Notes under the pieces: model-generated | Told to the model about the DNA's origin: nothing | Database searches by the model: none | Seen by the model: only the letters and a program-made list of their open reading frames with translations | Position numbers and translations under genes: made by a program | Virus record (IMG/VR): IMGVR_UViG_3300044723_003553 | Span: 1-51,939 of that record | Length of the DNA: 51,939 nucleotides | DNA from: a virus | Taxonomy: Duplodnaviria > Caudoviricetes | Direction: 5' to 3' (one strand) | Part shown: one piece after another, positions 1 to 51,939 of the stretch | Layout of the letters: every line of letters begins with the position of its first letter | Numbering within the stretch: position 1 is the first letter of the stretch

Positions 1-185
1 TAGGTGATTGGCATATTACTAAAGTCTGGTAGCCCTAATCCGTAACCAAACAATACTCCAACCATTAAACCTATCAGCACTCCTCCGCAAAGTGCAATAG
101 CCATATCTATGGAGTTGTATTGATAGGGAAATTGTTTTGCTATATTATCCCAGTGTCTTTTTTCTGTTTTGCTTAGGTACCTCAC
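1..185 (-). CDS. small membrane protein, partial (runs off window start)
   Basis: GTG start at 185 after GAGGAG; reads MRYLSKTEKRHW...IALCGGVLIGLMVGVLFGYGLG (one TM helix); not in ORF track. Confidence 0.55.
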   Translation of the reverse strand, partial: MRYLSKTEKRHWDNIAKQFPYQYNSIDMAIALCGGVLIGLMVGVLFGYGLGLPDFSNMPIT

Positions 186-462
186 GTTTTTGCTCCTCTT
201 CCTCCTCCAGATAATCCATCTTATGTAATCTCTGTTTTTCTTGATATTCTAGAATTAAATTCAATTTTTGATTCAAGCGTATTAGGTCGTTATCTAACAT
301 TCTTATTCTATCAATAAGCGCAATAAGAGTGCCGTTAGCTTCTCCAATAATAGGTTTAACTACAGTGGTGCTCCACTTCCACACGTAGAAAACAAAATAT
401 CCAAGACCGACTGCGGCTACAACTGGAAACCCAAAATCTTTAATTAACTGTGCTACGTCCAT
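145..462 (-). CDS. holin-like/YvrJ-like single-TM coiled-coil protein
   Basis: N-terminal 'GFPVVAAVGLGYFVF' TM then coiled coil; paralogue of 650..928. Confidence 0.55.
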   Translation of the reverse strand: MDVAQLIKDFGFPVVAAVGLGYFVFYVWKWSTTVVKPIIGEANGTLIALIDRIRMLDNDLIRLNQKLNLILEYQEKQRLHKMDYLEEEEEQKREVPKQNRKKTLG

Positions 463-650
463 GATTTATAGGCGTCCTTCATAACTTTCATTAGTGGTTC
501 TGATTTAACTAGAACCCCTTTACTGTTGACTATGAAAATATCATCTTTTTGAAATAGTCCTTTATCAAGAAGTTCTGTTTCAGTATCACCCTTAATGTGA
601 ATATCGCCATTGGGGTTTGTTTCAATGGTATAATCTATCCATACAGTCAT
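453..650 (-). CDS. hypothetical protein
   Basis: 65-aa ORF overlapping both neighbours. Confidence 0.6.
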   Translation of the reverse strand: MTVWIDYTIETNPNGDIHIKGDTETELLDKGLFQKDDIFIVNSKGVLVKSEPLMKVMKDAYKSWT

Positions 651-928
651 TAGTCTCTCCTTGCATCATTTTTACCATCGGCACGAGCAATACGTTCCAT
701 GTCGGGCCGCACTCCAAAAGCATTGCTCATCAGAGTGTCAATACGAATCACGTCATGATTCATAGTTTGAACACGATTGTCTAAGGAACCAATGATATTT
801 TTCATACCATTGATACTGCCTTCAACTGAACTTAAAATAAATTTTACTGATAAAAATACAAAATAACCGGCTGCACATGCTGCCGCGATAGGAAAGCCCA
901 CCTCAGCTATTAGCTTAAAGATTTCCAT
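650..928 (-). CDS. holin-like/YvrJ-like single-TM coiled-coil protein
   Basis: 'GFPIAAACAAGYFVF' TM; GAGGAG RBS; paralogue of 145..462. Confidence 0.55.
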   Translation of the reverse strand: MEIFKLIAEVGFPIAAACAAGYFVFLSVKFILSSVEGSINGMKNIIGSLDNRVQTMNHDVIRIDTLMSNAFGVRPDMERIARADGKNDARRD

Positions 929-982
929 CTCAACTCCTCGACATCCTAGTACTAGGACGTTACTTGCTCCAACTGTATTTAG

Positions 983-1336
983 TTAAACAAGGAGGATAAT
1001 CAGATAGTAGGTTAGGAAATGTAACATTTGATCTAGTGTAAGCATCCACCAATATGCTTGATTCGTACTATTGATTTCAAAGCGCATCATAGTGTTGCTT
1101 TTTGTATAGTCTATATGCCAGTGTGCGATCCAATCAAATACACCTGCTATAAGTGCTGTGATTGGTCCTACAAAAAACAGTGCAACCAAAAAGGTAGCAA
1201 TACCATGTGCACCATAATGCTGTTGAGCACGTTTACTACGATAATTGTATTTGTGAAGGTTGCCTTGAAGGCGTTGAATGCCTATATCTACTACAGCATG
1301 TTTCCATAGTAGCGCAAGAAGAAAAGTTAGTTCCAT
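983..1336 (-). CDS. DUF3307-like integral membrane protein
   Basis: Spaced His motifs HAVVD, HWHIDYTK, DQMLH between TM helices. Confidence 0.7.
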   Translation of the reverse strand: MELTFLLALLWKHAVVDIGIQRLQGNLHKYNYRSKRAQQHYGAHGIATFLVALFFVGPITALIAGVFDWIAHWHIDYTKSNTMMRFEINSTNQAYWWMLTLDQMLHFLTYYLIILLV

Positions 1337-1382
1337 GCAGATATTTATTGCTAAGTATCATAAAAGGTAATATAATAATACT

Positions 1383-1736
1383 ATGAATATTATACTAGGC
1401 GAAGACGCATATAATCAAGTTAAGGACAAATATATTACCCTTGAGCTTGACACATTTTGTATCAGTGATGAAAACCATAAAAGTTATTGTGTTTTAGACG
1501 CTAGTGACATTCCTCTTGGAGAAATGCCAGAACTTGCTCTTTGGGAGGACAATCATGCTAAATTAATTGAAAATTGGCACAAAGGTAATTTTGAATTTTG
1601 TGAGCAAATGATTGATCATGTCATGAAACGCTGGGGAGGACACATGAATAGTTTCTACACAGAACTTTATTCCCGCATTCAAGATATTAAAGATAAGGAA
1701 CTACCTGAGGAGTGGAACGGTGTTATCCAAAGGTAG
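1383..1736 (+). CDS. hypothetical protein resembling the C-terminal region of class III adenylate-cyclase-type proteins
   Basis: 'IILGE...ELD...LPEEWNG' pattern; no catalytic N-terminal part. Confidence 0.45.
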   Translation: MNIILGEDAYNQVKDKYITLELDTFCISDENHKSYCVLDASDIPLGEMPELALWEDNHAKLIENWHKGNFEFCEQMIDHVMKRWGGHMNSFYTELYSRIQDIKDKELPEEWNGVIQR

Positions 1737-2595
1737 TAGTTTTATAACTCTATCGATATATAACAAACACGATATACTCAATCTTCTAGATACGATCAGT
1801 ACATTTGATGATCAAAATTTAAAGCGTTTTATACCCAATAAAAAGAAACTTATCGCTAACCTATTTTATGAGCCTAGTACAAGAACTAGTTCAAGTTTCT
1901 ATGCAGCGGCCACATATTTAGGTCACGAAGTACTAAGCATTAATAATGTACAGTATTCCAGCGTAGCAAAGGGTGAAACTCTAGAAGATACTATTCGCAC
2001 ACTTGCAAGTTTTGTGCACTGTATAGTGTTAAGGCATCCGGAAGAAGGTGCCGCCAAACGTGCTGCCCAAGTTAGCACAGTCCCTGTAATAAATGCAGGT
2101 GACGGTGTGGGCGAACACCCCACACAAACACTATTAGACCTATACACTATCTATAAACATTATGGTAGACTAGATGGACTAATAGTAACACTAATGGGAG
2201 ATCACAAATATGGTCGTACCATTCACAGTCTGGTCCAAGCACTAGACTTATTTGATACTAAAATTAATTTAATAGGGCCAATAGATTTAAAGTTACCCAA
2301 GAAATTTTACAAAGAACGCTATCTTGAAAGTGTAGAACTTACTGCTAATATTGCTATGTCAACAGATGTTCTATACATGACTAGAGTACAACGGGAAAGG
2401 GGTGCACGGGGAAATTATGCCTTTACAAGACTGGATGCAGAAAACTTGCCACCAAACAGTATTGTAATGCACCCCTTGCCTCGTGTTGATGAACTACCCA
2501 ATTGGTTTGACACAGACCCTAGAGCCAAATATTTTGAACAAATGTCAAACGGACTAGCAGTAAGAAAATTTTTATTAGATAAGATATTAGGTTGA
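1720..2595 (+). CDS. pyrB: aspartate carbamoyltransferase catalytic subunit
   Basis: FYEPSTRT, NAGDG, HPTQTLLD, RVQRER and MHPLP motifs. Confidence 0.95.
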   Translation: MLSKGSSFITLSIYNKHDILNLLDTISTFDDQNLKRFIPNKKKLIANLFYEPSTRTSSSFYAAATYLGHEVLSINNVQYSSVAKGETLEDTIRTLASFVHCIVLRHPEEGAAKRAAQVSTVPVINAGDGVGEHPTQTLLDLYTIYKHYGRLDGLIVTLMGDHKYGRTIHSLVQALDLFDTKINLIGPIDLKLPKKFYKERYLESVELTANIAMSTDVLYMTRVQRERGARGNYAFTRLDAENLPPNSIVMHPLPRVDELPNWFDTDPRAKYFEQMSNGLAVRKFLLDKILG

Positions 2596-2619
2596 CTCTT
2601 ACTGTACATAGTATATAAT
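2592..2619 (+). promoter_or_regulatory. sigma70-like promoter
   Basis: TTGACT-N16-TATAAT upstream of 2647. Confidence 0.65.
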
Positions 2620-2646
2620 ATACATATTGTTGAAAACGAGGACACA

Positions 2647-2841
2647 ATGTATCAAGGCAACGGACACATTTTTGAAGAAAAGTTTAATAAAGTCAGTGAT
2701 TTTATGGATCGCTGGTACGTAGACCCTAAAGAACGTGGGTCACGTAAATCTAGCGAATATCGCGGTGCACTACGCAATCAAGCACGTATTTCATATCGTG
2801 TAGCTAAGAGAGCACTTAAGGACATTCAGAAGGCAGGTTAG
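2647..2841 (+). CDS. hypothetical basic protein
   Basis: GAGGA RBS, 64 aa, follows promoter. Confidence 0.65.
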   Translation: MYQGNGHIFEEKFNKVSDFMDRWYVDPKERGSRKSSEYRGALRNQARISYRVAKRALKDIQKAG

Positions 2842-2936
2842 ATTCACCGCGGAGTAGGATAGCACTAGGCTATCGGGTAGTGAGCGTTAGGCGGGGGCTA
2901 CACTATAATATCTTTCACCTCTAAGAGGAGTATCTG

Positions 2937-3200
2937 TTGATTGTTGTGGCACTTTATCCAGACGGTATAACAATGAGTCAACTATATCTTCCTTTTGCAG
3001 GAACTCCTGGGTATTCAGTAAGCGATACTCAGTATAATAAAGCAATGGACCATTATACTGATGTACAGTCCTGGTGCGACGCACACTTAGTTGGGCCCTG
3101 GAGTTGTAATCCTGGTGATATATTACACGTTGGTGTGCGTGTAAGAATTGGCAGTTTAGATGATCTTGCATATTTTTGTCTAAAATGGAGTTATATATAA
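2937..3200 (+). CDS. hypothetical protein
   Basis: GAGGAG upstream; 87-aa ORF, start uncertain. Confidence 0.5.
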   Translation: MIVVALYPDGITMSQLYLPFAGTPGYSVSDTQYNKAMDHYTDVQSWCDAHLVGPWSCNPGDILHVGVRVRIGSLDDLAYFCLKWSYI

Positions 3201-3586
3201 TGACTATGCATTTATTGGGACCAGAGTTTACTACTACGAGTACTCGCAAACGTAAGTCTAAAAACAAAACTAAATCACTTCTTGCTGCTGAAGCAGAGCA
3301 TGAAAAATATCTACGTAAAATGGGTGTGCACCCAGATCAACGTAAACAAAATAGGGCCCGTAGTTCAGTCCGGTTAGAACGGACCGCTCATAACGGTCAT
3401 GTCGGGGGTTCAAATCCCTCCGGGCCCACCAGTACAATTATGTATAATTCTTCTATGGCAAAGAAACAACAGAAGATTTATACTGGAACTGAGATTATCG
3501 GTATTGCGCAGATGCATAAATCTAATGCAGTTCCTGTTAGAGGTAAAAAACAAGCCGAAGAAATTGCAAAGATGAGGCGAGGATGA
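3200..3586 (+). CDS. basic phage hypothetical protein containing a nested tRNA gene
   Basis: GGAG RBS then ATG at 3200; N-term MHLLGP..TTSTRKRK and C-term YTGTEIIGIAQMHKSNAVP...EIAKMRRG; frame stays open through tRNA 3354..3431. Confidence 0.75.
   Translation: MTMHLLGPEFTTTSTRKRKSKNKTKSLLAAEAEHEKYLRKMGVHPDQRKQNRARSSVRLERTAHNGHVGGSNPSGPTSTIMYNSSMAKKQQKIYTGTEIIGIAQMHKSNAVPVRGKKQAEEIAKMRRG
3354..3431 (+). tRNA. tRNA with CAT anticodon, most likely tRNA-Ile2 (lysidine type)
   Basis: Acceptor GGGCCCG/CGGGCCC+A+CCA; D stem GTTC/GAAC; anticodon arm GACCG-CTCATAA-CGGTC; T arm GGGGG-TTCAAAT-CCCTC; lacks initiator features (no C1:A72 mismatch, no three G-C pairs in anticodon stem). Confidence 0.9.
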
Positions 3587-4743
3587 TGCCTGACATCTTT
3601 AACCATTATCCTATGTTTATTGATCAGGAAACAGGATATAAGAGTAATTTTTTAATTGATTTTGCAAAATTGAAGAGGAGACCTACCGATGAATACATTC
3701 GTAAAGTACTCACAAATCAATTTGATCATGATCTATATAACTTACTTTTTAGCCAATTTGACCCTAGTCAGATTCAATTTTTAGAAGGAGTTGTTTGTGA
3801 TTACACAACTCCTAAAATTAATACTATTGAAAATTATAATTTATCCGATTTAAAATCTGATATGTTGGATATTTTAACCAAAAAATTAAAACCGTTATCT
3901 AATCAAAAAGCTATCTTATTTCTCTCATGCGGCGTAGATAGTCTTCTATTACTACACATTTGTTTAGAATTAAACATAAAATTAAAGTGCATATATGTGG
4001 CATCGTTGTATAATAAAGATGAGATTGAAGACATATGCAGGATAAGAGACCAGTACAACATCGATGTAGAAATTATTGACAACTACGACCCATTGGTGCC
4101 GGACCAAGATTATTATCGTTACTTTCATTTAAATCCATCTTTCCAAAACGTAGGCGCCATTGGCCCGGTTCGGTACTATAATATTTTAAAAGACCCAATG
4201 TACTCGGAATACAAATATGTATTAACAGGACATGAAGTCGAAGTAACTTTAGATATGATACCTTTGGCCATATATAACTCCGCTAGTGATCAAACCCAGT
4301 TCAAAAACTATAATAAAATATATGGAAAATATGTGAACTATAATTTTAATCAACTGACAAAGCAAAGTATAGAAAACTTATTTAATTACTCCAGGTACGA
4401 GCGTGTGATTAAGAGATTAACAATGTGTAGGGACTATGCTGTGAATGAATTGTTAACAGGCAAACATTATGTTAAGCCATACAAGAACGAAAAATTAGTG
4501 TCTGCTGCTCTTTCGTTATCTAACGAAGACGTAATCGCTAACGCCTATAAAATTCCCAGCTATGAAATACTAGACGATGTATGGAATTTTAAGACTCCGC
4601 CTAAAAAATTGTTTGGAAATGCAAATAAGTATGAAAAAACTTTTAATATGCTTGAAGACTCCATGGACGATCCCAGGAGCAATGTCCTACAAACAAACAA
4701 GGTCTGGTTAAAAAATTATATGATCCAATATAATAAGTATTAA
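3583..4743 (+). CDS. asparagine-synthetase-like N-type ATP pyrophosphatase domain protein
   Basis: LSCGVDS PP-loop variant (SGGxDS) and downstream VLTG. Confidence 0.6.
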   Translation: MMPDIFNHYPMFIDQETGYKSNFLIDFAKLKRRPTDEYIRKVLTNQFDHDLYNLLFSQFDPSQIQFLEGVVCDYTTPKINTIENYNLSDLKSDMLDILTKKLKPLSNQKAILFLSCGVDSLLLLHICLELNIKLKCIYVASLYNKDEIEDICRIRDQYNIDVEIIDNYDPLVPDQDYYRYFHLNPSFQNVGAIGPVRYYNILKDPMYSEYKYVLTGHEVEVTLDMIPLAIYNSASDQTQFKNYNKIYGKYVNYNFNQLTKQSIENLFNYSRYERVIKRLTMCRDYAVNELLTGKHYVKPYKNEKLVSAALSLSNEDVIANAYKIPSYEILDDVWNFKTPPKKLFGNANKYEKTFNMLEDSMDDPRSNVLQTNKVWLKNYMIQYNKY

Positions 4744-4744
4744 T

Positions 4745-4969
4745 ATGGATCCAATATTACATACATTGCTCGCAACAGGGGCACTACTAGTTAGCTTTTA
4801 TGCAGGCAAACATTTTAACAGACAAAGATTAATAGAAGGTGTCGTTGCATCAGTTCTAGATGATTTAGAACGTGATGGGTATGTTGCTACCCGGCAAGAT
4901 AAAAATGGTGATAAAGAATTAGTCTCGATTGCTACAGTAACCGGCGACGCTATTAGAAATATTAAGTAA
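4745..4969 (+). CDS. hypothetical membrane-anchored protein
   Basis: N-terminal hydrophobic helix, 74 aa. Confidence 0.6.
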   Translation: MDPILHTLLATGALLVSFYAGKHFNRQRLIEGVVASVLDDLERDGYVATRQDKNGDKELVSIATVTGDAIRNIK

Positions 4970-6037
4970 TAATTCATCCCAGCAATTTTTACTAAATCCG
5001 TTATAGAACCAATTATAATTATAATTTAATACTTCTTTCATAGTATTTCGCATTTGCTCTAACTCTGATATATCTTTGGTGCCAATCCAATTAACAATAT
5101 CAGCACAGGCTTGCATACGTTCTTGATCATCTATAATGCTGTCGTAGTCCTCACTCCACCAGTTGTCAAACGTCTTAAATCCATAACTCTGTAAATATTT
5201 TAAACAACCAGTACCCCCAACTAGTACAAAGGGTTGTTTTAGTACGACTGGCTTAAATATCTTTTCAGTTAAGTGAATTCTATCCATGACAGTCTCTGTT
5301 ACGACGTGTAGAAACGCACTGTTGATCGGAGTATCCTGGTTAACTATTATCCATGCACTGCTGTTAGCACCGTCATCAAATTGACTAGGTAACACACTAT
5401 TATCTGGAAATATTTCATTAGGCGTGCGCTGAGTTTGCGGATCGTTGTCAGGTAAACTGTAAGTTCCAGTACCAGTATCTAACAAGTTTAAAAATTTTAT
5501 GCGATACTCTCGTTTATTATCTATAAGTCTGTTAGCACATATCCAGCGTGTTAATATTGGGCGATAGTCTGCAACAATTCGTATGTCCTTGTATAATCTA
5601 TACCAGTGCTCTGCACATAGATATCCGTTAGCGAACCAGTGTATGCTATTGTCAAACTGATCTGCTGACTTACTATGCTCACTGTGTAATACAAGTAAAT
5701 TATTATATCCAATATGTTTATATTTAATATATTCAGGATGGTATTTAGTTAATAATTCTTTATTTTGTATGTCCCAAAAATAAGCATCTAACTCTAATTC
5801 CAAAGGTTCCCAGCTGTGGTTTATTATACGGACATTGTCATATTTCCGCTGGCCACGTCCAAGGGAATCATGCATGACACAGTGTTCATCTGGTATAGTA
5901 GAAAGAGTGGGCTTAACATCTCTTAAAGATATATCCTTAGGATCATGTCGGAGCCCATTGGGAAAGATATAGAGTCGATTATCATTGCTGTCAAACAAGT
6001 CAGACAATTTAAAATTTATATGTTGAAATTCATTCAT
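4919..6037 (-). CDS. putative glycosyltransferase-like phage protein
   Basis: VVTET...TEKIFKP...GFKTFD..WSEDYD motif shared with 36380..37387. Confidence 0.55.
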   Translation of the reverse strand: MNEFQHINFKLSDLFDSNDNRLYIFPNGLRHDPKDISLRDVKPTLSTIPDEHCVMHDSLGRGQRKYDNVRIINHSWEPLELELDAYFWDIQNKELLTKYHPEYIKYKHIGYNNLLVLHSEHSKSADQFDNSIHWFANGYLCAEHWYRLYKDIRIVADYRPILTRWICANRLIDNKREYRIKFLNLLDTGTGTYSLPDNDPQTQRTPNEIFPDNSVLPSQFDDGANSSAWIIVNQDTPINSAFLHVVTETVMDRIHLTEKIFKPVVLKQPFVLVGGTGCLKYLQSYGFKTFDNWWSEDYDSIIDDQERMQACADIVNWIGTKDISELEQMRNTMKEVLNYNYNWFYNGFSKNCWDELLLNISNSVAGYCSNRD

Positions 6038-6050
6038 GGTAAGTAGTTAT

Positions 6051-6947
6051 ATGCGTATATTTAGTAACAACGAATGGGATCCATTAAAATCCATAATTGT
6101 GGGATCAGCAACTAACGCTAATTGGCCAGTAAATTGTCCTGATTTTAGACAACAAGAACAAACGACGTTATGGCAAGAAACCCCAGTGCCTAGCGGACCA
6201 GTTAGTAATACTATTATAACACAAGCTAATCATGATTTACAACAGTTAACTGATTACCTACGTAAGTTAGACATACAGGTTTATAGGCCAGATGACATAG
6301 ATTTTCAAAGCACAGATGGCTTTTATAATTATTGTCCAAGGGATAGACTACTAGTAGTAGGCGATACTGTTATAGATGCTCCAATGGCATACGGTTGCAG
6401 AGACCAGGAAATCCAAGCCTATAAATTTTTAGACACTGAATTTATTCAAGCACAGGGACGCTGGGACGCCGCTAACGTTTGTAGATTAAATGACGATTTA
6501 ATTTATTTAATTAGTAGTAGCGGAGATCTAGCAGGCGCACAGTGGCTACAGGAATACTTTCCAGATAAACGGGTTTGGCTAATGGATGGTTATAGTGGTG
6601 TACACATAGATAGCACTATCTGCCCGGTTAGAGAAGGGTTGGTTGTGTTAAACGCCAGTAGACTCGATACAGACACAGTGCCGGAATGTCTCAATGGTTG
6701 GGATAAGATCTGGGTGCATGAAATGGAACACCAGCCATTTATAAACTATCCATATGCAAGCAATTGGATCGGTATGAATTTTTTAGTTGTCAATCCTCAA
6801 CTAGTAGTACTGGATCCTAAACAGGAAAATCTACGTAGACAACTGGATAGCCACGGCGTTTCCAGCGAAGGAATCGATTTAACACATTCTAGGACCCTGG
6901 GTGGCGGTCATCATTGTGTAACTTTAGATTTGGTACGAGATCAATAG
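6051..6947 (+). CDS. amidinotransferase (glycine/inosamine-phosphate amidinotransferase family)
   Basis: NEWDPLK, CPRD, DAAN, HIDST and C-terminal GGGHHC catalytic motifs. Confidence 0.88.
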   Translation: MRIFSNNEWDPLKSIIVGSATNANWPVNCPDFRQQEQTTLWQETPVPSGPVSNTIITQANHDLQQLTDYLRKLDIQVYRPDDIDFQSTDGFYNYCPRDRLLVVGDTVIDAPMAYGCRDQEIQAYKFLDTEFIQAQGRWDAANVCRLNDDLIYLISSSGDLAGAQWLQEYFPDKRVWLMDGYSGVHIDSTICPVREGLVVLNASRLDTDTVPECLNGWDKIWVHEMEHQPFINYPYASNWIGMNFLVVNPQLVVLDPKQENLRRQLDSHGVSSEGIDLTHSRTLGGGHHCVTLDLVRDQ

Positions 6948-6982
6948 GTAAATACCAGTAATAATACAGTAGAGAATATATT

Positions 6983-7690
6983 TTGATAACACACCTATTA
7001 AACCAAGTCGTAACCAATAAAACATTTGGAGTCCTAGCAGACACTAAAGCAACAACTCTAATTACATCATGCCAACAGACACATCTAGTTTCTGATCAGG
7101 CAACATATTTGGTTATTGGCGAAAGCGTGGCTGCACATGGGCTAGCAAATCTAGGCTTTAATGTAAGCTGTGTAGAGGGCATCAATGCTGAACACAAGAA
7201 TCTTACTAATTTGTCAGGTACAGTTGCTGATATTATACTAAGTGGAGTTAAATATGATTACGTAATTGCCGTTGATGAATGGTTATGTCGAGCACAGACA
7301 GAACAACAGCAAATTGACAAAATTAATTTAATGCCAAAACTCGCAACAAAGGGATTCTATACAAGCGTAAAAGACTACAAAAATATGAACCCAAGGGATA
7401 GATTTTTTGAGGAAATTTTTGACTTGAAAAGTGATGCTGGAAACTGTATAATAGTTAGACAGCGTGAATGGAATCATCGAGATAGACAGGCATGGACACA
7501 AAAAAATTATATTATACAAAATAACGAGCTAACAGTTATCGATCCTGTACAATATAGGACAATGTACTTCAAACAGCTAGCAAAATTTAGTAGTGATGCC
7601 GGCGCAAAAGATTTTCAAGTAGACAAGAAGTTAATGTACAAACCTTTATTTTCCAAATCCTTTGAATATATAGTGTACATCAGCTTCTAA
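6983..7690 (+). CDS. hypothetical protein, possibly degenerate methyltransferase fold
   Basis: 235 aa, TTG start; weak Rossmann-like pattern. Confidence 0.4.
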   Translation: MITHLLNQVVTNKTFGVLADTKATTLITSCQQTHLVSDQATYLVIGESVAAHGLANLGFNVSCVEGINAEHKNLTNLSGTVADIILSGVKYDYVIAVDEWLCRAQTEQQQIDKINLMPKLATKGFYTSVKDYKNMNPRDRFFEEIFDLKSDAGNCIIVRQREWNHRDRQAWTQKNYIIQNNELTVIDPVQYRTMYFKQLAKFSSDAGAKDFQVDKKLMYKPLFSKSFEYIVYISF

Positions 7691-7701
7691 CAAGGAGCAA
7701 T

Positions 7702-8823
7702 ATGGACAAAATCCAACAAGCAGTCAATGAACAGGTAAATGATCTGCTCAAAGAACGTGTTAGCCAGGCAGTCGAAGAATCTGATATTTCTGGCAGTGTA
7801 ACCCAATATCTACAACGAAGACTAGATAATCCTAACTTCAAGTCTTTTGTAGGTGACCAAATATTAACTAGTGTTAGTGGTTTAAACGTTAATGGGGAAG
7901 TCATTAATTTAATTGAAAAACAAGTTCAAACTACTATTAACACACAAATTCCTGCTATACAAAAACTAGTTAGAGAGAGAGTTGATTCAATACTATTGCA
8001 AACCATAGAACAGTTGGTGCGTAGTTTTAGTTTTCCTGAATCAAGTATACCCGCTAAGAGTATTAACTGGGAAAACTATAGTATTGATAGTCAGCTTATT
8101 AGCAATCTTCCCAACCCCAATCCAGGCATAGAAGATATTAGTGACAGGGTTAACCTTACTGTAATGAACGACGCGGTAGTAGTTGAAACAACGTTAGTTA
8201 GCAAGCACGTAGAAGCAGAGAACATGACTGTTACTAATCTACATCTAAAGAATACCGACCAGCCATGGATTGGCGCTATTGCTAAACACGTTGAGCAAAA
8301 CGTAAGGCAGCATGATTACAGTGTAGACATTAATAAAATTGCAGTAAAATTTGATGAACAAGTAAATAAAATCCGCGGTGATATTAAACGTTCAACACAA
8401 TTAAAAGAGCTTGATGTTAGTGGAGAATCATACCTTAGTGGAGTCCTTTATACCACTCCAGGAAATAAGCGTGTTGGTATAAACACAATGGAGCCTAGCG
8501 ATGCCCTAACTGTATGGGATCAGGAAGCAGAAGTTGTGATTGGCAAACACGCAAGTCAGGAAGGTTACATTGGTACCCGCCGTAGGCAGGCAGTTAACAT
8601 AGGCAGTAATAATAACGTGGGTATCAGGATTACTCCAGTGGGTGAGGTAGAAATAAACAAACTCAACCTTTGTGGAAGAACTATTAGTACCAGTGCAGAG
8701 GTACCTGGAGATGCCGCCAAACAAGGTGACATTAGGTTAAACACTAAGCCACAAAATGGCCAACCAATTGGTTGGGTATGCATAGATGGTAACCGTTGGA
8801 GTAGTTTTGGTATAATAGAATGA
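7702..8823 (+). CDS. hypothetical protein, possibly virion-associated
   Basis: AGGAG RBS; helical N-half, beta-rich C-half with RVGINT and GWVC motifs. Confidence 0.55.
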   Translation: MDKIQQAVNEQVNDLLKERVSQAVEESDISGSVTQYLQRRLDNPNFKSFVGDQILTSVSGLNVNGEVINLIEKQVQTTINTQIPAIQKLVRERVDSILLQTIEQLVRSFSFPESSIPAKSINWENYSIDSQLISNLPNPNPGIEDISDRVNLTVMNDAVVVETTLVSKHVEAENMTVTNLHLKNTDQPWIGAIAKHVEQNVRQHDYSVDINKIAVKFDEQVNKIRGDIKRSTQLKELDVSGESYLSGVLYTTPGNKRVGINTMEPSDALTVWDQEAEVVIGKHASQEGYIGTRRRQAVNIGSNNNVGIRITPVGEVEINKLNLCGRTISTSAEVPGDAAKQGDIRLNTKPQNGQPIGWVCIDGNRWSSFGIIE

Positions 8824-9413
8824 CAGCGTATGTAATAGGCAACGGTGAAAGCCGTGCTGGTTTAGACATAGACAGTCTTGAAGGCACCACATATGGTAGC
8901 AATGCCCTACACAGAGACCATCACCCTGAACATCTAGTATGCTGTGATAAACGTATGGTTTACGAAGCTCAGGATGGAGAATATCTGGGTCCTATATACA
9001 CCAGACCTGAATGGGTTGATGACTTTACACAAATGAACGTGCATGAGTTGCCAGCCTTTTCCTGGCCAGAAGAACAAAAATGGGAAAAGCATTTTCAGTG
9101 TGGCAGTGGATTGCACAGTGTATGGCTAGCACTTACTGACGGTCACCAACATTTAGTAATCGTTGGATTTGATTTGTTTAGTTCAACTGGCAAACACAAT
9201 AACATATACAAAGATAGTAATAATTACGAGTCAAGTGAGTATACAGCCGTTGATCCCAGTCATTGGATCCCTCAGTTTGAGCGTATGTTTAGTACATATC
9301 CAACCGTCAGATTTGATTATTATGTGCCAAAGGGCTGGCGTATTCCCAGTGAATGGCACAAGTGTAAAAATGTACACTTATATACTCGCATACCAGGAAT
9401 GAAAACTTTATGA
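8820..9413 (+). CDS. glycosyltransferase-like (MAF/DUF115-type) protein
   Basis: VIGNGESR, YGSNAL, VGFD motifs. Confidence 0.55.
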   Translation: MTAYVIGNGESRAGLDIDSLEGTTYGSNALHRDHHPEHLVCCDKRMVYEAQDGEYLGPIYTRPEWVDDFTQMNVHELPAFSWPEEQKWEKHFQCGSGLHSVWLALTDGHQHLVIVGFDLFSSTGKHNNIYKDSNNYESSEYTAVDPSHWIPQFERMFSTYPTVRFDYYVPKGWRIPSEWHKCKNVHLYTRIPGMKTL

Positions 9414-10705
9414 TACCCAACAAAGATATATTTTGTAACAGTCCCTGGTTCGAAATCCAAATATATTGGAACGGAGACTATGGTATCTGTTGTGCCGAAA
9501 GACATAAAATAACGCACTCAGGTTATGATCAGCAGACTGAATACAATATCAGAACCATGAGCATTCGGGACTGGTATAATACTAGTGTACTGTCAGAATT
9601 TAAAAATAAACTGTTCGGCAATGAAAAACTTAGCAATTGCGAAAGATGCTATGTAGAACAAACAAACACTGGCACAAGCAGACGTCACAAACAATTACAA
9701 AAAAGTGTAATCTTTCAGAATAACTTTACAGAGAGTTATCAACAAAGTCCTAATCTACCAAAATTTGAAAATCAGCTACCTAGTGTGCCTGTGGACTTTC
9801 ATGTAGATCTGGGAAATTATTGTAACCTTGCTTGTAAAATGTGTTGGAGTGGAGCCAGTAGTACAATTGCAAAACAAAATGTGATCTGGGGAGACGAGTC
9901 TGCCAGACCTTATCTGGGTGTAGACTGGACTAAAGATCAAACTGTATGGGATCGTTTTTGTAATGAACTACTGGATATACCAATAAAAAACCTGCACTTT
10001 ATGGGAGGCGAAACTACAATACAACCTAGATTTAAACAACTGCTTAAATTTTTAATCCATCATGGCAGACATGATATTAATGTAAGTTTTGTAAGCAACT
10101 GTACGAACTGGGATTCAGAGTTATTAGATTTATTGTTAGAGTTTAATCGCGTAGGATTAGAATGTAGTATAGAAACAGTTACCAGGCATAACGATTACAT
10201 AAGGCAGGGCAGTAATATAGAACATGTCCTAGAGAATATACAAAAATACAAACAAATAGCAGACAACGATCGTGTTGCTGTCACAGTCAGGCCTGTAATT
10301 AGTAATCTAAGCATAGGCACATTCCACACATTGTTAAGATATTGTTTAGAAAATCAGATGCTTATGAAGTCTAATCCACTTGTGCGTCCCGAATTTATGA
10401 TGGTAAAGCATTTGCCAGATAGTATTAAGCAAGAATATAAAAAACCATACATGCAATTAATAGAAGACTATGATTTGGATATGGATATTAAACAAGACAT
10501 CAACGAGAGTAACATTAATAGACTGTCTGATATTATTGCAATCTACATCAGACAAGCATTAAATCTTTTAGATACTCCTGAATCCCAGGATAGTCTGGAT
10601 AAATTGTCTGAATTAAAAGCTCACTGTAAAAAATGGGACAGTGTCTACAATCTAAACATGAAAGACTTGTATCCTGAGTTCGAACAATGCATGAATTTAG
10701 AATAG
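9410..10705 (+). CDS. radical SAM protein with an N-terminal SPASM/twitch-like Cys cluster
   Basis: CNLACKMC (CxxxCxxC), GGE, extra Cys in CCAE and CERC. Confidence 0.88.
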   Translation: MIPNKDIFCNSPWFEIQIYWNGDYGICCAERHKITHSGYDQQTEYNIRTMSIRDWYNTSVLSEFKNKLFGNEKLSNCERCYVEQTNTGTSRRHKQLQKSVIFQNNFTESYQQSPNLPKFENQLPSVPVDFHVDLGNYCNLACKMCWSGASSTIAKQNVIWGDESARPYLGVDWTKDQTVWDRFCNELLDIPIKNLHFMGGETTIQPRFKQLLKFLIHHGRHDINVSFVSNCTNWDSELLDLLLEFNRVGLECSIETVTRHNDYIRQGSNIEHVLENIQKYKQIADNDRVAVTVRPVISNLSIGTFHTLLRYCLENQMLMKSNPLVRPEFMMVKHLPDSIKQEYKKPYMQLIEDYDLDMDIKQDINESNINRLSDIIAIYIRQALNLLDTPESQDSLDKLSELKAHCKKWDSVYNLNMKDLYPEFEQCMNLE

Positions 10706-11091
10706 AAATAGATATAGAACCAGTACAAGGGTTTAACGATCCCAGAGTACGCTATGGCATAAGTGGATTAGACACTAGTGAATTAACCATAGACAAACCT
10801 AAAACTTTGGTGCACAAACAGAGTTTACCTGCCGGCAGTTATACATTTGAGATAGAACTAATAAACAAACATCGTAATGATCCCACTATGGCTGTAATTG
10901 TTAATAATATAAGGGTTATGGATATTGAAGACTATCAGTTCATTTACAACAGTGTGTATAATCCAGTGGACAGAGAACCACTGACTGCACATAATTATAT
11001 CTGCTGGCCTGGACCCTGGCAAATGCATTTTACTAGCCCTGTGTACACTTGGATACACAAACAATTAGATTTGGGTTGGATCTACGATTAG
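10687..11091 (+). CDS. hypothetical protein
   Basis: 134-aa beta-rich ORF overlapping radical SAM gene. Confidence 0.6.
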   Translation: MHEFRIEIDIEPVQGFNDPRVRYGISGLDTSELTIDKPKTLVHKQSLPAGSYTFEIELINKHRNDPTMAVIVNNIRVMDIEDYQFIYNSVYNPVDREPLTAHNYICWPGPWQMHFTSPVYTWIHKQLDLGWIYD

Positions 11092-11092
11092 G

Positions 11093-11120
11093 TTGACACT
11101 ATCACAATACATGTTATTAT
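11093..11120 (+). promoter_or_regulatory. sigma70-like promoter
   Basis: TTGACA-N16-TATTAT with TGn extension. Confidence 0.7.
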
Positions 11121-11126
11121 AGTTAT

Positions 11127-12161
11127 ATGAGAATAGGCTTTGCATGCAAATACTGGCATCCTGATCGCAGTTTGAGTAAACGACTGCTTGAGGAAATCGA
11201 ACGCCCCTACAATGAACGCTCTACGACTATTACCTGGTTAAACAGACAGACCAGAGATGTTGCAGAGGAAAAATTGTGGGACATTATGGTCCATAATATC
11301 AAAGGTATGGAAAAACTTATTAAATATGTAGGAGGATTGCCTGATGACTTACGAATGGTTAGAATTGGCTCCAATATTTTGCCTGCTTATACTGAGTCAG
11401 ATTGGTGTTATTATTGGAAGAAACCGGATGTCAGAGAGTACTGCGAACGAGAGTTTGCTAAAGTGGGTGCAGTTGCAAGGAGTCTTGATGTACGCCTGTC
11501 TTTTCATCCTGGTCAGTTTACTGTTCTCGCATCTGATAATCCAGACATTGCTGGCCGTAGTATAGAGGAGTTTGAATATCATGCAGATATGCTCAGGTGG
11601 ATGGGTTATGGAAAGACCTTCCAGGATTTCAAGTGTAACGTCCACATCGCAGGCAAGAGAGGTCCAGCCGGTATCAAAGACGCACTTAAAAAACTCTCGC
11701 CTGAAGCAAGAAACTCCATTACAATTGAAAACGACGAAAACAAGTGGGGTATCGATAGTAGTCTAGAACTGGCCAAAGATTGTGCACTAGTACTAGACAT
11801 ACACCATCACTGGTGTAGAGAAGGTGAATACATAGAAAGAGACGACGATCGTGTTAAAAGAGTTATTGATAGTTGGCGGGGTGTTAGGCCTGTTTGCCAC
11901 TATAGTGTATCTAGGTGGGATTATCTCCCAACACATAAACAAGGAGAACGGCCGGCCATGGACACTCTACTTTCCGAAGGATACAAAAAAGGAAAACTAA
12001 GAGCACATTCTGACACTTACTGGAATACAGCAGTAAACGAATGGGCATGGACTTTTACCAAGGACTTTGACATAATGTGTGAGAGCAAACACAAGCAACT
12101 GGCTAGTATTGGATTTTACAACAGCATGACAGGATCTGATGTGAGTGTTTATCATGGCTGA
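11127..12161 (+). CDS. uvsE: UV damage endonuclease
   Basis: RIGFAC, HPGQFTVL, IENDE, LDIHHH, RAHSD, IMCESK motifs. Confidence 0.92.
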   Translation: MRIGFACKYWHPDRSLSKRLLEEIERPYNERSTTITWLNRQTRDVAEEKLWDIMVHNIKGMEKLIKYVGGLPDDLRMVRIGSNILPAYTESDWCYYWKKPDVREYCEREFAKVGAVARSLDVRLSFHPGQFTVLASDNPDIAGRSIEEFEYHADMLRWMGYGKTFQDFKCNVHIAGKRGPAGIKDALKKLSPEARNSITIENDENKWGIDSSLELAKDCALVLDIHHHWCREGEYIERDDDRVKRVIDSWRGVRPVCHYSVSRWDYLPTHKQGERPAMDTLLSEGYKKGKLRAHSDTYWNTAVNEWAWTFTKDFDIMCESKHKQLASIGFYNSMTGSDVSVYHG

Positions 12162-12267
12162 AATTTTTGCTATATTAATAATCGTTTATCTAGTATACCT
12201 TGTAATACTAGGATTCAGGATAGTATTTAGAGTAATAGATAAAGGTTGTGACTGGCTTGATCTGTAA
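12154..12267 (+). CDS. 37-aa single-TM peptide
   Basis: MAEIFAILIIVYLVYLVILGFRIVFRVIDKGCDWLDL; overlaps uvsE end. Confidence 0.4.
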   Translation: MAEIFAILIIVYLVYLVILGFRIVFRVIDKGCDWLDL

Positions 12268-12398
12268 CTTAAATACGTATTTTTCCTAAAGATTTATATT
12301 GATTTACGATAAATACCCTGCTATAGTATAGTATTAGTATAGTAAAAAATGCCGTGCTAGATGCTCGGCAACACACTCACACACAAGGAATATTAAAT

Positions 12399-12677
12399 AT
12401 GTTTAAAACCCCTCAAGAATGGGCCGACGCACTGAAGTCGTTAGCACCACAAGTTAATGTAAACAAAAACGGTTATGAAATTCGTACTGAGCTATTAGGG
12501 ATGGCTAAGGATCAGATTTGGCAAGAATATGAGCATAAGTTTGGTGAATATCATGCAAAGGTAGAACGAGATGGAGACCAAGTGGTTACTAAGGTAGAAT
12601 TACCAAATGTGCCCGGCATAAGCCAAGTTCTAGAACATGCAGAAAAATTTTACGATTTTGTAAACCAAAAGAAATAA
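12399..12677 (+). CDS. hypothetical phage protein
   Basis: AAGGA RBS before ATG 12399; NGYEIRTELL...AEKFYDFV. Confidence 0.7.
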   Translation: MFKTPQEWADALKSLAPQVNVNKNGYEIRTELLGMAKDQIWQEYEHKFGEYHAKVERDGDQVVTKVELPNVPGISQVLEHAEKFYDFVNQKK

Positions 12678-12697
12678 CAACCCAGAAAGGTTAAATA

Positions 12698-13642
12698 ATG
12701 ATTAAACAAAGTATTATTGCAGGTGCCATCATGGCTCTTGCTAGCACCGCGGCATTGGCTGAAGACAAGAAGTCTGATCCTGTAAACACTTGGGACGTCA
12801 AGGCATTTGGTGAAGTCCGTGCATATGGAGAAGTATCCAGTAAGGACAACGTAGATGCTGAAATTAAGTCAGATTCCACAAAGTTTGGTTTCAAGGTCAA
12901 TGGTCAGGCTGGCGCAGTTGGCGTATTTGGCGAACTAAGTGCAAACGTTGACGTTAACGGAGCATCAGACAATGTAACCACACGTTTTGGTTATGTTGGC
13001 GTGTCACTTCCAAAGATTGGTAACATCAGCCTAGGCAAGCAGATAAGTATTCAGGAAGGATTTGTTGACAAGGCAGACAAATTCTATAGTGCTGGCAACA
13101 ACAGTGTCCAGAAGATGTCATTTTATCAGCGTAATAGCATCAAGTACACGAATACTATTGGCGGAGTTGATGTTGGTGCTCTAGCAGCTATGGCTGACGG
13201 CGATGCTGGTAACGACAACGTTGATCGTTGGCAGATTGGTGCTGGATTCATGGGTCTTGGCGTTGCAGTAGGCAAGGACGCAAATGCAGACGAAAACTAC
13301 TATGGCGTAGGCTATAGCAACAAGTTTGGTAAGATTGGCATGGGCGCAAGCTACACAATTAAAGATGCAGGTGCAGACACAAGTCTCTCAGACGCACTAG
13401 TATGGGGCGATGACAGTACTGGCGTTACACGTGGTATTGAGCTAGCAGTTAGCTATGATATGTCAAAGAAGATGACACTTACTGGCGGTTATAATATGAC
13501 AGATGCAGACGCAGATGACGGTAATGCTATTGGCGAAGTTGCTTATAAAATCAGCAGCAATGCTGTTGCATTTGGCAACGTAGAGTATGATATTGATTCC
13601 GGTGACCACACATCACGAGTTGGTATTTCAATCACATTCTAA
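12698..13642 (+). CDS. Gram-negative outer-membrane porin
   Basis: Signal peptide (ALA-E), alternating beta strands, R.GYVG...G.ISLGKQ, C-terminal Phe. Confidence 0.85.
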   Translation: MIKQSIIAGAIMALASTAALAEDKKSDPVNTWDVKAFGEVRAYGEVSSKDNVDAEIKSDSTKFGFKVNGQAGAVGVFGELSANVDVNGASDNVTTRFGYVGVSLPKIGNISLGKQISIQEGFVDKADKFYSAGNNSVQKMSFYQRNSIKYTNTIGGVDVGALAAMADGDAGNDNVDRWQIGAGFMGLGVAVGKDANADENYYGVGYSNKFGKIGMGASYTIKDAGADTSLSDALVWGDDSTGVTRGIELAVSYDMSKKMTLTGGYNMTDADADDGNAIGEVAYKISSNAVAFGNVEYDIDSGDHTSRVGISITF

Positions 13643-13659
13643 TACTACTGTAAATAAGG

Positions 13660-13770
13660 ATGCTTCTTAGAGGACCAGAGATTGAATGAACGATGAAACG
13701 TTTGGGGTGGCAATGCCCGATCAAGAACATTGTCTAGGGCATGCAGTCCCTATAAAAAACTAGAAGCTAC
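13660..13770 (+). ncRNA. candidate structured intergenic RNA
   Basis: Closing helix GCTTC(T)TAG/CTAGAAGC, internal hairpins incl. GCAA tetraloop; TAAATA upstream, terminator downstream. Confidence 0.4.
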
Positions 13771-13776
13771 TAACTC

Positions 13777-13806
13777 ACAGGGGGGAATTTAATTCCCCCC
13801 TGTTTT
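13777..13806 (+). terminator. intrinsic terminator
   Basis: ACAGGGGGGAATT-T-AATTCCCCCCTGT followed by T run. Confidence 0.85.
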
Positions 13807-13813
13807 ATTTCCG

Positions 13814-13941
13814 ATTATACTGGGTAATAACACGGTCTGGTCAGATGTCTACCGGTTCTGACAAGAAATGTAAGATATTCTTAATATTTTTATCCAAAAA
13901 CGGTAGACATCTGACCAGGACGTGCTATTATAAGGTATAAT
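13814..13941. repeat. 41-bp inverted repeat pair forming divergent promoters
   Basis: 13814-13854 and 13901-13941 are 34/41 reverse-complement identical with an 18-bp perfect core; each has TAGACA-N16-TATTA(T/C). Confidence 0.8.
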
Positions 13942-13964
13942 TAGGAAAACCCAGGCGGTAACAT

Positions 13965-14288
13965 ATGTACAAAGTTACAGAAAACAAGCTCTCCAAGTGT
14001 TTTGAAAAGATAAATCAAGAGGTTTTTGACGGTCTCCTTGCGTTTGAAGATATTGACTCCGTTGAAGTCGAGTTTTTGGATACCGAATGGGGATACTGCG
14101 TGGACGAAGATGGCGAGATAGTACTGGGCATGACAGATGAGTTCCCTACTAGGGCAGACTTTATGAACACTCTTGCACACGAAATGATCCACCTCTTTCA
14201 GATTACGAATAGCTTAAAAGTTAACCATGGGGTTGCGTTCGAGCGTATCGCCCAACACGCCCGCCCATTTGGATATATTGCCCACTAA
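13965..14288 (+). CDS. SprT-like zinc metalloprotease
   Basis: TLAHEMIH (HExxH) plus downstream NHG. Confidence 0.75.
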   Translation: MYKVTENKLSKCFEKINQEVFDGLLAFEDIDSVEVEFLDTEWGYCVDEDGEIVLGMTDEFPTRADFMNTLAHEMIHLFQITNSLKVNHGVAFERIAQHARPFGYIAH

Positions 14289-14304
14289 AAGGAGAACGTC
14301 TAAT

Positions 14305-15423
14305 ATGAAAAACGTTTCAGCATTACAGTCACTTTATAAAAGAGATTCAAAAGACCAGGTTCGTATTTGGACTGTGGAAGTTGGATATGATAATGATGAC
14401 GTGGCTGGTATCCGTAGCATCAGCGGTCTAGTAGAGGGTGAGAAAGTCACAAGCGTGTGGAATCTATCACAGGCTAAAAATGTGGGTCGCTCAAATGCTA
14501 CCACGGCCAAAACTCAAGCAGAATTTGAAGCTCAGGCACAATGGACTAAAAAAGCAGACAAAGAGTACTTTACAAGCGTGGCGGATATTGATAGTTATGA
14601 ACTGTTTAAGCCCATGCTGGCACATGACTTTACAAAAACCCCAGTGGATAGCGGATACACGCAACCCAAGTTAGATGGTATCCGTTGTGTAATTGATAAG
14701 AATGGCATGCACACTCGCAGTGGCAAGCCCATCAACAGTTGCCCGCATATCTGGGAAGGCGTTAAGCACATTATCCAAGCCAACCCTAGCATTGTCCTAG
14801 ACGGTGAGCTTTATAATCACGAACTTAAAGCAAATTTTGAGAAAATCGTTAGCCTGGTACGCAAAGTAAAATGTCGTCCAGAAGAGATTGCGGAGAGTGC
14901 AGAGCTGGTTGAATACCACGTTTATGACATGTACGACCACAGTAAGCCAGATTTGCTGTTCATGGAACGTGCTATGTGGTTGTCGAGTAATGTGGCTGTT
15001 GATAAAGTTGTGCTGGTTGAGACCAGAAAGTGTGATACACCAGCAGACATTGATAGTATGTACGGAGAATACACACAGGCTGGGTATGAAGGTCAGATGA
15101 TCCGTCAGGACGCTGTATACCAGTGCAAGCGTAGCAAGAGCTTGCTCAAGCGCAAAGAGTTCACTACACAAGAGTTTGCAGTAGTGAGCGTTGAAGAAGG
15201 GCAGGGAGCATGGACAGGCTATGCTAAACGATTTGTTCTAGAACTTGGAGACGGCCGCACATTTAGTAGCGGCGTAAGGGGCTCGCAAGCGCAATTAAAG
15301 CAGTTACTCGAGGCTGAGATCAAGCCTACTTGGGTAACTTGCAGGTTTTTTGAACTATCAAACGATGGCGTACCTCGCTTCCCAGTAGTAATTGACTACG
15401 GAACAGGCGAACGTGAGGATTAA
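14305..15423 (+). CDS. ATP-dependent DNA ligase
   Basis: QPKLDGIRC (KxDG), LDGELY, EGQMIR, LLKRK, RFP motifs; AGGAG RBS before 14305. Confidence 0.93.
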   Translation: MKNVSALQSLYKRDSKDQVRIWTVEVGYDNDDVAGIRSISGLVEGEKVTSVWNLSQAKNVGRSNATTAKTQAEFEAQAQWTKKADKEYFTSVADIDSYELFKPMLAHDFTKTPVDSGYTQPKLDGIRCVIDKNGMHTRSGKPINSCPHIWEGVKHIIQANPSIVLDGELYNHELKANFEKIVSLVRKVKCRPEEIAESAELVEYHVYDMYDHSKPDLLFMERAMWLSSNVAVDKVVLVETRKCDTPADIDSMYGEYTQAGYEGQMIRQDAVYQCKRSKSLLKRKEFTTQEFAVVSVEEGQGAWTGYAKRFVLELGDGRTFSSGVRGSQAQLKQLLEAEIKPTWVTCRFFELSNDGVPRFPVVIDYGTGERED

Positions 15424-15458
15424 AAATAAAAAAATATGCAAAAAATAGCCTAAAACGG

Positions 15459-15486
15459 TTGACGGGATGCTATGATATGCTAGTAT
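15459..15486 (+). promoter_or_regulatory. sigma70-like promoter
   Basis: TTGACG-N16-TAGTAT with TGC extension and A-rich UP region. Confidence 0.65.
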
Positions 15487-15518
15487 ATACAAGTTGTTAA
15501 CAGAGGAGCATACACAAC

Positions 15519-15734
15519 ATGTCTAGCAAAGATTTTCTTGTAACGGAACCGGGTCTCACCTATCTGTACACCTCACAGCGTTTAACGCCCTTAGATGTTC
15601 CAAAAATGCAACAGGAATTTGGGGAGGATGCGTTTACTGTAGCACCTTATACGCAAAAACTACAGCGCACATTAAAATTAAAACACAAAGATCAAATGTT
15701 ACGTCTTAAAGCATTTCAAAAACAACGCTATTAA
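15519..15734 (+). CDS. hypothetical protein
   Basis: GAGGAG RBS; 71 aa. Confidence 0.65.
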   Translation: MSSKDFLVTEPGLTYLYTSQRLTPLDVPKMQQEFGEDAFTVAPYTQKLQRTLKLKHKDQMLRLKAFQKQRY

Positions 15735-15766
15735 TAGCTATTATAGGCTATAATAGCTAACCCATT

Positions 15767-15797
15767 AAAAGTGCTGCATTTTTTGCAGCACTTTTTT
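15767..15797 (+). terminator. intrinsic terminator
   Basis: AAAAGTGCTGCA/TGCAGCACTTTT hairpin with T tail. Confidence 0.8.
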
Positions 15798-15808
15798 ATC
15801 TCTTTTGG

Positions 15809-15836
15809 TTGACTCTAACCCTATATGTGCTAATAT
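15809..15836 (+). promoter_or_regulatory. sigma70-like promoter
   Basis: TTGACT-N16-TAATAT with TGC extension. Confidence 0.65.
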
Positions 15837-15863
15837 ACATATATAGGAAATGAGGAGTAAGCA

Positions 15864-16163
15864 ATGAGCAAGTTCGATAACAAACGGTTCAACTACGATG
15901 GTATGTACCTCAAGTATGATGGTAAGTTCGTAGCTCGGTTCAAGTATGGTGGTATGGTCTCGTTCAAGAAGTTCCTTCGTGAGAACTTCACCGTTGAGGA
16001 ATACTTTGCCAATCTTACTTGCAATCCTCCTCTGAAGGTTCTCGAAACTAAGGGTTATGTAAGTCCCAAGGTTGCAAAGATACTGAAGATGCGTGGTTAT
16101 CCGATGACTCAGGAAGGTTTCAAACAGATGCTTGATGATGACATCGCTCGGAGGGCAGCATAA
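15864..16163 (+). CDS. hypothetical early protein
   Basis: GAGGAG RBS; 99 aa. Confidence 0.75.
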   Translation: MSKFDNKRFNYDGMYLKYDGKFVARFKYGGMVSFKKFLRENFTVEEYFANLTCNPPLKVLETKGYVSPKVAKILKMRGYPMTQEGFKQMLDDDIARRAA

Positions 16164-16438
16164 TGTTTTACGTTTACAACCTTGAAACGTCCCAGATTAT
16201 GCAGAATAAGAAGGGTAAGAAGACTTGGAAGAGCTTGGGTGCTGCCAAAGCGTTCCGCACTCGCATGGGTCGCATGGGCTACAATACAGATGAATACGGT
16301 ATTGTTGATGTTGACCTGTATAGCCTCATTGAGCAGCAGGTTGAAAAGACCAACCTGATGACGGGCAAGAAGTACCGGGAGAGTGTTAATACTCCTCTGC
16401 ATCTGTCGCCCAGTTCAGAAACTTATTGGAGCATGTAA
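16163..16438 (+). CDS. hypothetical early protein
   Basis: TAATG coupling; C-term NTPLHLSPSSETYWSM. Confidence 0.75.
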   Translation: MFYVYNLETSQIMQNKKGKKTWKSLGAAKAFRTRMGRMGYNTDEYGIVDVDLYSLIEQQVEKTNLMTGKKYRESVNTPLHLSPSSETYWSM

Positions 16439-16635
16439 TGAACATAGGTAAAACCGTAACAGTCGTCTGCGAGGATACAGGGCAGACACAGTCAGGAACT
16501 GTTGTAAGCATTAGTAAGAATAATGTGGCTAGTATCGATATTAATCCCAAACTTCCACTTATGTTATTTTTTGAAGCCAAACCCAACGTCTGGGTTTGTA
16601 ATTCAGTTGGGCTAGAATTTGTGGTGAGGGTCTGA
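16438..16635 (+). CDS. hypothetical protein
   Basis: TAATG coupling to upstream gene. Confidence 0.6.
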   Translation: MNIGKTVTVVCEDTGQTQSGTVVSISKNNVASIDINPKLPLMLFFEAKPNVWVCNSVGLEFVVRV

Positions 16636-16802
16636 TGTCCCACGTAGCGACTGTTACCTTTGACAAGGAGAGTGGATTAACTATAACCGGCACGGGACTT
16701 GTTATAGCATTTCATAGTATGAAAGATGCATTTGCGTATGCATCTGAGCTAACCAACGTCCCGGGGGTTGAAAATATTCAAATCCAAAGAATCGACACAT
16801 GA
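16635..16802 (+). CDS. hypothetical 55-aa protein
   Basis: TGATG coupling; MSHVATVTFDKESG...; below ORF-track cutoff. Confidence 0.55.
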   Translation: MSHVATVTFDKESGLTITGTGLVIAFHSMKDAFAYASELTNVPGVENIQIQRIDT

Positions 16803-16849
16803 CGGTAAATACGTTAACATAAGTGTAATATTTTAATTAGGAGACGACC

Positions 16850-17047
16850 ATGCCGCGTAAACGTGCCGACTCCCGCGATTACATTACAGTCGCTGGATCA
16901 AAAGAACTACTCGACCACTTGGATTTCCATCCCAACCCCTCTACTCCCTGGTCACCAGAACAATTTAATCAGTATAAACCAATTATTAGAGAATATTTAG
17001 ACCACGTTTACGTAACAATCAACAAGAAAATCAGTAACTCACCCTAA
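16850..17047 (+). CDS. hypothetical protein
   Basis: AGGAG RBS. Confidence 0.6.
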   Translation: MPRKRADSRDYITVAGSKELLDHLDFHPNPSTPWSPEQFNQYKPIIREYLDHVYVTINKKISNSP

Positions 17048-17051
17048 CACT

Positions 17052-17126
17052 GCGGGTATCGTATAATGGCTATTATAAGAGGTTTCCAACCTTTTGATGT
17101 CAGTTCGATTCTGACTACCCGCTCCA
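17052..17126 (+). tRNA. tRNA-Gly(TCC)
   Basis: GCGGGTA/TACCCGC+T+CCA; anticodon loop TT-TCC-AA. Confidence 0.93.
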
Positions 17127-17153
17127 TAGTTTAAGATCTAGAGTAATTATAAT

Positions 17154-17927
17154 ATGGCTCCTCATAAAAAGCTACCACGTGTTATTGCCGCTCCTATGAC
17201 AGGAGTAAGCGATGCAAAACTAGCTATTGCCTGTGACCGTGCGGGCATAACAGGTAGTATTAGTATTTTTATGGATGTAGATGATCAAGTTGCTAACCTA
17301 GACAGTGCGTTAGAAGAATTTTGTAACGATAGAGGCCACAGTAATGTTATTGTTAGCTATGGCAATCGGGCTAATGATGGATTTAACCAACGTTGCTTGG
17401 AAGTGTTAAGAAAATGGCAAGTAGGCTATCTTTATATTTTAAATTATCCTGCGCCTATGCCAGAAGACTTTACTGTAATTGGCAGAGATTATGTTGTATA
17501 CAAAACAGAAAAAGCAGCAGGACTTGGGTTTGGTGGATCATATAGTTTACAGGAAAGGATAGAGTCTACCAGTGTGCCAGTTATATGTGCTGGAGGCGTT
17601 TATGATAGGGCAGATGTAGAATACTATCTAAATTTAGGTGCCCATAGCGTTGCTGTAGGAACGGCCCTTGCTTGTAGTGCAGAAAGCAACATACCCCTGG
17701 ATGTAAAAAAACGAATGATAACCAGTAATCAAGCAGACTTATCTAGATTTGCCAATGATGGCAGGCAGGCGTTGTTTATTAAAAATATTGACGATACAGA
17801 GTTTAACCATTCTAATAGTTTAAGGTTAGGCCTAAAAGGCGGTGAGGGCCATGTATATGCTGGAACTGCCATTGATAGAATTAATAAATTAGAAACAGTA
17901 GCAGATATTGCGGGCAGGCTACTATAA
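17154..17927 (+). CDS. nitronate monooxygenase/2-nitropropane dioxygenase-like FMN TIM-barrel protein
   Basis: AAPMTGVS, ICAGGV, VGTA..SAES, YAG motifs. Confidence 0.75.
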   Translation: MAPHKKLPRVIAAPMTGVSDAKLAIACDRAGITGSISIFMDVDDQVANLDSALEEFCNDRGHSNVIVSYGNRANDGFNQRCLEVLRKWQVGYLYILNYPAPMPEDFTVIGRDYVVYKTEKAAGLGFGGSYSLQERIESTSVPVICAGGVYDRADVEYYLNLGAHSVAVGTALACSAESNIPLDVKKRMITSNQADLSRFANDGRQALFIKNIDDTEFNHSNSLRLGLKGGEGHVYAGTAIDRINKLETVADIAGRLL

Positions 17928-17948
17928 CAGCAAGAATACAATATTCCT

Positions 17949-17977
17949 TTGACAACGATGTTTTAATATCATATAAT
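17949..17977 (+). promoter_or_regulatory. sigma70 consensus promoter for tRNA pair
   Basis: TTGACA-N17-TATAAT, 8 nt before tRNA-Arg. Confidence 0.8.
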
Positions 17978-17985
17978 TAAAGAAA

Positions 17986-18062
17986 GGTCTCGTAGCTCAG
18001 CTGGATAGAGCAACAGCCTTCTAAGCTGTGGGTCGCAGGTTCGAATCCTGCCGAGATCGCCA
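17986..18062 (+). tRNA. tRNA-Arg(TCT)
   Basis: GGTCTCG/CGAGATC+G+CCA; ACAGC-CTTCTAA-GCTGT. Confidence 0.95.
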
Positions 18063-18065
18063 ATT

Positions 18066-18139
18066 TGGGGAATAGTTCAACGGTAGAGCGCAAGACTTTG
18101 ACTCTTGAAATCCTGGTTCGAATCCAGGTTCCCCAACCA
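18066..18139 (+). tRNA. tRNA-Gln(TTG)
   Basis: TGGGGAA/TTCCCCA+A+CCA; CAAGA-CTTTGAC-TCTTG. Confidence 0.95.
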
Positions 18140-18177
18140 AACTTTTTATAAGTATCAACACACACAAGGAGACAGAT

Positions 18178-18741
18178 ATGAATAGTGTACCAAATGTAAC
18201 ATTCCGCACTCGCGTTCGTGACGAGAGCATTGAAGGTCCTAATCCATACCGTTGGGAGGACGTAACCACAGCAGACTTGTTCGCAAATCTTCGAGTTGTA
18301 GTATTCAGCTTGCCTGGTGCTTTCACACCAACCTGCTCAACCTATCAGCTTCCAGACTTTGAGAAGCTATATGGTGAGTTTGCAGCAGAAGGTATTGATC
18401 GCATCTATTGCGTAACAGTGAATGATGCTTTTGTATGTAATGCATGGGCACGTGAACAAGGTCTAGAGCATGTAGAAGTTATCCCAGACGGTAGTGGCAA
18501 GTTCACTCGTATGATGGGTATGCTAGTTGACAAAGATAACCTAGGCTTTGGCATGCGTAGTTGGCGTTATGCAATGCTAGTTGACGATGGCGACATCGTT
18601 GAGCAGTGGGCAGAGCCAGGCTTTATGGATAACGCAGAAGATGATCCTTACGGTGAAACAAGCCCACAGGTTATTCTCGAGCGTGTAAAGAAGCTCAGTG
18701 GCAATACCAAATCAGTTATTGGTAGTGCTATTGGTGCATAA
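18178..18741 (+). CDS. peroxiredoxin (Prx5 type)
   Basis: LPGAFTPTCS, VNDAFV, RSWRYAM. Confidence 0.93.
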   Translation: MNSVPNVTFRTRVRDESIEGPNPYRWEDVTTADLFANLRVVVFSLPGAFTPTCSTYQLPDFEKLYGEFAAEGIDRIYCVTVNDAFVCNAWAREQGLEHVEVIPDGSGKFTRMMGMLVDKDNLGFGMRSWRYAMLVDDGDIVEQWAEPGFMDNAEDDPYGETSPQVILERVKKLSGNTKSVIGSAIGA

Positions 18742-18747
18742 GTGATT

Positions 18748-18822
18748 GCGGGTGTAGCTCAGTGGTAGAGCATCTGGTTGCCAACGAGAATGTCGTGAGT
18801 TCGAATCTCATCACCCGCTCCA
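18748..18822 (+). tRNA. tRNA-Gly(GCC)
   Basis: GCGGGTG/CACCCGC+T+CCA; loop TT-GCC-AA; one G:G mismatch in anticodon stem. Confidence 0.9.
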
Positions 18823-18827
18823 TTATA

Positions 18828-18845
18828 GGGCGATATCGCCCACCA
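18828..18845 (+). other. tRNA acceptor-stem-only element (microhelix + ACCA)
   Basis: GGGCGAT-ATCGCCC-A-CCA, 5 nt after tRNA-Gly. Confidence 0.65.
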
Positions 18846-18862
18846 TTTTTTAGGAGATAGAT

Positions 18863-19222
18863 ATGCAGAAGTTTGTAGTAGATTGTTGGAACGGTGTCAT
18901 GGATCATAATCATAATCCTCTCAGACACATTCAAGATCTTCAGGTTAGACATATGGTACTTCAAGTACTAGCATGGATGTGGTGTCTAATTTTTGCAATG
19001 AGTGTAGGTAGCTGGACAGTATGGGGTATTAGTGTAATCGCACATCTACTTCTTATTGCAGGTATTGTAGTAACTGTTGGCACATTTGCAACAGCGAAAA
19101 GAGCACCAAACAGTTTTGATTTTATCAAAGGTTACCATAGCGGCAGGAGCCGTAATACAGTTTGGATCAACGGCAAGCCAACAAAGCTACCAGCTGGAGA
19201 TCCAGGCGGCGAGCACGAATAA
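18863..19222 (+). CDS. hypothetical two-TM membrane protein
   Basis: AGGAG RBS; two hydrophobic helices. Confidence 0.75.
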   Translation: MQKFVVDCWNGVMDHNHNPLRHIQDLQVRHMVLQVLAWMWCLIFAMSVGSWTVWGISVIAHLLLIAGIVVTVGTFATAKRAPNSFDFIKGYHSGRSRNTVWINGKPTKLPAGDPGGEHE

Positions 19223-19234
19223 AAGGAAATAGAT

Positions 19235-19429
19235 ATGATAGACGTACTACAATATTCAAGTGTTATTCTTTTAAGCATCGCAGTTATTTGCTTGCTAGTA
19301 ATAAGTTTCCTAGATTGGCGATATGCCAAAGGTTTAGAAAAGCGTATTGCTGAACTAGAGTATAAAAACAAGCATAAAATCTTCACAGGTGATAAGCCTG
19401 TAAGTAAACTTAACTGGTCGAATAGGTAA
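19235..19429 (+). CDS. hypothetical membrane protein
   Basis: N-terminal TM then short coiled coil. Confidence 0.6.
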   Translation: MIDVLQYSSVILLSIAVICLLVISFLDWRYAKGLEKRIAELEYKNKHKIFTGDKPVSKLNWSNR

Positions 19430-19432
19430 AGC

Positions 19433-19990
19433 GTGAACATGAATGGTTTACGTACATTAGTTCTTAATGCAAACTATATGCCAGTAAGTATATTTCCTAT
19501 ACATACTGTGCCTGCAGAGTGTGCTATTACTCGCATCTTTAATGGTAGCATGCATAGTGTGATTAATTATGATCGTAAAATTGGACACCCAAGTTTAGAC
19601 ATCTACTGGCCTGCTGTAGTAGCTCGTAACAAGCAGGGCAGAATACGTGAGAGTGTTCGCTTTGCACGTGATACAGTTTACTACAGAGATCATGGAAAAT
19701 GTCAGTATTGTGAGATGCCACTAGAGATGAAACACACAACTTATGATCATGTTATTCCTAGAAGCAAAGGTGGCGGGCACACCTGGGAAAACGTTGTAAT
19801 GAGTTGTAAGAGTTGTAATGGTGCAAAAGGTAACCGTATGCCCAAGGATACCTTTGTACCTATACAACAGCCGTATCGGCCTACATATTGGCAGCTTCTT
19901 GCTAATCGTCGTAAGTTTCCTATTACAGTAGATCACCCAAGTTGGGTGGATTTTTTTGGGGAATGGGAAGCCCAAGTTTATACAAGATAA
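19433..19990 (+). CDS. HNH endonuclease
   Basis: LVLNA.Y.P, RD..KCQYC, DHVIPRSKGG, WENVV..C..CN..K. Confidence 0.92.
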   Translation: MNMNGLRTLVLNANYMPVSIFPIHTVPAECAITRIFNGSMHSVINYDRKIGHPSLDIYWPAVVARNKQGRIRESVRFARDTVYYRDHGKCQYCEMPLEMKHTTYDHVIPRSKGGGHTWENVVMSCKSCNGAKGNRMPKDTFVPIQQPYRPTYWQLLANRRKFPITVDHPSWVDFFGEWEAQVYTR

Positions 19991-20049
19991 TCCACAAAGT
20001 TATACGAACATATTGACGTTAGATATATAATATAGTACTATTATAAAGT

Positions 20050-20125
20050 GGGGCCTTAGCTCATCTGGGAGAGCGATACCTTTGCAAGGTATAGGTGATC
20101 GGTTCGAGTCCGATAGGCTCCACCA
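20050..20125 (+). tRNA. tRNA-Ala(TGC)
   Basis: GGGGCCT/AGGCTCC with G3:U70; ATACC-TTTGCAA-GGTAT; CCA. Confidence 0.95.
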
Positions 20126-20136
20126 TTTTTTATACC

Positions 20137-20210
20137 GCCCCTATAGTTAAACGGTATAACAGTTGATTTGTAATCATCAATTCGCAGTTCGATTCTGTGT
20201 GGGGGCACCA
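20137..20210 (+). tRNA. tRNA-Thr(TGT)
   Basis: GCCCCTA/TGGGGGC+A+CCA; loop TT-TGT-AA. Confidence 0.92.
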
Positions 20211-20241
20211 ATTTTCATAACAAATAGCGATAAATAGGTGC

Positions 20242-20505
20242 ATGACATGGTTTTTTATTTTAGTATTAATGTTTCAGAATGTACCGACTGACGATCAAGT
20301 CTATGTAATTACTGAGCCGCGGTTTCAGTCTGCTGATGAGTGTTTAACATTTGTTGGATTTAATCAACCTACTATTACTACGCTAATGAACCAACAATTT
20401 CCTACGCAAGGAATACGCAATGTCTATTGTGTAACGCAGGAGGTACTAGATAATCTATATAACATACCACCTTCTGATGGAACGGAGGCCAAGCTAGTAC
20501 CATAA
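20242..20505 (+). CDS. hypothetical exported protein
   Basis: Hydrophobic N-terminus, two Cys; GATAAATA upstream. Confidence 0.65.
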   Translation: MTWFFILVLMFQNVPTDDQVYVITEPRFQSADECLTFVGFNQPTITTLMNQQFPTQGIRNVYCVTQEVLDNLYNIPPSDGTEAKLVP

Positions 20506-20604
20506 GGAGATAGCATTATCCGACCCGGTATACAAGTTGTATATATGTGTTACAATTAACATAATAAAGAATTATAGTTTATTTACATTCACAGGAGAAG
20601 TACA

Positions 20605-20871
20605 ATGAGAAGAACATACTTAGCTACAACAGCCATAATTGCTCTCTTAGCAACTAGTGCATGCTCACCAGGACATATTGCAGCCAATAATAATGGGATT
20701 GCAGAATATGTTTGGGTAGGATGCCATCAGGTTACAAAAACTCCAGTAACTGGATCTTATGCATTTAACGCAGTCGGTGATCTTAAAGTTGGAGACTATT
20801 TTTACTTTCAACAATTAGCAAAGGATGGGTCGGTTAGTGATGTTGTCACTGGTAAACCCTGTGAAAGTTAA
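20605..20871 (+). CDS. putative lipoprotein
   Basis: Signal peptide with lipobox-like TSAC; AGGAG RBS. Confidence 0.65.
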   Translation: MRRTYLATTAIIALLATSACSPGHIAANNNGIAEYVWVGCHQVTKTPVTGSYAFNAVGDLKVGDYFYFQQLAKDGSVSDVVTGKPCES

Positions 20872-21135
20872 TTGGCCGCCAAATCTAGGCTCTCTCGTGA
20901 ATTTGACGAGGAGAGGACAACTGAATCTGGGGAACTAGATCAGTTATTAGAGGCGGAGGCTAGCTGGGCTCTTATATTCAGTGATACAGGGGATCTACAA
21001 GGATTATTCATTCCTAAAGGGTACACAGAAGACGACGCCCCAGCATCTTTAGTCGCAATTATTAAAATGTTTAACACGGAGCAAGGATCACACCATGCAA
21101 CGGATCATAGTCAAGAAATTACTACTTACCACTAG
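20872..21135 (+). CDS. hypothetical acidic protein
   Basis: 87-aa ORF, TTG start. Confidence 0.5.
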   Translation: MAAKSRLSREFDEERTTESGELDQLLEAEASWALIFSDTGDLQGLFIPKGYTEDDAPASLVAIIKMFNTEQGSHHATDHSQEITTYH

Positions 21136-21562
21136 TGCGTTAGCACTATTACTAATCTCTACACCTGCGGGAGCCTTTAATCCCGTGGGCAGTAGTAGAG
21201 TTCCTATTCAGGTACCCAGAGACCAAAATCTTCGTGATCCTGAATACGCAAGTGTTCCTATCGTACGTATTGAGAATGTATATGGTAACCAAGTTCAAAT
21301 GAATAACGGTTATTATACTATCAAGTGCGGATACGAACAACAAATTGTTAACCCAACTGATAACAGACATTTCCTTACAAGGTTCCTTTATCCAAAGAAA
21401 CAATATGTGTACGAAAACACACATAACTGCCGCAAGGTTTACCAAGGTACGCCTGAGCACTCTCCCAGTTACTGGGTTTACTATCGTATGCACGGCCAGT
21501 TGTACAAAATTCAGATGCAACATAAACCCAAGAACGCATATATTCAGGTAAGAGTAAATTAA
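21095..21562 (+). CDS. hypothetical secreted protein
   Basis: Signal peptide ending AGA; 155 aa. Confidence 0.65.
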   Translation: MQRIIVKKLLLTTSALALLLISTPAGAFNPVGSSRVPIQVPRDQNLRDPEYASVPIVRIENVYGNQVQMNNGYYTIKCGYEQQIVNPTDNRHFLTRFLYPKKQYVYENTHNCRKVYQGTPEHSPSYWVYYRMHGQLYKIQMQHKPKNAYIQVRVN

Positions 21563-21597
21563 ATGAATGTATTTGTAATTTTTGCTCCTGGATTAGG

Positions 21598-21625
21598 TTG
21601 ACATCTTAGCTCAGTATGCTATTAT
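21598..21625 (+). promoter_or_regulatory. sigma70-like promoter
   Basis: TTGACA-N16-TATTAT with TGC extension. Confidence 0.7.
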
Positions 21626-21661
21626 ACTATTGTTGTTAAAACTTAATAAGGAATTGGAACT

Positions 21662-21823
21662 ATGTCAGAAGTAGAATACGCAGCAAACGAAGCAGTTTTT
21701 GGATTGCAGTTGGATTGGGACAAGGCAGTGAGCTTTGTGGTCCGTAACGCAAAGACAGACAAAAAAACTGCTCGAGCAGTTCTTAAGGATCAAATGACTA
21801 GCTATAACAATGACAATGTATAA
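21662..21823 (+). CDS. hypothetical 53-aa protein
   Basis: MSEVEYAANEAVFGLQLDWDKAVSFVVRNA...; AAGGA upstream; below ORF-track cutoff. Confidence 0.6.
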   Translation: MSEVEYAANEAVFGLQLDWDKAVSFVVRNAKTDKKTARAVLKDQMTSYNNDNV

Positions 21824-22052
21824 AGGGCCAACTTTAGAAGAAACTAGTGCTGTTGACGCAGGGGCAGAATTTGCCTCTGCGTTGATTGAACAAATGGAGC
21901 AAAAACTCCAACAACACAACCAGCTAGATGCCTATGATGTTTACTGCGAATGGGACGATGAAGACCTTACTTCCATGGAAGTTTGGTTACGTGATCGTTC
22001 GGATGACAGTCGAATAGGTCCTCTAGATTACCGGGCAATGATTGCTCATTAA
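21810..22052 (+). CDS. hypothetical acidic protein
   Basis: 80-aa ORF overlapping previous gene. Confidence 0.6.
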   Translation: MTMYKGPTLEETSAVDAGAEFASALIEQMEQKLQQHNQLDAYDVYCEWDDEDLTSMEVWLRDRSDDSRIGPLDYRAMIAH

Positions 22053-22061
22053 CAGAATATA

Positions 22062-22146
22062 GCCCACTTGGTGGAATAGGTATACACAACAGACTTAAAA
22101 TCTGTCTCCTTAGGGATTGCCGGTTCGAGTCCGGCAGTGGGCACCA
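22062..22146 (+). tRNA. tRNA-Leu(TAA)
   Basis: GCCCACT/AGTGGGC+A+CCA; ACAGA-CTTAAAA-TCTGT; long V arm. Confidence 0.95.
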
Positions 22147-22147
22147 A

Positions 22148-22243
22148 GGTCCTGTAGTTTAACGGTAAAACACCCGCCTTATACGCGGTTAGATGTCTCC
22201 AGATTAGAGAGCGATCCCGGTTCGAATCCGGGCAGGACTACCA
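22148..22243 (+). tRNA. tRNA-Ile(TAT) with non-canonical long variable arm
   Basis: GGTCCTG/CAGGACT+A+CCA; CCGC-CTTATAC-GCGG; 26-nt variable region; CCCGG-TTCGAAT-CCGGG; 96 nt. Confidence 0.85.
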
Positions 22244-22250
22244 AATAACC

Positions 22251-22275
22251 GACACCTTCGTCGAAGGTGTCACCA
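22251..22275 (+). other. tRNA acceptor-stem-only element (microhelix + ACCA)
   Basis: GACACCTTCG-T-CGAAGGTGTC-A-CCA inside tRNA array. Confidence 0.65.
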
Positions 22276-22281
22276 AGTTCC

Positions 22282-22304
22282 GGTCAGGTGACTGAGTGGA
22301 TAAA
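22282..22304 (+). pseudogene. 5' fragment of a class II tRNA
   Basis: GGTCAGG-TG-ACTGAGTGGATAAA resembles acceptor 5' strand plus D arm; abuts tRNA-Ser. Confidence 0.5.
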
Positions 22305-22396
22305 GGTGCGTTGGCTGAGTGGTCGAAAGCGGTGGATTGCTAATCCATTGAACGGTGAATTCCGTTCCGAAGGTTCGAATCCTTCACGCACCGCCA
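22305..22396 (+). tRNA. tRNA-Ser(GCT)
   Basis: GGTGCGT/ACGCACC+G+CCA; GTGGA-TTGCTAA-TCCAT; long V arm. Confidence 0.95.
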
Positions 22397-22413
22397 TTTT
22401 ATATAAGAATAGG

Positions 22414-22441
22414 TTGACTTTTATGTAGATTATGTTACTAT
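22414..22441 (+). promoter_or_regulatory. sigma70-like promoter
   Basis: TTGACT-N16-TACTAT with TGT extension. Confidence 0.65.
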
Positions 22442-22510
22442 ATAATAGTTAACCAACTAATTAGACGTGGTGTCTAATAAATGACTGTAACTCGATAAGG
22501 AGAATTATCA

Positions 22511-22783
22511 ATGAAAACTACAGCAACAGCAACCAAGCAGGACCGTGTCCTTGCTGCCCTAGTAGAGGGCAATGAACTAACAGGTGCACAGATCCGTGCA
22601 CGTTTTGGCGTTGGCAATCCACGTGCCACCGTCTCAGCTCTACGCATGAAGGGCTTTCCAATCTACTGCAACGAGCGTGTAGATACAAAGGGTCGTGTTA
22701 AGATGTTCTATCGTCTAGGCACACCAAGCCGCGCAGTTATCGCTGCCGGCTACCGTGCACTTGCTTCTTCAGCATCTGCTTAA
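22511..22783 (+). CDS. winged helix-turn-helix DNA-binding protein
   Basis: ELTGAQIRARFGVGNPRATVSALRMKG HTH followed by beta wing; AAGGAG RBS. Confidence 0.75.
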   Translation: MKTTATATKQDRVLAALVEGNELTGAQIRARFGVGNPRATVSALRMKGFPIYCNERVDTKGRVKMFYRLGTPSRAVIAAGYRALASSASA

Positions 22784-22790
22784 TATGATT

Positions 22791-22820
22791 AAATAGGGGG
22801 GCTTAACAGTCCCCCTATTT
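22791..22820 (+). terminator. intrinsic terminator
   Basis: AAATAGGGGG/CCCCCTATTT hairpin. Confidence 0.75.
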
Positions 22821-22848
22821 CTCTTCAACCCTCATAAATAGATATAGA

Positions 22849-23079
22849 ATGTCCAAAGAGAACTATGTAGAATTCGAAGGCGAAGTCCTTCAGATTTATC
22901 CGGCTGGTAAATTTCAAGTAGAACTAAAACTTGAGAATGATGAAACAAGGAACATTGTTGCACATATTAGTGGTAAGATGCGAATGAATAAGATTAATAT
23001 CTTGGCTGGCGACCAGGTTACAGTGGAAGTAAGTCCATATGATCTTACCCAGGGTCGAATAACGTATAGGCACAAATAG
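22849..23079 (+). CDS. infA: translation initiation factor IF-1
   Basis: [37 protein letters not shown]. Confidence 0.95.
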
Positions 23080-23197
23080 ATGAACGTATATGCTTGTGTT
23101 CAAAATAAACGAATCCACGGGTTAGAGCGTTGTGAAGGTGAAGTATATCACGATCCAGAATTTATAAAAGATTGTGATTGTAATGGAGTATGTAAAA

Positions 23198-23503
23198 ATG
23201 CTAACAGTAACGACAAAAGCAAAAGAATACTTAGCTAGTGTAGCAAACGGCGGCTATGTAACTCTAAGTGTTAAGGGTGGTGGTTGCAGTGGGTTTCAGT
23301 ATGTATGGGGACTACTAGCAGATGATTCGGAATATAACTGGAGCGATCCTATTGAGGATGTTTTAGTACTAGACCCGCTCGCAGAAATGTATGTATTGGG
23401 CAGTGAAGTAGATTATGTTACAGAGTTAGGTGGCAGTTTCCTAGCAGTTCGAAATCCAGTATCCAAGAGTAGTTGTGGATGTGGCGAGAGTTTTAACGTT
23501 TAA
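23198..23503 (+). CDS. iscA: Fe-S cluster assembly A-type carrier (IscA/HesB family)
   Basis: GGGCSG and CGCGESF motifs; GGAG before ATG 23198. Confidence 0.92.
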   Translation: MLTVTTKAKEYLASVANGGYVTLSVKGGGCSGFQYVWGLLADDSEYNWSDPIEDVLVLDPLAEMYVLGSEVDYVTELGGSFLAVRNPVSKSSCGCGESFNV

Positions 23504-23514
23504 TTCTAAATCTC

Positions 23515-24600
23515 CTAGTCCTTTTTATCTACTACACCACCAGTTATAACTTGATTCATTATTAGAACATCATTGCGTAGAACTTGAACATGTATTTTTG
23601 TTCCTGGTGGCACAGATGTTAATGCATCTCCTACACTTGTCATACTATTAGCTTTTACGCCATTTATTGACACCAGTACATCACCTTTTTTAAGACCGCC
23701 CTGGTCAGCTGGCCCGCCCTCTCTTACCATTTCAATTTTAAGAACACCAGCAATTCTGTCTATTGTGTAAGCGAGACCCAGTTTACTACGTCTTACTTCT
23801 TTGTATTTTATTAACTGGTTTATATTATATTGTGTTAGATTGCCATCAACACTAAAGTTAATACCCACACTGCCTCTGCCCTGGGTATAGATAAAGGTGT
23901 TGACACCAATAACTTCTCCCATCATGTTAAACAAGGGACCGCCACTATTGCCCTGGTTAATAGCAACATCAGTTTGTATAACCTTCTGCCAGGTATTTTG
24001 TAAGCGTCTACCATTATAACTAACAATACCCTTACTAACACTCCATATCATTCCTAATGGATGACCAATAGCAAATACATCGTCTCCTTGACGGACATTA
24101 CTGCTATTAGCCCAGCTAACAGGCGGCCGTAAGTTTAACTGACGCTCACCCTCTATACTTTTCATTTCTACAACAGCAAGATCGCTTAATTTATCGCTAG
24201 CATATAATCTAGCGTTGTAATGCTTTATAGTATTATGGAAGGTAATCTTGTATTCATGTTTCTCATCGTTAGCAACATGTTGGTTTGTTACGAGGTAACG
24301 TTTGCCTTTGTGACTAATTATAAAACAAGTTCCTGACCCAGCATCTGAATCAGGGGATTGAGTTTTTGAGGGACCTAATTTATTCTGTTTAAGATACTCG
24401 TCAAATGGATTCCCTTTTAATCCGTCATCATTAAACTTATCATCAGACTGGCTAGGTTGAATAATTTGGTTAGTAGAGTATGAAATTAGGCACACACTGT
24501 CTATTACTCTCTTTACAGTATTTGGAAACTGAGATGCCTGAGCACTATAACTTAAAAGTACCCAGAGGCTTCCCGCTACTAGCATCGAATTTTTCAACAT
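23515..24600 (-). CDS. HtrA/DegP-family serine protease with PDZ domain
   Basis: Signal peptide, TNQHV, DLAV, GNSGGPL triad, C-terminal PDZ. Confidence 0.92.
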   Translation of the reverse strand: MLKNSMLVAGSLWVLLSYSAQASQFPNTVKRVIDSVCLISYSTNQIIQPSQSDDKFNDDGLKGNPFDEYLKQNKLGPSKTQSPDSDAGSGTCFIISHKGKRYLVTNQHVANDEKHEYKITFHNTIKHYNARLYASDKLSDLAVVEMKSIEGERQLNLRPPVSWANSSNVRQGDDVFAIGHPLGMIWSVSKGIVSYNGRRLQNTWQKVIQTDVAINQGNSGGPLFNMMGEVIGVNTFIYTQGRGSVGINFSVDGNLTQYNINQLIKYKEVRRSKLGLAYTIDRIAGVLKIEMVREGGPADQGGLKKGDVLVSINGVKANSMTSVGDALTSVPPGTKIHVQVLRNDVLIMNQVITGGVVDKKD

Positions 24601-24835
24601 AACGATTAATCTTCCTTGTTCTGGCACTAGCTAATTGTGCAAGTGGCTTACTATAGCAGTCCTTGCAATAATGCGTATTAGTCTTATTCCTGTAGTGTTT
24701 ACTTGATCTTGCAAACTCAACTCCACATTTGTCACACTGTAATATGTAATCAGTACCGAGTGTCTTCACAGTTTCTGATTTACCATTCCGTATACGAGTA
24801 TGGGTGTTAAAAGTTCGTAAAGTATTTACTAACAT
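24545..24835 (-). CDS. small zinc-binding protein
   Basis: CDKC...CKDC; probable true start at 24835 (longer track ORF overlaps opposite-strand gene). Confidence 0.65.
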   Translation of the reverse strand: MLVNTLRTFNTHTRIRNGKSETVKTLGTDYILQCDKCGVEFARSSKHYRNKTNTHYCKDCYSKPLAQLASARTRKINRYVEKFDASSGKPLGTFKL

Positions 24836-24870
24836 ATAAGTACTTAGCAAACGGCTTACTTGCATTAACA

Positions 24871-24878
24871 TATAAATA
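24871..24878 (+). promoter_or_regulatory. T4-type late promoter
   Basis: TATAAATA upstream of structural genes. Confidence 0.7.
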
Positions 24879-24905
24879 CAATATAACATTGTGAAAGGAC
24901 ACATA

Positions 24906-25730
24906 ATGGCCAAGCAAACAATTAATATCGGCAGTAGTGCCAATGACGGATCAGGTGATCCGCTCCGTACTGCCTTCGATAAAGTAAATGATAACTTTGG
25001 AGAGCTATATGCAGTTTCAGGTGCAGGCAGTGGACAAAATATTGCTATTAGCGGACAAAAAATTATCAGTGAAAATACAAACGGTAATATCCAGTTAGAT
25101 CCAAATGGTACTGGTGAAGTACAGTTCTTGAGTGACACTACAATGGGTGATAGTTTCAAACACCAAATGGGTGACGGAGATGACTTTAAAATTTACCACG
25201 ATGGTAGCCACAGTTATATTGTAGACGAAGGTACAGGTAACCTGAAGATTCAGGGCAGTCAAATTGACATCCTGGGTGGTGCTGATGGTGCTGAAACAAT
25301 GGCAACATTTGTAGACGATGGCGCAGTAACACTCTATTATGATAACAGTGCTAAAATTGCAACTGTTACAGCAGGTGTTGATATCACAGGCGACTTGAAT
25401 GTTGATACAATTAACACAGGCGGCCAGGCCCTTTCAGTAGGCGGCGCGGCGACGTTCTCTACTGCGACTGTATCTAACACCCTACAAGCAGGGCTTTTAG
25501 TAGTGGACAGCAATATTTCACTGAATGGTAACAAAATATTTACACAATTATCTAATAGTGACATTGATCTTGATCCAAGCGGAACTGGTACTGTAAATTT
25601 GCGTGTTCCTACACAATCAACAGTAGGCGCAGCAGGTGGTGCCAGTGCTCTACCAGCAACTCCAACAGGATATGCAAAGTTTAAAATTGGCGACACAGAA
25701 TACGTAATTCCATACTACGCAGTATCATAA
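24906..25730 (+). CDS. baseplate/tail-fibre protein with T4 gp9/gp10-like N-terminus
   Basis: KQTINIG..ANDGSGDPLRTAFDKVNDNF.ELY motif. Confidence 0.8.
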   Translation: MAKQTINIGSSANDGSGDPLRTAFDKVNDNFGELYAVSGAGSGQNIAISGQKIISENTNGNIQLDPNGTGEVQFLSDTTMGDSFKHQMGDGDDFKIYHDGSHSYIVDEGTGNLKIQGSQIDILGGADGAETMATFVDDGAVTLYYDNSAKIATVTAGVDITGDLNVDTINTGGQALSVGGAATFSTATVSNTLQAGLLVVDSNISLNGNKIFTQLSNSDIDLDPSGTGTVNLRVPTQSTVGAAGGASALPATPTGYAKFKIGDTEYVIPYYAVS

Positions 25731-25740
25731 GGAGTGACCA

Positions 25741-27711
25741 ATGGCTAAACAAACTGTAAACATTGGTACCAACCAAGATGATGGTACAGGTGATGTACTA
25801 AGAGATGCGTTCAAGAAAATTAACGAGAACTTTGATGAGATTTACACAGAGCTTGGCGGCACTAGTCTATCAGGTTTAAATTTTTCCGGAACAACTATCG
25901 GTACAGACACCGCAGGTTCCAGCATAACGGTTGATGTAACAGTTGGCGGACAGATTATATTGGCAGGACCCGTTAGTGTAAGTGAAACATTTGCCGTTAC
26001 AGGCAATACTTCCTTAACTGGCACACTTGATGTAGATGGTAATACAACGTTAGATACAGTCAGTATTGGTGAGACTCTTGCTGTTACAGGTGCTACAACA
26101 CTAAGCAGTGCACTATCTGGTACAAGCGCAACAATGTCTGGTGCAGTTACTATCGGAGGAACAACCACACTAAATGGCAGTGTTGATATCGGAGACAGTA
26201 GTAGCGATACGGTTACAATTACGTCCCGAGTTGACAGTAGTATCGTTCCAAGTAGTAACGAAACAAACAACTTAGGAAGTAGTACGTTACGCTGGGCTAG
26301 TGTATACGCCAAAGATGGTGATTTCTCAGGTAATATCACCTTGGGTGGCAATATTACCGTTGGAGATGGTGACTCAGATAGTATTACGATTAATGCTGAT
26401 CTAACAAGTAATCTAGTTCCTAATGCTGATATTACATTCGATGTTGGTACTATTAGTAAAAAGTGGAGAACCGTATACGCCGATACAGTTAACACAAGTA
26501 GTATAACTGGTGCCACAAGTTTTGCTATTGGCAACTTATCTTTTAGTGGTAATAGTATTTCAAACACCACAACTAATGAAAATGTTACACTAGACACCCT
26601 GGGTACTGGCAGAGTGGTTGTTAGTGATATTACTATTAGTAATAGATCTGCAAACGAAGTATTATTTGCAGGCGTAGGCGGAGCCGTAACTAGCTATAGT
26701 GGATTTACCCATAGTGGAACAACCACCACAATGGAACAGTTAATTATTAACGACTTAACAATTGATGGAAATAATATTACTAGTGGCAGTAATATTGAAC
26801 TCCAGCCAGGCAGTGGTATTATTGATGTGAAAAACGCTGTTATAGATAATTTAGCTAATCCAACACTGGGTGATCATGCAACTACAAAAGATTATGTTGA
26901 TACAGCAACAAATCAGCCTATTACTTTAGCTGTCGACGACAGTACAGCAATCCAAGCAAGGCTAGGTGAAACCATACAAGTACTAGGCACAAATGGTATT
27001 GGAACTTCAGTTGGACCTCAGAGCATTACTGTAACAAATAATGATACCTGGGATACATTTTTAACAAGAGTAGGAACAACAGTTCCAGGGATTGCTGGTT
27101 TAAGTATGAGCAAACTTACTATAGATAGCACTCTTACTATTAATAATAATAATATTTCAACAATAGTTAGTAACGCTGATCTTGTGTTAGATGCAAGTGG
27201 AACAGGTAGAATAGTTGTTAGATCAAGCCTAGATGTAGACGAAACAATTAACGTAACTGGAGCAACCACACTAAGTTCAACATTGGGTGTTACTGGAGAT
27301 GCTACGTTTAGTGGCGATATTACTAATGGCAGGATTACTATTACTGATAATTTAATACATTCTGTTAATACAAATGAAGAGCTACTATTAGGAAGTTCTG
27401 GTATAGGAAATGTTGTAATACAGGACCATTTGAGTCTGGATTCACAATCAGCAACTCCAGCTGCTAATGCTGACAGAGCCCACATTTATTCATTCAAATA
27501 TAGTGGTACTACTAATCGTGCGTTTACAATGGATGGTACTGGTAATTACTATGCTATTGCTCCCAGAGCGTATACCCCCGCTAATGCAGTGGGCGCTGCT
27601 GGTGATAAAAGAGGCGATCAAGCATTTGATACCAATTACCAGTATCAGTGTCTAGCAGATTATGACGGCAGTACTGCAATATGGAAACGGGCAGCACACG
27701 CAACCTGGTAA
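25741..27711 (+). CDS. tail fibre/baseplate protein with gp9/gp10-like N-terminus
   Basis: KQTVNIG...DDGTGD.LRDAFKKINENF; Gly/Thr/Ser-rich beta repeats. Confidence 0.8.
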   Translation: MAKQTVNIGTNQDDGTGDVLRDAFKKINENFDEIYTELGGTSLSGLNFSGTTIGTDTAGSSITVDVTVGGQIILAGPVSVSETFAVTGNTSLTGTLDVDGNTTLDTVSIGETLAVTGATTLSSALSGTSATMSGAVTIGGTTTLNGSVDIGDSSSDTVTITSRVDSSIVPSSNETNNLGSSTLRWASVYAKDGDFSGNITLGGNITVGDGDSDSITINADLTSNLVPNADITFDVGTISKKWRTVYADTVNTSSITGATSFAIGNLSFSGNSISNTTTNENVTLDTLGTGRVVVSDITISNRSANEVLFAGVGGAVTSYSGFTHSGTTTTMEQLIINDLTIDGNNITSGSNIELQPGSGIIDVKNAVIDNLANPTLGDHATTKDYVDTATNQPITLAVDDSTAIQARLGETIQVLGTNGIGTSVGPQSITVTNNDTWDTFLTRVGTTVPGIAGLSMSKLTIDSTLTINNNNISTIVSNADLVLDASGTGRIVVRSSLDVDETINVTGATTLSSTLGVTGDATFSGDITNGRITITDNLIHSVNTNEELLLGSSGIGNVVIQDHLSLDSQSATPAANADRAHIYSFKYSGTTNRAFTMDGTGNYYAIAPRAYTPANAVGAAGDKRGDQAFDTNYQYQCLADYDGSTAIWKRAAHATW

Positions 27712-27715
27712 TAGC

Positions 27716-27723
27716 GATAAATA
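27716..27723 (+). promoter_or_regulatory. late promoter-like motif
   Basis: GATAAATA upstream of 27745. Confidence 0.55.
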
Positions 27724-27744
27724 CTCACAAGTAGAGGAACCGCT

Positions 27745-30700
27745 ATGACCGCGCCTATTTGGATAACACCGCCCGGCAATTTGGGTACTATTGTAGAGCA
27801 AGAGTTCTATCAAGTACAGTTAAACGCAGGAAACGCTGATCACTATGAATGGATTAGCGGCAAATTGCCCAACGGTATTCGTATTACGCCGTTTGGTAGG
27901 TGCGAAGGCTACCCTGATGCAAAAGATTACATACAAGGCGTGCCTGTTGAAGTTGCATTTAACGTAACAAGTAGATTTGTTGTACGTGCAACCAATAGCA
28001 CAGAAGGCACTGTAGCAGACAGAGTATTTGAACTAACAGTTACTGGCAATGATGCTCCTACTATAGATTCATCGCCACCAACTGATCTTGGTGCATCCTG
28101 GGACGGTGACTATTTTGAACAGCAACTTACAGCATTTGACCCGGACCCAGGAGACGTAGTAACCTGGAGACTGCAGAGCGGAAAATTGCCTACAGGATTA
28201 ACGATAAGCACCACTGGACTTATTAGCGGATATATTTCACCAACTCCAACACTTACAGGTACATCAGGATTTGATAATAATAATTATGATATTGGATCCT
28301 TTGACTTTAGTACAGTTGCTGAAAGCAAGCTCTATGAATGGGTCGTAGAAGCTTCAGATGGTAAAGATATTGATCTTAAAAACTACAGATTATTTGTTGC
28401 TAGCAGAAATTCAGCAACAGCAGACACAGATGAAATAACTGCTGATAGCTTTAAAGACACAGCACTTGAAAACACAATTGACTTTCTTGTTGATGCTAGT
28501 TCGAGTATTGAAAGACCACCGGCTTTACTTACCCAGCCTGCCGATTTTGGAACTATTACCCATGACAATTTCTTTGCAACTCAGTTTACAGGATACGATC
28601 CTGATGGAGATCCGATTGAATATAGTATAAGTGTTGGTGCCGCAATTGGCTTTGATGCAACTGGATCAACTTATGATGAGGACTTGTTTGACAGAGGAAC
28701 ACAAGAACTACCACCTGGACTTGTGCTGGATAGTGAAACCGGGTGGCTTACTGGTTATATTCCAATCCAAAACACAACTACTCAAAACTATGAGTTTGCA
28801 GTGCAAGTTTATAAAAAAGACAAGCCAACTATACGAAGCGAGTTTGTTTACTTCACCCTCACGATTGAAGGAGACATTGATAAAAATATAACTTGGCCTG
28901 CATCAGATCTTGGCACTATTAGGACCGGAGATATTAGTGAACTTGATATACGTGCAACTATTAGAAGTGGCGCAGCAGTACAATACGAACTAAGAAGTGG
29001 TACACTTGCAGGCACGGGTAACGAGGGTAAAATTCCTCAGGGCCTAAAAATTACAGCAGACGGCTTTATACAGGGTCGGGTAAATTTTGAGCATCTGATG
29101 TTTGACGCTGGGGAAACAACATTTGATGTAACCCTGTTTGATAAAGGAGAGTTTGCAGACTTTACCACGTTTGAACTAACCTATAAATTCACCGTAAGAG
29201 CATTTAGTAGTAACGGTATAATTGACACTTATAATACATTTAATTTGGAAGTATTGCCAGAAACATTGGATCCGTATGAAAGCCTGTATATACGTGCACT
29301 TCCAAAACAAGCACAACGGGATATATACACCAGTCTAATTAACAATAGCGATGATATTCCTACGCAAGATGTATATCGTCCTACAGATTTTAACTTTGGG
29401 TTACAAAAAGACATTAGAGCACTCATTGCTACTGGATTAGCACCCAAAGAAGCAACCAAATATATTGAAGCAACTGCTAAAAACCATTTTAACAACACAC
29501 TGACGTTTGGAGACATCAAAGTAGCAACATCCTATGATGAAAACAACGTTGCAAAGTACGATATCGTTTATATGGAGTTAATAGATGGCGCAATGGGCAT
29601 TGATCCTACCACTAATAACAAAGCGCCAGCAAGCAACACCATAAATCTAAAATTACAAAAGTCTATTACTGACATGTTCGACTTAGTTAAACCTATAACA
29701 GTTGATAGTGGATGGCCCAAAACGAGTACAGGCAATCAACATGCAGATCAGGGCAATGAAATAGAAGTCTATCCCAATGCTATTCAAAATATGCGTAATA
29801 GAATGAAGACAGCAATTGGTAGTAGCGTACTTGAACGATTTGTACTACCTAACTGGATGCAAGACAAACAGACTGATGGTAATGTATTAGGTTGGACACT
29901 TGCTGCACCAATTGTATATATGAAACCAGGCACAGGCGATCGCACAGCATACAGATTAAAACAACGTAGTGAATTTGATCTCAAGAATATTAGTTTTGAA
30001 GTAGATAGATTTGTACTTGATAATAATTTAAGTAACTTTTATGACAAACAAGACCGGAGTTATAGCACAACAGCAGAAACAACATTTGATTTGTCAGATA
30101 TTGCTAGCAACGTAGTAGCAACAGTAAATCATAGTGTGCCTGGCAATATTACATTTGATAGTTTAAACAAGAAATTAGCAAGTGAAGTTGTTGCAAGTGG
30201 TGCGATCACAGGACTTACAGATGTAGCCCAGCTAAATGGTACAACTGTAATCTGGTTAAAGCACGAAGGCATGTTAGACTTCGACAATGATAACGATGGT
30301 TGGAATGAAGTATTAGACATATACGACAATGTAGGTTATGATTATGAAAATAGCGGCGCAGGAAGATATGCAGGTGAGCAAGAAATCCCTGGATATGTAG
30401 ATAAGTTAACAGGAAATGCTACACAAAACAAACAGGCAGGCGTGTGGACTATCAGTGTGGACGCACAAAATATTACTACATTTACCTTTACTCGCGAAGT
30501 TAACAACGGAGATCAGGTAAAAGTAACTTTCGATAATAAAATTTATTATTATGAACGCAATGCAACAGGCGGAAGAGCACCTGAATATATTGATGTTAAG
30601 GATGTTGATCTAAGCAATGCAGGTATTACTTGTACGTTTGATGGTAATGACACCCGCTTTTACGCAGACACAATTACGCACACAGGACTTGATGCAAATG

Positions 30701-30756
30701 ATGTTTGGATTAAATTCCCACGAATAAATGCTTTCAGAGATAATATACAAAGATAA
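27745..30756 (+). CDS. large virion structural protein with Ig/cadherin-like repeats (baseplate wedge-like)
   Basis: Repeated LPxGLxI..TG.ISG motifs, D.DGD motifs; structural context. Confidence 0.7.
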   Translation: MTAPIWITPPGNLGTIVEQEFYQVQLNAGNADHYEWISGKLPNGIRITPFGRCEGYPDAKDYIQGVPVEVAFNVTSRFVVRATNSTEGTVADRVFELTVTGNDAPTIDSSPPTDLGASWDGDYFEQQLTAFDPDPGDVVTWRLQSGKLPTGLTISTTGLISGYISPTPTLTGTSGFDNNNYDIGSFDFSTVAESKLYEWVVEASDGKDIDLKNYRLFVASRNSATADTDEITADSFKDTALENTIDFLVDASSSIERPPALLTQPADFGTITHDNFFATQFTGYDPDGDPIEYSISVGAAIGFDATGSTYDEDLFDRGTQELPPGLVLDSETGWLTGYIPIQNTTTQNYEFAVQVYKKDKPTIRSEFVYFTLTIEGDIDKNITWPASDLGTIRTGDISELDIRATIRSGAAVQYELRSGTLAGTGNEGKIPQGLKITADGFIQGRVNFEHLMFDAGETTFDVTLFDKGEFADFTTFELTYKFTVRAFSSNGIIDTYNTFNLEVLPETLDPYESLYIRALPKQAQRDIYTSLINNSDDIPTQDVYRPTDFNFGLQKDIRALIATGLAPKEATKYIEATAKNHFNNTLTFGDIKVATSYDENNVAKYDIVYMELIDGAMGIDPTTNNKAPASNTINLKLQKSITDMFDLVKPITVDSGWPKTSTGNQHADQGNEIEVYPNAIQNMRNRMKTAIGSSVLERFVLPNWMQDKQTDGNVLGWTLAAPIVYMKPGTGDRTAYRLKQRSEFDLKNISFEVDRFVLDNNLSNFYDKQDRSYSTTAETTFDLSDIASNVVATVNHSVPGNITFDSLNKKLASEVVASGAITGLTDVAQLNGTTVIWLKHEGMLDFDNDNDGWNEVLDIYDNVGYDYENSGAGRYAGEQEIPGYVDKLTGNATQNKQAGVWTISVDAQNITTFTFTREVNNGDQVKVTFDNKIYYYERNATGGRAPEYIDVKDVDLSNAGITCTFDGNDTRFYADTITHTGLDANDVWIKFPRINAFRDNIQR

Positions 30757-30785
30757 ATAACTGAAGTACCACGGAGATATTTTAA

Positions 30786-31517
30786 ATGGCCAGCAATATC
30801 AATGCAAACAATATAGATGGAACCTTTCCTATTGCAGGACAGGATAATGATTCACAAGGGTTCCGAGACAATTTTACAAACACAAAGACAAACTTTAACA
30901 ATGCCAAAACAGAAATTGAAGATCTACAAAGTAAAGTAGTACTCAAAAGTGCCCTAACGGGCACCAGCCTCTCTAATGCTGGTGCTGGCGCACTAATGAC
31001 AGACTTTGAACTTAGAGACATGAGTGAGACTCGCGTTAGTAAAGGTACTACTAGTGGTACAGTTACCCTTGCCTATACTGAAGGCTCTTATGTCACAGCA
31101 ACCACAAGCGGAAGTGTATCAATAGCATTTAGTAACTTTCCAGCAAGTGGTAAACTTGGTCGCATTCGTTTGGAACTGGATGTACAAAACGTAGCGCACA
31201 CACTAACACTACCAAGTGCAGTGACTATTGGACTAGCAAGTTTGATGGGTATCAACAGCAATACTAGAGTTATTACTTTTGATGAAGTTGGTACATATAT
31301 CTTTGAGTTCACAACAGATGACCAAGGAACAACAATCGCAGTTAGCGATCTAACACGTAATAGAAGTATTATGGAACAGCGTACACCAGCTAACACTGGA
31401 CAAACAGGCGATAAGGCAGGCTTGGTAGTAGTTGACGCAAGTTACATTTATGTTTGCACAGGTACATATGACGGTTCAACTGTAATTTGGAAACGTGCAG
31501 CAATTAGCGCATATTAG
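30786..31517 (+). CDS. tail/virion structural protein
   Basis: FPIAGQDNDSQGFRDNF N-term; C-terminal motif shared with 25741..27711. Confidence 0.7.
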   Translation: MASNINANNIDGTFPIAGQDNDSQGFRDNFTNTKTNFNNAKTEIEDLQSKVVLKSALTGTSLSNAGAGALMTDFELRDMSETRVSKGTTSGTVTLAYTEGSYVTATTSGSVSIAFSNFPASGKLGRIRLELDVQNVAHTLTLPSAVTIGLASLMGINSNTRVITFDEVGTYIFEFTTDDQGTTIAVSDLTRNRSIMEQRTPANTGQTGDKAGLVVVDASYIYVCTGTYDGSTVIWKRAAISAY

Positions 31518-31526
31518 GAATAGATT

Positions 31527-31760
31527 ATGGATTATAAAAAATTACAAGAAAAGATTGACGCTATCTGGAAAGATGAACAAGCAACAGTCGCTGAAGCAAC
31601 ACAAGGCCCAGGAGTAGATGCAGTAATGGAACTTATAGACATGGGCGTTAGCAAAGAAGACTTATTTGATCAAATGATGCGTGATTACAGTGATGACGAG
31701 CTTTTGGCATTTGCTGATGATTACCGACGTATGAATGACTTCCCTGGAATGGAAGATTAA
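31527..31760 (+). CDS. hypothetical acidic protein
   Basis: AGGA RBS; 77 aa. Confidence 0.6.
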   Translation: MDYKKLQEKIDAIWKDEQATVAEATQGPGVDAVMELIDMGVSKEDLFDQMMRDYSDDELLAFADDYRRMNDFPGMED

Positions 31761-31837
31761 AGTACTAAAATATAATAAAACATATTGATTTTAATAACTC
31801 CTGTTAGTATAATATAAACATACTAACAGGAGTTTTT

Positions 31838-32242
31838 ATGACTAACATTGATTTACACAAGTACGCAGAATTTGTAGATGCTGTTACTAGCGAAGAGAGT
31901 AAGAAAAGCTCTGCACTTGAGCCTGTTATGCGAGAACTATCCAAACATGCTATTATGCCACGGTTACTAACTGCAGGAATTGGGCTATCCAGTGAAACTG
32001 GCGAATTTAACGAAATTATTAAGAAATGTATGTTCCAAGGCAAGCCTATGGATGAGGATACGCTCTTTCATATGAAGCGCGAGCTAGGTGATGTCATCTG
32101 GTACTGGATGCAAGCATGTTTTGCATTAAATGCAGATCCCAATGATATTATTCAAATGAATATTGACAAACTAGAAGCACGTTATCCTGGTGGCAAGTTT
32201 GATGCACACTATAGCGAGAATCGTGTAGATGGTGATGTATGA
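31838..32242 (+). CDS. MazG-like NTP pyrophosphohydrolase
   Basis: GLSSETGEF.E..KK, ELGDV.WY, N..KL..RYP. Confidence 0.88.
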   Translation: MTNIDLHKYAEFVDAVTSEESKKSSALEPVMRELSKHAIMPRLLTAGIGLSSETGEFNEIIKKCMFQGKPMDEDTLFHMKRELGDVIWYWMQACFALNADPNDIIQMNIDKLEARYPGGKFDAHYSENRVDGDV

Positions 32243-32493
32243 ACCATCCACTTGCTGGAAACTTGCAGGCCCTTGAAGATAATGTATTAGATACCCGCAT
32301 CAAGGACTTGGCAAAAAAAATTAACTTTGCATACCGGAGTAGCCCTAGCGTGATTCCACAAATGCAAATGATGATGAGTGATCTTCAGGCTGAACGTAGC
32401 CGCAGAAACAACGAAAAAATGGAAAAGGTCATGCAACAGGCTAAAGATGAAAATGGCGATACTGGCAGTTGGGATGATATTATAGACATATGA
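32239..32493 (+). CDS. hypothetical protein
   Basis: ATGA coupling; helical. Confidence 0.7.
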   Translation: MNHPLAGNLQALEDNVLDTRIKDLAKKINFAYRSSPSVIPQMQMMMSDLQAERSRRNNEKMEKVMQQAKDENGDTGSWDDIIDI

Positions 32494-33134
32494 TTACAGT
32501 TAAAGAAAAATTTGGTGCTACACTTATACTAGACGACATGTTGGTGATTCCCAATTTCTGGGACGTAACCGTAACTATGGAACCCAATCCAGCATTTGCG
32601 GATGAGCTTAGTAGTTATAATACGGCCGTGGACAGAGTGCAAGTTTTTATACAAAGTATCCTGGATAACAGTATATTTGTAAGTCCTGAACACATTAAAA
32701 ATTTTATGAATGGGACGATCCTTGGCACTGGGGTTGTACATACAACTCCTGATGTGCCTTATGATCATATTTTAACCATGTGCTTGTATACAAAATTTAG
32801 TAGTATTGTGGAAGGCAGATGTATAGTTCAAAATGTAAAATTAGAAAGTTATCAAGCTGGCGGAGTACAACACAGCCACGGATTAAATGATGGAGATCCT
32901 GAAACACTACGTGATATATTTGCAGAAGAGGATCCAGCATTTGCAGAGTATTGGTATGACAGTAAAGTTAAGTTCTTTAATCTTAGCACACAAGGAATGA
33001 AGTTAAATGTAGCTGGTTGGGAAAAATTTGACCTATCGTTTGACACTCGCCCCGGAGATGTTGTACAATTAGATACATTCAGAAGCAAAAAAACTAAACC
33101 AAAGGATAACGATGACGGAACAGATATCGCTTGA
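32490..33134 (+). CDS. hypothetical protein
   Basis: ATGA coupling; 214 aa. Confidence 0.7.
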   Translation: MITVKEKFGATLILDDMLVIPNFWDVTVTMEPNPAFADELSSYNTAVDRVQVFIQSILDNSIFVSPEHIKNFMNGTILGTGVVHTTPDVPYDHILTMCLYTKFSSIVEGRCIVQNVKLESYQAGGVQHSHGLNDGDPETLRDIFAEEDPAFAEYWYDSKVKFFNLSTQGMKLNVAGWEKFDLSFDTRPGDVVQLDTFRSKKTKPKDNDDGTDIA

Positions 33135-33636
33135 TGCTTTTAGCAGACAGATTTACACACAGGATGATGCAGTGCATGCACTATATGTAAATCCAGGTAT
33201 AGATTTAGCTAAATTAGATTTTCAAGACGTAGAACAGTTTAATCGTGCAAACGAACTTCTTTATACAGGATATGCAGAGTTAAAACTAGCAGGTACGCTT
33301 GATTGTACACCTGAAGAATATCACAGGCGCAATCAACAAACATGGCATATGCCAGCAGAGCATGCAGAGTTTGATATTGCTAAGTGGTTGCTAGATCAAT
33401 GTGAAACAGATGAACAACGTCAGCGTGTAGGACAAGAACTATTATTGTATGTTGATAGAGGGTTAGAAGATTTGTTAAAATTTCTACGTTATATGGTTCA
33501 GGTAATGCGCGATAATAATATTGTCTGGGGCGTAGGAAGAGGTAGTAGTGTAGCTAGTTATGTGCTATACTTAATAGGTGTTCATAAGATTGATAGCCTG
33601 TACTATGATTTAGACGTCACAGATTTTTTACGATAA
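33112..33636 (+). CDS. DNA polymerase III alpha (family C) fragment, split subunit
   Basis: RVGQEL...WGVGRGSSVASYVLYLIGVHKID...L...FL matches DnaE GRGS region; ends before catalytic PDID motif. Confidence 0.82.
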   Translation: MTEQISLDAFSRQIYTQDDAVHALYVNPGIDLAKLDFQDVEQFNRANELLYTGYAELKLAGTLDCTPEEYHRRNQQTWHMPAEHAEFDIAKWLLDQCETDEQRQRVGQELLLYVDRGLEDLLKFLRYMVQVMRDNNIVWGVGRGSSVASYVLYLIGVHKIDSLYYDLDVTDFLR

Positions 33637-33666
33637 ATATTATATACGCATATTAAGGAGATTAAA

Positions 33667-34164
33667 ATGGCACAGAAGAAATACAGAACTTCACAAGGCA
33701 AAATGGTAGATTTTAGCGCAATGCTTACAAATAATGAATTAACACCTGCCCTAGGAAATATGAACGTAAACGCTAGGGGAGATGAGATTTCTGCAGACGG
33801 AACAATTGTTAAGTCACGGGAAGATGTTATGCGTGAGTATTATAAAATGAATACCACCGTGCCTGAAGAGGCTCCAATCCCTGAAGGCAATGTTGCAACT
33901 GCTGACAATATTCCTGAAGATAACTGGGCAGACTGGGAGCCTAACCAAGAAGCAACCACAGAACGACCAGTCCAAGAGCAAATTGAAGAGAAAATTGCGC
34001 CACCAACCCCAAAGGCAACTAACGTTGCACAAATGGTAGAAGAGACTGGTGAACAAAAAGTTACTCCAACCGGAAGTCTAGCAAGTAGCGTAGCGGGTAC
34101 TAAAACAATAACAGGAGTTGATAAATCTAAATTTGAAACTCCATCAGGATTAAAAAGGCTATAA
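33667..34164 (+). CDS. hypothetical phage protein
   Basis: GATAAATA and AAGGAG upstream; YRTSQGKMVD...GNMNVNARGDEI then disordered tail. Confidence 0.7.
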   Translation: MAQKKYRTSQGKMVDFSAMLTNNELTPALGNMNVNARGDEISADGTIVKSREDVMREYYKMNTTVPEEAPIPEGNVATADNIPEDNWADWEPNQEATTERPVQEQIEEKIAPPTPKATNVAQMVEETGEQKVTPTGSLASSVAGTKTITGVDKSKFETPSGLKRL

Positions 34165-34176
34165 GGAGTAAAATTA

Positions 34177-34572
34177 ATGCCGATAAGCAATACTAATCTA
34201 ACAGGAAAATTCCGTCCATTGCACTCCGGAGTGCTAGTTAAAGAAATGAAGTTTGATGAATTACGCACAGCCAGTGGCTTGATTATTCCAGGTGACGATG
34301 GAGAACTGCGTGGTATCCATCCACGCTGGGCTGAAGTTATAGAAATTGGACACGAACAGGAAGATGTAAGTGTTGGCCAGTGGGTACTAGTAGCACACGG
34401 ACGCTGGAGCAGAGGATTTAATCTTAATGGGGAAGTTTGTCGCACGGTTGATCCGGATGATATTTTAGGTATTAGCGATAAACAACCACAGGACGAAGTT
34501 ATGACACCCAGTATGGCTCATCAGACGCAACAGTATGCTGGCGAAGTAGGTGTTGGTAAACTGGAGATCTAA
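34177..34572 (+). CDS. groES: GroES-like co-chaperonin
   Basis: RPL...V, TASGLIIP mobile loop, V.VGQ.V, DILG. Confidence 0.8.
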   Translation: MPISNTNLTGKFRPLHSGVLVKEMKFDELRTASGLIIPGDDGELRGIHPRWAEVIEIGHEQEDVSVGQWVLVAHGRWSRGFNLNGEVCRTVDPDDILGISDKQPQDEVMTPSMAHQTQQYAGEVGVGKLEI

Positions 34573-34575
34573 CTG

Positions 34576-34725
34576 ATGGATATGCCTCCTGCGGCGCCAG
34601 ATCATGTTAAGATTGATATACTTGTGCGGAATATACAAGAACTTCAAGCACAACTTCAGTCTGCATACAAGCGGATTTCGGAACTAACTGAAGAACTAGA
34701 ACGTGAGAAATCAAAAATTAGTTAA
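34576..34725 (+). CDS. 49-aa coiled-coil protein
   Basis: GGAG upstream; heptad pattern IQELQAQLQSAYKRISEL. Confidence 0.5.
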   Translation: MDMPPAAPDHVKIDILVRNIQELQAQLQSAYKRISELTEELEREKSKIS

Positions 34726-35494
34726 CACTCGCTATGGTAACATGTATGTCTTTAGTGATGACCTTACCATTGGTCGGAGTCTAGAGCACTACGGAGAGTA
34801 CTGTTATCCTGAAGTTGATCTGCTGCTAGCACTACTAGACAAGTATAGTTTTGTTTTAGATGTAGGTGCGAATGTTGGTTCACACACACTAGGCTTTGCA
34901 CCTTATGTAAGCAAAGTTGTAGCATTTGAACCTGATCCAGAATGCCATGACCTACTAGTAAAAAACATAGGTATGCAGGACCGCGGCGTTGCACATAAGA
35001 TCAGTGTTAATCCTATTGCCCTCAGCGACAGCGTACAAGAAGTTAGCACACAGTTTGACTACGGTAAAACAAAAGTAAGACCCGGTGGATCAATAGTACA
35101 AACCAAACTAGATAACATAAAGGGCTTTCCTCGCATTGATTTAATTAAGATTGATGTAGAAGGTATGGAGTATAATGTACTCAAAGGTGCTCAAAACACC
35201 ATTACATACTTTAGACCTATACTGTTTATTGAGATGCAGGATGCTAGTATGAACAGTCTAGTGTTTGACTTGCTATCCAGTTTAAGTTATAATATGTATT
35301 GGGCGCCGTGTGCTACGTATAATCCAGACAATCATAATAAGATTAAGGAAGATGTATTTGGCAAACAGCACGGTGTCCTAAACTGGTTGTGTACGCCTGA
35401 GCCAACAAATACTACACTTATACCAGTAACAGATAGAACAGACACAATCGAGAAGGCAGTAAAACGTGAAAGAACTTTGGACAGAAAAGTATAG
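34703..35494 (+). CDS. FkbM-family methyltransferase
   Basis: LDVGANVG, AFEP, IKIDVEG.E..VL.G. Confidence 0.9.
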   Translation: MRNQKLVNTRYGNMYVFSDDLTIGRSLEHYGEYCYPEVDLLLALLDKYSFVLDVGANVGSHTLGFAPYVSKVVAFEPDPECHDLLVKNIGMQDRGVAHKISVNPIALSDSVQEVSTQFDYGKTKVRPGGSIVQTKLDNIKGFPRIDLIKIDVEGMEYNVLKGAQNTITYFRPILFIEMQDASMNSLVFDLLSSLSYNMYWAPCATYNPDNHNKIKEDVFGKQHGVLNWLCTPEPTNTTLIPVTDRTDTIEKAVKRERTLDRKV

Positions 35495-36383
35495 ACCTGA
35501 TACACTAGAAGGCTATGTGTTTCGTGATAACGATCAAAAGCATCAGGTAGAAAGTTGGATTAGCAGTGGTGCTATTCCGCATTTGTTGTTTAGCGGTGCA
35601 CCGGGTGTAGGCAAGACTACACTAGCAAAGATCCTAATCAATCAATTGGGTGTGCAGGATGTTGATGTACTAGAGATCAATGCTAGTCGTGAGACTGGTA
35701 TAGACAACGTGCGTGAACGTATCACTAACTTTGTAGCAACTATGCCCTTTGGTGAGTTTAAAGTTGTACTACTTGATGAGGCAGATTACATTTGGCACAA
35801 CGGACAGGCAGCACTACGTGGTGTAATGGAAACGTATTCAAGCACTGCACGTTTTATCCTAACTTGTAACTATCCTAACAAGGTTATTCCTGCGCTACAC
35901 AGTAGATGCCAGGGTTTTCATATTGAAAAGATTGATACCACAGAGTTCACAGCACGTATTGCTACAGTGCTGGTAACTGAAGGCGTTGAGATTGACATTG
36001 ATACACTGGACAGTTATGTAAAGGCTACATATCCTGATCTACGCAAGTGCATCAACCTAGTGCAGATGAACAGTGTGGATGGTAAACTAGTACGTCCACA
36101 AGAATCAGACAGCGCAATGGCTGACTATAGGCTAGCAGTGGTTGATTTGTTTAAAGAAGGCAAATTATTAGAAGCACGTAAACTACTATGCAGTCAAGTA
36201 CGTGCAGATGAAATGGACGAACTGTTCCGCTGGATGTATGACAATCTAGAACTGTGGAGTGACACACAAGAAGGTCAGGATCAAGCAGTGTTAATCATTG
36301 CTAAAGGATTGCGTAACATTCCTATGGTAGCAGATCAGGAGATCAACTTAGCAGCAACGCTGGTAGAACTTACTCAAATATGA
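35466..36383 (+). CDS. clamp loader AAA+ subunit (RFC small/T4 gp44-like)
   Basis: LWTEKYRP, GAPGVGKTT, NAS, DEAD, SRC. Confidence 0.93.
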   Translation: MKELWTEKYRPDTLEGYVFRDNDQKHQVESWISSGAIPHLLFSGAPGVGKTTLAKILINQLGVQDVDVLEINASRETGIDNVRERITNFVATMPFGEFKVVLLDEADYIWHNGQAALRGVMETYSSTARFILTCNYPNKVIPALHSRCQGFHIEKIDTTEFTARIATVLVTEGVEIDIDTLDSYVKATYPDLRKCINLVQMNSVDGKLVRPQESDSAMADYRLAVVDLFKEGKLLEARKLLCSQVRADEMDELFRWMYDNLELWSDTQEGQDQAVLIIAKGLRNIPMVADQEINLAATLVELTQI

Positions 36384-37387
36384 GGATATACATATTTCCC
36401 ACCAAAGAAGAACACCCAATCTTAAAAGGTTATTTAGATGCAAGAGGTTTTAAATATGAGGACTACGATGAGTGGGATTTTAGTGCAGGGAAACGTTTTA
36501 TAGTCCCTCCAGAAGAATGTCTGCTCATACTTCCATATTCTATTTTTAAATTTACAGATATTGACAAGTTTATAACAGATATTAATGCAAGTAGATGTCA
36601 TATATATTTTATTCAACATCAGGATAACATAAATTTTTATGAATGGGGTAAACAACAAATTTCTCAAATTACAAGACCTGTCCATTTACATGCAGATGCA
36701 CAATTACATAATAAAGGTATTCCTATAGCAACACTAGCATATGATTTTACACATGTATTGAATAATTTTTATTTAGAAACAAATCAAAATAGAACCAAAG
36801 ATTTTTTACTTACTACTATCCTAAAGCCAGGAAGATTGCACAGGAAAATTTTAATAGACAAGCTCAAACAAGCAGATTTGTTAAAAAACTATGCAGGAGT
36901 AATTCATCCCAGAATAGTCCCCCAAACAGAAACACATGAAAAATGGTTAGGTACATTAACCAGTGCTGAGCAACACGAATTTCTTCAAGGTAAAATATAC
37001 TGGGATTTATACAATACAGTGTATTATGAACTTGTGCCAGAGACTAGACACGACTATGCTAGTTTTCCTACAGAGAAAATATGGAAACCAATAGTAGCTA
37101 AAATTCCATTTATATGTTTAAGTGATTACCGATTCTATGACACCCTGCACTCATTGGGTTTTAAAACGTTTGACGGTATTATAGATGAATCTTTTGCAAG
37201 CGAACCTGATCTGGAAACACGAATAGATAAAATTATACACACAATGACCCACATTAACGCCCAAGAGTTTTACGAAAGATCACGCGACATATGTGAACAT
37301 AATTATAAAACACTGTGTTATTTCCATTACGAAAATATTAATCGATTTATCAGACAACTAGACGATTTTTTTAAGCCATATATCTAG
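36380..37387 (+). CDS. putative glycosyltransferase-like phage protein
   Basis: LVPET...TEKIWKP...GFKTFD..IDESF. Confidence 0.55.
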   Translation: MRIYIFPTKEEHPILKGYLDARGFKYEDYDEWDFSAGKRFIVPPEECLLILPYSIFKFTDIDKFITDINASRCHIYFIQHQDNINFYEWGKQQISQITRPVHLHADAQLHNKGIPIATLAYDFTHVLNNFYLETNQNRTKDFLLTTILKPGRLHRKILIDKLKQADLLKNYAGVIHPRIVPQTETHEKWLGTLTSAEQHEFLQGKIYWDLYNTVYYELVPETRHDYASFPTEKIWKPIVAKIPFICLSDYRFYDTLHSLGFKTFDGIIDESFASEPDLETRIDKIIHTMTHINAQEFYERSRDICEHNYKTLCYFHYENINRFIRQLDDFFKPYI

Positions 37388-37976
37388 TCATAATACTCTG
37401 ACGCAAGTTACAGGGTATAGGGTCACAACGATGCCAACTGTAAGCATCTACACGCATTAGCCAGCTAAAGTTAGGACGAAACGGAAACCTTTTTATTTCA
37501 TTATCGTTCTCATCGGTGATACTAGTCCCCCACTGTTCCCCGCCGTCACAGAACATATAGATCTGCCAAGCAGTGTTAATAGTATGCCCGTCATAATGAT
37601 TGTTTACACCATAGCCAGCATAGTCCTCCCAGAGACTGCTGGTTGTCCAACGATCACCAGCATACTCAAGCCCTTCTAAAGCATATACTGCCTGTTGTAC
37701 ATCTGTATGTTCCATAATGTTATGGTAGTACTCTTGCCAAAAGTCTATACTGCCACTTTCGGGTATGTAGATTGCACGGTTTTGGTTAAATCCCTCAGGG
37801 TTGGTACGGCTCATTTCAGTAGCCATATCGGGCCAATGTTGCATACACAGTTCATACAGCTCTGGATCTAGTGTATCCTCAATAACCACATGCCAATAGG
37901 GTTCCCATTCAACAGTAGCTTGTTGCAATTTTGCAACAGTATATTTTCTGTATTTTTCCCAAGAAATGGTAGACAC
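37371..37976 (-). CDS. 2OG-Fe(II) oxygenase
   Basis: HYD...SWH...RQS facial triad and 2OG-binding pattern. Confidence 0.7.
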   Translation of the reverse strand: MSTISWEKYRKYTVAKLQQATVEWEPYWHVVIEDTLDPELYELCMQHWPDMATEMSRTNPEGFNQNRAIYIPESGSIDFWQEYYHNIMEHTDVQQAVYALEGLEYAGDRWTTSSLWEDYAGYGVNNHYDGHTINTAWQIYMFCDGGEQWGTSITDENDNEIKRFPFRPNFSWLMRVDAYSWHRCDPIPCNLRQSIMTRYMA

Positions 37977-37997
37977 GAGCGTATCCTATGCTATTAT
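37970..37997 (+). promoter_or_regulatory. sigma70-like promoter
   Basis: TAGACA-N16-TATTAT with TGC extension. Confidence 0.65.
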
Positions 37998-38036
37998 AAT
38001 AGAGTAAGTTAAACAAAGGACCAAAAGGATCAGAAC

Positions 38037-38783
38037 ATGGCCCGATTTGATTATACAACTACTTATCCGCTCCGTGATGTGATGGCTGCGAGTGTGATGG
38101 CCTACCGCCTCAACGGTGACGAATACATCTTCTGGCAACTCATCACAAATACTGTTACTGAGTTTGACAAAGATGCAGATAATTACATTATTCGAAATCA
38201 TACCAACAAACATTTAATGCTTTATAGCGTTACTGATGCAACTCCCCCAGATAATTTGATGCATCCTAAAGTTAACTTTTTCTTTGATAATGTTGCTGAT
38301 GCTGAGGACTATGCTGTTGCTGATGAAATTATCAGTTACTACCAGGGTTTAGTGCTAAAAGCAATGGGCGCAACCATAAACGAATTTGAGCAGAAGATTT
38401 TAGGTCTTATTAAATCGGGCAAGGTGGCTGCTAACGAGTTTGGGATTGTAGCAAGCCTGCCCAAGAGCTACTTTCGTAGTGTGGAGCGTGATGCAGTTGA
38501 AGCACAACAGCGAGCTCTATCAGATGATAGCCAGTATGTTGGTAAGATTGGCGATACTGTAGAGCTTGCTATTGATGTCCTTCGTTGTAACTTCATTCAG
38601 AAGTTGAACTGTCACGTTGTTAACGCTAGAGCAGGCAACGATCTGATTGTGTTCTTTACTAGTAATGCTAACGACTTCGACGGCATGCGGTGCGGTAATA
38701 TCAAGGGTCGTGTTAAGCGGCACCAGACTAGCAACTACCACGGCGGAAAAGAGACGGTTCTCAACTACGTAAAGGTGCTATAA
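38037..38783 (+). CDS. hypothetical protein with probable C-terminal OB fold
   Basis: SQYVGKIGD...GRVKRH....GKETVLNYVK. Confidence 0.65.
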   Translation: MARFDYTTTYPLRDVMAASVMAYRLNGDEYIFWQLITNTVTEFDKDADNYIIRNHTNKHLMLYSVTDATPPDNLMHPKVNFFFDNVADAEDYAVADEIISYYQGLVLKAMGATINEFEQKILGLIKSGKVAANEFGIVASLPKSYFRSVERDAVEAQQRALSDDSQYVGKIGDTVELAIDVLRCNFIQKLNCHVVNARAGNDLIVFFTSNANDFDGMRCGNIKGRVKRHQTSNYHGGKETVLNYVKVL

Positions 38784-38789
38784 TTGATA

Positions 38790-38928
38790 ACGTGCCCGCA
38801 GGGAGTGCGGACTAGTAGGGTGTACGGTTTACCCTATGATTGAAGTGGGTTTACCAGCCCGCAACAACAGACTGTAGGAAGAGTGGCCCGCGGTGGAGCG
38901 GGAACGTATTGAAGCTGCGGGCCACAAT
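38790..38928 (+). ncRNA. candidate structured intergenic RNA
   Basis: Four successive GC-rich hairpins directly after extended -10 TGCTATAAT (38776-38784). Confidence 0.45.
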
Positions 38929-38954
38929 ATTTTTAATGCAAGCAGGAGATGATT

Positions 38955-39122
38955 ATGACAAATGAAAAAACAGAAAACGACAAAGCAATTGAAGAATTCC
39001 TTGCCAATGGCGGGGTAATTAAAACAATCCCTGCTGGTGAAACAGGGCTAGAAGAAGGTGCTCTCAATCCTTGGAAACGTGGTCCCGGCAGGCCAAAGGC
39101 ATCAGACAAGAAACAATCATAA
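38955..39122 (+). CDS. small protein with SutA-like RNAP-binding motif and AT-hook-like GRP
   Basis: AGGAG RBS; AIEEFLANGGVIKTIP and RGPGRPK; not in ORF track. Confidence 0.6.
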   Translation: MTNEKTENDKAIEEFLANGGVIKTIPAGETGLEEGALNPWKRGPGRPKASDKKQS

Positions 39123-39138
39123 ACGGAGAAAGAAACAG

Positions 39139-39741
39139 TTGAATAAAACAATACTTACAGACTGCGACGGCGTACTCCTTAACTGGGAGTACGCCTTCAA
39201 TATATGGATGGAGGACCATGGTCATACTATGATCGATAATGGCAACTTCATTTATAATGTATCAAAGCGATATGGACTAGAACGAGAAGAAGGCAGCAGA
39301 CTTGTACGGTTCTTTAATGAGAGTGCTGTACAGGGATTCCTCCCTGCGCTACGTGATAGTGAGCACTATGTTAGGCTACTTGCTAATCTAGGATACAAGT
39401 TTCACGTTATAACTAGTATGACCAAGGACCCAAGTGCACAGAAGTTGCGTACTCGCAACCTACAAAAGTTGTTTGGTGAAGGCACTTTTGAGAAGTTTAT
39501 ATTCTTAGACACGGGCGAAGATAAAGATGCAGTGCTTGCTGAGTACAAGGATACAGGGCTGTATTGGATTGAAGACAAGCCTACTAACGCTGAACTAGGT
39601 CTTAAAATGGGGCTTAAGAGTTTAGTGGTAGAGCATGCATTTAATCTACACTACGAAGGTGGTGCTCCGTTTGTTAAGAACTGGCGAGAAATATACGAGA
39701 TCGTAACTGGAAACGTACACGACCACACACGCTGGGACTAA
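39139..39741 (+). CDS. HAD-family 5'(3')-deoxyribonucleotidase-like protein
   Basis: DCDGVL, ITS, WIEDK motifs; TTG start after GGAG. Confidence 0.82.
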   Translation: MNKTILTDCDGVLLNWEYAFNIWMEDHGHTMIDNGNFIYNVSKRYGLEREEGSRLVRFFNESAVQGFLPALRDSEHYVRLLANLGYKFHVITSMTKDPSAQKLRTRNLQKLFGEGTFEKFIFLDTGEDKDAVLAEYKDTGLYWIEDKPTNAELGLKMGLKSLVVEHAFNLHYEGGAPFVKNWREIYEIVTGNVHDHTRWD

Positions 39742-39767
39742 AAAAGGGAGCACTAATGCTCCCTTTT
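39740..39767. terminator. bidirectional terminator between convergent genes
   Basis: AAAAGGGAGCA/TGCTCCCTTTT hairpin. Confidence 0.8.
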
Positions 39768-39785
39768 ACTGATATATCAATATTT

Positions 39786-40439
39786 TTATTCTTCATCTGC
39801 AAACTGTCTTCCAACTATGTCATCAGGTCTTCCAGGAGGCCGGACTACGGGTGAACCCCAAGGAATTTGCATTGTGTTACTTAGTGTTGGTGGTGTACTG
39901 TCTGCATCTAGTAGATTTCGATATGGATATTCGTTATATCCATCGTTTGCATAGGCGAATGTAATAATCATTGATCCATTATACATATTCTGTGAATTTT
40001 CGTTCCATGTTGTGTCTCCACTGTTGGCTACTGCGTCTCCATCAATGGTTAATGCTGACCAAGTAGTTCTAAACTCCCTGGCATTTTCTGTTGCTGGATA
40101 ATAATTACGAGAAATCAGTGCATCCTGATTATCTTTTTGGACTCCAGTTTTGAAAGTGTCGTAAGCAGTAACTATATCGCCGCCTAGGAATTTAATTTCT
40201 CTATAATCAGTATAGTCTACATAATATGGATTGGTAAAAGCAATTTCCATACTGTGTGATGCTTCAGTGAAGTCATTGACTGTAAATGATACTTCTGTGG
40301 GAGCATTGATATCTGTACTTGAAATAGTAGCTGCACTAGCTACTACAGTTCCGTCCATTTTTACGTCAATGACAGCATCTGCGCTGTCTGTATCAGCAGC
40401 GGCTTGTATAAGTCTAAGATTAAAGGTTACATTGGCCAT
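39786..40439 (-). CDS. hypothetical, possibly virion-associated beta-sandwich protein
   Basis: AAGGA RBS; late-like GATAAATA upstream (40476-40483, minus strand). Confidence 0.6.
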   Translation of the reverse strand: MANVTFNLRLIQAAADTDSADAVIDVKMDGTVVASAATISSTDINAPTEVSFTVNDFTEASHSMEIAFTNPYYVDYTDYREIKFLGGDIVTAYDTFKTGVQKDNQDALISRNYYPATENAREFRTTWSALTIDGDAVANSGDTTWNENSQNMYNGSMIITFAYANDGYNEYPYRNLLDADSTPPTLSNTMQIPWGSPVVRPPGRPDDIVGRQFADEE

Positions 40440-40474
40440 AATTAGTTATTCCTTGCAAGTTTACATGTATATGT

Positions 40475-41215
40475 TTATTTATCGCCATAAATGTCTAATA
40501 CCTCTCGGACGGCAGGATGTCGTTCGATATCAGCATAATTAAATTCAACCATATCTATAAACTTACTGTCTTGGTGTCTAGCATAGAGCTTACTAAAGTC
40601 AAGTAATCCATTGTGTGCCTCTTTGCGGTCTGTTTGTTGCACATCACCAGTGATAACCATGCGACTATCGTCACCAATGCGTGTTAATAACATTTTCATT
40701 TGATTCGGTGTGGCATTTTGCATTTCATCTGCGATAATGAATGCGTTTTTAAAGGTGCGGCCCCGCATATATGCTAGAGGACTAATTTCAATGACCATTT
40801 CATCAATCATTGTTTTAATTTGCTTTGGGGAATAGTATTCTTGTATTACGTCAAATATCGGGCGTGTCCAAGGTTCCATTTTACTATTTAGATCACCAGG
40901 CAAGAAGCCATGTTTTTCATCATCTACTCCCACGGCTGGTCGTGTAATTACAATGCGTTCTATGTCTCTGTTTCTTAGTGCTCGAACCGCGGCTAATACT
41001 GCAAGCATGGTTTTTCCTGTACCCGCTGGCCCTGTGGCAAATACCATAGTATGTTGCTCGTCTAGTAATGATTGGACATATATTTCTTGATTTAAATTTC
41101 GTGGTATAAGATTAACTTGTTTCTTTTTCTCCATGTAAGGTTCAAGAGTTACCACATTATCATAGTTTTTTTTATTTGAAAATTTATTTGAACGTTTTGT
41201 GTTCTTGCGACTCAT
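40475..41215 (-). CDS. phoH: PhoH-family ATPase
   Basis: GPAGTGKT, TRP, GFLPG, YMRGRT, DEMQN, LTRIG, GD..Q. Confidence 0.95.
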   Translation of the reverse strand: MSRKNTKRSNKFSNKKNYDNVVTLEPYMEKKKQVNLIPRNLNQEIYVQSLLDEQHTMVFATGPAGTGKTMLAVLAAVRALRNRDIERIVITRPAVGVDDEKHGFLPGDLNSKMEPWTRPIFDVIQEYYSPKQIKTMIDEMVIEISPLAYMRGRTFKNAFIIADEMQNATPNQMKMLLTRIGDDSRMVITGDVQQTDRKEAHNGLLDFSKLYARHQDSKFIDMVEFNYADIERHPAVREVLDIYGDK

Positions 41216-41332
41216 TAAATATTCCTCCGTTAATAAGTTTCGAGGAGGCGTTTTTTAAGTGCGGTTGATATAAGGTGCATTAAGCCCCCTTTCCAAACGT
41301 ATTTAAGTAGGTGGCATAACTGTTATATACTG

Positions 41333-42106
41333 TTATTTGAGTCTATGCTCAACGAAGGGTAATATTTTGTCTACAAAAGCAGTATGAGCAGGTTCTAGAG
41401 GATGTGTTGCACCGAATGGAAAGTCGTTTTTTTGCGACCATTTGTAAAATCCTATATCAGTGTAACATCTAGAATGATCTAAACTGTTGTACAAACACTC
41501 TAAATAACTGTCCACAGGTACATTTTGTTCAAATACGGTAATATCCACATATGTATAAATGTAGGGCACATTCCGCTGTTTGAGCCAGTCTTGCAAGAAT
41601 ACCATCTCCTTAATAGATGTATAAAGTTCATAGTATTCACTATCTCCAACATCCTTAAAGAAGTGTTCACTAAATGCTGCCAATCCTGTGGACTGTGCAG
41701 TTTTTTGATTATTTTTGTAGTGATCAAATATGTTTTCTTTAAAATTTGCAAATGCACCAGTAATAACGCTAGTATCTTTTTCATGTGTCCAGGGAGTTAT
41801 AGTATACCAGGGCGAATGTTTTTCTTGTGTATCATATTTAAATCTAAACTCATATCTACTAGGGTAACTCCACATTACCGCTACTGCAATGTTGTGCCCT
41901 TGTGCTAAATGCTTGTTACATGCTGTCATTGTTTTACGAGCTATTGCACTGTTTCCGTCGCCACCCCAGGCAGTACAGTCATAGCTCATGTCTAACTTGT
42001 TAGCAAGTTGGCTTGCCCATGTGGAGTTACTAAATTGTGTTGGTGTACAATCAGCCAATTCGTTTCCAAAGGTAAAACTATCTCCACCTGCTATTAAAAT
42101 TGTCAT
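41333..42106 (-). CDS. SGNH/GDSL-like hydrolase
   Basis: GDSFTFG, GNS.I.R, C-terminal THP...H. Confidence 0.7.
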   Translation of the reverse strand: MTILIAGGDSFTFGNELADCTPTQFSNSTWASQLANKLDMSYDCTAWGGDGNSAIARKTMTACNKHLAQGHNIAVAVMWSYPSRYEFRFKYDTQEKHSPWYTITPWTHEKDTSVITGAFANFKENIFDHYKNNQKTAQSTGLAAFSEHFFKDVGDSEYYELYTSIKEMVFLQDWLKQRNVPYIYTYVDITVFEQNVPVDSYLECLYNSLDHSRCYTDIGFYKWSQKNDFPFGATHPLEPAHTAFVDKILPFVEHRLK

Positions 42107-42147
42107 TAATAATCCATTTATTATATGCTACTATTATAAATACTTAT

Positions 42148-42687
42148 ATGATCTACATACCCCCCACATTTTTTACCGGTGCGCCAGGAAGCAAATGGAG
42201 TGGCGTTGCTCAAGAAATAGAAGAGCAAGGCAACTACGATACTAGTGATCGTACGCCCGCCCGAGAGTATACTCATAGTGCATACTCTGGACACCTAGGA
42301 GCATATTTTGGCACAGGAATGGAATTTCCTCCTGAATTAGATATTGCTACTTTGCATAGACCTTTTGCCGCTGAGCAAACTGGTCCAAGACTAATTAAGA
42401 GTCACGAGTGGTCCACACAATTAAATAAAATTGTTGATCGGTTCCCGAGTAGTAAAATTATAATGGTCCATAGACCAGACCATCTATGTTACGAATGGTG
42501 GATGCAAGCAGGTGGCTGGAGTATTACCTACCCAGACTACAAATACTACGTTGATGACAACGTAATGAAATTTAAAATAGCAGAGCAGAATAGAGCAATG
42601 CTTGACTTTGCACAGAAACACAGTGTACAATGGGTACAACATCATAAACTCAGTGATGTTTCTATAGGAACTTATAAAGGCAACTAA
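42148..42687 (+). CDS. P-loop/sulfotransferase-like protein
   Basis: FTGAPGSKWS, IKSH, MVHR; TATAAATA just upstream. Confidence 0.55.
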   Translation: MIYIPPTFFTGAPGSKWSGVAQEIEEQGNYDTSDRTPAREYTHSAYSGHLGAYFGTGMEFPPELDIATLHRPFAAEQTGPRLIKSHEWSTQLNKIVDRFPSSKIIMVHRPDHLCYEWWMQAGGWSITYPDYKYYVDDNVMKFKIAEQNRAMLDFAQKHSVQWVQHHKLSDVSIGTYKGN

Positions 42688-43658
42688 TGTATCCAGTTGA
42701 GACATGTAACAATTATCTAGTACTAACTCCTGATGGAGTAGGTAGTACATACTTACAACGTGCATTGACTGTGTATCTTCAGTGTGCAGACTTAGATTAT
42801 TGGAACACACATGAACTATTAAACGGACTCGGTAACAAAGATGGTAGTTTATATAAAGATTTTAATTTAGGCTATTCTCAAACAATACATGAAATATGTG
42901 AATTACTACAATCCACAAGCAATAGTTTAGTTTCTCGTATTGCGCAATATCATATTTACAGACGATTAAAATATAAAAAAGAAAACTATCAACAGTTATA
43001 TGACGCATGTAATAAAAAGTTTGATAAAATATTTTACTGTACTAGAGATCCATTTGAATATGCACTGAGCTGGAGTATTAGAAATAATACTAACGTTCTA
43101 AATGTATACAGCATAAAAGAAAGAATATCAGTGCATGGTGAGGACGTAAAGCAAACTGTGGATTTAGGATATTTTAATCGAAAACTAGAGCAATATAGTG
43201 CATATGAATACTGGGCAAAAGATAATTTTAATATTACTAGAGCTGTAAACTATGATGATAATCACCGTGATGTAGACAGTATGATGAAAGAGTTAACAGG
43301 ATTAGATCATAATGTTGAAAATAGATTTGGTATTAGTCTACAGGATTACAGCACTGTTAGATATATGACCAGTATGTATATGCAAACTAAAGATAAAAAA
43401 TATGTATGTAATAGAGACCAAGCAGCGGGTGCTATAAAGTTGAAACAGTTTATACAAAGCCTGCTACCCAAAAAACTTCCAAATGAAATTCCTGTAAAAA
43501 TGAACACCATGCAGGATAAACAAAAACGTGTTATAAATTTTGATGATGCCGTTGAAGTTTATAACAAATGGACATCTACTACTAACAGCCATATGCCAAT
43601 ATCTTCAGAAGAAATTACAAAAAGAATAGCATTAGAGAGTAAAATTTATGCTCATTAA
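42687..43658 (+). CDS. sulfotransferase-like protein
   Basis: PDGVGSTYL, HE, R-D...ALS pattern; TAATG coupling. Confidence 0.5.
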   Translation: MYPVETCNNYLVLTPDGVGSTYLQRALTVYLQCADLDYWNTHELLNGLGNKDGSLYKDFNLGYSQTIHEICELLQSTSNSLVSRIAQYHIYRRLKYKKENYQQLYDACNKKFDKIFYCTRDPFEYALSWSIRNNTNVLNVYSIKERISVHGEDVKQTVDLGYFNRKLEQYSAYEYWAKDNFNITRAVNYDDNHRDVDSMMKELTGLDHNVENRFGISLQDYSTVRYMTSMYMQTKDKKYVCNRDQAAGAIKLKQFIQSLLPKKLPNEIPVKMNTMQDKQKRVINFDDAVEVYNKWTSTTNSHMPISSEEITKRIALESKIYAH

Positions 43659-44490
43659 CGATCTAAAATACTATGAAATATCTGCTAACTATCGCAATAC
43701 AACAAGTGGAATGGATCATCCAGATAAGGGGCTTGTTACAAGTAAAGATTGGCATGCATACCCCATTCAAGACTTTGATTATAAATTTAACAGTTGGGGA
43801 TTTAGAGGGCCAGATTACAACCAATACATAGATAAAAAAGTAAACATCTGCTTAGGAGATAGTTTTACTGTTAATGTAGGTGGACCAATAGAGCATAGTT
43901 GGTGCAGTCAATTAGCACTACATTTTGACGCTCCCACACTTAATTTAGGTATGGATGGTGCAGGTAATGATGCTATAAGATTGGTGTATGATAGAGCTTG
44001 TGATTTATTTGATGTACAGAATACTTTTGTGATGTATAGTTATTTGCATAGGCGATTGGTTGATAACAAATTTGGACAAGAAGTACACAATGATAGTGAA
44101 AATTGTAAATATTTTTTAGAACACCGTATACCAAATGCAATTGAATGTGCATTGCCAGTCTGGAATTACACAGACGAGGAAAGGCAGTTCCTGTCAGAAA
44201 TAGAAATATACTTTTTTGAGGTACCATTATATTTTTCCGATAATCAAGAAATATATAGAAAATTTATTAGCGAAGATGCATATAATAATCTTCGAGGACA
44301 GGTCTGGCCTACACTAGAACAATTTATACAAGGTGCTGCACCCCATCCAGATATGTTTACAAAAGAGTTTGGTAATTTTTTGTCAGACAAAAAATGTAAA
44401 AACAGAGATGGGCATCATATGAATCAAGAAACAAACAAGATATACGCAGACTATTTTTACAAACAATGGAAACAACATAATGAATCATAA
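43648..44490 (+). CDS. SGNH/GDSL-like hydrolase
   Basis: NSWGFR, GDSFT, NLG..GAGN, DGHH. Confidence 0.7.
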   Translation: MLINDLKYYEISANYRNTTSGMDHPDKGLVTSKDWHAYPIQDFDYKFNSWGFRGPDYNQYIDKKVNICLGDSFTVNVGGPIEHSWCSQLALHFDAPTLNLGMDGAGNDAIRLVYDRACDLFDVQNTFVMYSYLHRRLVDNKFGQEVHNDSENCKYFLEHRIPNAIECALPVWNYTDEERQFLSEIEIYFFEVPLYFSDNQEIYRKFISEDAYNNLRGQVWPTLEQFIQGAAPHPDMFTKEFGNFLSDKKCKNRDGHHMNQETNKIYADYFYKQWKQHNES

Positions 44491-45160
44491 AATTCTACAC
44501 AAACTTGAACAAATGATACACACTAGTCCACAGTTGTTACGACACCCTGAGACACTGAAGCAGGCTATCCAAGGTACATTTGATATTGAACTAGATAATA
44601 TTGATTATAACAATATCGGTGAGCTTGTTGATCGCATTGATGACAAGGTACTAGACAACTACTTTCGCAATGTATGGCAAGGCGAAATGGCAAAGTACAA
44701 GTACAGTGGACCTGCACTTATTAACGAGATAAACAGTTTGAAACCGCGCCGTGTGCTAGACATTGGCTGTGGCTATCATGAGTTCAAAGGCAAGATTGAT
44801 AACATTGTGGGTATTGATCCTTACAATGATGCAGCAGACTTGTGTGTTAAACTACTAGACCATCATCCAGATGAAAAGTATGATGCCACACTTGCCCTAG
44901 GATCAATTAACTTTGGTAGCACAGATAAAATTTTTGCAGAACTAGAACATGCTGTGAGCTTGTGTAATCCAGGTGCAGTAATGTTCTTCCGTGCTAATCC
45001 AGGCCTACCACATGACAAATCAGAATCAAACTGGATTTACTTCTATCCCTGGGATACGAACTTCATTGTTAACTGTGCTGAACAACTTGGTGTTGATATT
45101 TTAGATATCAGAACTGACAGTCACAAAAATAGGTTGTACTTCGTGTGGCGTACTAAATAA
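44480..45160 (+). CDS. class I SAM-dependent methyltransferase
   Basis: VLDIGCG, GID motifs. Confidence 0.8.
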   Translation: MNHKILHKLEQMIHTSPQLLRHPETLKQAIQGTFDIELDNIDYNNIGELVDRIDDKVLDNYFRNVWQGEMAKYKYSGPALINEINSLKPRRVLDIGCGYHEFKGKIDNIVGIDPYNDAADLCVKLLDHHPDEKYDATLALGSINFGSTDKIFAELEHAVSLCNPGAVMFFRANPGLPHDKSESNWIYFYPWDTNFIVNCAEQLGVDILDIRTDSHKNRLYFVWRTK

Positions 45161-45261
45161 AGACATAATACTACTAACGGACATAGCGTGAAGTTCAGAA
45201 GTATTTCCCCCATAACAAATTAAAAAGGCACAGCAGGTGTTAAACCCTCTGTGGATTCTAT

Positions 45262-46695
45262 ATGCCTGAAATCTATGCTCTCGTAGCAGGAACATTATAC
45301 GGACTACTAATAGGTATCATCCCAAGTGCTGGTGCTACTACTGGTCTTGTGGCATTGTTTGGATTTATTAGTTATTTCGTTGATCAGCCTTACTTGGGTG
45401 TTATATTCTGTATGGCTGTTGTAGCCGCATCAACAACAGGTGATACTTACACAGGAGTATTACTTGGTATACCAGGCGCTAACAGTGCCGCCGCTACAAT
45501 GGTAGATGGGTTTCCCCTGGCGCAAAAAGGCCAAGCAACCTACGCCATAACAGCAGCAGTGACAACAAGTACTATAAATGGTTTATTATGGGGGACGCTT
45601 ACCTTTGCACTATTACCTTGGTATACAAACCTGTTAATGATCTTGGGTATACCAGAACTTTGGGCGTTTACCATGCTTGCACTTGCCACTGTTGGTTTTG
45701 TGTCGAGTACTTGGTGGATGCGTAGTTTAATTGCTATTGTAGTAGGAATTGGTTTAGGCATTATTGGAACTGATCCTGCAACAAATGCTGATCGTTATAC
45801 CCTGGGCTGGGATTACTTGGGTGCAGGTATACAACTCATGCCGTTTGTTGCGGGATTGTTTGCAATACCAGAACTAGTCGATGGCTTAAAGCGCAGACTT
45901 GCAACCACAAACAGTACAGATCAACTTGGGCAAACTGTAGCAGGCGTACGGGCAGTATGGGCTAACAAATGGGATGCACTGCGCGGTGGCTTTATAGGTG
46001 CGTTCATTGGATTACTGCCTGGTCTAGGTGGAGCAATGGCAGACTGGATGGCATATGGATCAACTGTTGCTGCCCACCCAAATGAAAAGTTTGGTGACGG
46101 AAACATCAAAGGTGTTATTGGACCAGAGGGTGCGAACAATGCACAGAAGGCAACGTCAATGATTCCTACTGTGTTGTTTGGTATTCCCGGCGCACCATTT
46201 GCAGCGGTGATCATGGCATTGTTCATGTACTTGGGATTTGAACTGGGTACACCAGACTTAGCACATGACGAGCGTTTCTTTGACAGTTTAACATTTGGAT
46301 TTATGTGGGCAACGGTGCTAGTGGGTGTGTTTTGTTTGGTATTTACACGTTACATCAGTGCTATTACCCGTGTACCATACAAATACTATTTTCCACTGTT
46401 GCTAGTGTTTATTACTTGGGCATGTGTGCAGTACACCGGTGGATGGGAAGATTACTTTATTTTTGCAGTATGTAGTGTTCTAGGCATACTGTGTAAGAAA
46501 TATAAATTTAGTAGACCAGGGATGGTTATTGGATTTATACTAGCAGAGCGTGTAGAGGCTCTAACACTACAAATGACCAGTTTGTATTCAATTGATCAAC
46601 TGGTCACGCGACCAATATTTGTTATACTTGTACTAATAACCACAGGTGTGTTTGCATGGGGTATAACCACAAAAAGGAGATTAAATTATGCGTAA
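45262..46695 (+). CDS. tctA: tripartite tricarboxylate transporter large permease
   Basis: GIIP, IPG...AATMVDGFPLA.KG, GLFAIPE, GLLPGLG, EGANNA, GIPG; many TM helices. Confidence 0.92.
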   Translation: MPEIYALVAGTLYGLLIGIIPSAGATTGLVALFGFISYFVDQPYLGVIFCMAVVAASTTGDTYTGVLLGIPGANSAAATMVDGFPLAQKGQATYAITAAVTTSTINGLLWGTLTFALLPWYTNLLMILGIPELWAFTMLALATVGFVSSTWWMRSLIAIVVGIGLGIIGTDPATNADRYTLGWDYLGAGIQLMPFVAGLFAIPELVDGLKRRLATTNSTDQLGQTVAGVRAVWANKWDALRGGFIGAFIGLLPGLGGAMADWMAYGSTVAAHPNEKFGDGNIKGVIGPEGANNAQKATSMIPTVLFGIPGAPFAAVIMALFMYLGFELGTPDLAHDERFFDSLTFGFMWATVLVGVFCLVFTRYISAITRVPYKYYFPLLLVFITWACVQYTGGWEDYFIFAVCSVLGILCKKYKFSRPGMVIGFILAERVEALTLQMTSLYSIDQLVTRPIFVILVLITTGVFAWGITTKRRLNYA

Positions 46696-47737
46696 ACTAC
46701 TAATCAGTCTAGCCATGGTGCTAGGAATGACTTCGACAGCAAGTGCTGATTATACATTTGTTGTCCCACAAAAACCCGGCGGTGGAACCACTGTGTGGAC
46801 TGAAATTGTCGCCAAAGAACTTGCCCCATTTCTTGGTGAGAAAATTATTATCAAAACTATTCCGGGCGCAAGAGATATTCCCGGCTTTAATAAGTTTCAT
46901 AATGACCTACAGAAAGACGATAAGACTGTAATGGTGTCTCATGGTGGGAATGGTGTTTCATTTTTGCAGGAGAATGTTGATTATAATTATGCAGACTATA
47001 CCAGCATTGGACTTATGAACTTGGACATTATTGCAGGCATCAGTAAAGACTTCAAAGAAGGTGATAAGATTTCATTTGCCGCTGGTTCTGGAATGGTTCC
47101 AGAGGCATTTGCAATGACAATGTTGTTGTGTGGACCTGATTTGAGTATGGATCAGTATGTTGAATGTTTTAAGAAAAATGTTATTTGGGTAGCAGGTATG
47201 AGCGGTGGCGAACGGCGTCTAGCATTTAAACGTGGTGAACTGAATGGCACAAGAGAGAATCCAGCAGCATATAAAAAACATGTTGCACCAAATCCAAACG
47301 CTAAGGTGTGGTTTACACATGGTATTCTAGATGCAAATACTGCATCACACATGGATGATCCAAACTATCCCAATATGCAGTTTGAGATTTTGTTCAAAAA
47401 TAAGTATGGTGTTGCACCAAGTGGTGAGTTTTACGATGCATATAAACTCGTAAAAAGTTTTCGAGATGGTATGCAAAAGGCTATTTGGGTACGCAAAGAC
47501 AATCCCAATGCACAGAAGTTGCAGGATGCACTTACAGCAATGAGTAAAGATGCTACTGCGATTGCCAATATCCAGAAGAAGGTTGGTAAGTATGAATGGA
47601 AGATTGGTGTCGATGGAAATCGACAGCGAGACGTTCTAATGACATTCATTACTAAAGATGCACTACGCAATCTTGTTAAGTTTAACACAGAAGCACTAGG
47701 TCTAAAGTCAGTGTATAAATCAGACTTAATCAAGTAG
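46688..47737 (+). CDS. tctC: TctC/Bug-like periplasmic substrate-binding protein
   Basis: Signal peptide, VVPQKPGGGT, PGA, GGE...A..RGE; adjacent to tctA. Confidence 0.75.
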   Translation: MRKLLISLAMVLGMTSTASADYTFVVPQKPGGGTTVWTEIVAKELAPFLGEKIIIKTIPGARDIPGFNKFHNDLQKDDKTVMVSHGGNGVSFLQENVDYNYADYTSIGLMNLDIIAGISKDFKEGDKISFAAGSGMVPEAFAMTMLLCGPDLSMDQYVECFKKNVIWVAGMSGGERRLAFKRGELNGTRENPAAYKKHVAPNPNAKVWFTHGILDANTASHMDDPNYPNMQFEILFKNKYGVAPSGEFYDAYKLVKSFRDGMQKAIWVRKDNPNAQKLQDALTAMSKDATAIANIQKKVGKYEWKIGVDGNRQRDVLMTFITKDALRNLVKFNTEALGLKSVYKSDLIK

Positions 47738-47958
47738 TGAATCACATTACAGTAATTAAATATGCAAGTGCAGTGACTATCTTAATAGCGATGGTCCTGC
47801 ACGTTGCAGGCATTACGCCTTGGAATAGTTTATTACAAATGGTAGGTGCTAGTGGTTGGATTTATGTTGGATATCGTTGGAATGAGAAAGCAATTATATT
47901 GAACTTCCTACCACAGTTTGCTATAATAATACCAATGCTGGTATGGATGTATCTATAG
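47737..47958 (+). CDS. small integral membrane protein
   Basis: Three TM helices in 73 aa; overlaps tctC stop. Confidence 0.65.
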   Translation: MNHITVIKYASAVTILIAMVLHVAGITPWNSLLQMVGASGWIYVGYRWNEKAIILNFLPQFAIIIPMLVWMYL

Positions 47959-47966
47959 TATAAATA
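47959..47966 (+). promoter_or_regulatory. T4-type late promoter
   Basis: TATAAATA. Confidence 0.65.
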
Positions 47967-47984
47967 CATTACAAGGGTGTTATC

Positions 47985-48527
47985 ATGGATATTAAAGACA
48001 TTGTAGAGAACAGCAAAAAGATCTATATGAGCGAATCTAGTTTAAAAACGCTTATGGACTTTGAGCGAGTATTAGATGAACTAGACATCTATGCGTTTAA
48101 AAACTGGAAAACGGGTGAGCTTATTGAAGGCCCAGTACGTCACAGACACTGGGTAGAGTGCACATTTATGTGGCCTCAAAAACTTATGCCTGATCCTGAT
48201 GGAGGTAAAAGGCTATTAGAGTATCGCGCTAAAGTGGAGTATATAAAAGACACGCTCAAGACCCCAGTGAAAATTGAAAGTTATTCAGACTTCAGGCCTG
48301 GTACTAAAAAAGCAAAACTTAAAGAAGATCCTGTTTGGACAGTTAAGATTCAGATGCCCAGAGAAGTTATAGAAGACATTGCAGAAGGCTTTATTGAACT
48401 TGAAGGTCAGGATATTGATTTACAAGAGCTAGACGATGCATACAACCAGAACATGCAGGATACCGCAGCAATGGATGCCCAGACGGGTGCAGTACCAGGA
48501 GACCCAAATGCCGCACCAACAGTTTAA
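47985..48527 (+). CDS. hypothetical phage protein
   Basis: 180 aa; DFERVLD...NW..GEL.EGP...MPDPDGG. Confidence 0.75.
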   Translation: MDIKDIVENSKKIYMSESSLKTLMDFERVLDELDIYAFKNWKTGELIEGPVRHRHWVECTFMWPQKLMPDPDGGKRLLEYRAKVEYIKDTLKTPVKIESYSDFRPGTKKAKLKEDPVWTVKIQMPREVIEDIAEGFIELEGQDIDLQELDDAYNQNMQDTAAMDAQTGAVPGDPNAAPTV

Positions 48528-49059
48528 TGAAAGCCTCCAAGCTAGTGACCTAGTAGGTAGAATTAGCAACAAGATTCATATTGACGAATTTTCTGCTAAA
48601 ATGGGCGATGATGCAGACGTTATCGTTACTACATTTAAAGTATTTGGTAAGAATCCAGCAAATGACCTAGAACGTTTTCTAGAGCGTGGATATAGTTGGA
48701 TACTTGATGCTGAGACATCACCAGGCGAAGTTGCCAAAGATGAGTATCTTGTATTTGTAGAATGCCCACGTAGAACTTGGTACCCAGAGAAACTTATTAG
48801 TTTAATTGGTGATCTTTCAAATCTAACAGAACACAAGCCAGAAGACTGGCAGGTTTTGTATTTCCAAGACAAACGTAACCCTACTTACAAACTAAACAAA
48901 AAAAGTTTAAATCAGATTATACCTCTCAGTCCACGAGCATACAAGGAAGCAAAAGAATCCAAAAATGTTCTTGAGAGTATGTTAAACAGTGCACGTATAT
49001 CGAGAAAAAAAGGAGACATCGATGGATTTACAAGTTTTAAGAGAACAACTCGAAATTGA
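48508..49059 (+). CDS. hypothetical phage protein
   Basis: AGGAG RBS before ATG 48508; IDEFSAKMG.D. Confidence 0.7.
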   Translation: MPHQQFNESLQASDLVGRISNKIHIDEFSAKMGDDADVIVTTFKVFGKNPANDLERFLERGYSWILDAETSPGEVAKDEYLVFVECPRRTWYPEKLISLIGDLSNLTEHKPEDWQVLYFQDKRNPTYKLNKKSLNQIIPLSPRAYKEAKESKNVLESMLNSARISRKKGDIDGFTSFKRTTRN

Positions 49060-49465
49060 CGAAGGAGTCAAATATGAGGTATACAAGGATCACCTTGGCT
49101 ATCCTACTTTTGGCATTGGTCATCTTATTCTTGAGTCTGACCCCGAATACGGGGAAGATGACGGGACTCCCGTCAGTGAGTCCAGAGTCATTGAGGCCTT
49201 CGAACAGGATTGCGAAAACGTCCTGCGAGACTGCGCCATCCTTTATCCAGACTTCGATGAGTTGCCAGAAGAAGCTCAACAAATAATTGCAAACATGATG
49301 TTTAATATGGGTAGACCACGGTTAAGCAAATTTAAGGGTATGAAACGTGGCGTCGATGCCCGTGATTGGAATATGGCTGCAGATGAGATGGTAGATAGCG
49401 GTTGGTATAAACAAGTTACTAACCGTGCTGATAGACTTGTTAATAGAATGAGAGCATTGGCATAG
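49022..49465 (+). CDS. T4-type lysozyme (GH24) endolysin
   Basis: DEG....YKDHLGYPTFGIGHL, NMMFNMG, W..AA.EM.DS.WYKQ..NRA. Confidence 0.92.
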   Translation: MDLQVLREQLEIDEGVKYEVYKDHLGYPTFGIGHLILESDPEYGEDDGTPVSESRVIEAFEQDCENVLRDCAILYPDFDELPEEAQQIIANMMFNMGRPRLSKFKGMKRGVDARDWNMAADEMVDSGWYKQVTNRADRLVNRMRALA

Positions 49466-49473
49466 CTTGATAC

Positions 49474-49481
49474 TATAAATA
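49474..49481 (+). promoter_or_regulatory. T4-type late promoter
   Basis: TATAAATA upstream of spanin operon. Confidence 0.65.
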
Positions 49482-49506
49482 CAGTATACTATAGGAGATT
49501 TGTAAA

Positions 49507-49749
49507 ATGGCAAATTGGAGAACAGGACACGCAGTAGATCCAGTCGGCACAGTATCAGAAGCAAATATAGATACTTGGTATGCTAGTAAAGATCGCACTG
49601 TAGAACACGGCTGGGACGATGCACACGGGTATGTTGTGCAGCATATTACTTCAGGTATTCCTCCAGGACATACTGTGAAGTGCAAAGTAAAAGACAACAA
49701 GTTCTGGTTAAGTATTTCAGGATCAACTATCAATAAAGTTTGGAATTAA
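49507..49749 (+). CDS. hypothetical protein
   Basis: AGGAG RBS; 80 aa. Confidence 0.65.
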   Translation: MANWRTGHAVDPVGTVSEANIDTWYASKDRTVEHGWDDAHGYVVQHITSGIPPGHTVKCKVKDNKFWLSISGSTINKVWN

Positions 49750-49752
49750 TCA

Positions 49753-50241
49753 GTGGGATTTAAGCTAGCAGGCATAATGTTTATACTAATGCTCGCAATG
49801 GGCGGAGGTGCTTATTGGTATTATACAGATACCCAAGAGCGCATGCGTGTCCTTGCGGAAAATAATGCTAAGTTAGAAATCGCAGTACAAACACAAAAAC
49901 AAGCTATCGAACAGCAAAAGAAAGACATTGCTGTCGTTAATGCAGAAAAGAATGCTCTTAACCAAGAGTTTCAAGCAAGCAGACAAGCGGTAGATGATCT
50001 AAGAGGAAAATTTAATAAAGTAAGTAAAGTTGTCGGACAACGCGACATCGGCGAACGTGCTATAGTAAAACCCAAACTAATCGAACGGGTAATTGATAAA
50101 GGCAGTAACAATGTAATGCGCTGTTTTGAGATATTAAGTGGTGCGTCGCGAACAGAGAAAGAAGATAATGCTGAAAAGAAAAGTCAGATCAACACGATGT
50201 GCCCTGACGTGGCCAATCCTCGGTACATTCCTCGTCCTTAG
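49753..50241 (+). CDS. inner-membrane spanin (Rz-like)
   Basis: N-terminal TM, long coiled coil, C-terminal Cys; near lysozyme. Confidence 0.75.
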   Translation: MGFKLAGIMFILMLAMGGGAYWYYTDTQERMRVLAENNAKLEIAVQTQKQAIEQQKKDIAVVNAEKNALNQEFQASRQAVDDLRGKFNKVSKVVGQRDIGERAIVKPKLIERVIDKGSNNVMRCFEILSGASRTEKEDNAEKKSQINTMCPDVANPRYIPRP

Positions 50242-50665
50242 TTTGGCAGCGTGTGGCACGCCTGTAAAGCAAATTGAAATAGTAAGTGCACCACTAGAAC
50301 GTGTTCCACTTGATTTGCCACCTGTGGATGTGCTGAAGTTAGATGAAGTAAGTTGGATCATTGTGACTGAAGATAATGTTCAGAGTGTATGGGAAGATCT
50401 ACAAAAGAAAAAATTTAGTATTGTAATTTTTGGATTGACCGATAGAGGTTACGAAGACCTTAGCGTTAATATGGCAAAACTACAGAAGCTAGTCAAGCAG
50501 CAGAAAGCAGTAATAGCGGCATACAGGCGTTATTACGAAGATCAAAACAAAGCGATTGACGATCAAGAAAAAGGTGTCCAAGACGCTAAAAAGAAAAGTA
50601 TTGATAACCAAGACAAACAAGCTGGTAACAGCATAGGAACCAGACTAGAAGGATTATTTAAATGA
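50168..50665 (+). CDS. outer-membrane lipoprotein spanin (Rz1-like)
   Basis: Lipobox LAAC, Pro-rich mature N-term; overlaps i-spanin 3' end; exact start uncertain. Confidence 0.75.
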   Translation: MLKRKVRSTRCALTWPILGTFLVLSLAACGTPVKQIEIVSAPLERVPLDLPPVDVLKLDEVSWIIVTEDNVQSVWEDLQKKKFSIVIFGLTDRGYEDLSVNMAKLQKLVKQQKAVIAAYRRYYEDQNKAIDDQEKGVQDAKKKSIDNQDKQAGNSIGTRLEGLFK

Positions 50666-50994
50666 AGAAATCATATTTAATTGCAGGATTTGTAACAGCA
50701 GCCATTATCACAGCAGGTAGTGTTGGATACGCCGCTGCTACTAAAGATACATGTAACTATGATCCAGCCAGTGGAAATTACCACAATAATGGCAAAGTAT
50801 ATGCTTATGGATCATGGGACGATGCAGTGGCTTGTGCAAAGGAAGGCATTCTTCCTCAAGTTGTAGCTGACAGACTAGGTGCATGGGGTGATAAGAAAAC
50901 TCAAGCAGAAGGTCGCAACTACGCAAAGATCAACGCTGAAGTAAAGAAAGCTAAAGCGGCTGCGGCTAAAGCAAAAGCAGACCAAAACAAGTAA
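50662..50994 (+). CDS. hypothetical secreted protein
   Basis: Signal peptide, two Cys, Ala/Lys-rich tail. Confidence 0.65.
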   Translation: MKKSYLIAGFVTAAIITAGSVGYAAATKDTCNYDPASGNYHNNGKVYAYGSWDDAVACAKEGILPQVVADRLGAWGDKKTQAEGRNYAKINAEVKKAKAAAAKAKADQNK

Positions 50995-50996
50995 GA

Positions 50997-51173
50997 ATGC
51001 TCACGGGTGGACCATATTGTCAAAACTGTGGCCGGACAAGTCATTGCGGCGCACCTTTACTTGAAGACTTCCGTACTTGTTGGGACAAACATTTAGGACA
51101 GATTGAAGTCTGTAAACACTGTCGTTGTGAAAAATGCTCAAAATTGCCGCACCCAGGGAGCAGTGGATGTTAA
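50997..51173 (+). CDS. 58-aa Cys-rich metal-binding peptide
   Basis: YCQNCGRTSHCG...VCKHCRCEKC; not in ORF track. Confidence 0.6.
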   Translation: MLTGGPYCQNCGRTSHCGAPLLEDFRTCWDKHLGQIEVCKHCRCEKCSKLPHPGSSGC

Positions 51174-51304
51174 GCGACGAACAAAAAATTTATTGTAAAA
51201 ACTGTAGCCACCTCTGTCACTGTGATACACTAGTATGCACAGACTGTCATTGTGGTGGTTGCTTGCATGAAGAAGAGGAAGTACGATTTCCAGATTGGGG
51301 TTAA
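51167..51304 (+). CDS. 45-aa Cys/His-rich metal-binding peptide
   Basis: YCKNCSHLCHCDTLVCTDCHCGGCLH; GGGAG upstream; not in ORF track. Confidence 0.6.
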   Translation: MLSDEQKIYCKNCSHLCHCDTLVCTDCHCGGCLHEEEEVRFPDWG

Positions 51305-51305
51305 G

Positions 51306-51939
51306 ATGAATGAACAAGGATTGCAAGAAAAATTAGCAACAGGATATAAAGTAGAAGATCCGGACGAAATGACACCCAGGTACAAGGATGTACTTGTTAA
51401 TACTATTCATATCGCAGCAGACTTGGAAGTAGTAACACTACCAACATATTTTCCTGCTATTAAAAACTCACCTACACTAGAAGATAAACTAGCAGTTGCA
51501 GCAGCTTGTCAGGACGAACTAGGTCATGCACAGGTTATGTACAGACTACTAGAAGACTTTGGATATGACACACATGATTTTTTGTTTGATCGTGACCCAG
51601 AGGAATGGCGTACATTCCAAATGTTAGAATTCCCCCATGAAGATTACATTGAAACTGTAGTCAGTATGTGTTACGGCGACAGAGCAGGATACATTACAAC
51701 CGTTGACCTAGAAGAGAATTGCAGTTACGCACCACTTGCACGTGGTTTACGCAAAGTAAATTACGAGGAAACTTTCCATGTTAGTCACGGAGAAAGATGG
51801 ACAAAGTTCTTTTGGAATAAAGATGAAGACAGTAGACGAAGAGTGCAGGAGTGCGTTGACTTTTATTTCCCATTATGTGCTGCATGGTTTGGTTTGCCAG
51901 ATGAACATAAGACAAGAACAGATCAACAGACTTATAGAA
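51306..51939 (+). CDS. paaA: PaaA/PaaC-family di-iron protein (phenylacetyl-CoA epoxidase subunit A-like), partial
   Basis: Manual translation: KVEDPDEMTPRYK..., PTLEDK...QDELGHAQ, SYAPLARGL...EETFHVSHG; runs off window end. Confidence 0.8.
   Translation, partial: MNEQGLQEKLATGYKVEDPDEMTPRYKDVLVNTIHIAADLEVVTLPTYFPAIKNSPTLEDKLAVAAACQDELGHAQVMYRLLEDFGYDTHDFLFDRDPEEWRTFQMLEFPHEDYIETVVSMCYGDRAGYITTVDLEENCSYAPLARGLRKVNYEETFHVSHGERWTKFFWNKDEDSRRRVQECVDFYFPLCAAWFGLPDEHKTRTDQQTYR

Follow-up and report, generated by a model that had tools for sequence, protein, structure and literature searches.

A complete tRNA gene lies within an intact protein-coding gene of a T4-like phage, and in related marine phage genes the same internal slot carries exchangeable tRNA genes, alone or in arrays. 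At the level of sequence, comparison establishes that the tRNA is nested in a frame that stays open, that both the protein flanks and the tRNA structure are under selection, and that the cargo is exchanged. The reading favored here, to which a probability of about two in three is assigned, is a dual-coding tRNA-carrier gene in passive dual use, whose transcript would be translated when whole and cut by RNase P for tRNA.

The nested tRNA and its gene

The window (the whole analyzed stretch of 51,939 nucleotides from the IMG/VR record IMGVR_UViG_3300044723_003553) is a piece of a T4-like phage, as gp9/10 and clamp-loader domains were found in a domain search, and marine runs contain its sequence. 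The original prediction described a canonical, CCA-ending cloverleaf inside an intact ORF with its own ribosome-binding site, and both elements were confirmed (Table 1). ARAGORN called a tRNA with anticodon CAT on the + strand at 3354-3431, which scored 68 bits against Rfam RF00005 (gathering score 29); it is 78 nt long and its 3' end is the encoded CCA. The ORF is stop-free over 128 aa and includes RARSSVRLERTAHNGHVGGSNPSGPT, and only one of the three frames across the tRNA is open, namely that of this ORF. GGAG at 3187-3190 is located 9 nt 5' of the ATG at 3200, which is overlapped by the TAA of the upstream ORF. Among the other nine tRNAs of the window, none lies in an ORF with more than nine codons on both sides. 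No tmRNA was called in the window by ARAGORN or Rfam; here a tRNA is found inside an ORF, not a tag ORF inside a tRNA-like domain. An assembly chimera was ruled out: in three marine runs, contigs with 3-9 differences reach from one flank through the tRNA to the other, and many independent contigs, as well as the genome of the isolate Melnitz, show the arrangement too.

Table 1. Features of the carrier gene and its upstream region in the window (dN/dS from close pairs)
Feature	Position	Strand	Remarks
Top-scoring sigma-70-like promoter upstream	2592..2619	+	11/12 match; likely transcript start
GGAG Shine-Dalgarno-like site and TAATG stop-start overlap with ORF 2937-3200	3187..3202	+	
Protein gene	3200..3586	+	128 aa, basic, pI 10.8; phrog_27048, tail type C1
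N block, conserved (MHL...RKRK...H.K.L.KMG)	3200..3325	+	helix predicted, residues 25-40; dN/dS 0.08-0.22
tRNA gene, complete	3354..3431	+	anticodon CAU, encoded CCA, Ile2-type acceptor stem; codons 52-78
C block, conserved (Y..SMAKK...YTG.EIIGIAQMHKSNAVP...MRRG)	3443..3586	+	hairpin and helix predicted; dN/dS 0.13-0.33

Several other features of the window were recorded. A UAU-anticodon tRNA is located at 22148-22243, and nested copies of it occur in six loci (L204, L205, L207, L233, L332, and L386); these UAU tRNAs measure 92-96 nt and have an extended variable arm that contains a common CAGATTA stretch. Together with the nested CAU tRNA, it gives the window two predicted AUA readers. The GC-richer gap at 2835-2945 contains two small hairpins, with no folding signal over shuffles (z 0.66) and no Rfam match. 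A 386-aa ORF at 3583-4743 has weak PAPS-reductase/QueC-like matches and is probably missing in some strains, since the contigs of three runs skip it (joint 3582-4733, side 26 letters). Host-like genes are present at 1720-2595, 11127-12161, 12698-13642, and 45262-46695; the domain search of such genes gave UvdE, porin, and TctA, and one gene, with a phrog_37670 match, is presumably aspartate carbamoyltransferase-like, judging from its motifs.

The protein family and its exchangeable cargo

Both ends of the protein had been assigned to one family, and the profile comparison agrees: residues 3-127 match positions 3-127 of phrog_27048 (E 3.6e-13) with both ends in one ORF, and tRNA-free members match the same profile. 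A protein search yielded 847 homologues, and among the best 120 of them many linkers are recognizable translations of tRNAs. Because protein searches are biased toward open frames, DNA was gathered by patterns for one flank only, in four scans (at least 119-120 rows each, of an estimated 150-240), with two protein-guided scans in addition. The tally held 905 records including control loci, 686 of them with a C-block anchor; once records lacking the start motif had been removed and duplicates collapsed, 299 unique segments were left. Among the matches listed, ARAGORN found tRNAs in the same linker of 191 of the 299 segments, a proportion that is not the frequency in the family because the search patterns favor carrier clades. 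The frame is open in 189 of these 191 carriers and in all 108 tRNA-free segments, again among the matches listed. Both closed copies look like errors when compared with other sequences: L005 lacks one base of an N-block A run relative to L002, and L234 is a hybrid in which two tRNAs meet at their common T loop. These two error-like copies aside, neither stops or frameshifts in relatives nor a division of the two ends between families were found. The homologues also agree with the original prediction that the tRNA occupies a variable linker; the tRNA system is larger than was seen there, and its exchangeable cargo had been missed.

At least nine anticodons were found in the slot (Arg-UCU, Pro-UGG, Trp-CCA, Ala-UGC, Thr-UGU, CAU, Ile-UAU, Leu-UAA, and Asp-GUC), the majority of which read A-ending codons that are heavily used in the window. 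At least 23 combinations of cargo and tail type were counted, and among 290 complete genes 140 have one tRNA, 35 two, and four three (both counts among the matches listed). Genes whose flanks are 95-99% identical bear different tRNA sets, and the sets are mixed on a weakly resolved tree (quick method, 83 columns, 67 of 128 branches open). The Trp, CAU, and Ile-UAU tRNAs are each read in two phases, and nesting persists in both tail types and in several reading phases. Cargo decays in some copies, and the decayed Pro tRNA of L102 still keeps the frame. A tenth anticodon, Pro-CGG, is present in L633, where the Arg-UCU, Ile-UAU-like, and Pro-CGG tRNAs of an array (444-762) share a single open frame and the N block is divergent. 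In other loci tRNAs are found just outside family genes (L440 5367-5442; L459 4700-4776; L849; L238), lying 6 nt downstream of the stop codon, about 11 nt upstream of the start codon, or a few hundred nt off, and these are a possible source of cargo.

Two C-terminal tail types share the N block and can be aligned up to IG.A, beyond which they diverge. The second tail (AYNKG type), which is unalignable, was found on the same N block in L320, L323, L345, L369, L372, L703, and others, with the swap point at the IG.A junction. The tRNA-free members include those of HTVC008M, Cr30, and PhiW-14; another (L447 4935-5366), possibly part of a prophage, comes from a 551-kb scaffold of Rhodospirillales bacterium URHD0017. 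The 26 matches from genome collections are mostly MAG contigs of scattered taxa. A bS21-like gene, whose representative matches PF01165, is found directly 3' of the stop in 27 unique carrier loci (e.g., L317 and L363); in the window the next gene is another, not bS21-like. Searches of Pfam, PDB sequences, and PDB structures by Foldseek gave no match for the protein, BFVD contained only uncharacterized homologues, and the top Atlas score of 0.81 pointed to no function. Two structure models reached pTM 0.27 and 0.32; tRNA-coded residues 57-64 of the window protein have pLDDT below 50, and both models fall below 50 over all or part of the stretch, so that the linker is likely disordered according to these models.

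Selection on the reading frame and on the tRNAs

In close pairs, dN/dS of both conserved blocks is far below 1 (Table 1), and the N block shows synonymous switching, with third positions free to vary. The frame is also reflected in the spacers, where the difference is a multiple of three for 26 of 27 additional lengths (64 lengths at 37 junction types; 9 of 169 rows skipped) and only the spacer length of L234 loses the phase. Viral Arg-UCU tRNAs taken irrespective of context served as a control. All frames are closed in 94 of 114 such free tRNAs of 77 nt and in 40 of 94 of 78 nt, compared with none of the 19 family Arg-UCU tRNAs (Fisher p 1.2e-4), and a long open frame surrounds 5 of 208 free ones; since the sequences are related, pair counts and p values overstate independence. 

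Within the tRNA stretch, dN/dS of close pairs is 0.58-2.23 and synonymous change is suppressed (dS of the Arg tRNA 0.022 vs. 0.38-0.45 in the flanks), which implies a peptide that is unconstrained except for stops. The stems are paired at 97.5-100%, where shuffling gives means of 76-93%; both sides have changed in 7-14 of 21 pairs (Trp, 10 of 17), and the five CAU tRNAs are 100% paired with two-sided change in 7 of 21 pairs; these pairing and covariation counts are inflated by kinship and by selection through ARAGORN. The CCA end is encoded in 127 of 128 distinct family tRNAs. Both codes, protein and tRNA, are by these comparative measures under selection, which is in line with the dual use proposed from the single sequence.

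The view that the CAU tRNA resembles Ile2 also held. It has G3-C70, C4-G69, C5-G68, G1-C72, and U11-A24, in agreement with the Ile2 features set out in the available part of PMC1635315 (G3/A3 with C70/U70, C4-G69, C5-G68, no C1-A72, and no A11-U24). The acceptor determinants are invariant or covarying in all five CAU tRNAs, and the closest E. coli matches of the window tRNA are annotated as tRNA-Ile. The nested CAU tRNA has the features of Ile2, the class predicted to be a substrate of TilS. Two other ideas found little ground. A longer D loop as a special adaptation was unsupported, as 94 of 113 sampled 78-nt viral Arg-UCU tRNAs lie outside the family. A scheme in which the tRNA is excised and the mRNA rejoined is disfavored: it would keep the frame for the 78 nt of the window tRNA and lose it for others (Pro, 77 nt; Ala and Thr, 76; Trp, 74), and stops are avoided inside the tRNAs.

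Expression, alternative readings and known systems

RNase P cleaves the 5' end of tRNAs, and a 3' nuclease trims behind the CCA. In the passive dual-use model, the gene would be strongly and early transcribed, ribosomes would read straight through the whole tRNA genes of an intact transcript to yield a small basic protein, and host RNase P together with a 3' nuclease would cut the transcript to give mature tRNA. The cut would leave a stop-less 5' fragment, so that the tRNA from each molecule would cost further protein, and established RNase P chemistry predicts that protein and tRNA are exclusive per molecule. Since a molecule can serve translation before it is cut, such exclusivity need not mean regulation; the split would most likely depend on how ribosomes and folding compete, with no codon-specific control. 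The linker would accept any stop-free peptide, and the conserved flanks may act as recombination arms for cassette exchange. This model sits less easily with the two closed carriers (L005 and L234) and with the simpler placement of tRNAs just outside the gene in L440 and L459, the advantage of nesting being outside its account.

In 39 of 94 carriers and 2 of 22 tRNA-free genes, a consensus promoter ends 5-8 nt upstream of the ATG, and a Shine-Dalgarno site is present in 31 and 13 of them, respectively; no carrier has both. The near-identical sigma-70 box (e.g., in L009, L011, L083, and L127) has a -10 element that predicts a leaderless mRNA. This leaderless-type consensus suggests strong transcription by the host polymerase, and early, strong expression of the carrier gene is inferred from it as the sole basis; the window copy, which has the Shine-Dalgarno site instead of the leaderless promoter, counts against this part of the model.

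It is very improbable that the tRNAs come from a separate, shorter transcript that would remove the competition between mRNA and pre-tRNA. A sigma-70 match of at least 10/12 occurs in only 1 of 133 N blocks, and with no conserved internal sigma-70 promoter the tRNA is likely derived from the mRNA itself; the third positions of the N block, moreover, vary freely, and TATAAATA, which we take to be a promoter motif, was not found near the gene. The scan covered sigma-70-like promoters, which leaves room for phage-specific ones. Cloverleafs that stay unreleased and act in the mRNA as stabilizers or as decoys for host anticodon nucleases are likewise a very unlikely explanation, considering the encoded CCA, the conserved Ile2 acceptor determinants, and the bias of the anticodons toward heavily used A-ending codons. 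One contig from an RNA run that spans the cut site (3226-3442) would suit this idea and fits uncut RNA or DNA; the RNA runs are contigs with broad, flat cover, silent on level, strand, and ends, and gaps in this cover carry no weight; DNA carry-over is possible. Hardly credible, and largely refuted, is the proposal that only the tRNA is real, the ORF being a shadow, a remnant, or an artefact of assembly: it could draw on the two closed copies, and it is opposed by the low dN/dS of the flanks, the avoidance of stops in nested tRNAs, the tRNA-free homologues in cultured phages, the independent assemblies, and the carrier gene in an isolate genome.

A regulated switch is a more substantial alternative, albeit an unlikely one. 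Here ribosome traffic would hide the cloverleaf, and faltering translation would allow folding and cutting, giving more tRNA and less protein; the triggers would be loss of host tRNAs or shut-off, making the gene a general sensor of translation capacity. The minimum-energy fold of the entire mRNA contains the cloverleaf, although the centroid fold lacks its D stem, and nesting is kept across tail types and phases although placement beside the gene is possible. The bS21-like neighbor in 27 carriers and a like logic proposed for selC in selB (PMC8124441) are also in favor. As a switch tuned to the nested tRNA, which is how the original prediction may be read, the idea found no support, because cognate codons are depleted upstream (AGA, 7 of 329 Arg codons in N blocks vs. 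155 of 505 in downstream ORFs; CCA, 14 of 135 vs. 103 of 214), the window gene contains no AUA, and the slot accepts nine or more different tRNAs or stays empty. This rarity or absence of cargo-read codons counts against codon-specific sensing, and exchangeable, sometimes absent or decayed cargo speaks against a switch as well. A leader-peptide attenuator was rejected on the same codon evidence and because no + strand terminator was found in the window at 2500-4000. A broader and equally tentative version regards the gene as a device widespread among phages, its early mRNA serving as a translation-gated tRNA reservoir with swappable cargo: ribosomes would hold the cloverleafs unfolded, and stalled host translation would let RNase P free the tRNAs and silence the protein. 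If so, recombination in the flanks would let a phage population re-tune its cargo to new hosts or defenses.

For the passive carrier gene, several known systems offer comparison. The tRNA clusters of T4 and T5 have small ORFs between the tRNAs, and tRNA-mRNA co-transcripts such as tufB are known. There, tRNA and protein come from one RNase P-cut precursor, as proposed for the phage gene, but the tRNAs lie between coding sequences and cutting spares the ORFs. A closer likeness is tRNA-Sec (selC), predicted inside the selB ORF of Alphaproteobacteria (Mukai 2021, PMC8124441), where a whole tRNA is also nested on the same strand and in frame, the prediction comes from bioinformatics alone, the same hypothesis of alternative outputs and nonstop mRNA was put forward, and remnant copies occur too. 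That case, however, is bacterial and concerns a single, unvarying tRNA that lies in an extension at the C terminus of the elongation factor serving it, whereas the phage gene has an internal slot between conserved blocks, at least nine anticodons, arrays of up to three, and tRNA lengths that are often not multiples of three, with spacers restoring the frame; selB is the partner of its nested tRNA, and the phage protein has no known link to its tRNAs. In the Armadillidium vulgare mitochondrion, tRNA-Lys is found wholly inside the cox1 coding region in direct orientation, as in the phage gene, although this is a compact animal mitochondrion with one fixed tRNA and no cassette exchange reported (cited in PMC8124441, in the part available). 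A tRNA inside an ORF is thus already a known, still unproven kind of arrangement. A phage gene with an exchangeable multi-tRNA slot was not found in the literature searched, in which subscription papers are thinly covered, nor in the available parts of PMC7029224, PMC7162821, and bioRxiv 10.64898/2026.09.22.753630 (main text of the last); new here are the phage gene, the internal slot, and the exchangeable multi-tRNA cargo.

The same system was identified in a cultured phage. CDS 124 (68376-68819; protein QZI94853.1) of the Methylophilales phage Melnitz (MZ577097.1) is a family member with an in-frame tRNA-Trp and tail type C2, and four Melnitz isolates encode an identical CDS 124 protein. This tRNA is gene 125 (68570-68643) in the available part of the supplement of PMC9004378; the available text and supplement of that source carry no remark on the overlap. 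The GenBank record contains CDS 124 and has no tRNA feature in that stretch, an example of how annotation rules that delete overlapping ORFs or tRNAs can erase real genes.

These findings extend a single predicted bacterial case of a tRNA within a coding sequence to a recurrent, modular system of marine phages and provide population-level evidence for selection on both codes. Melnitz on H5P1 is a cultured pair that allows a translated mRNA as an RNase P precursor, and the control of its split, to be tested.
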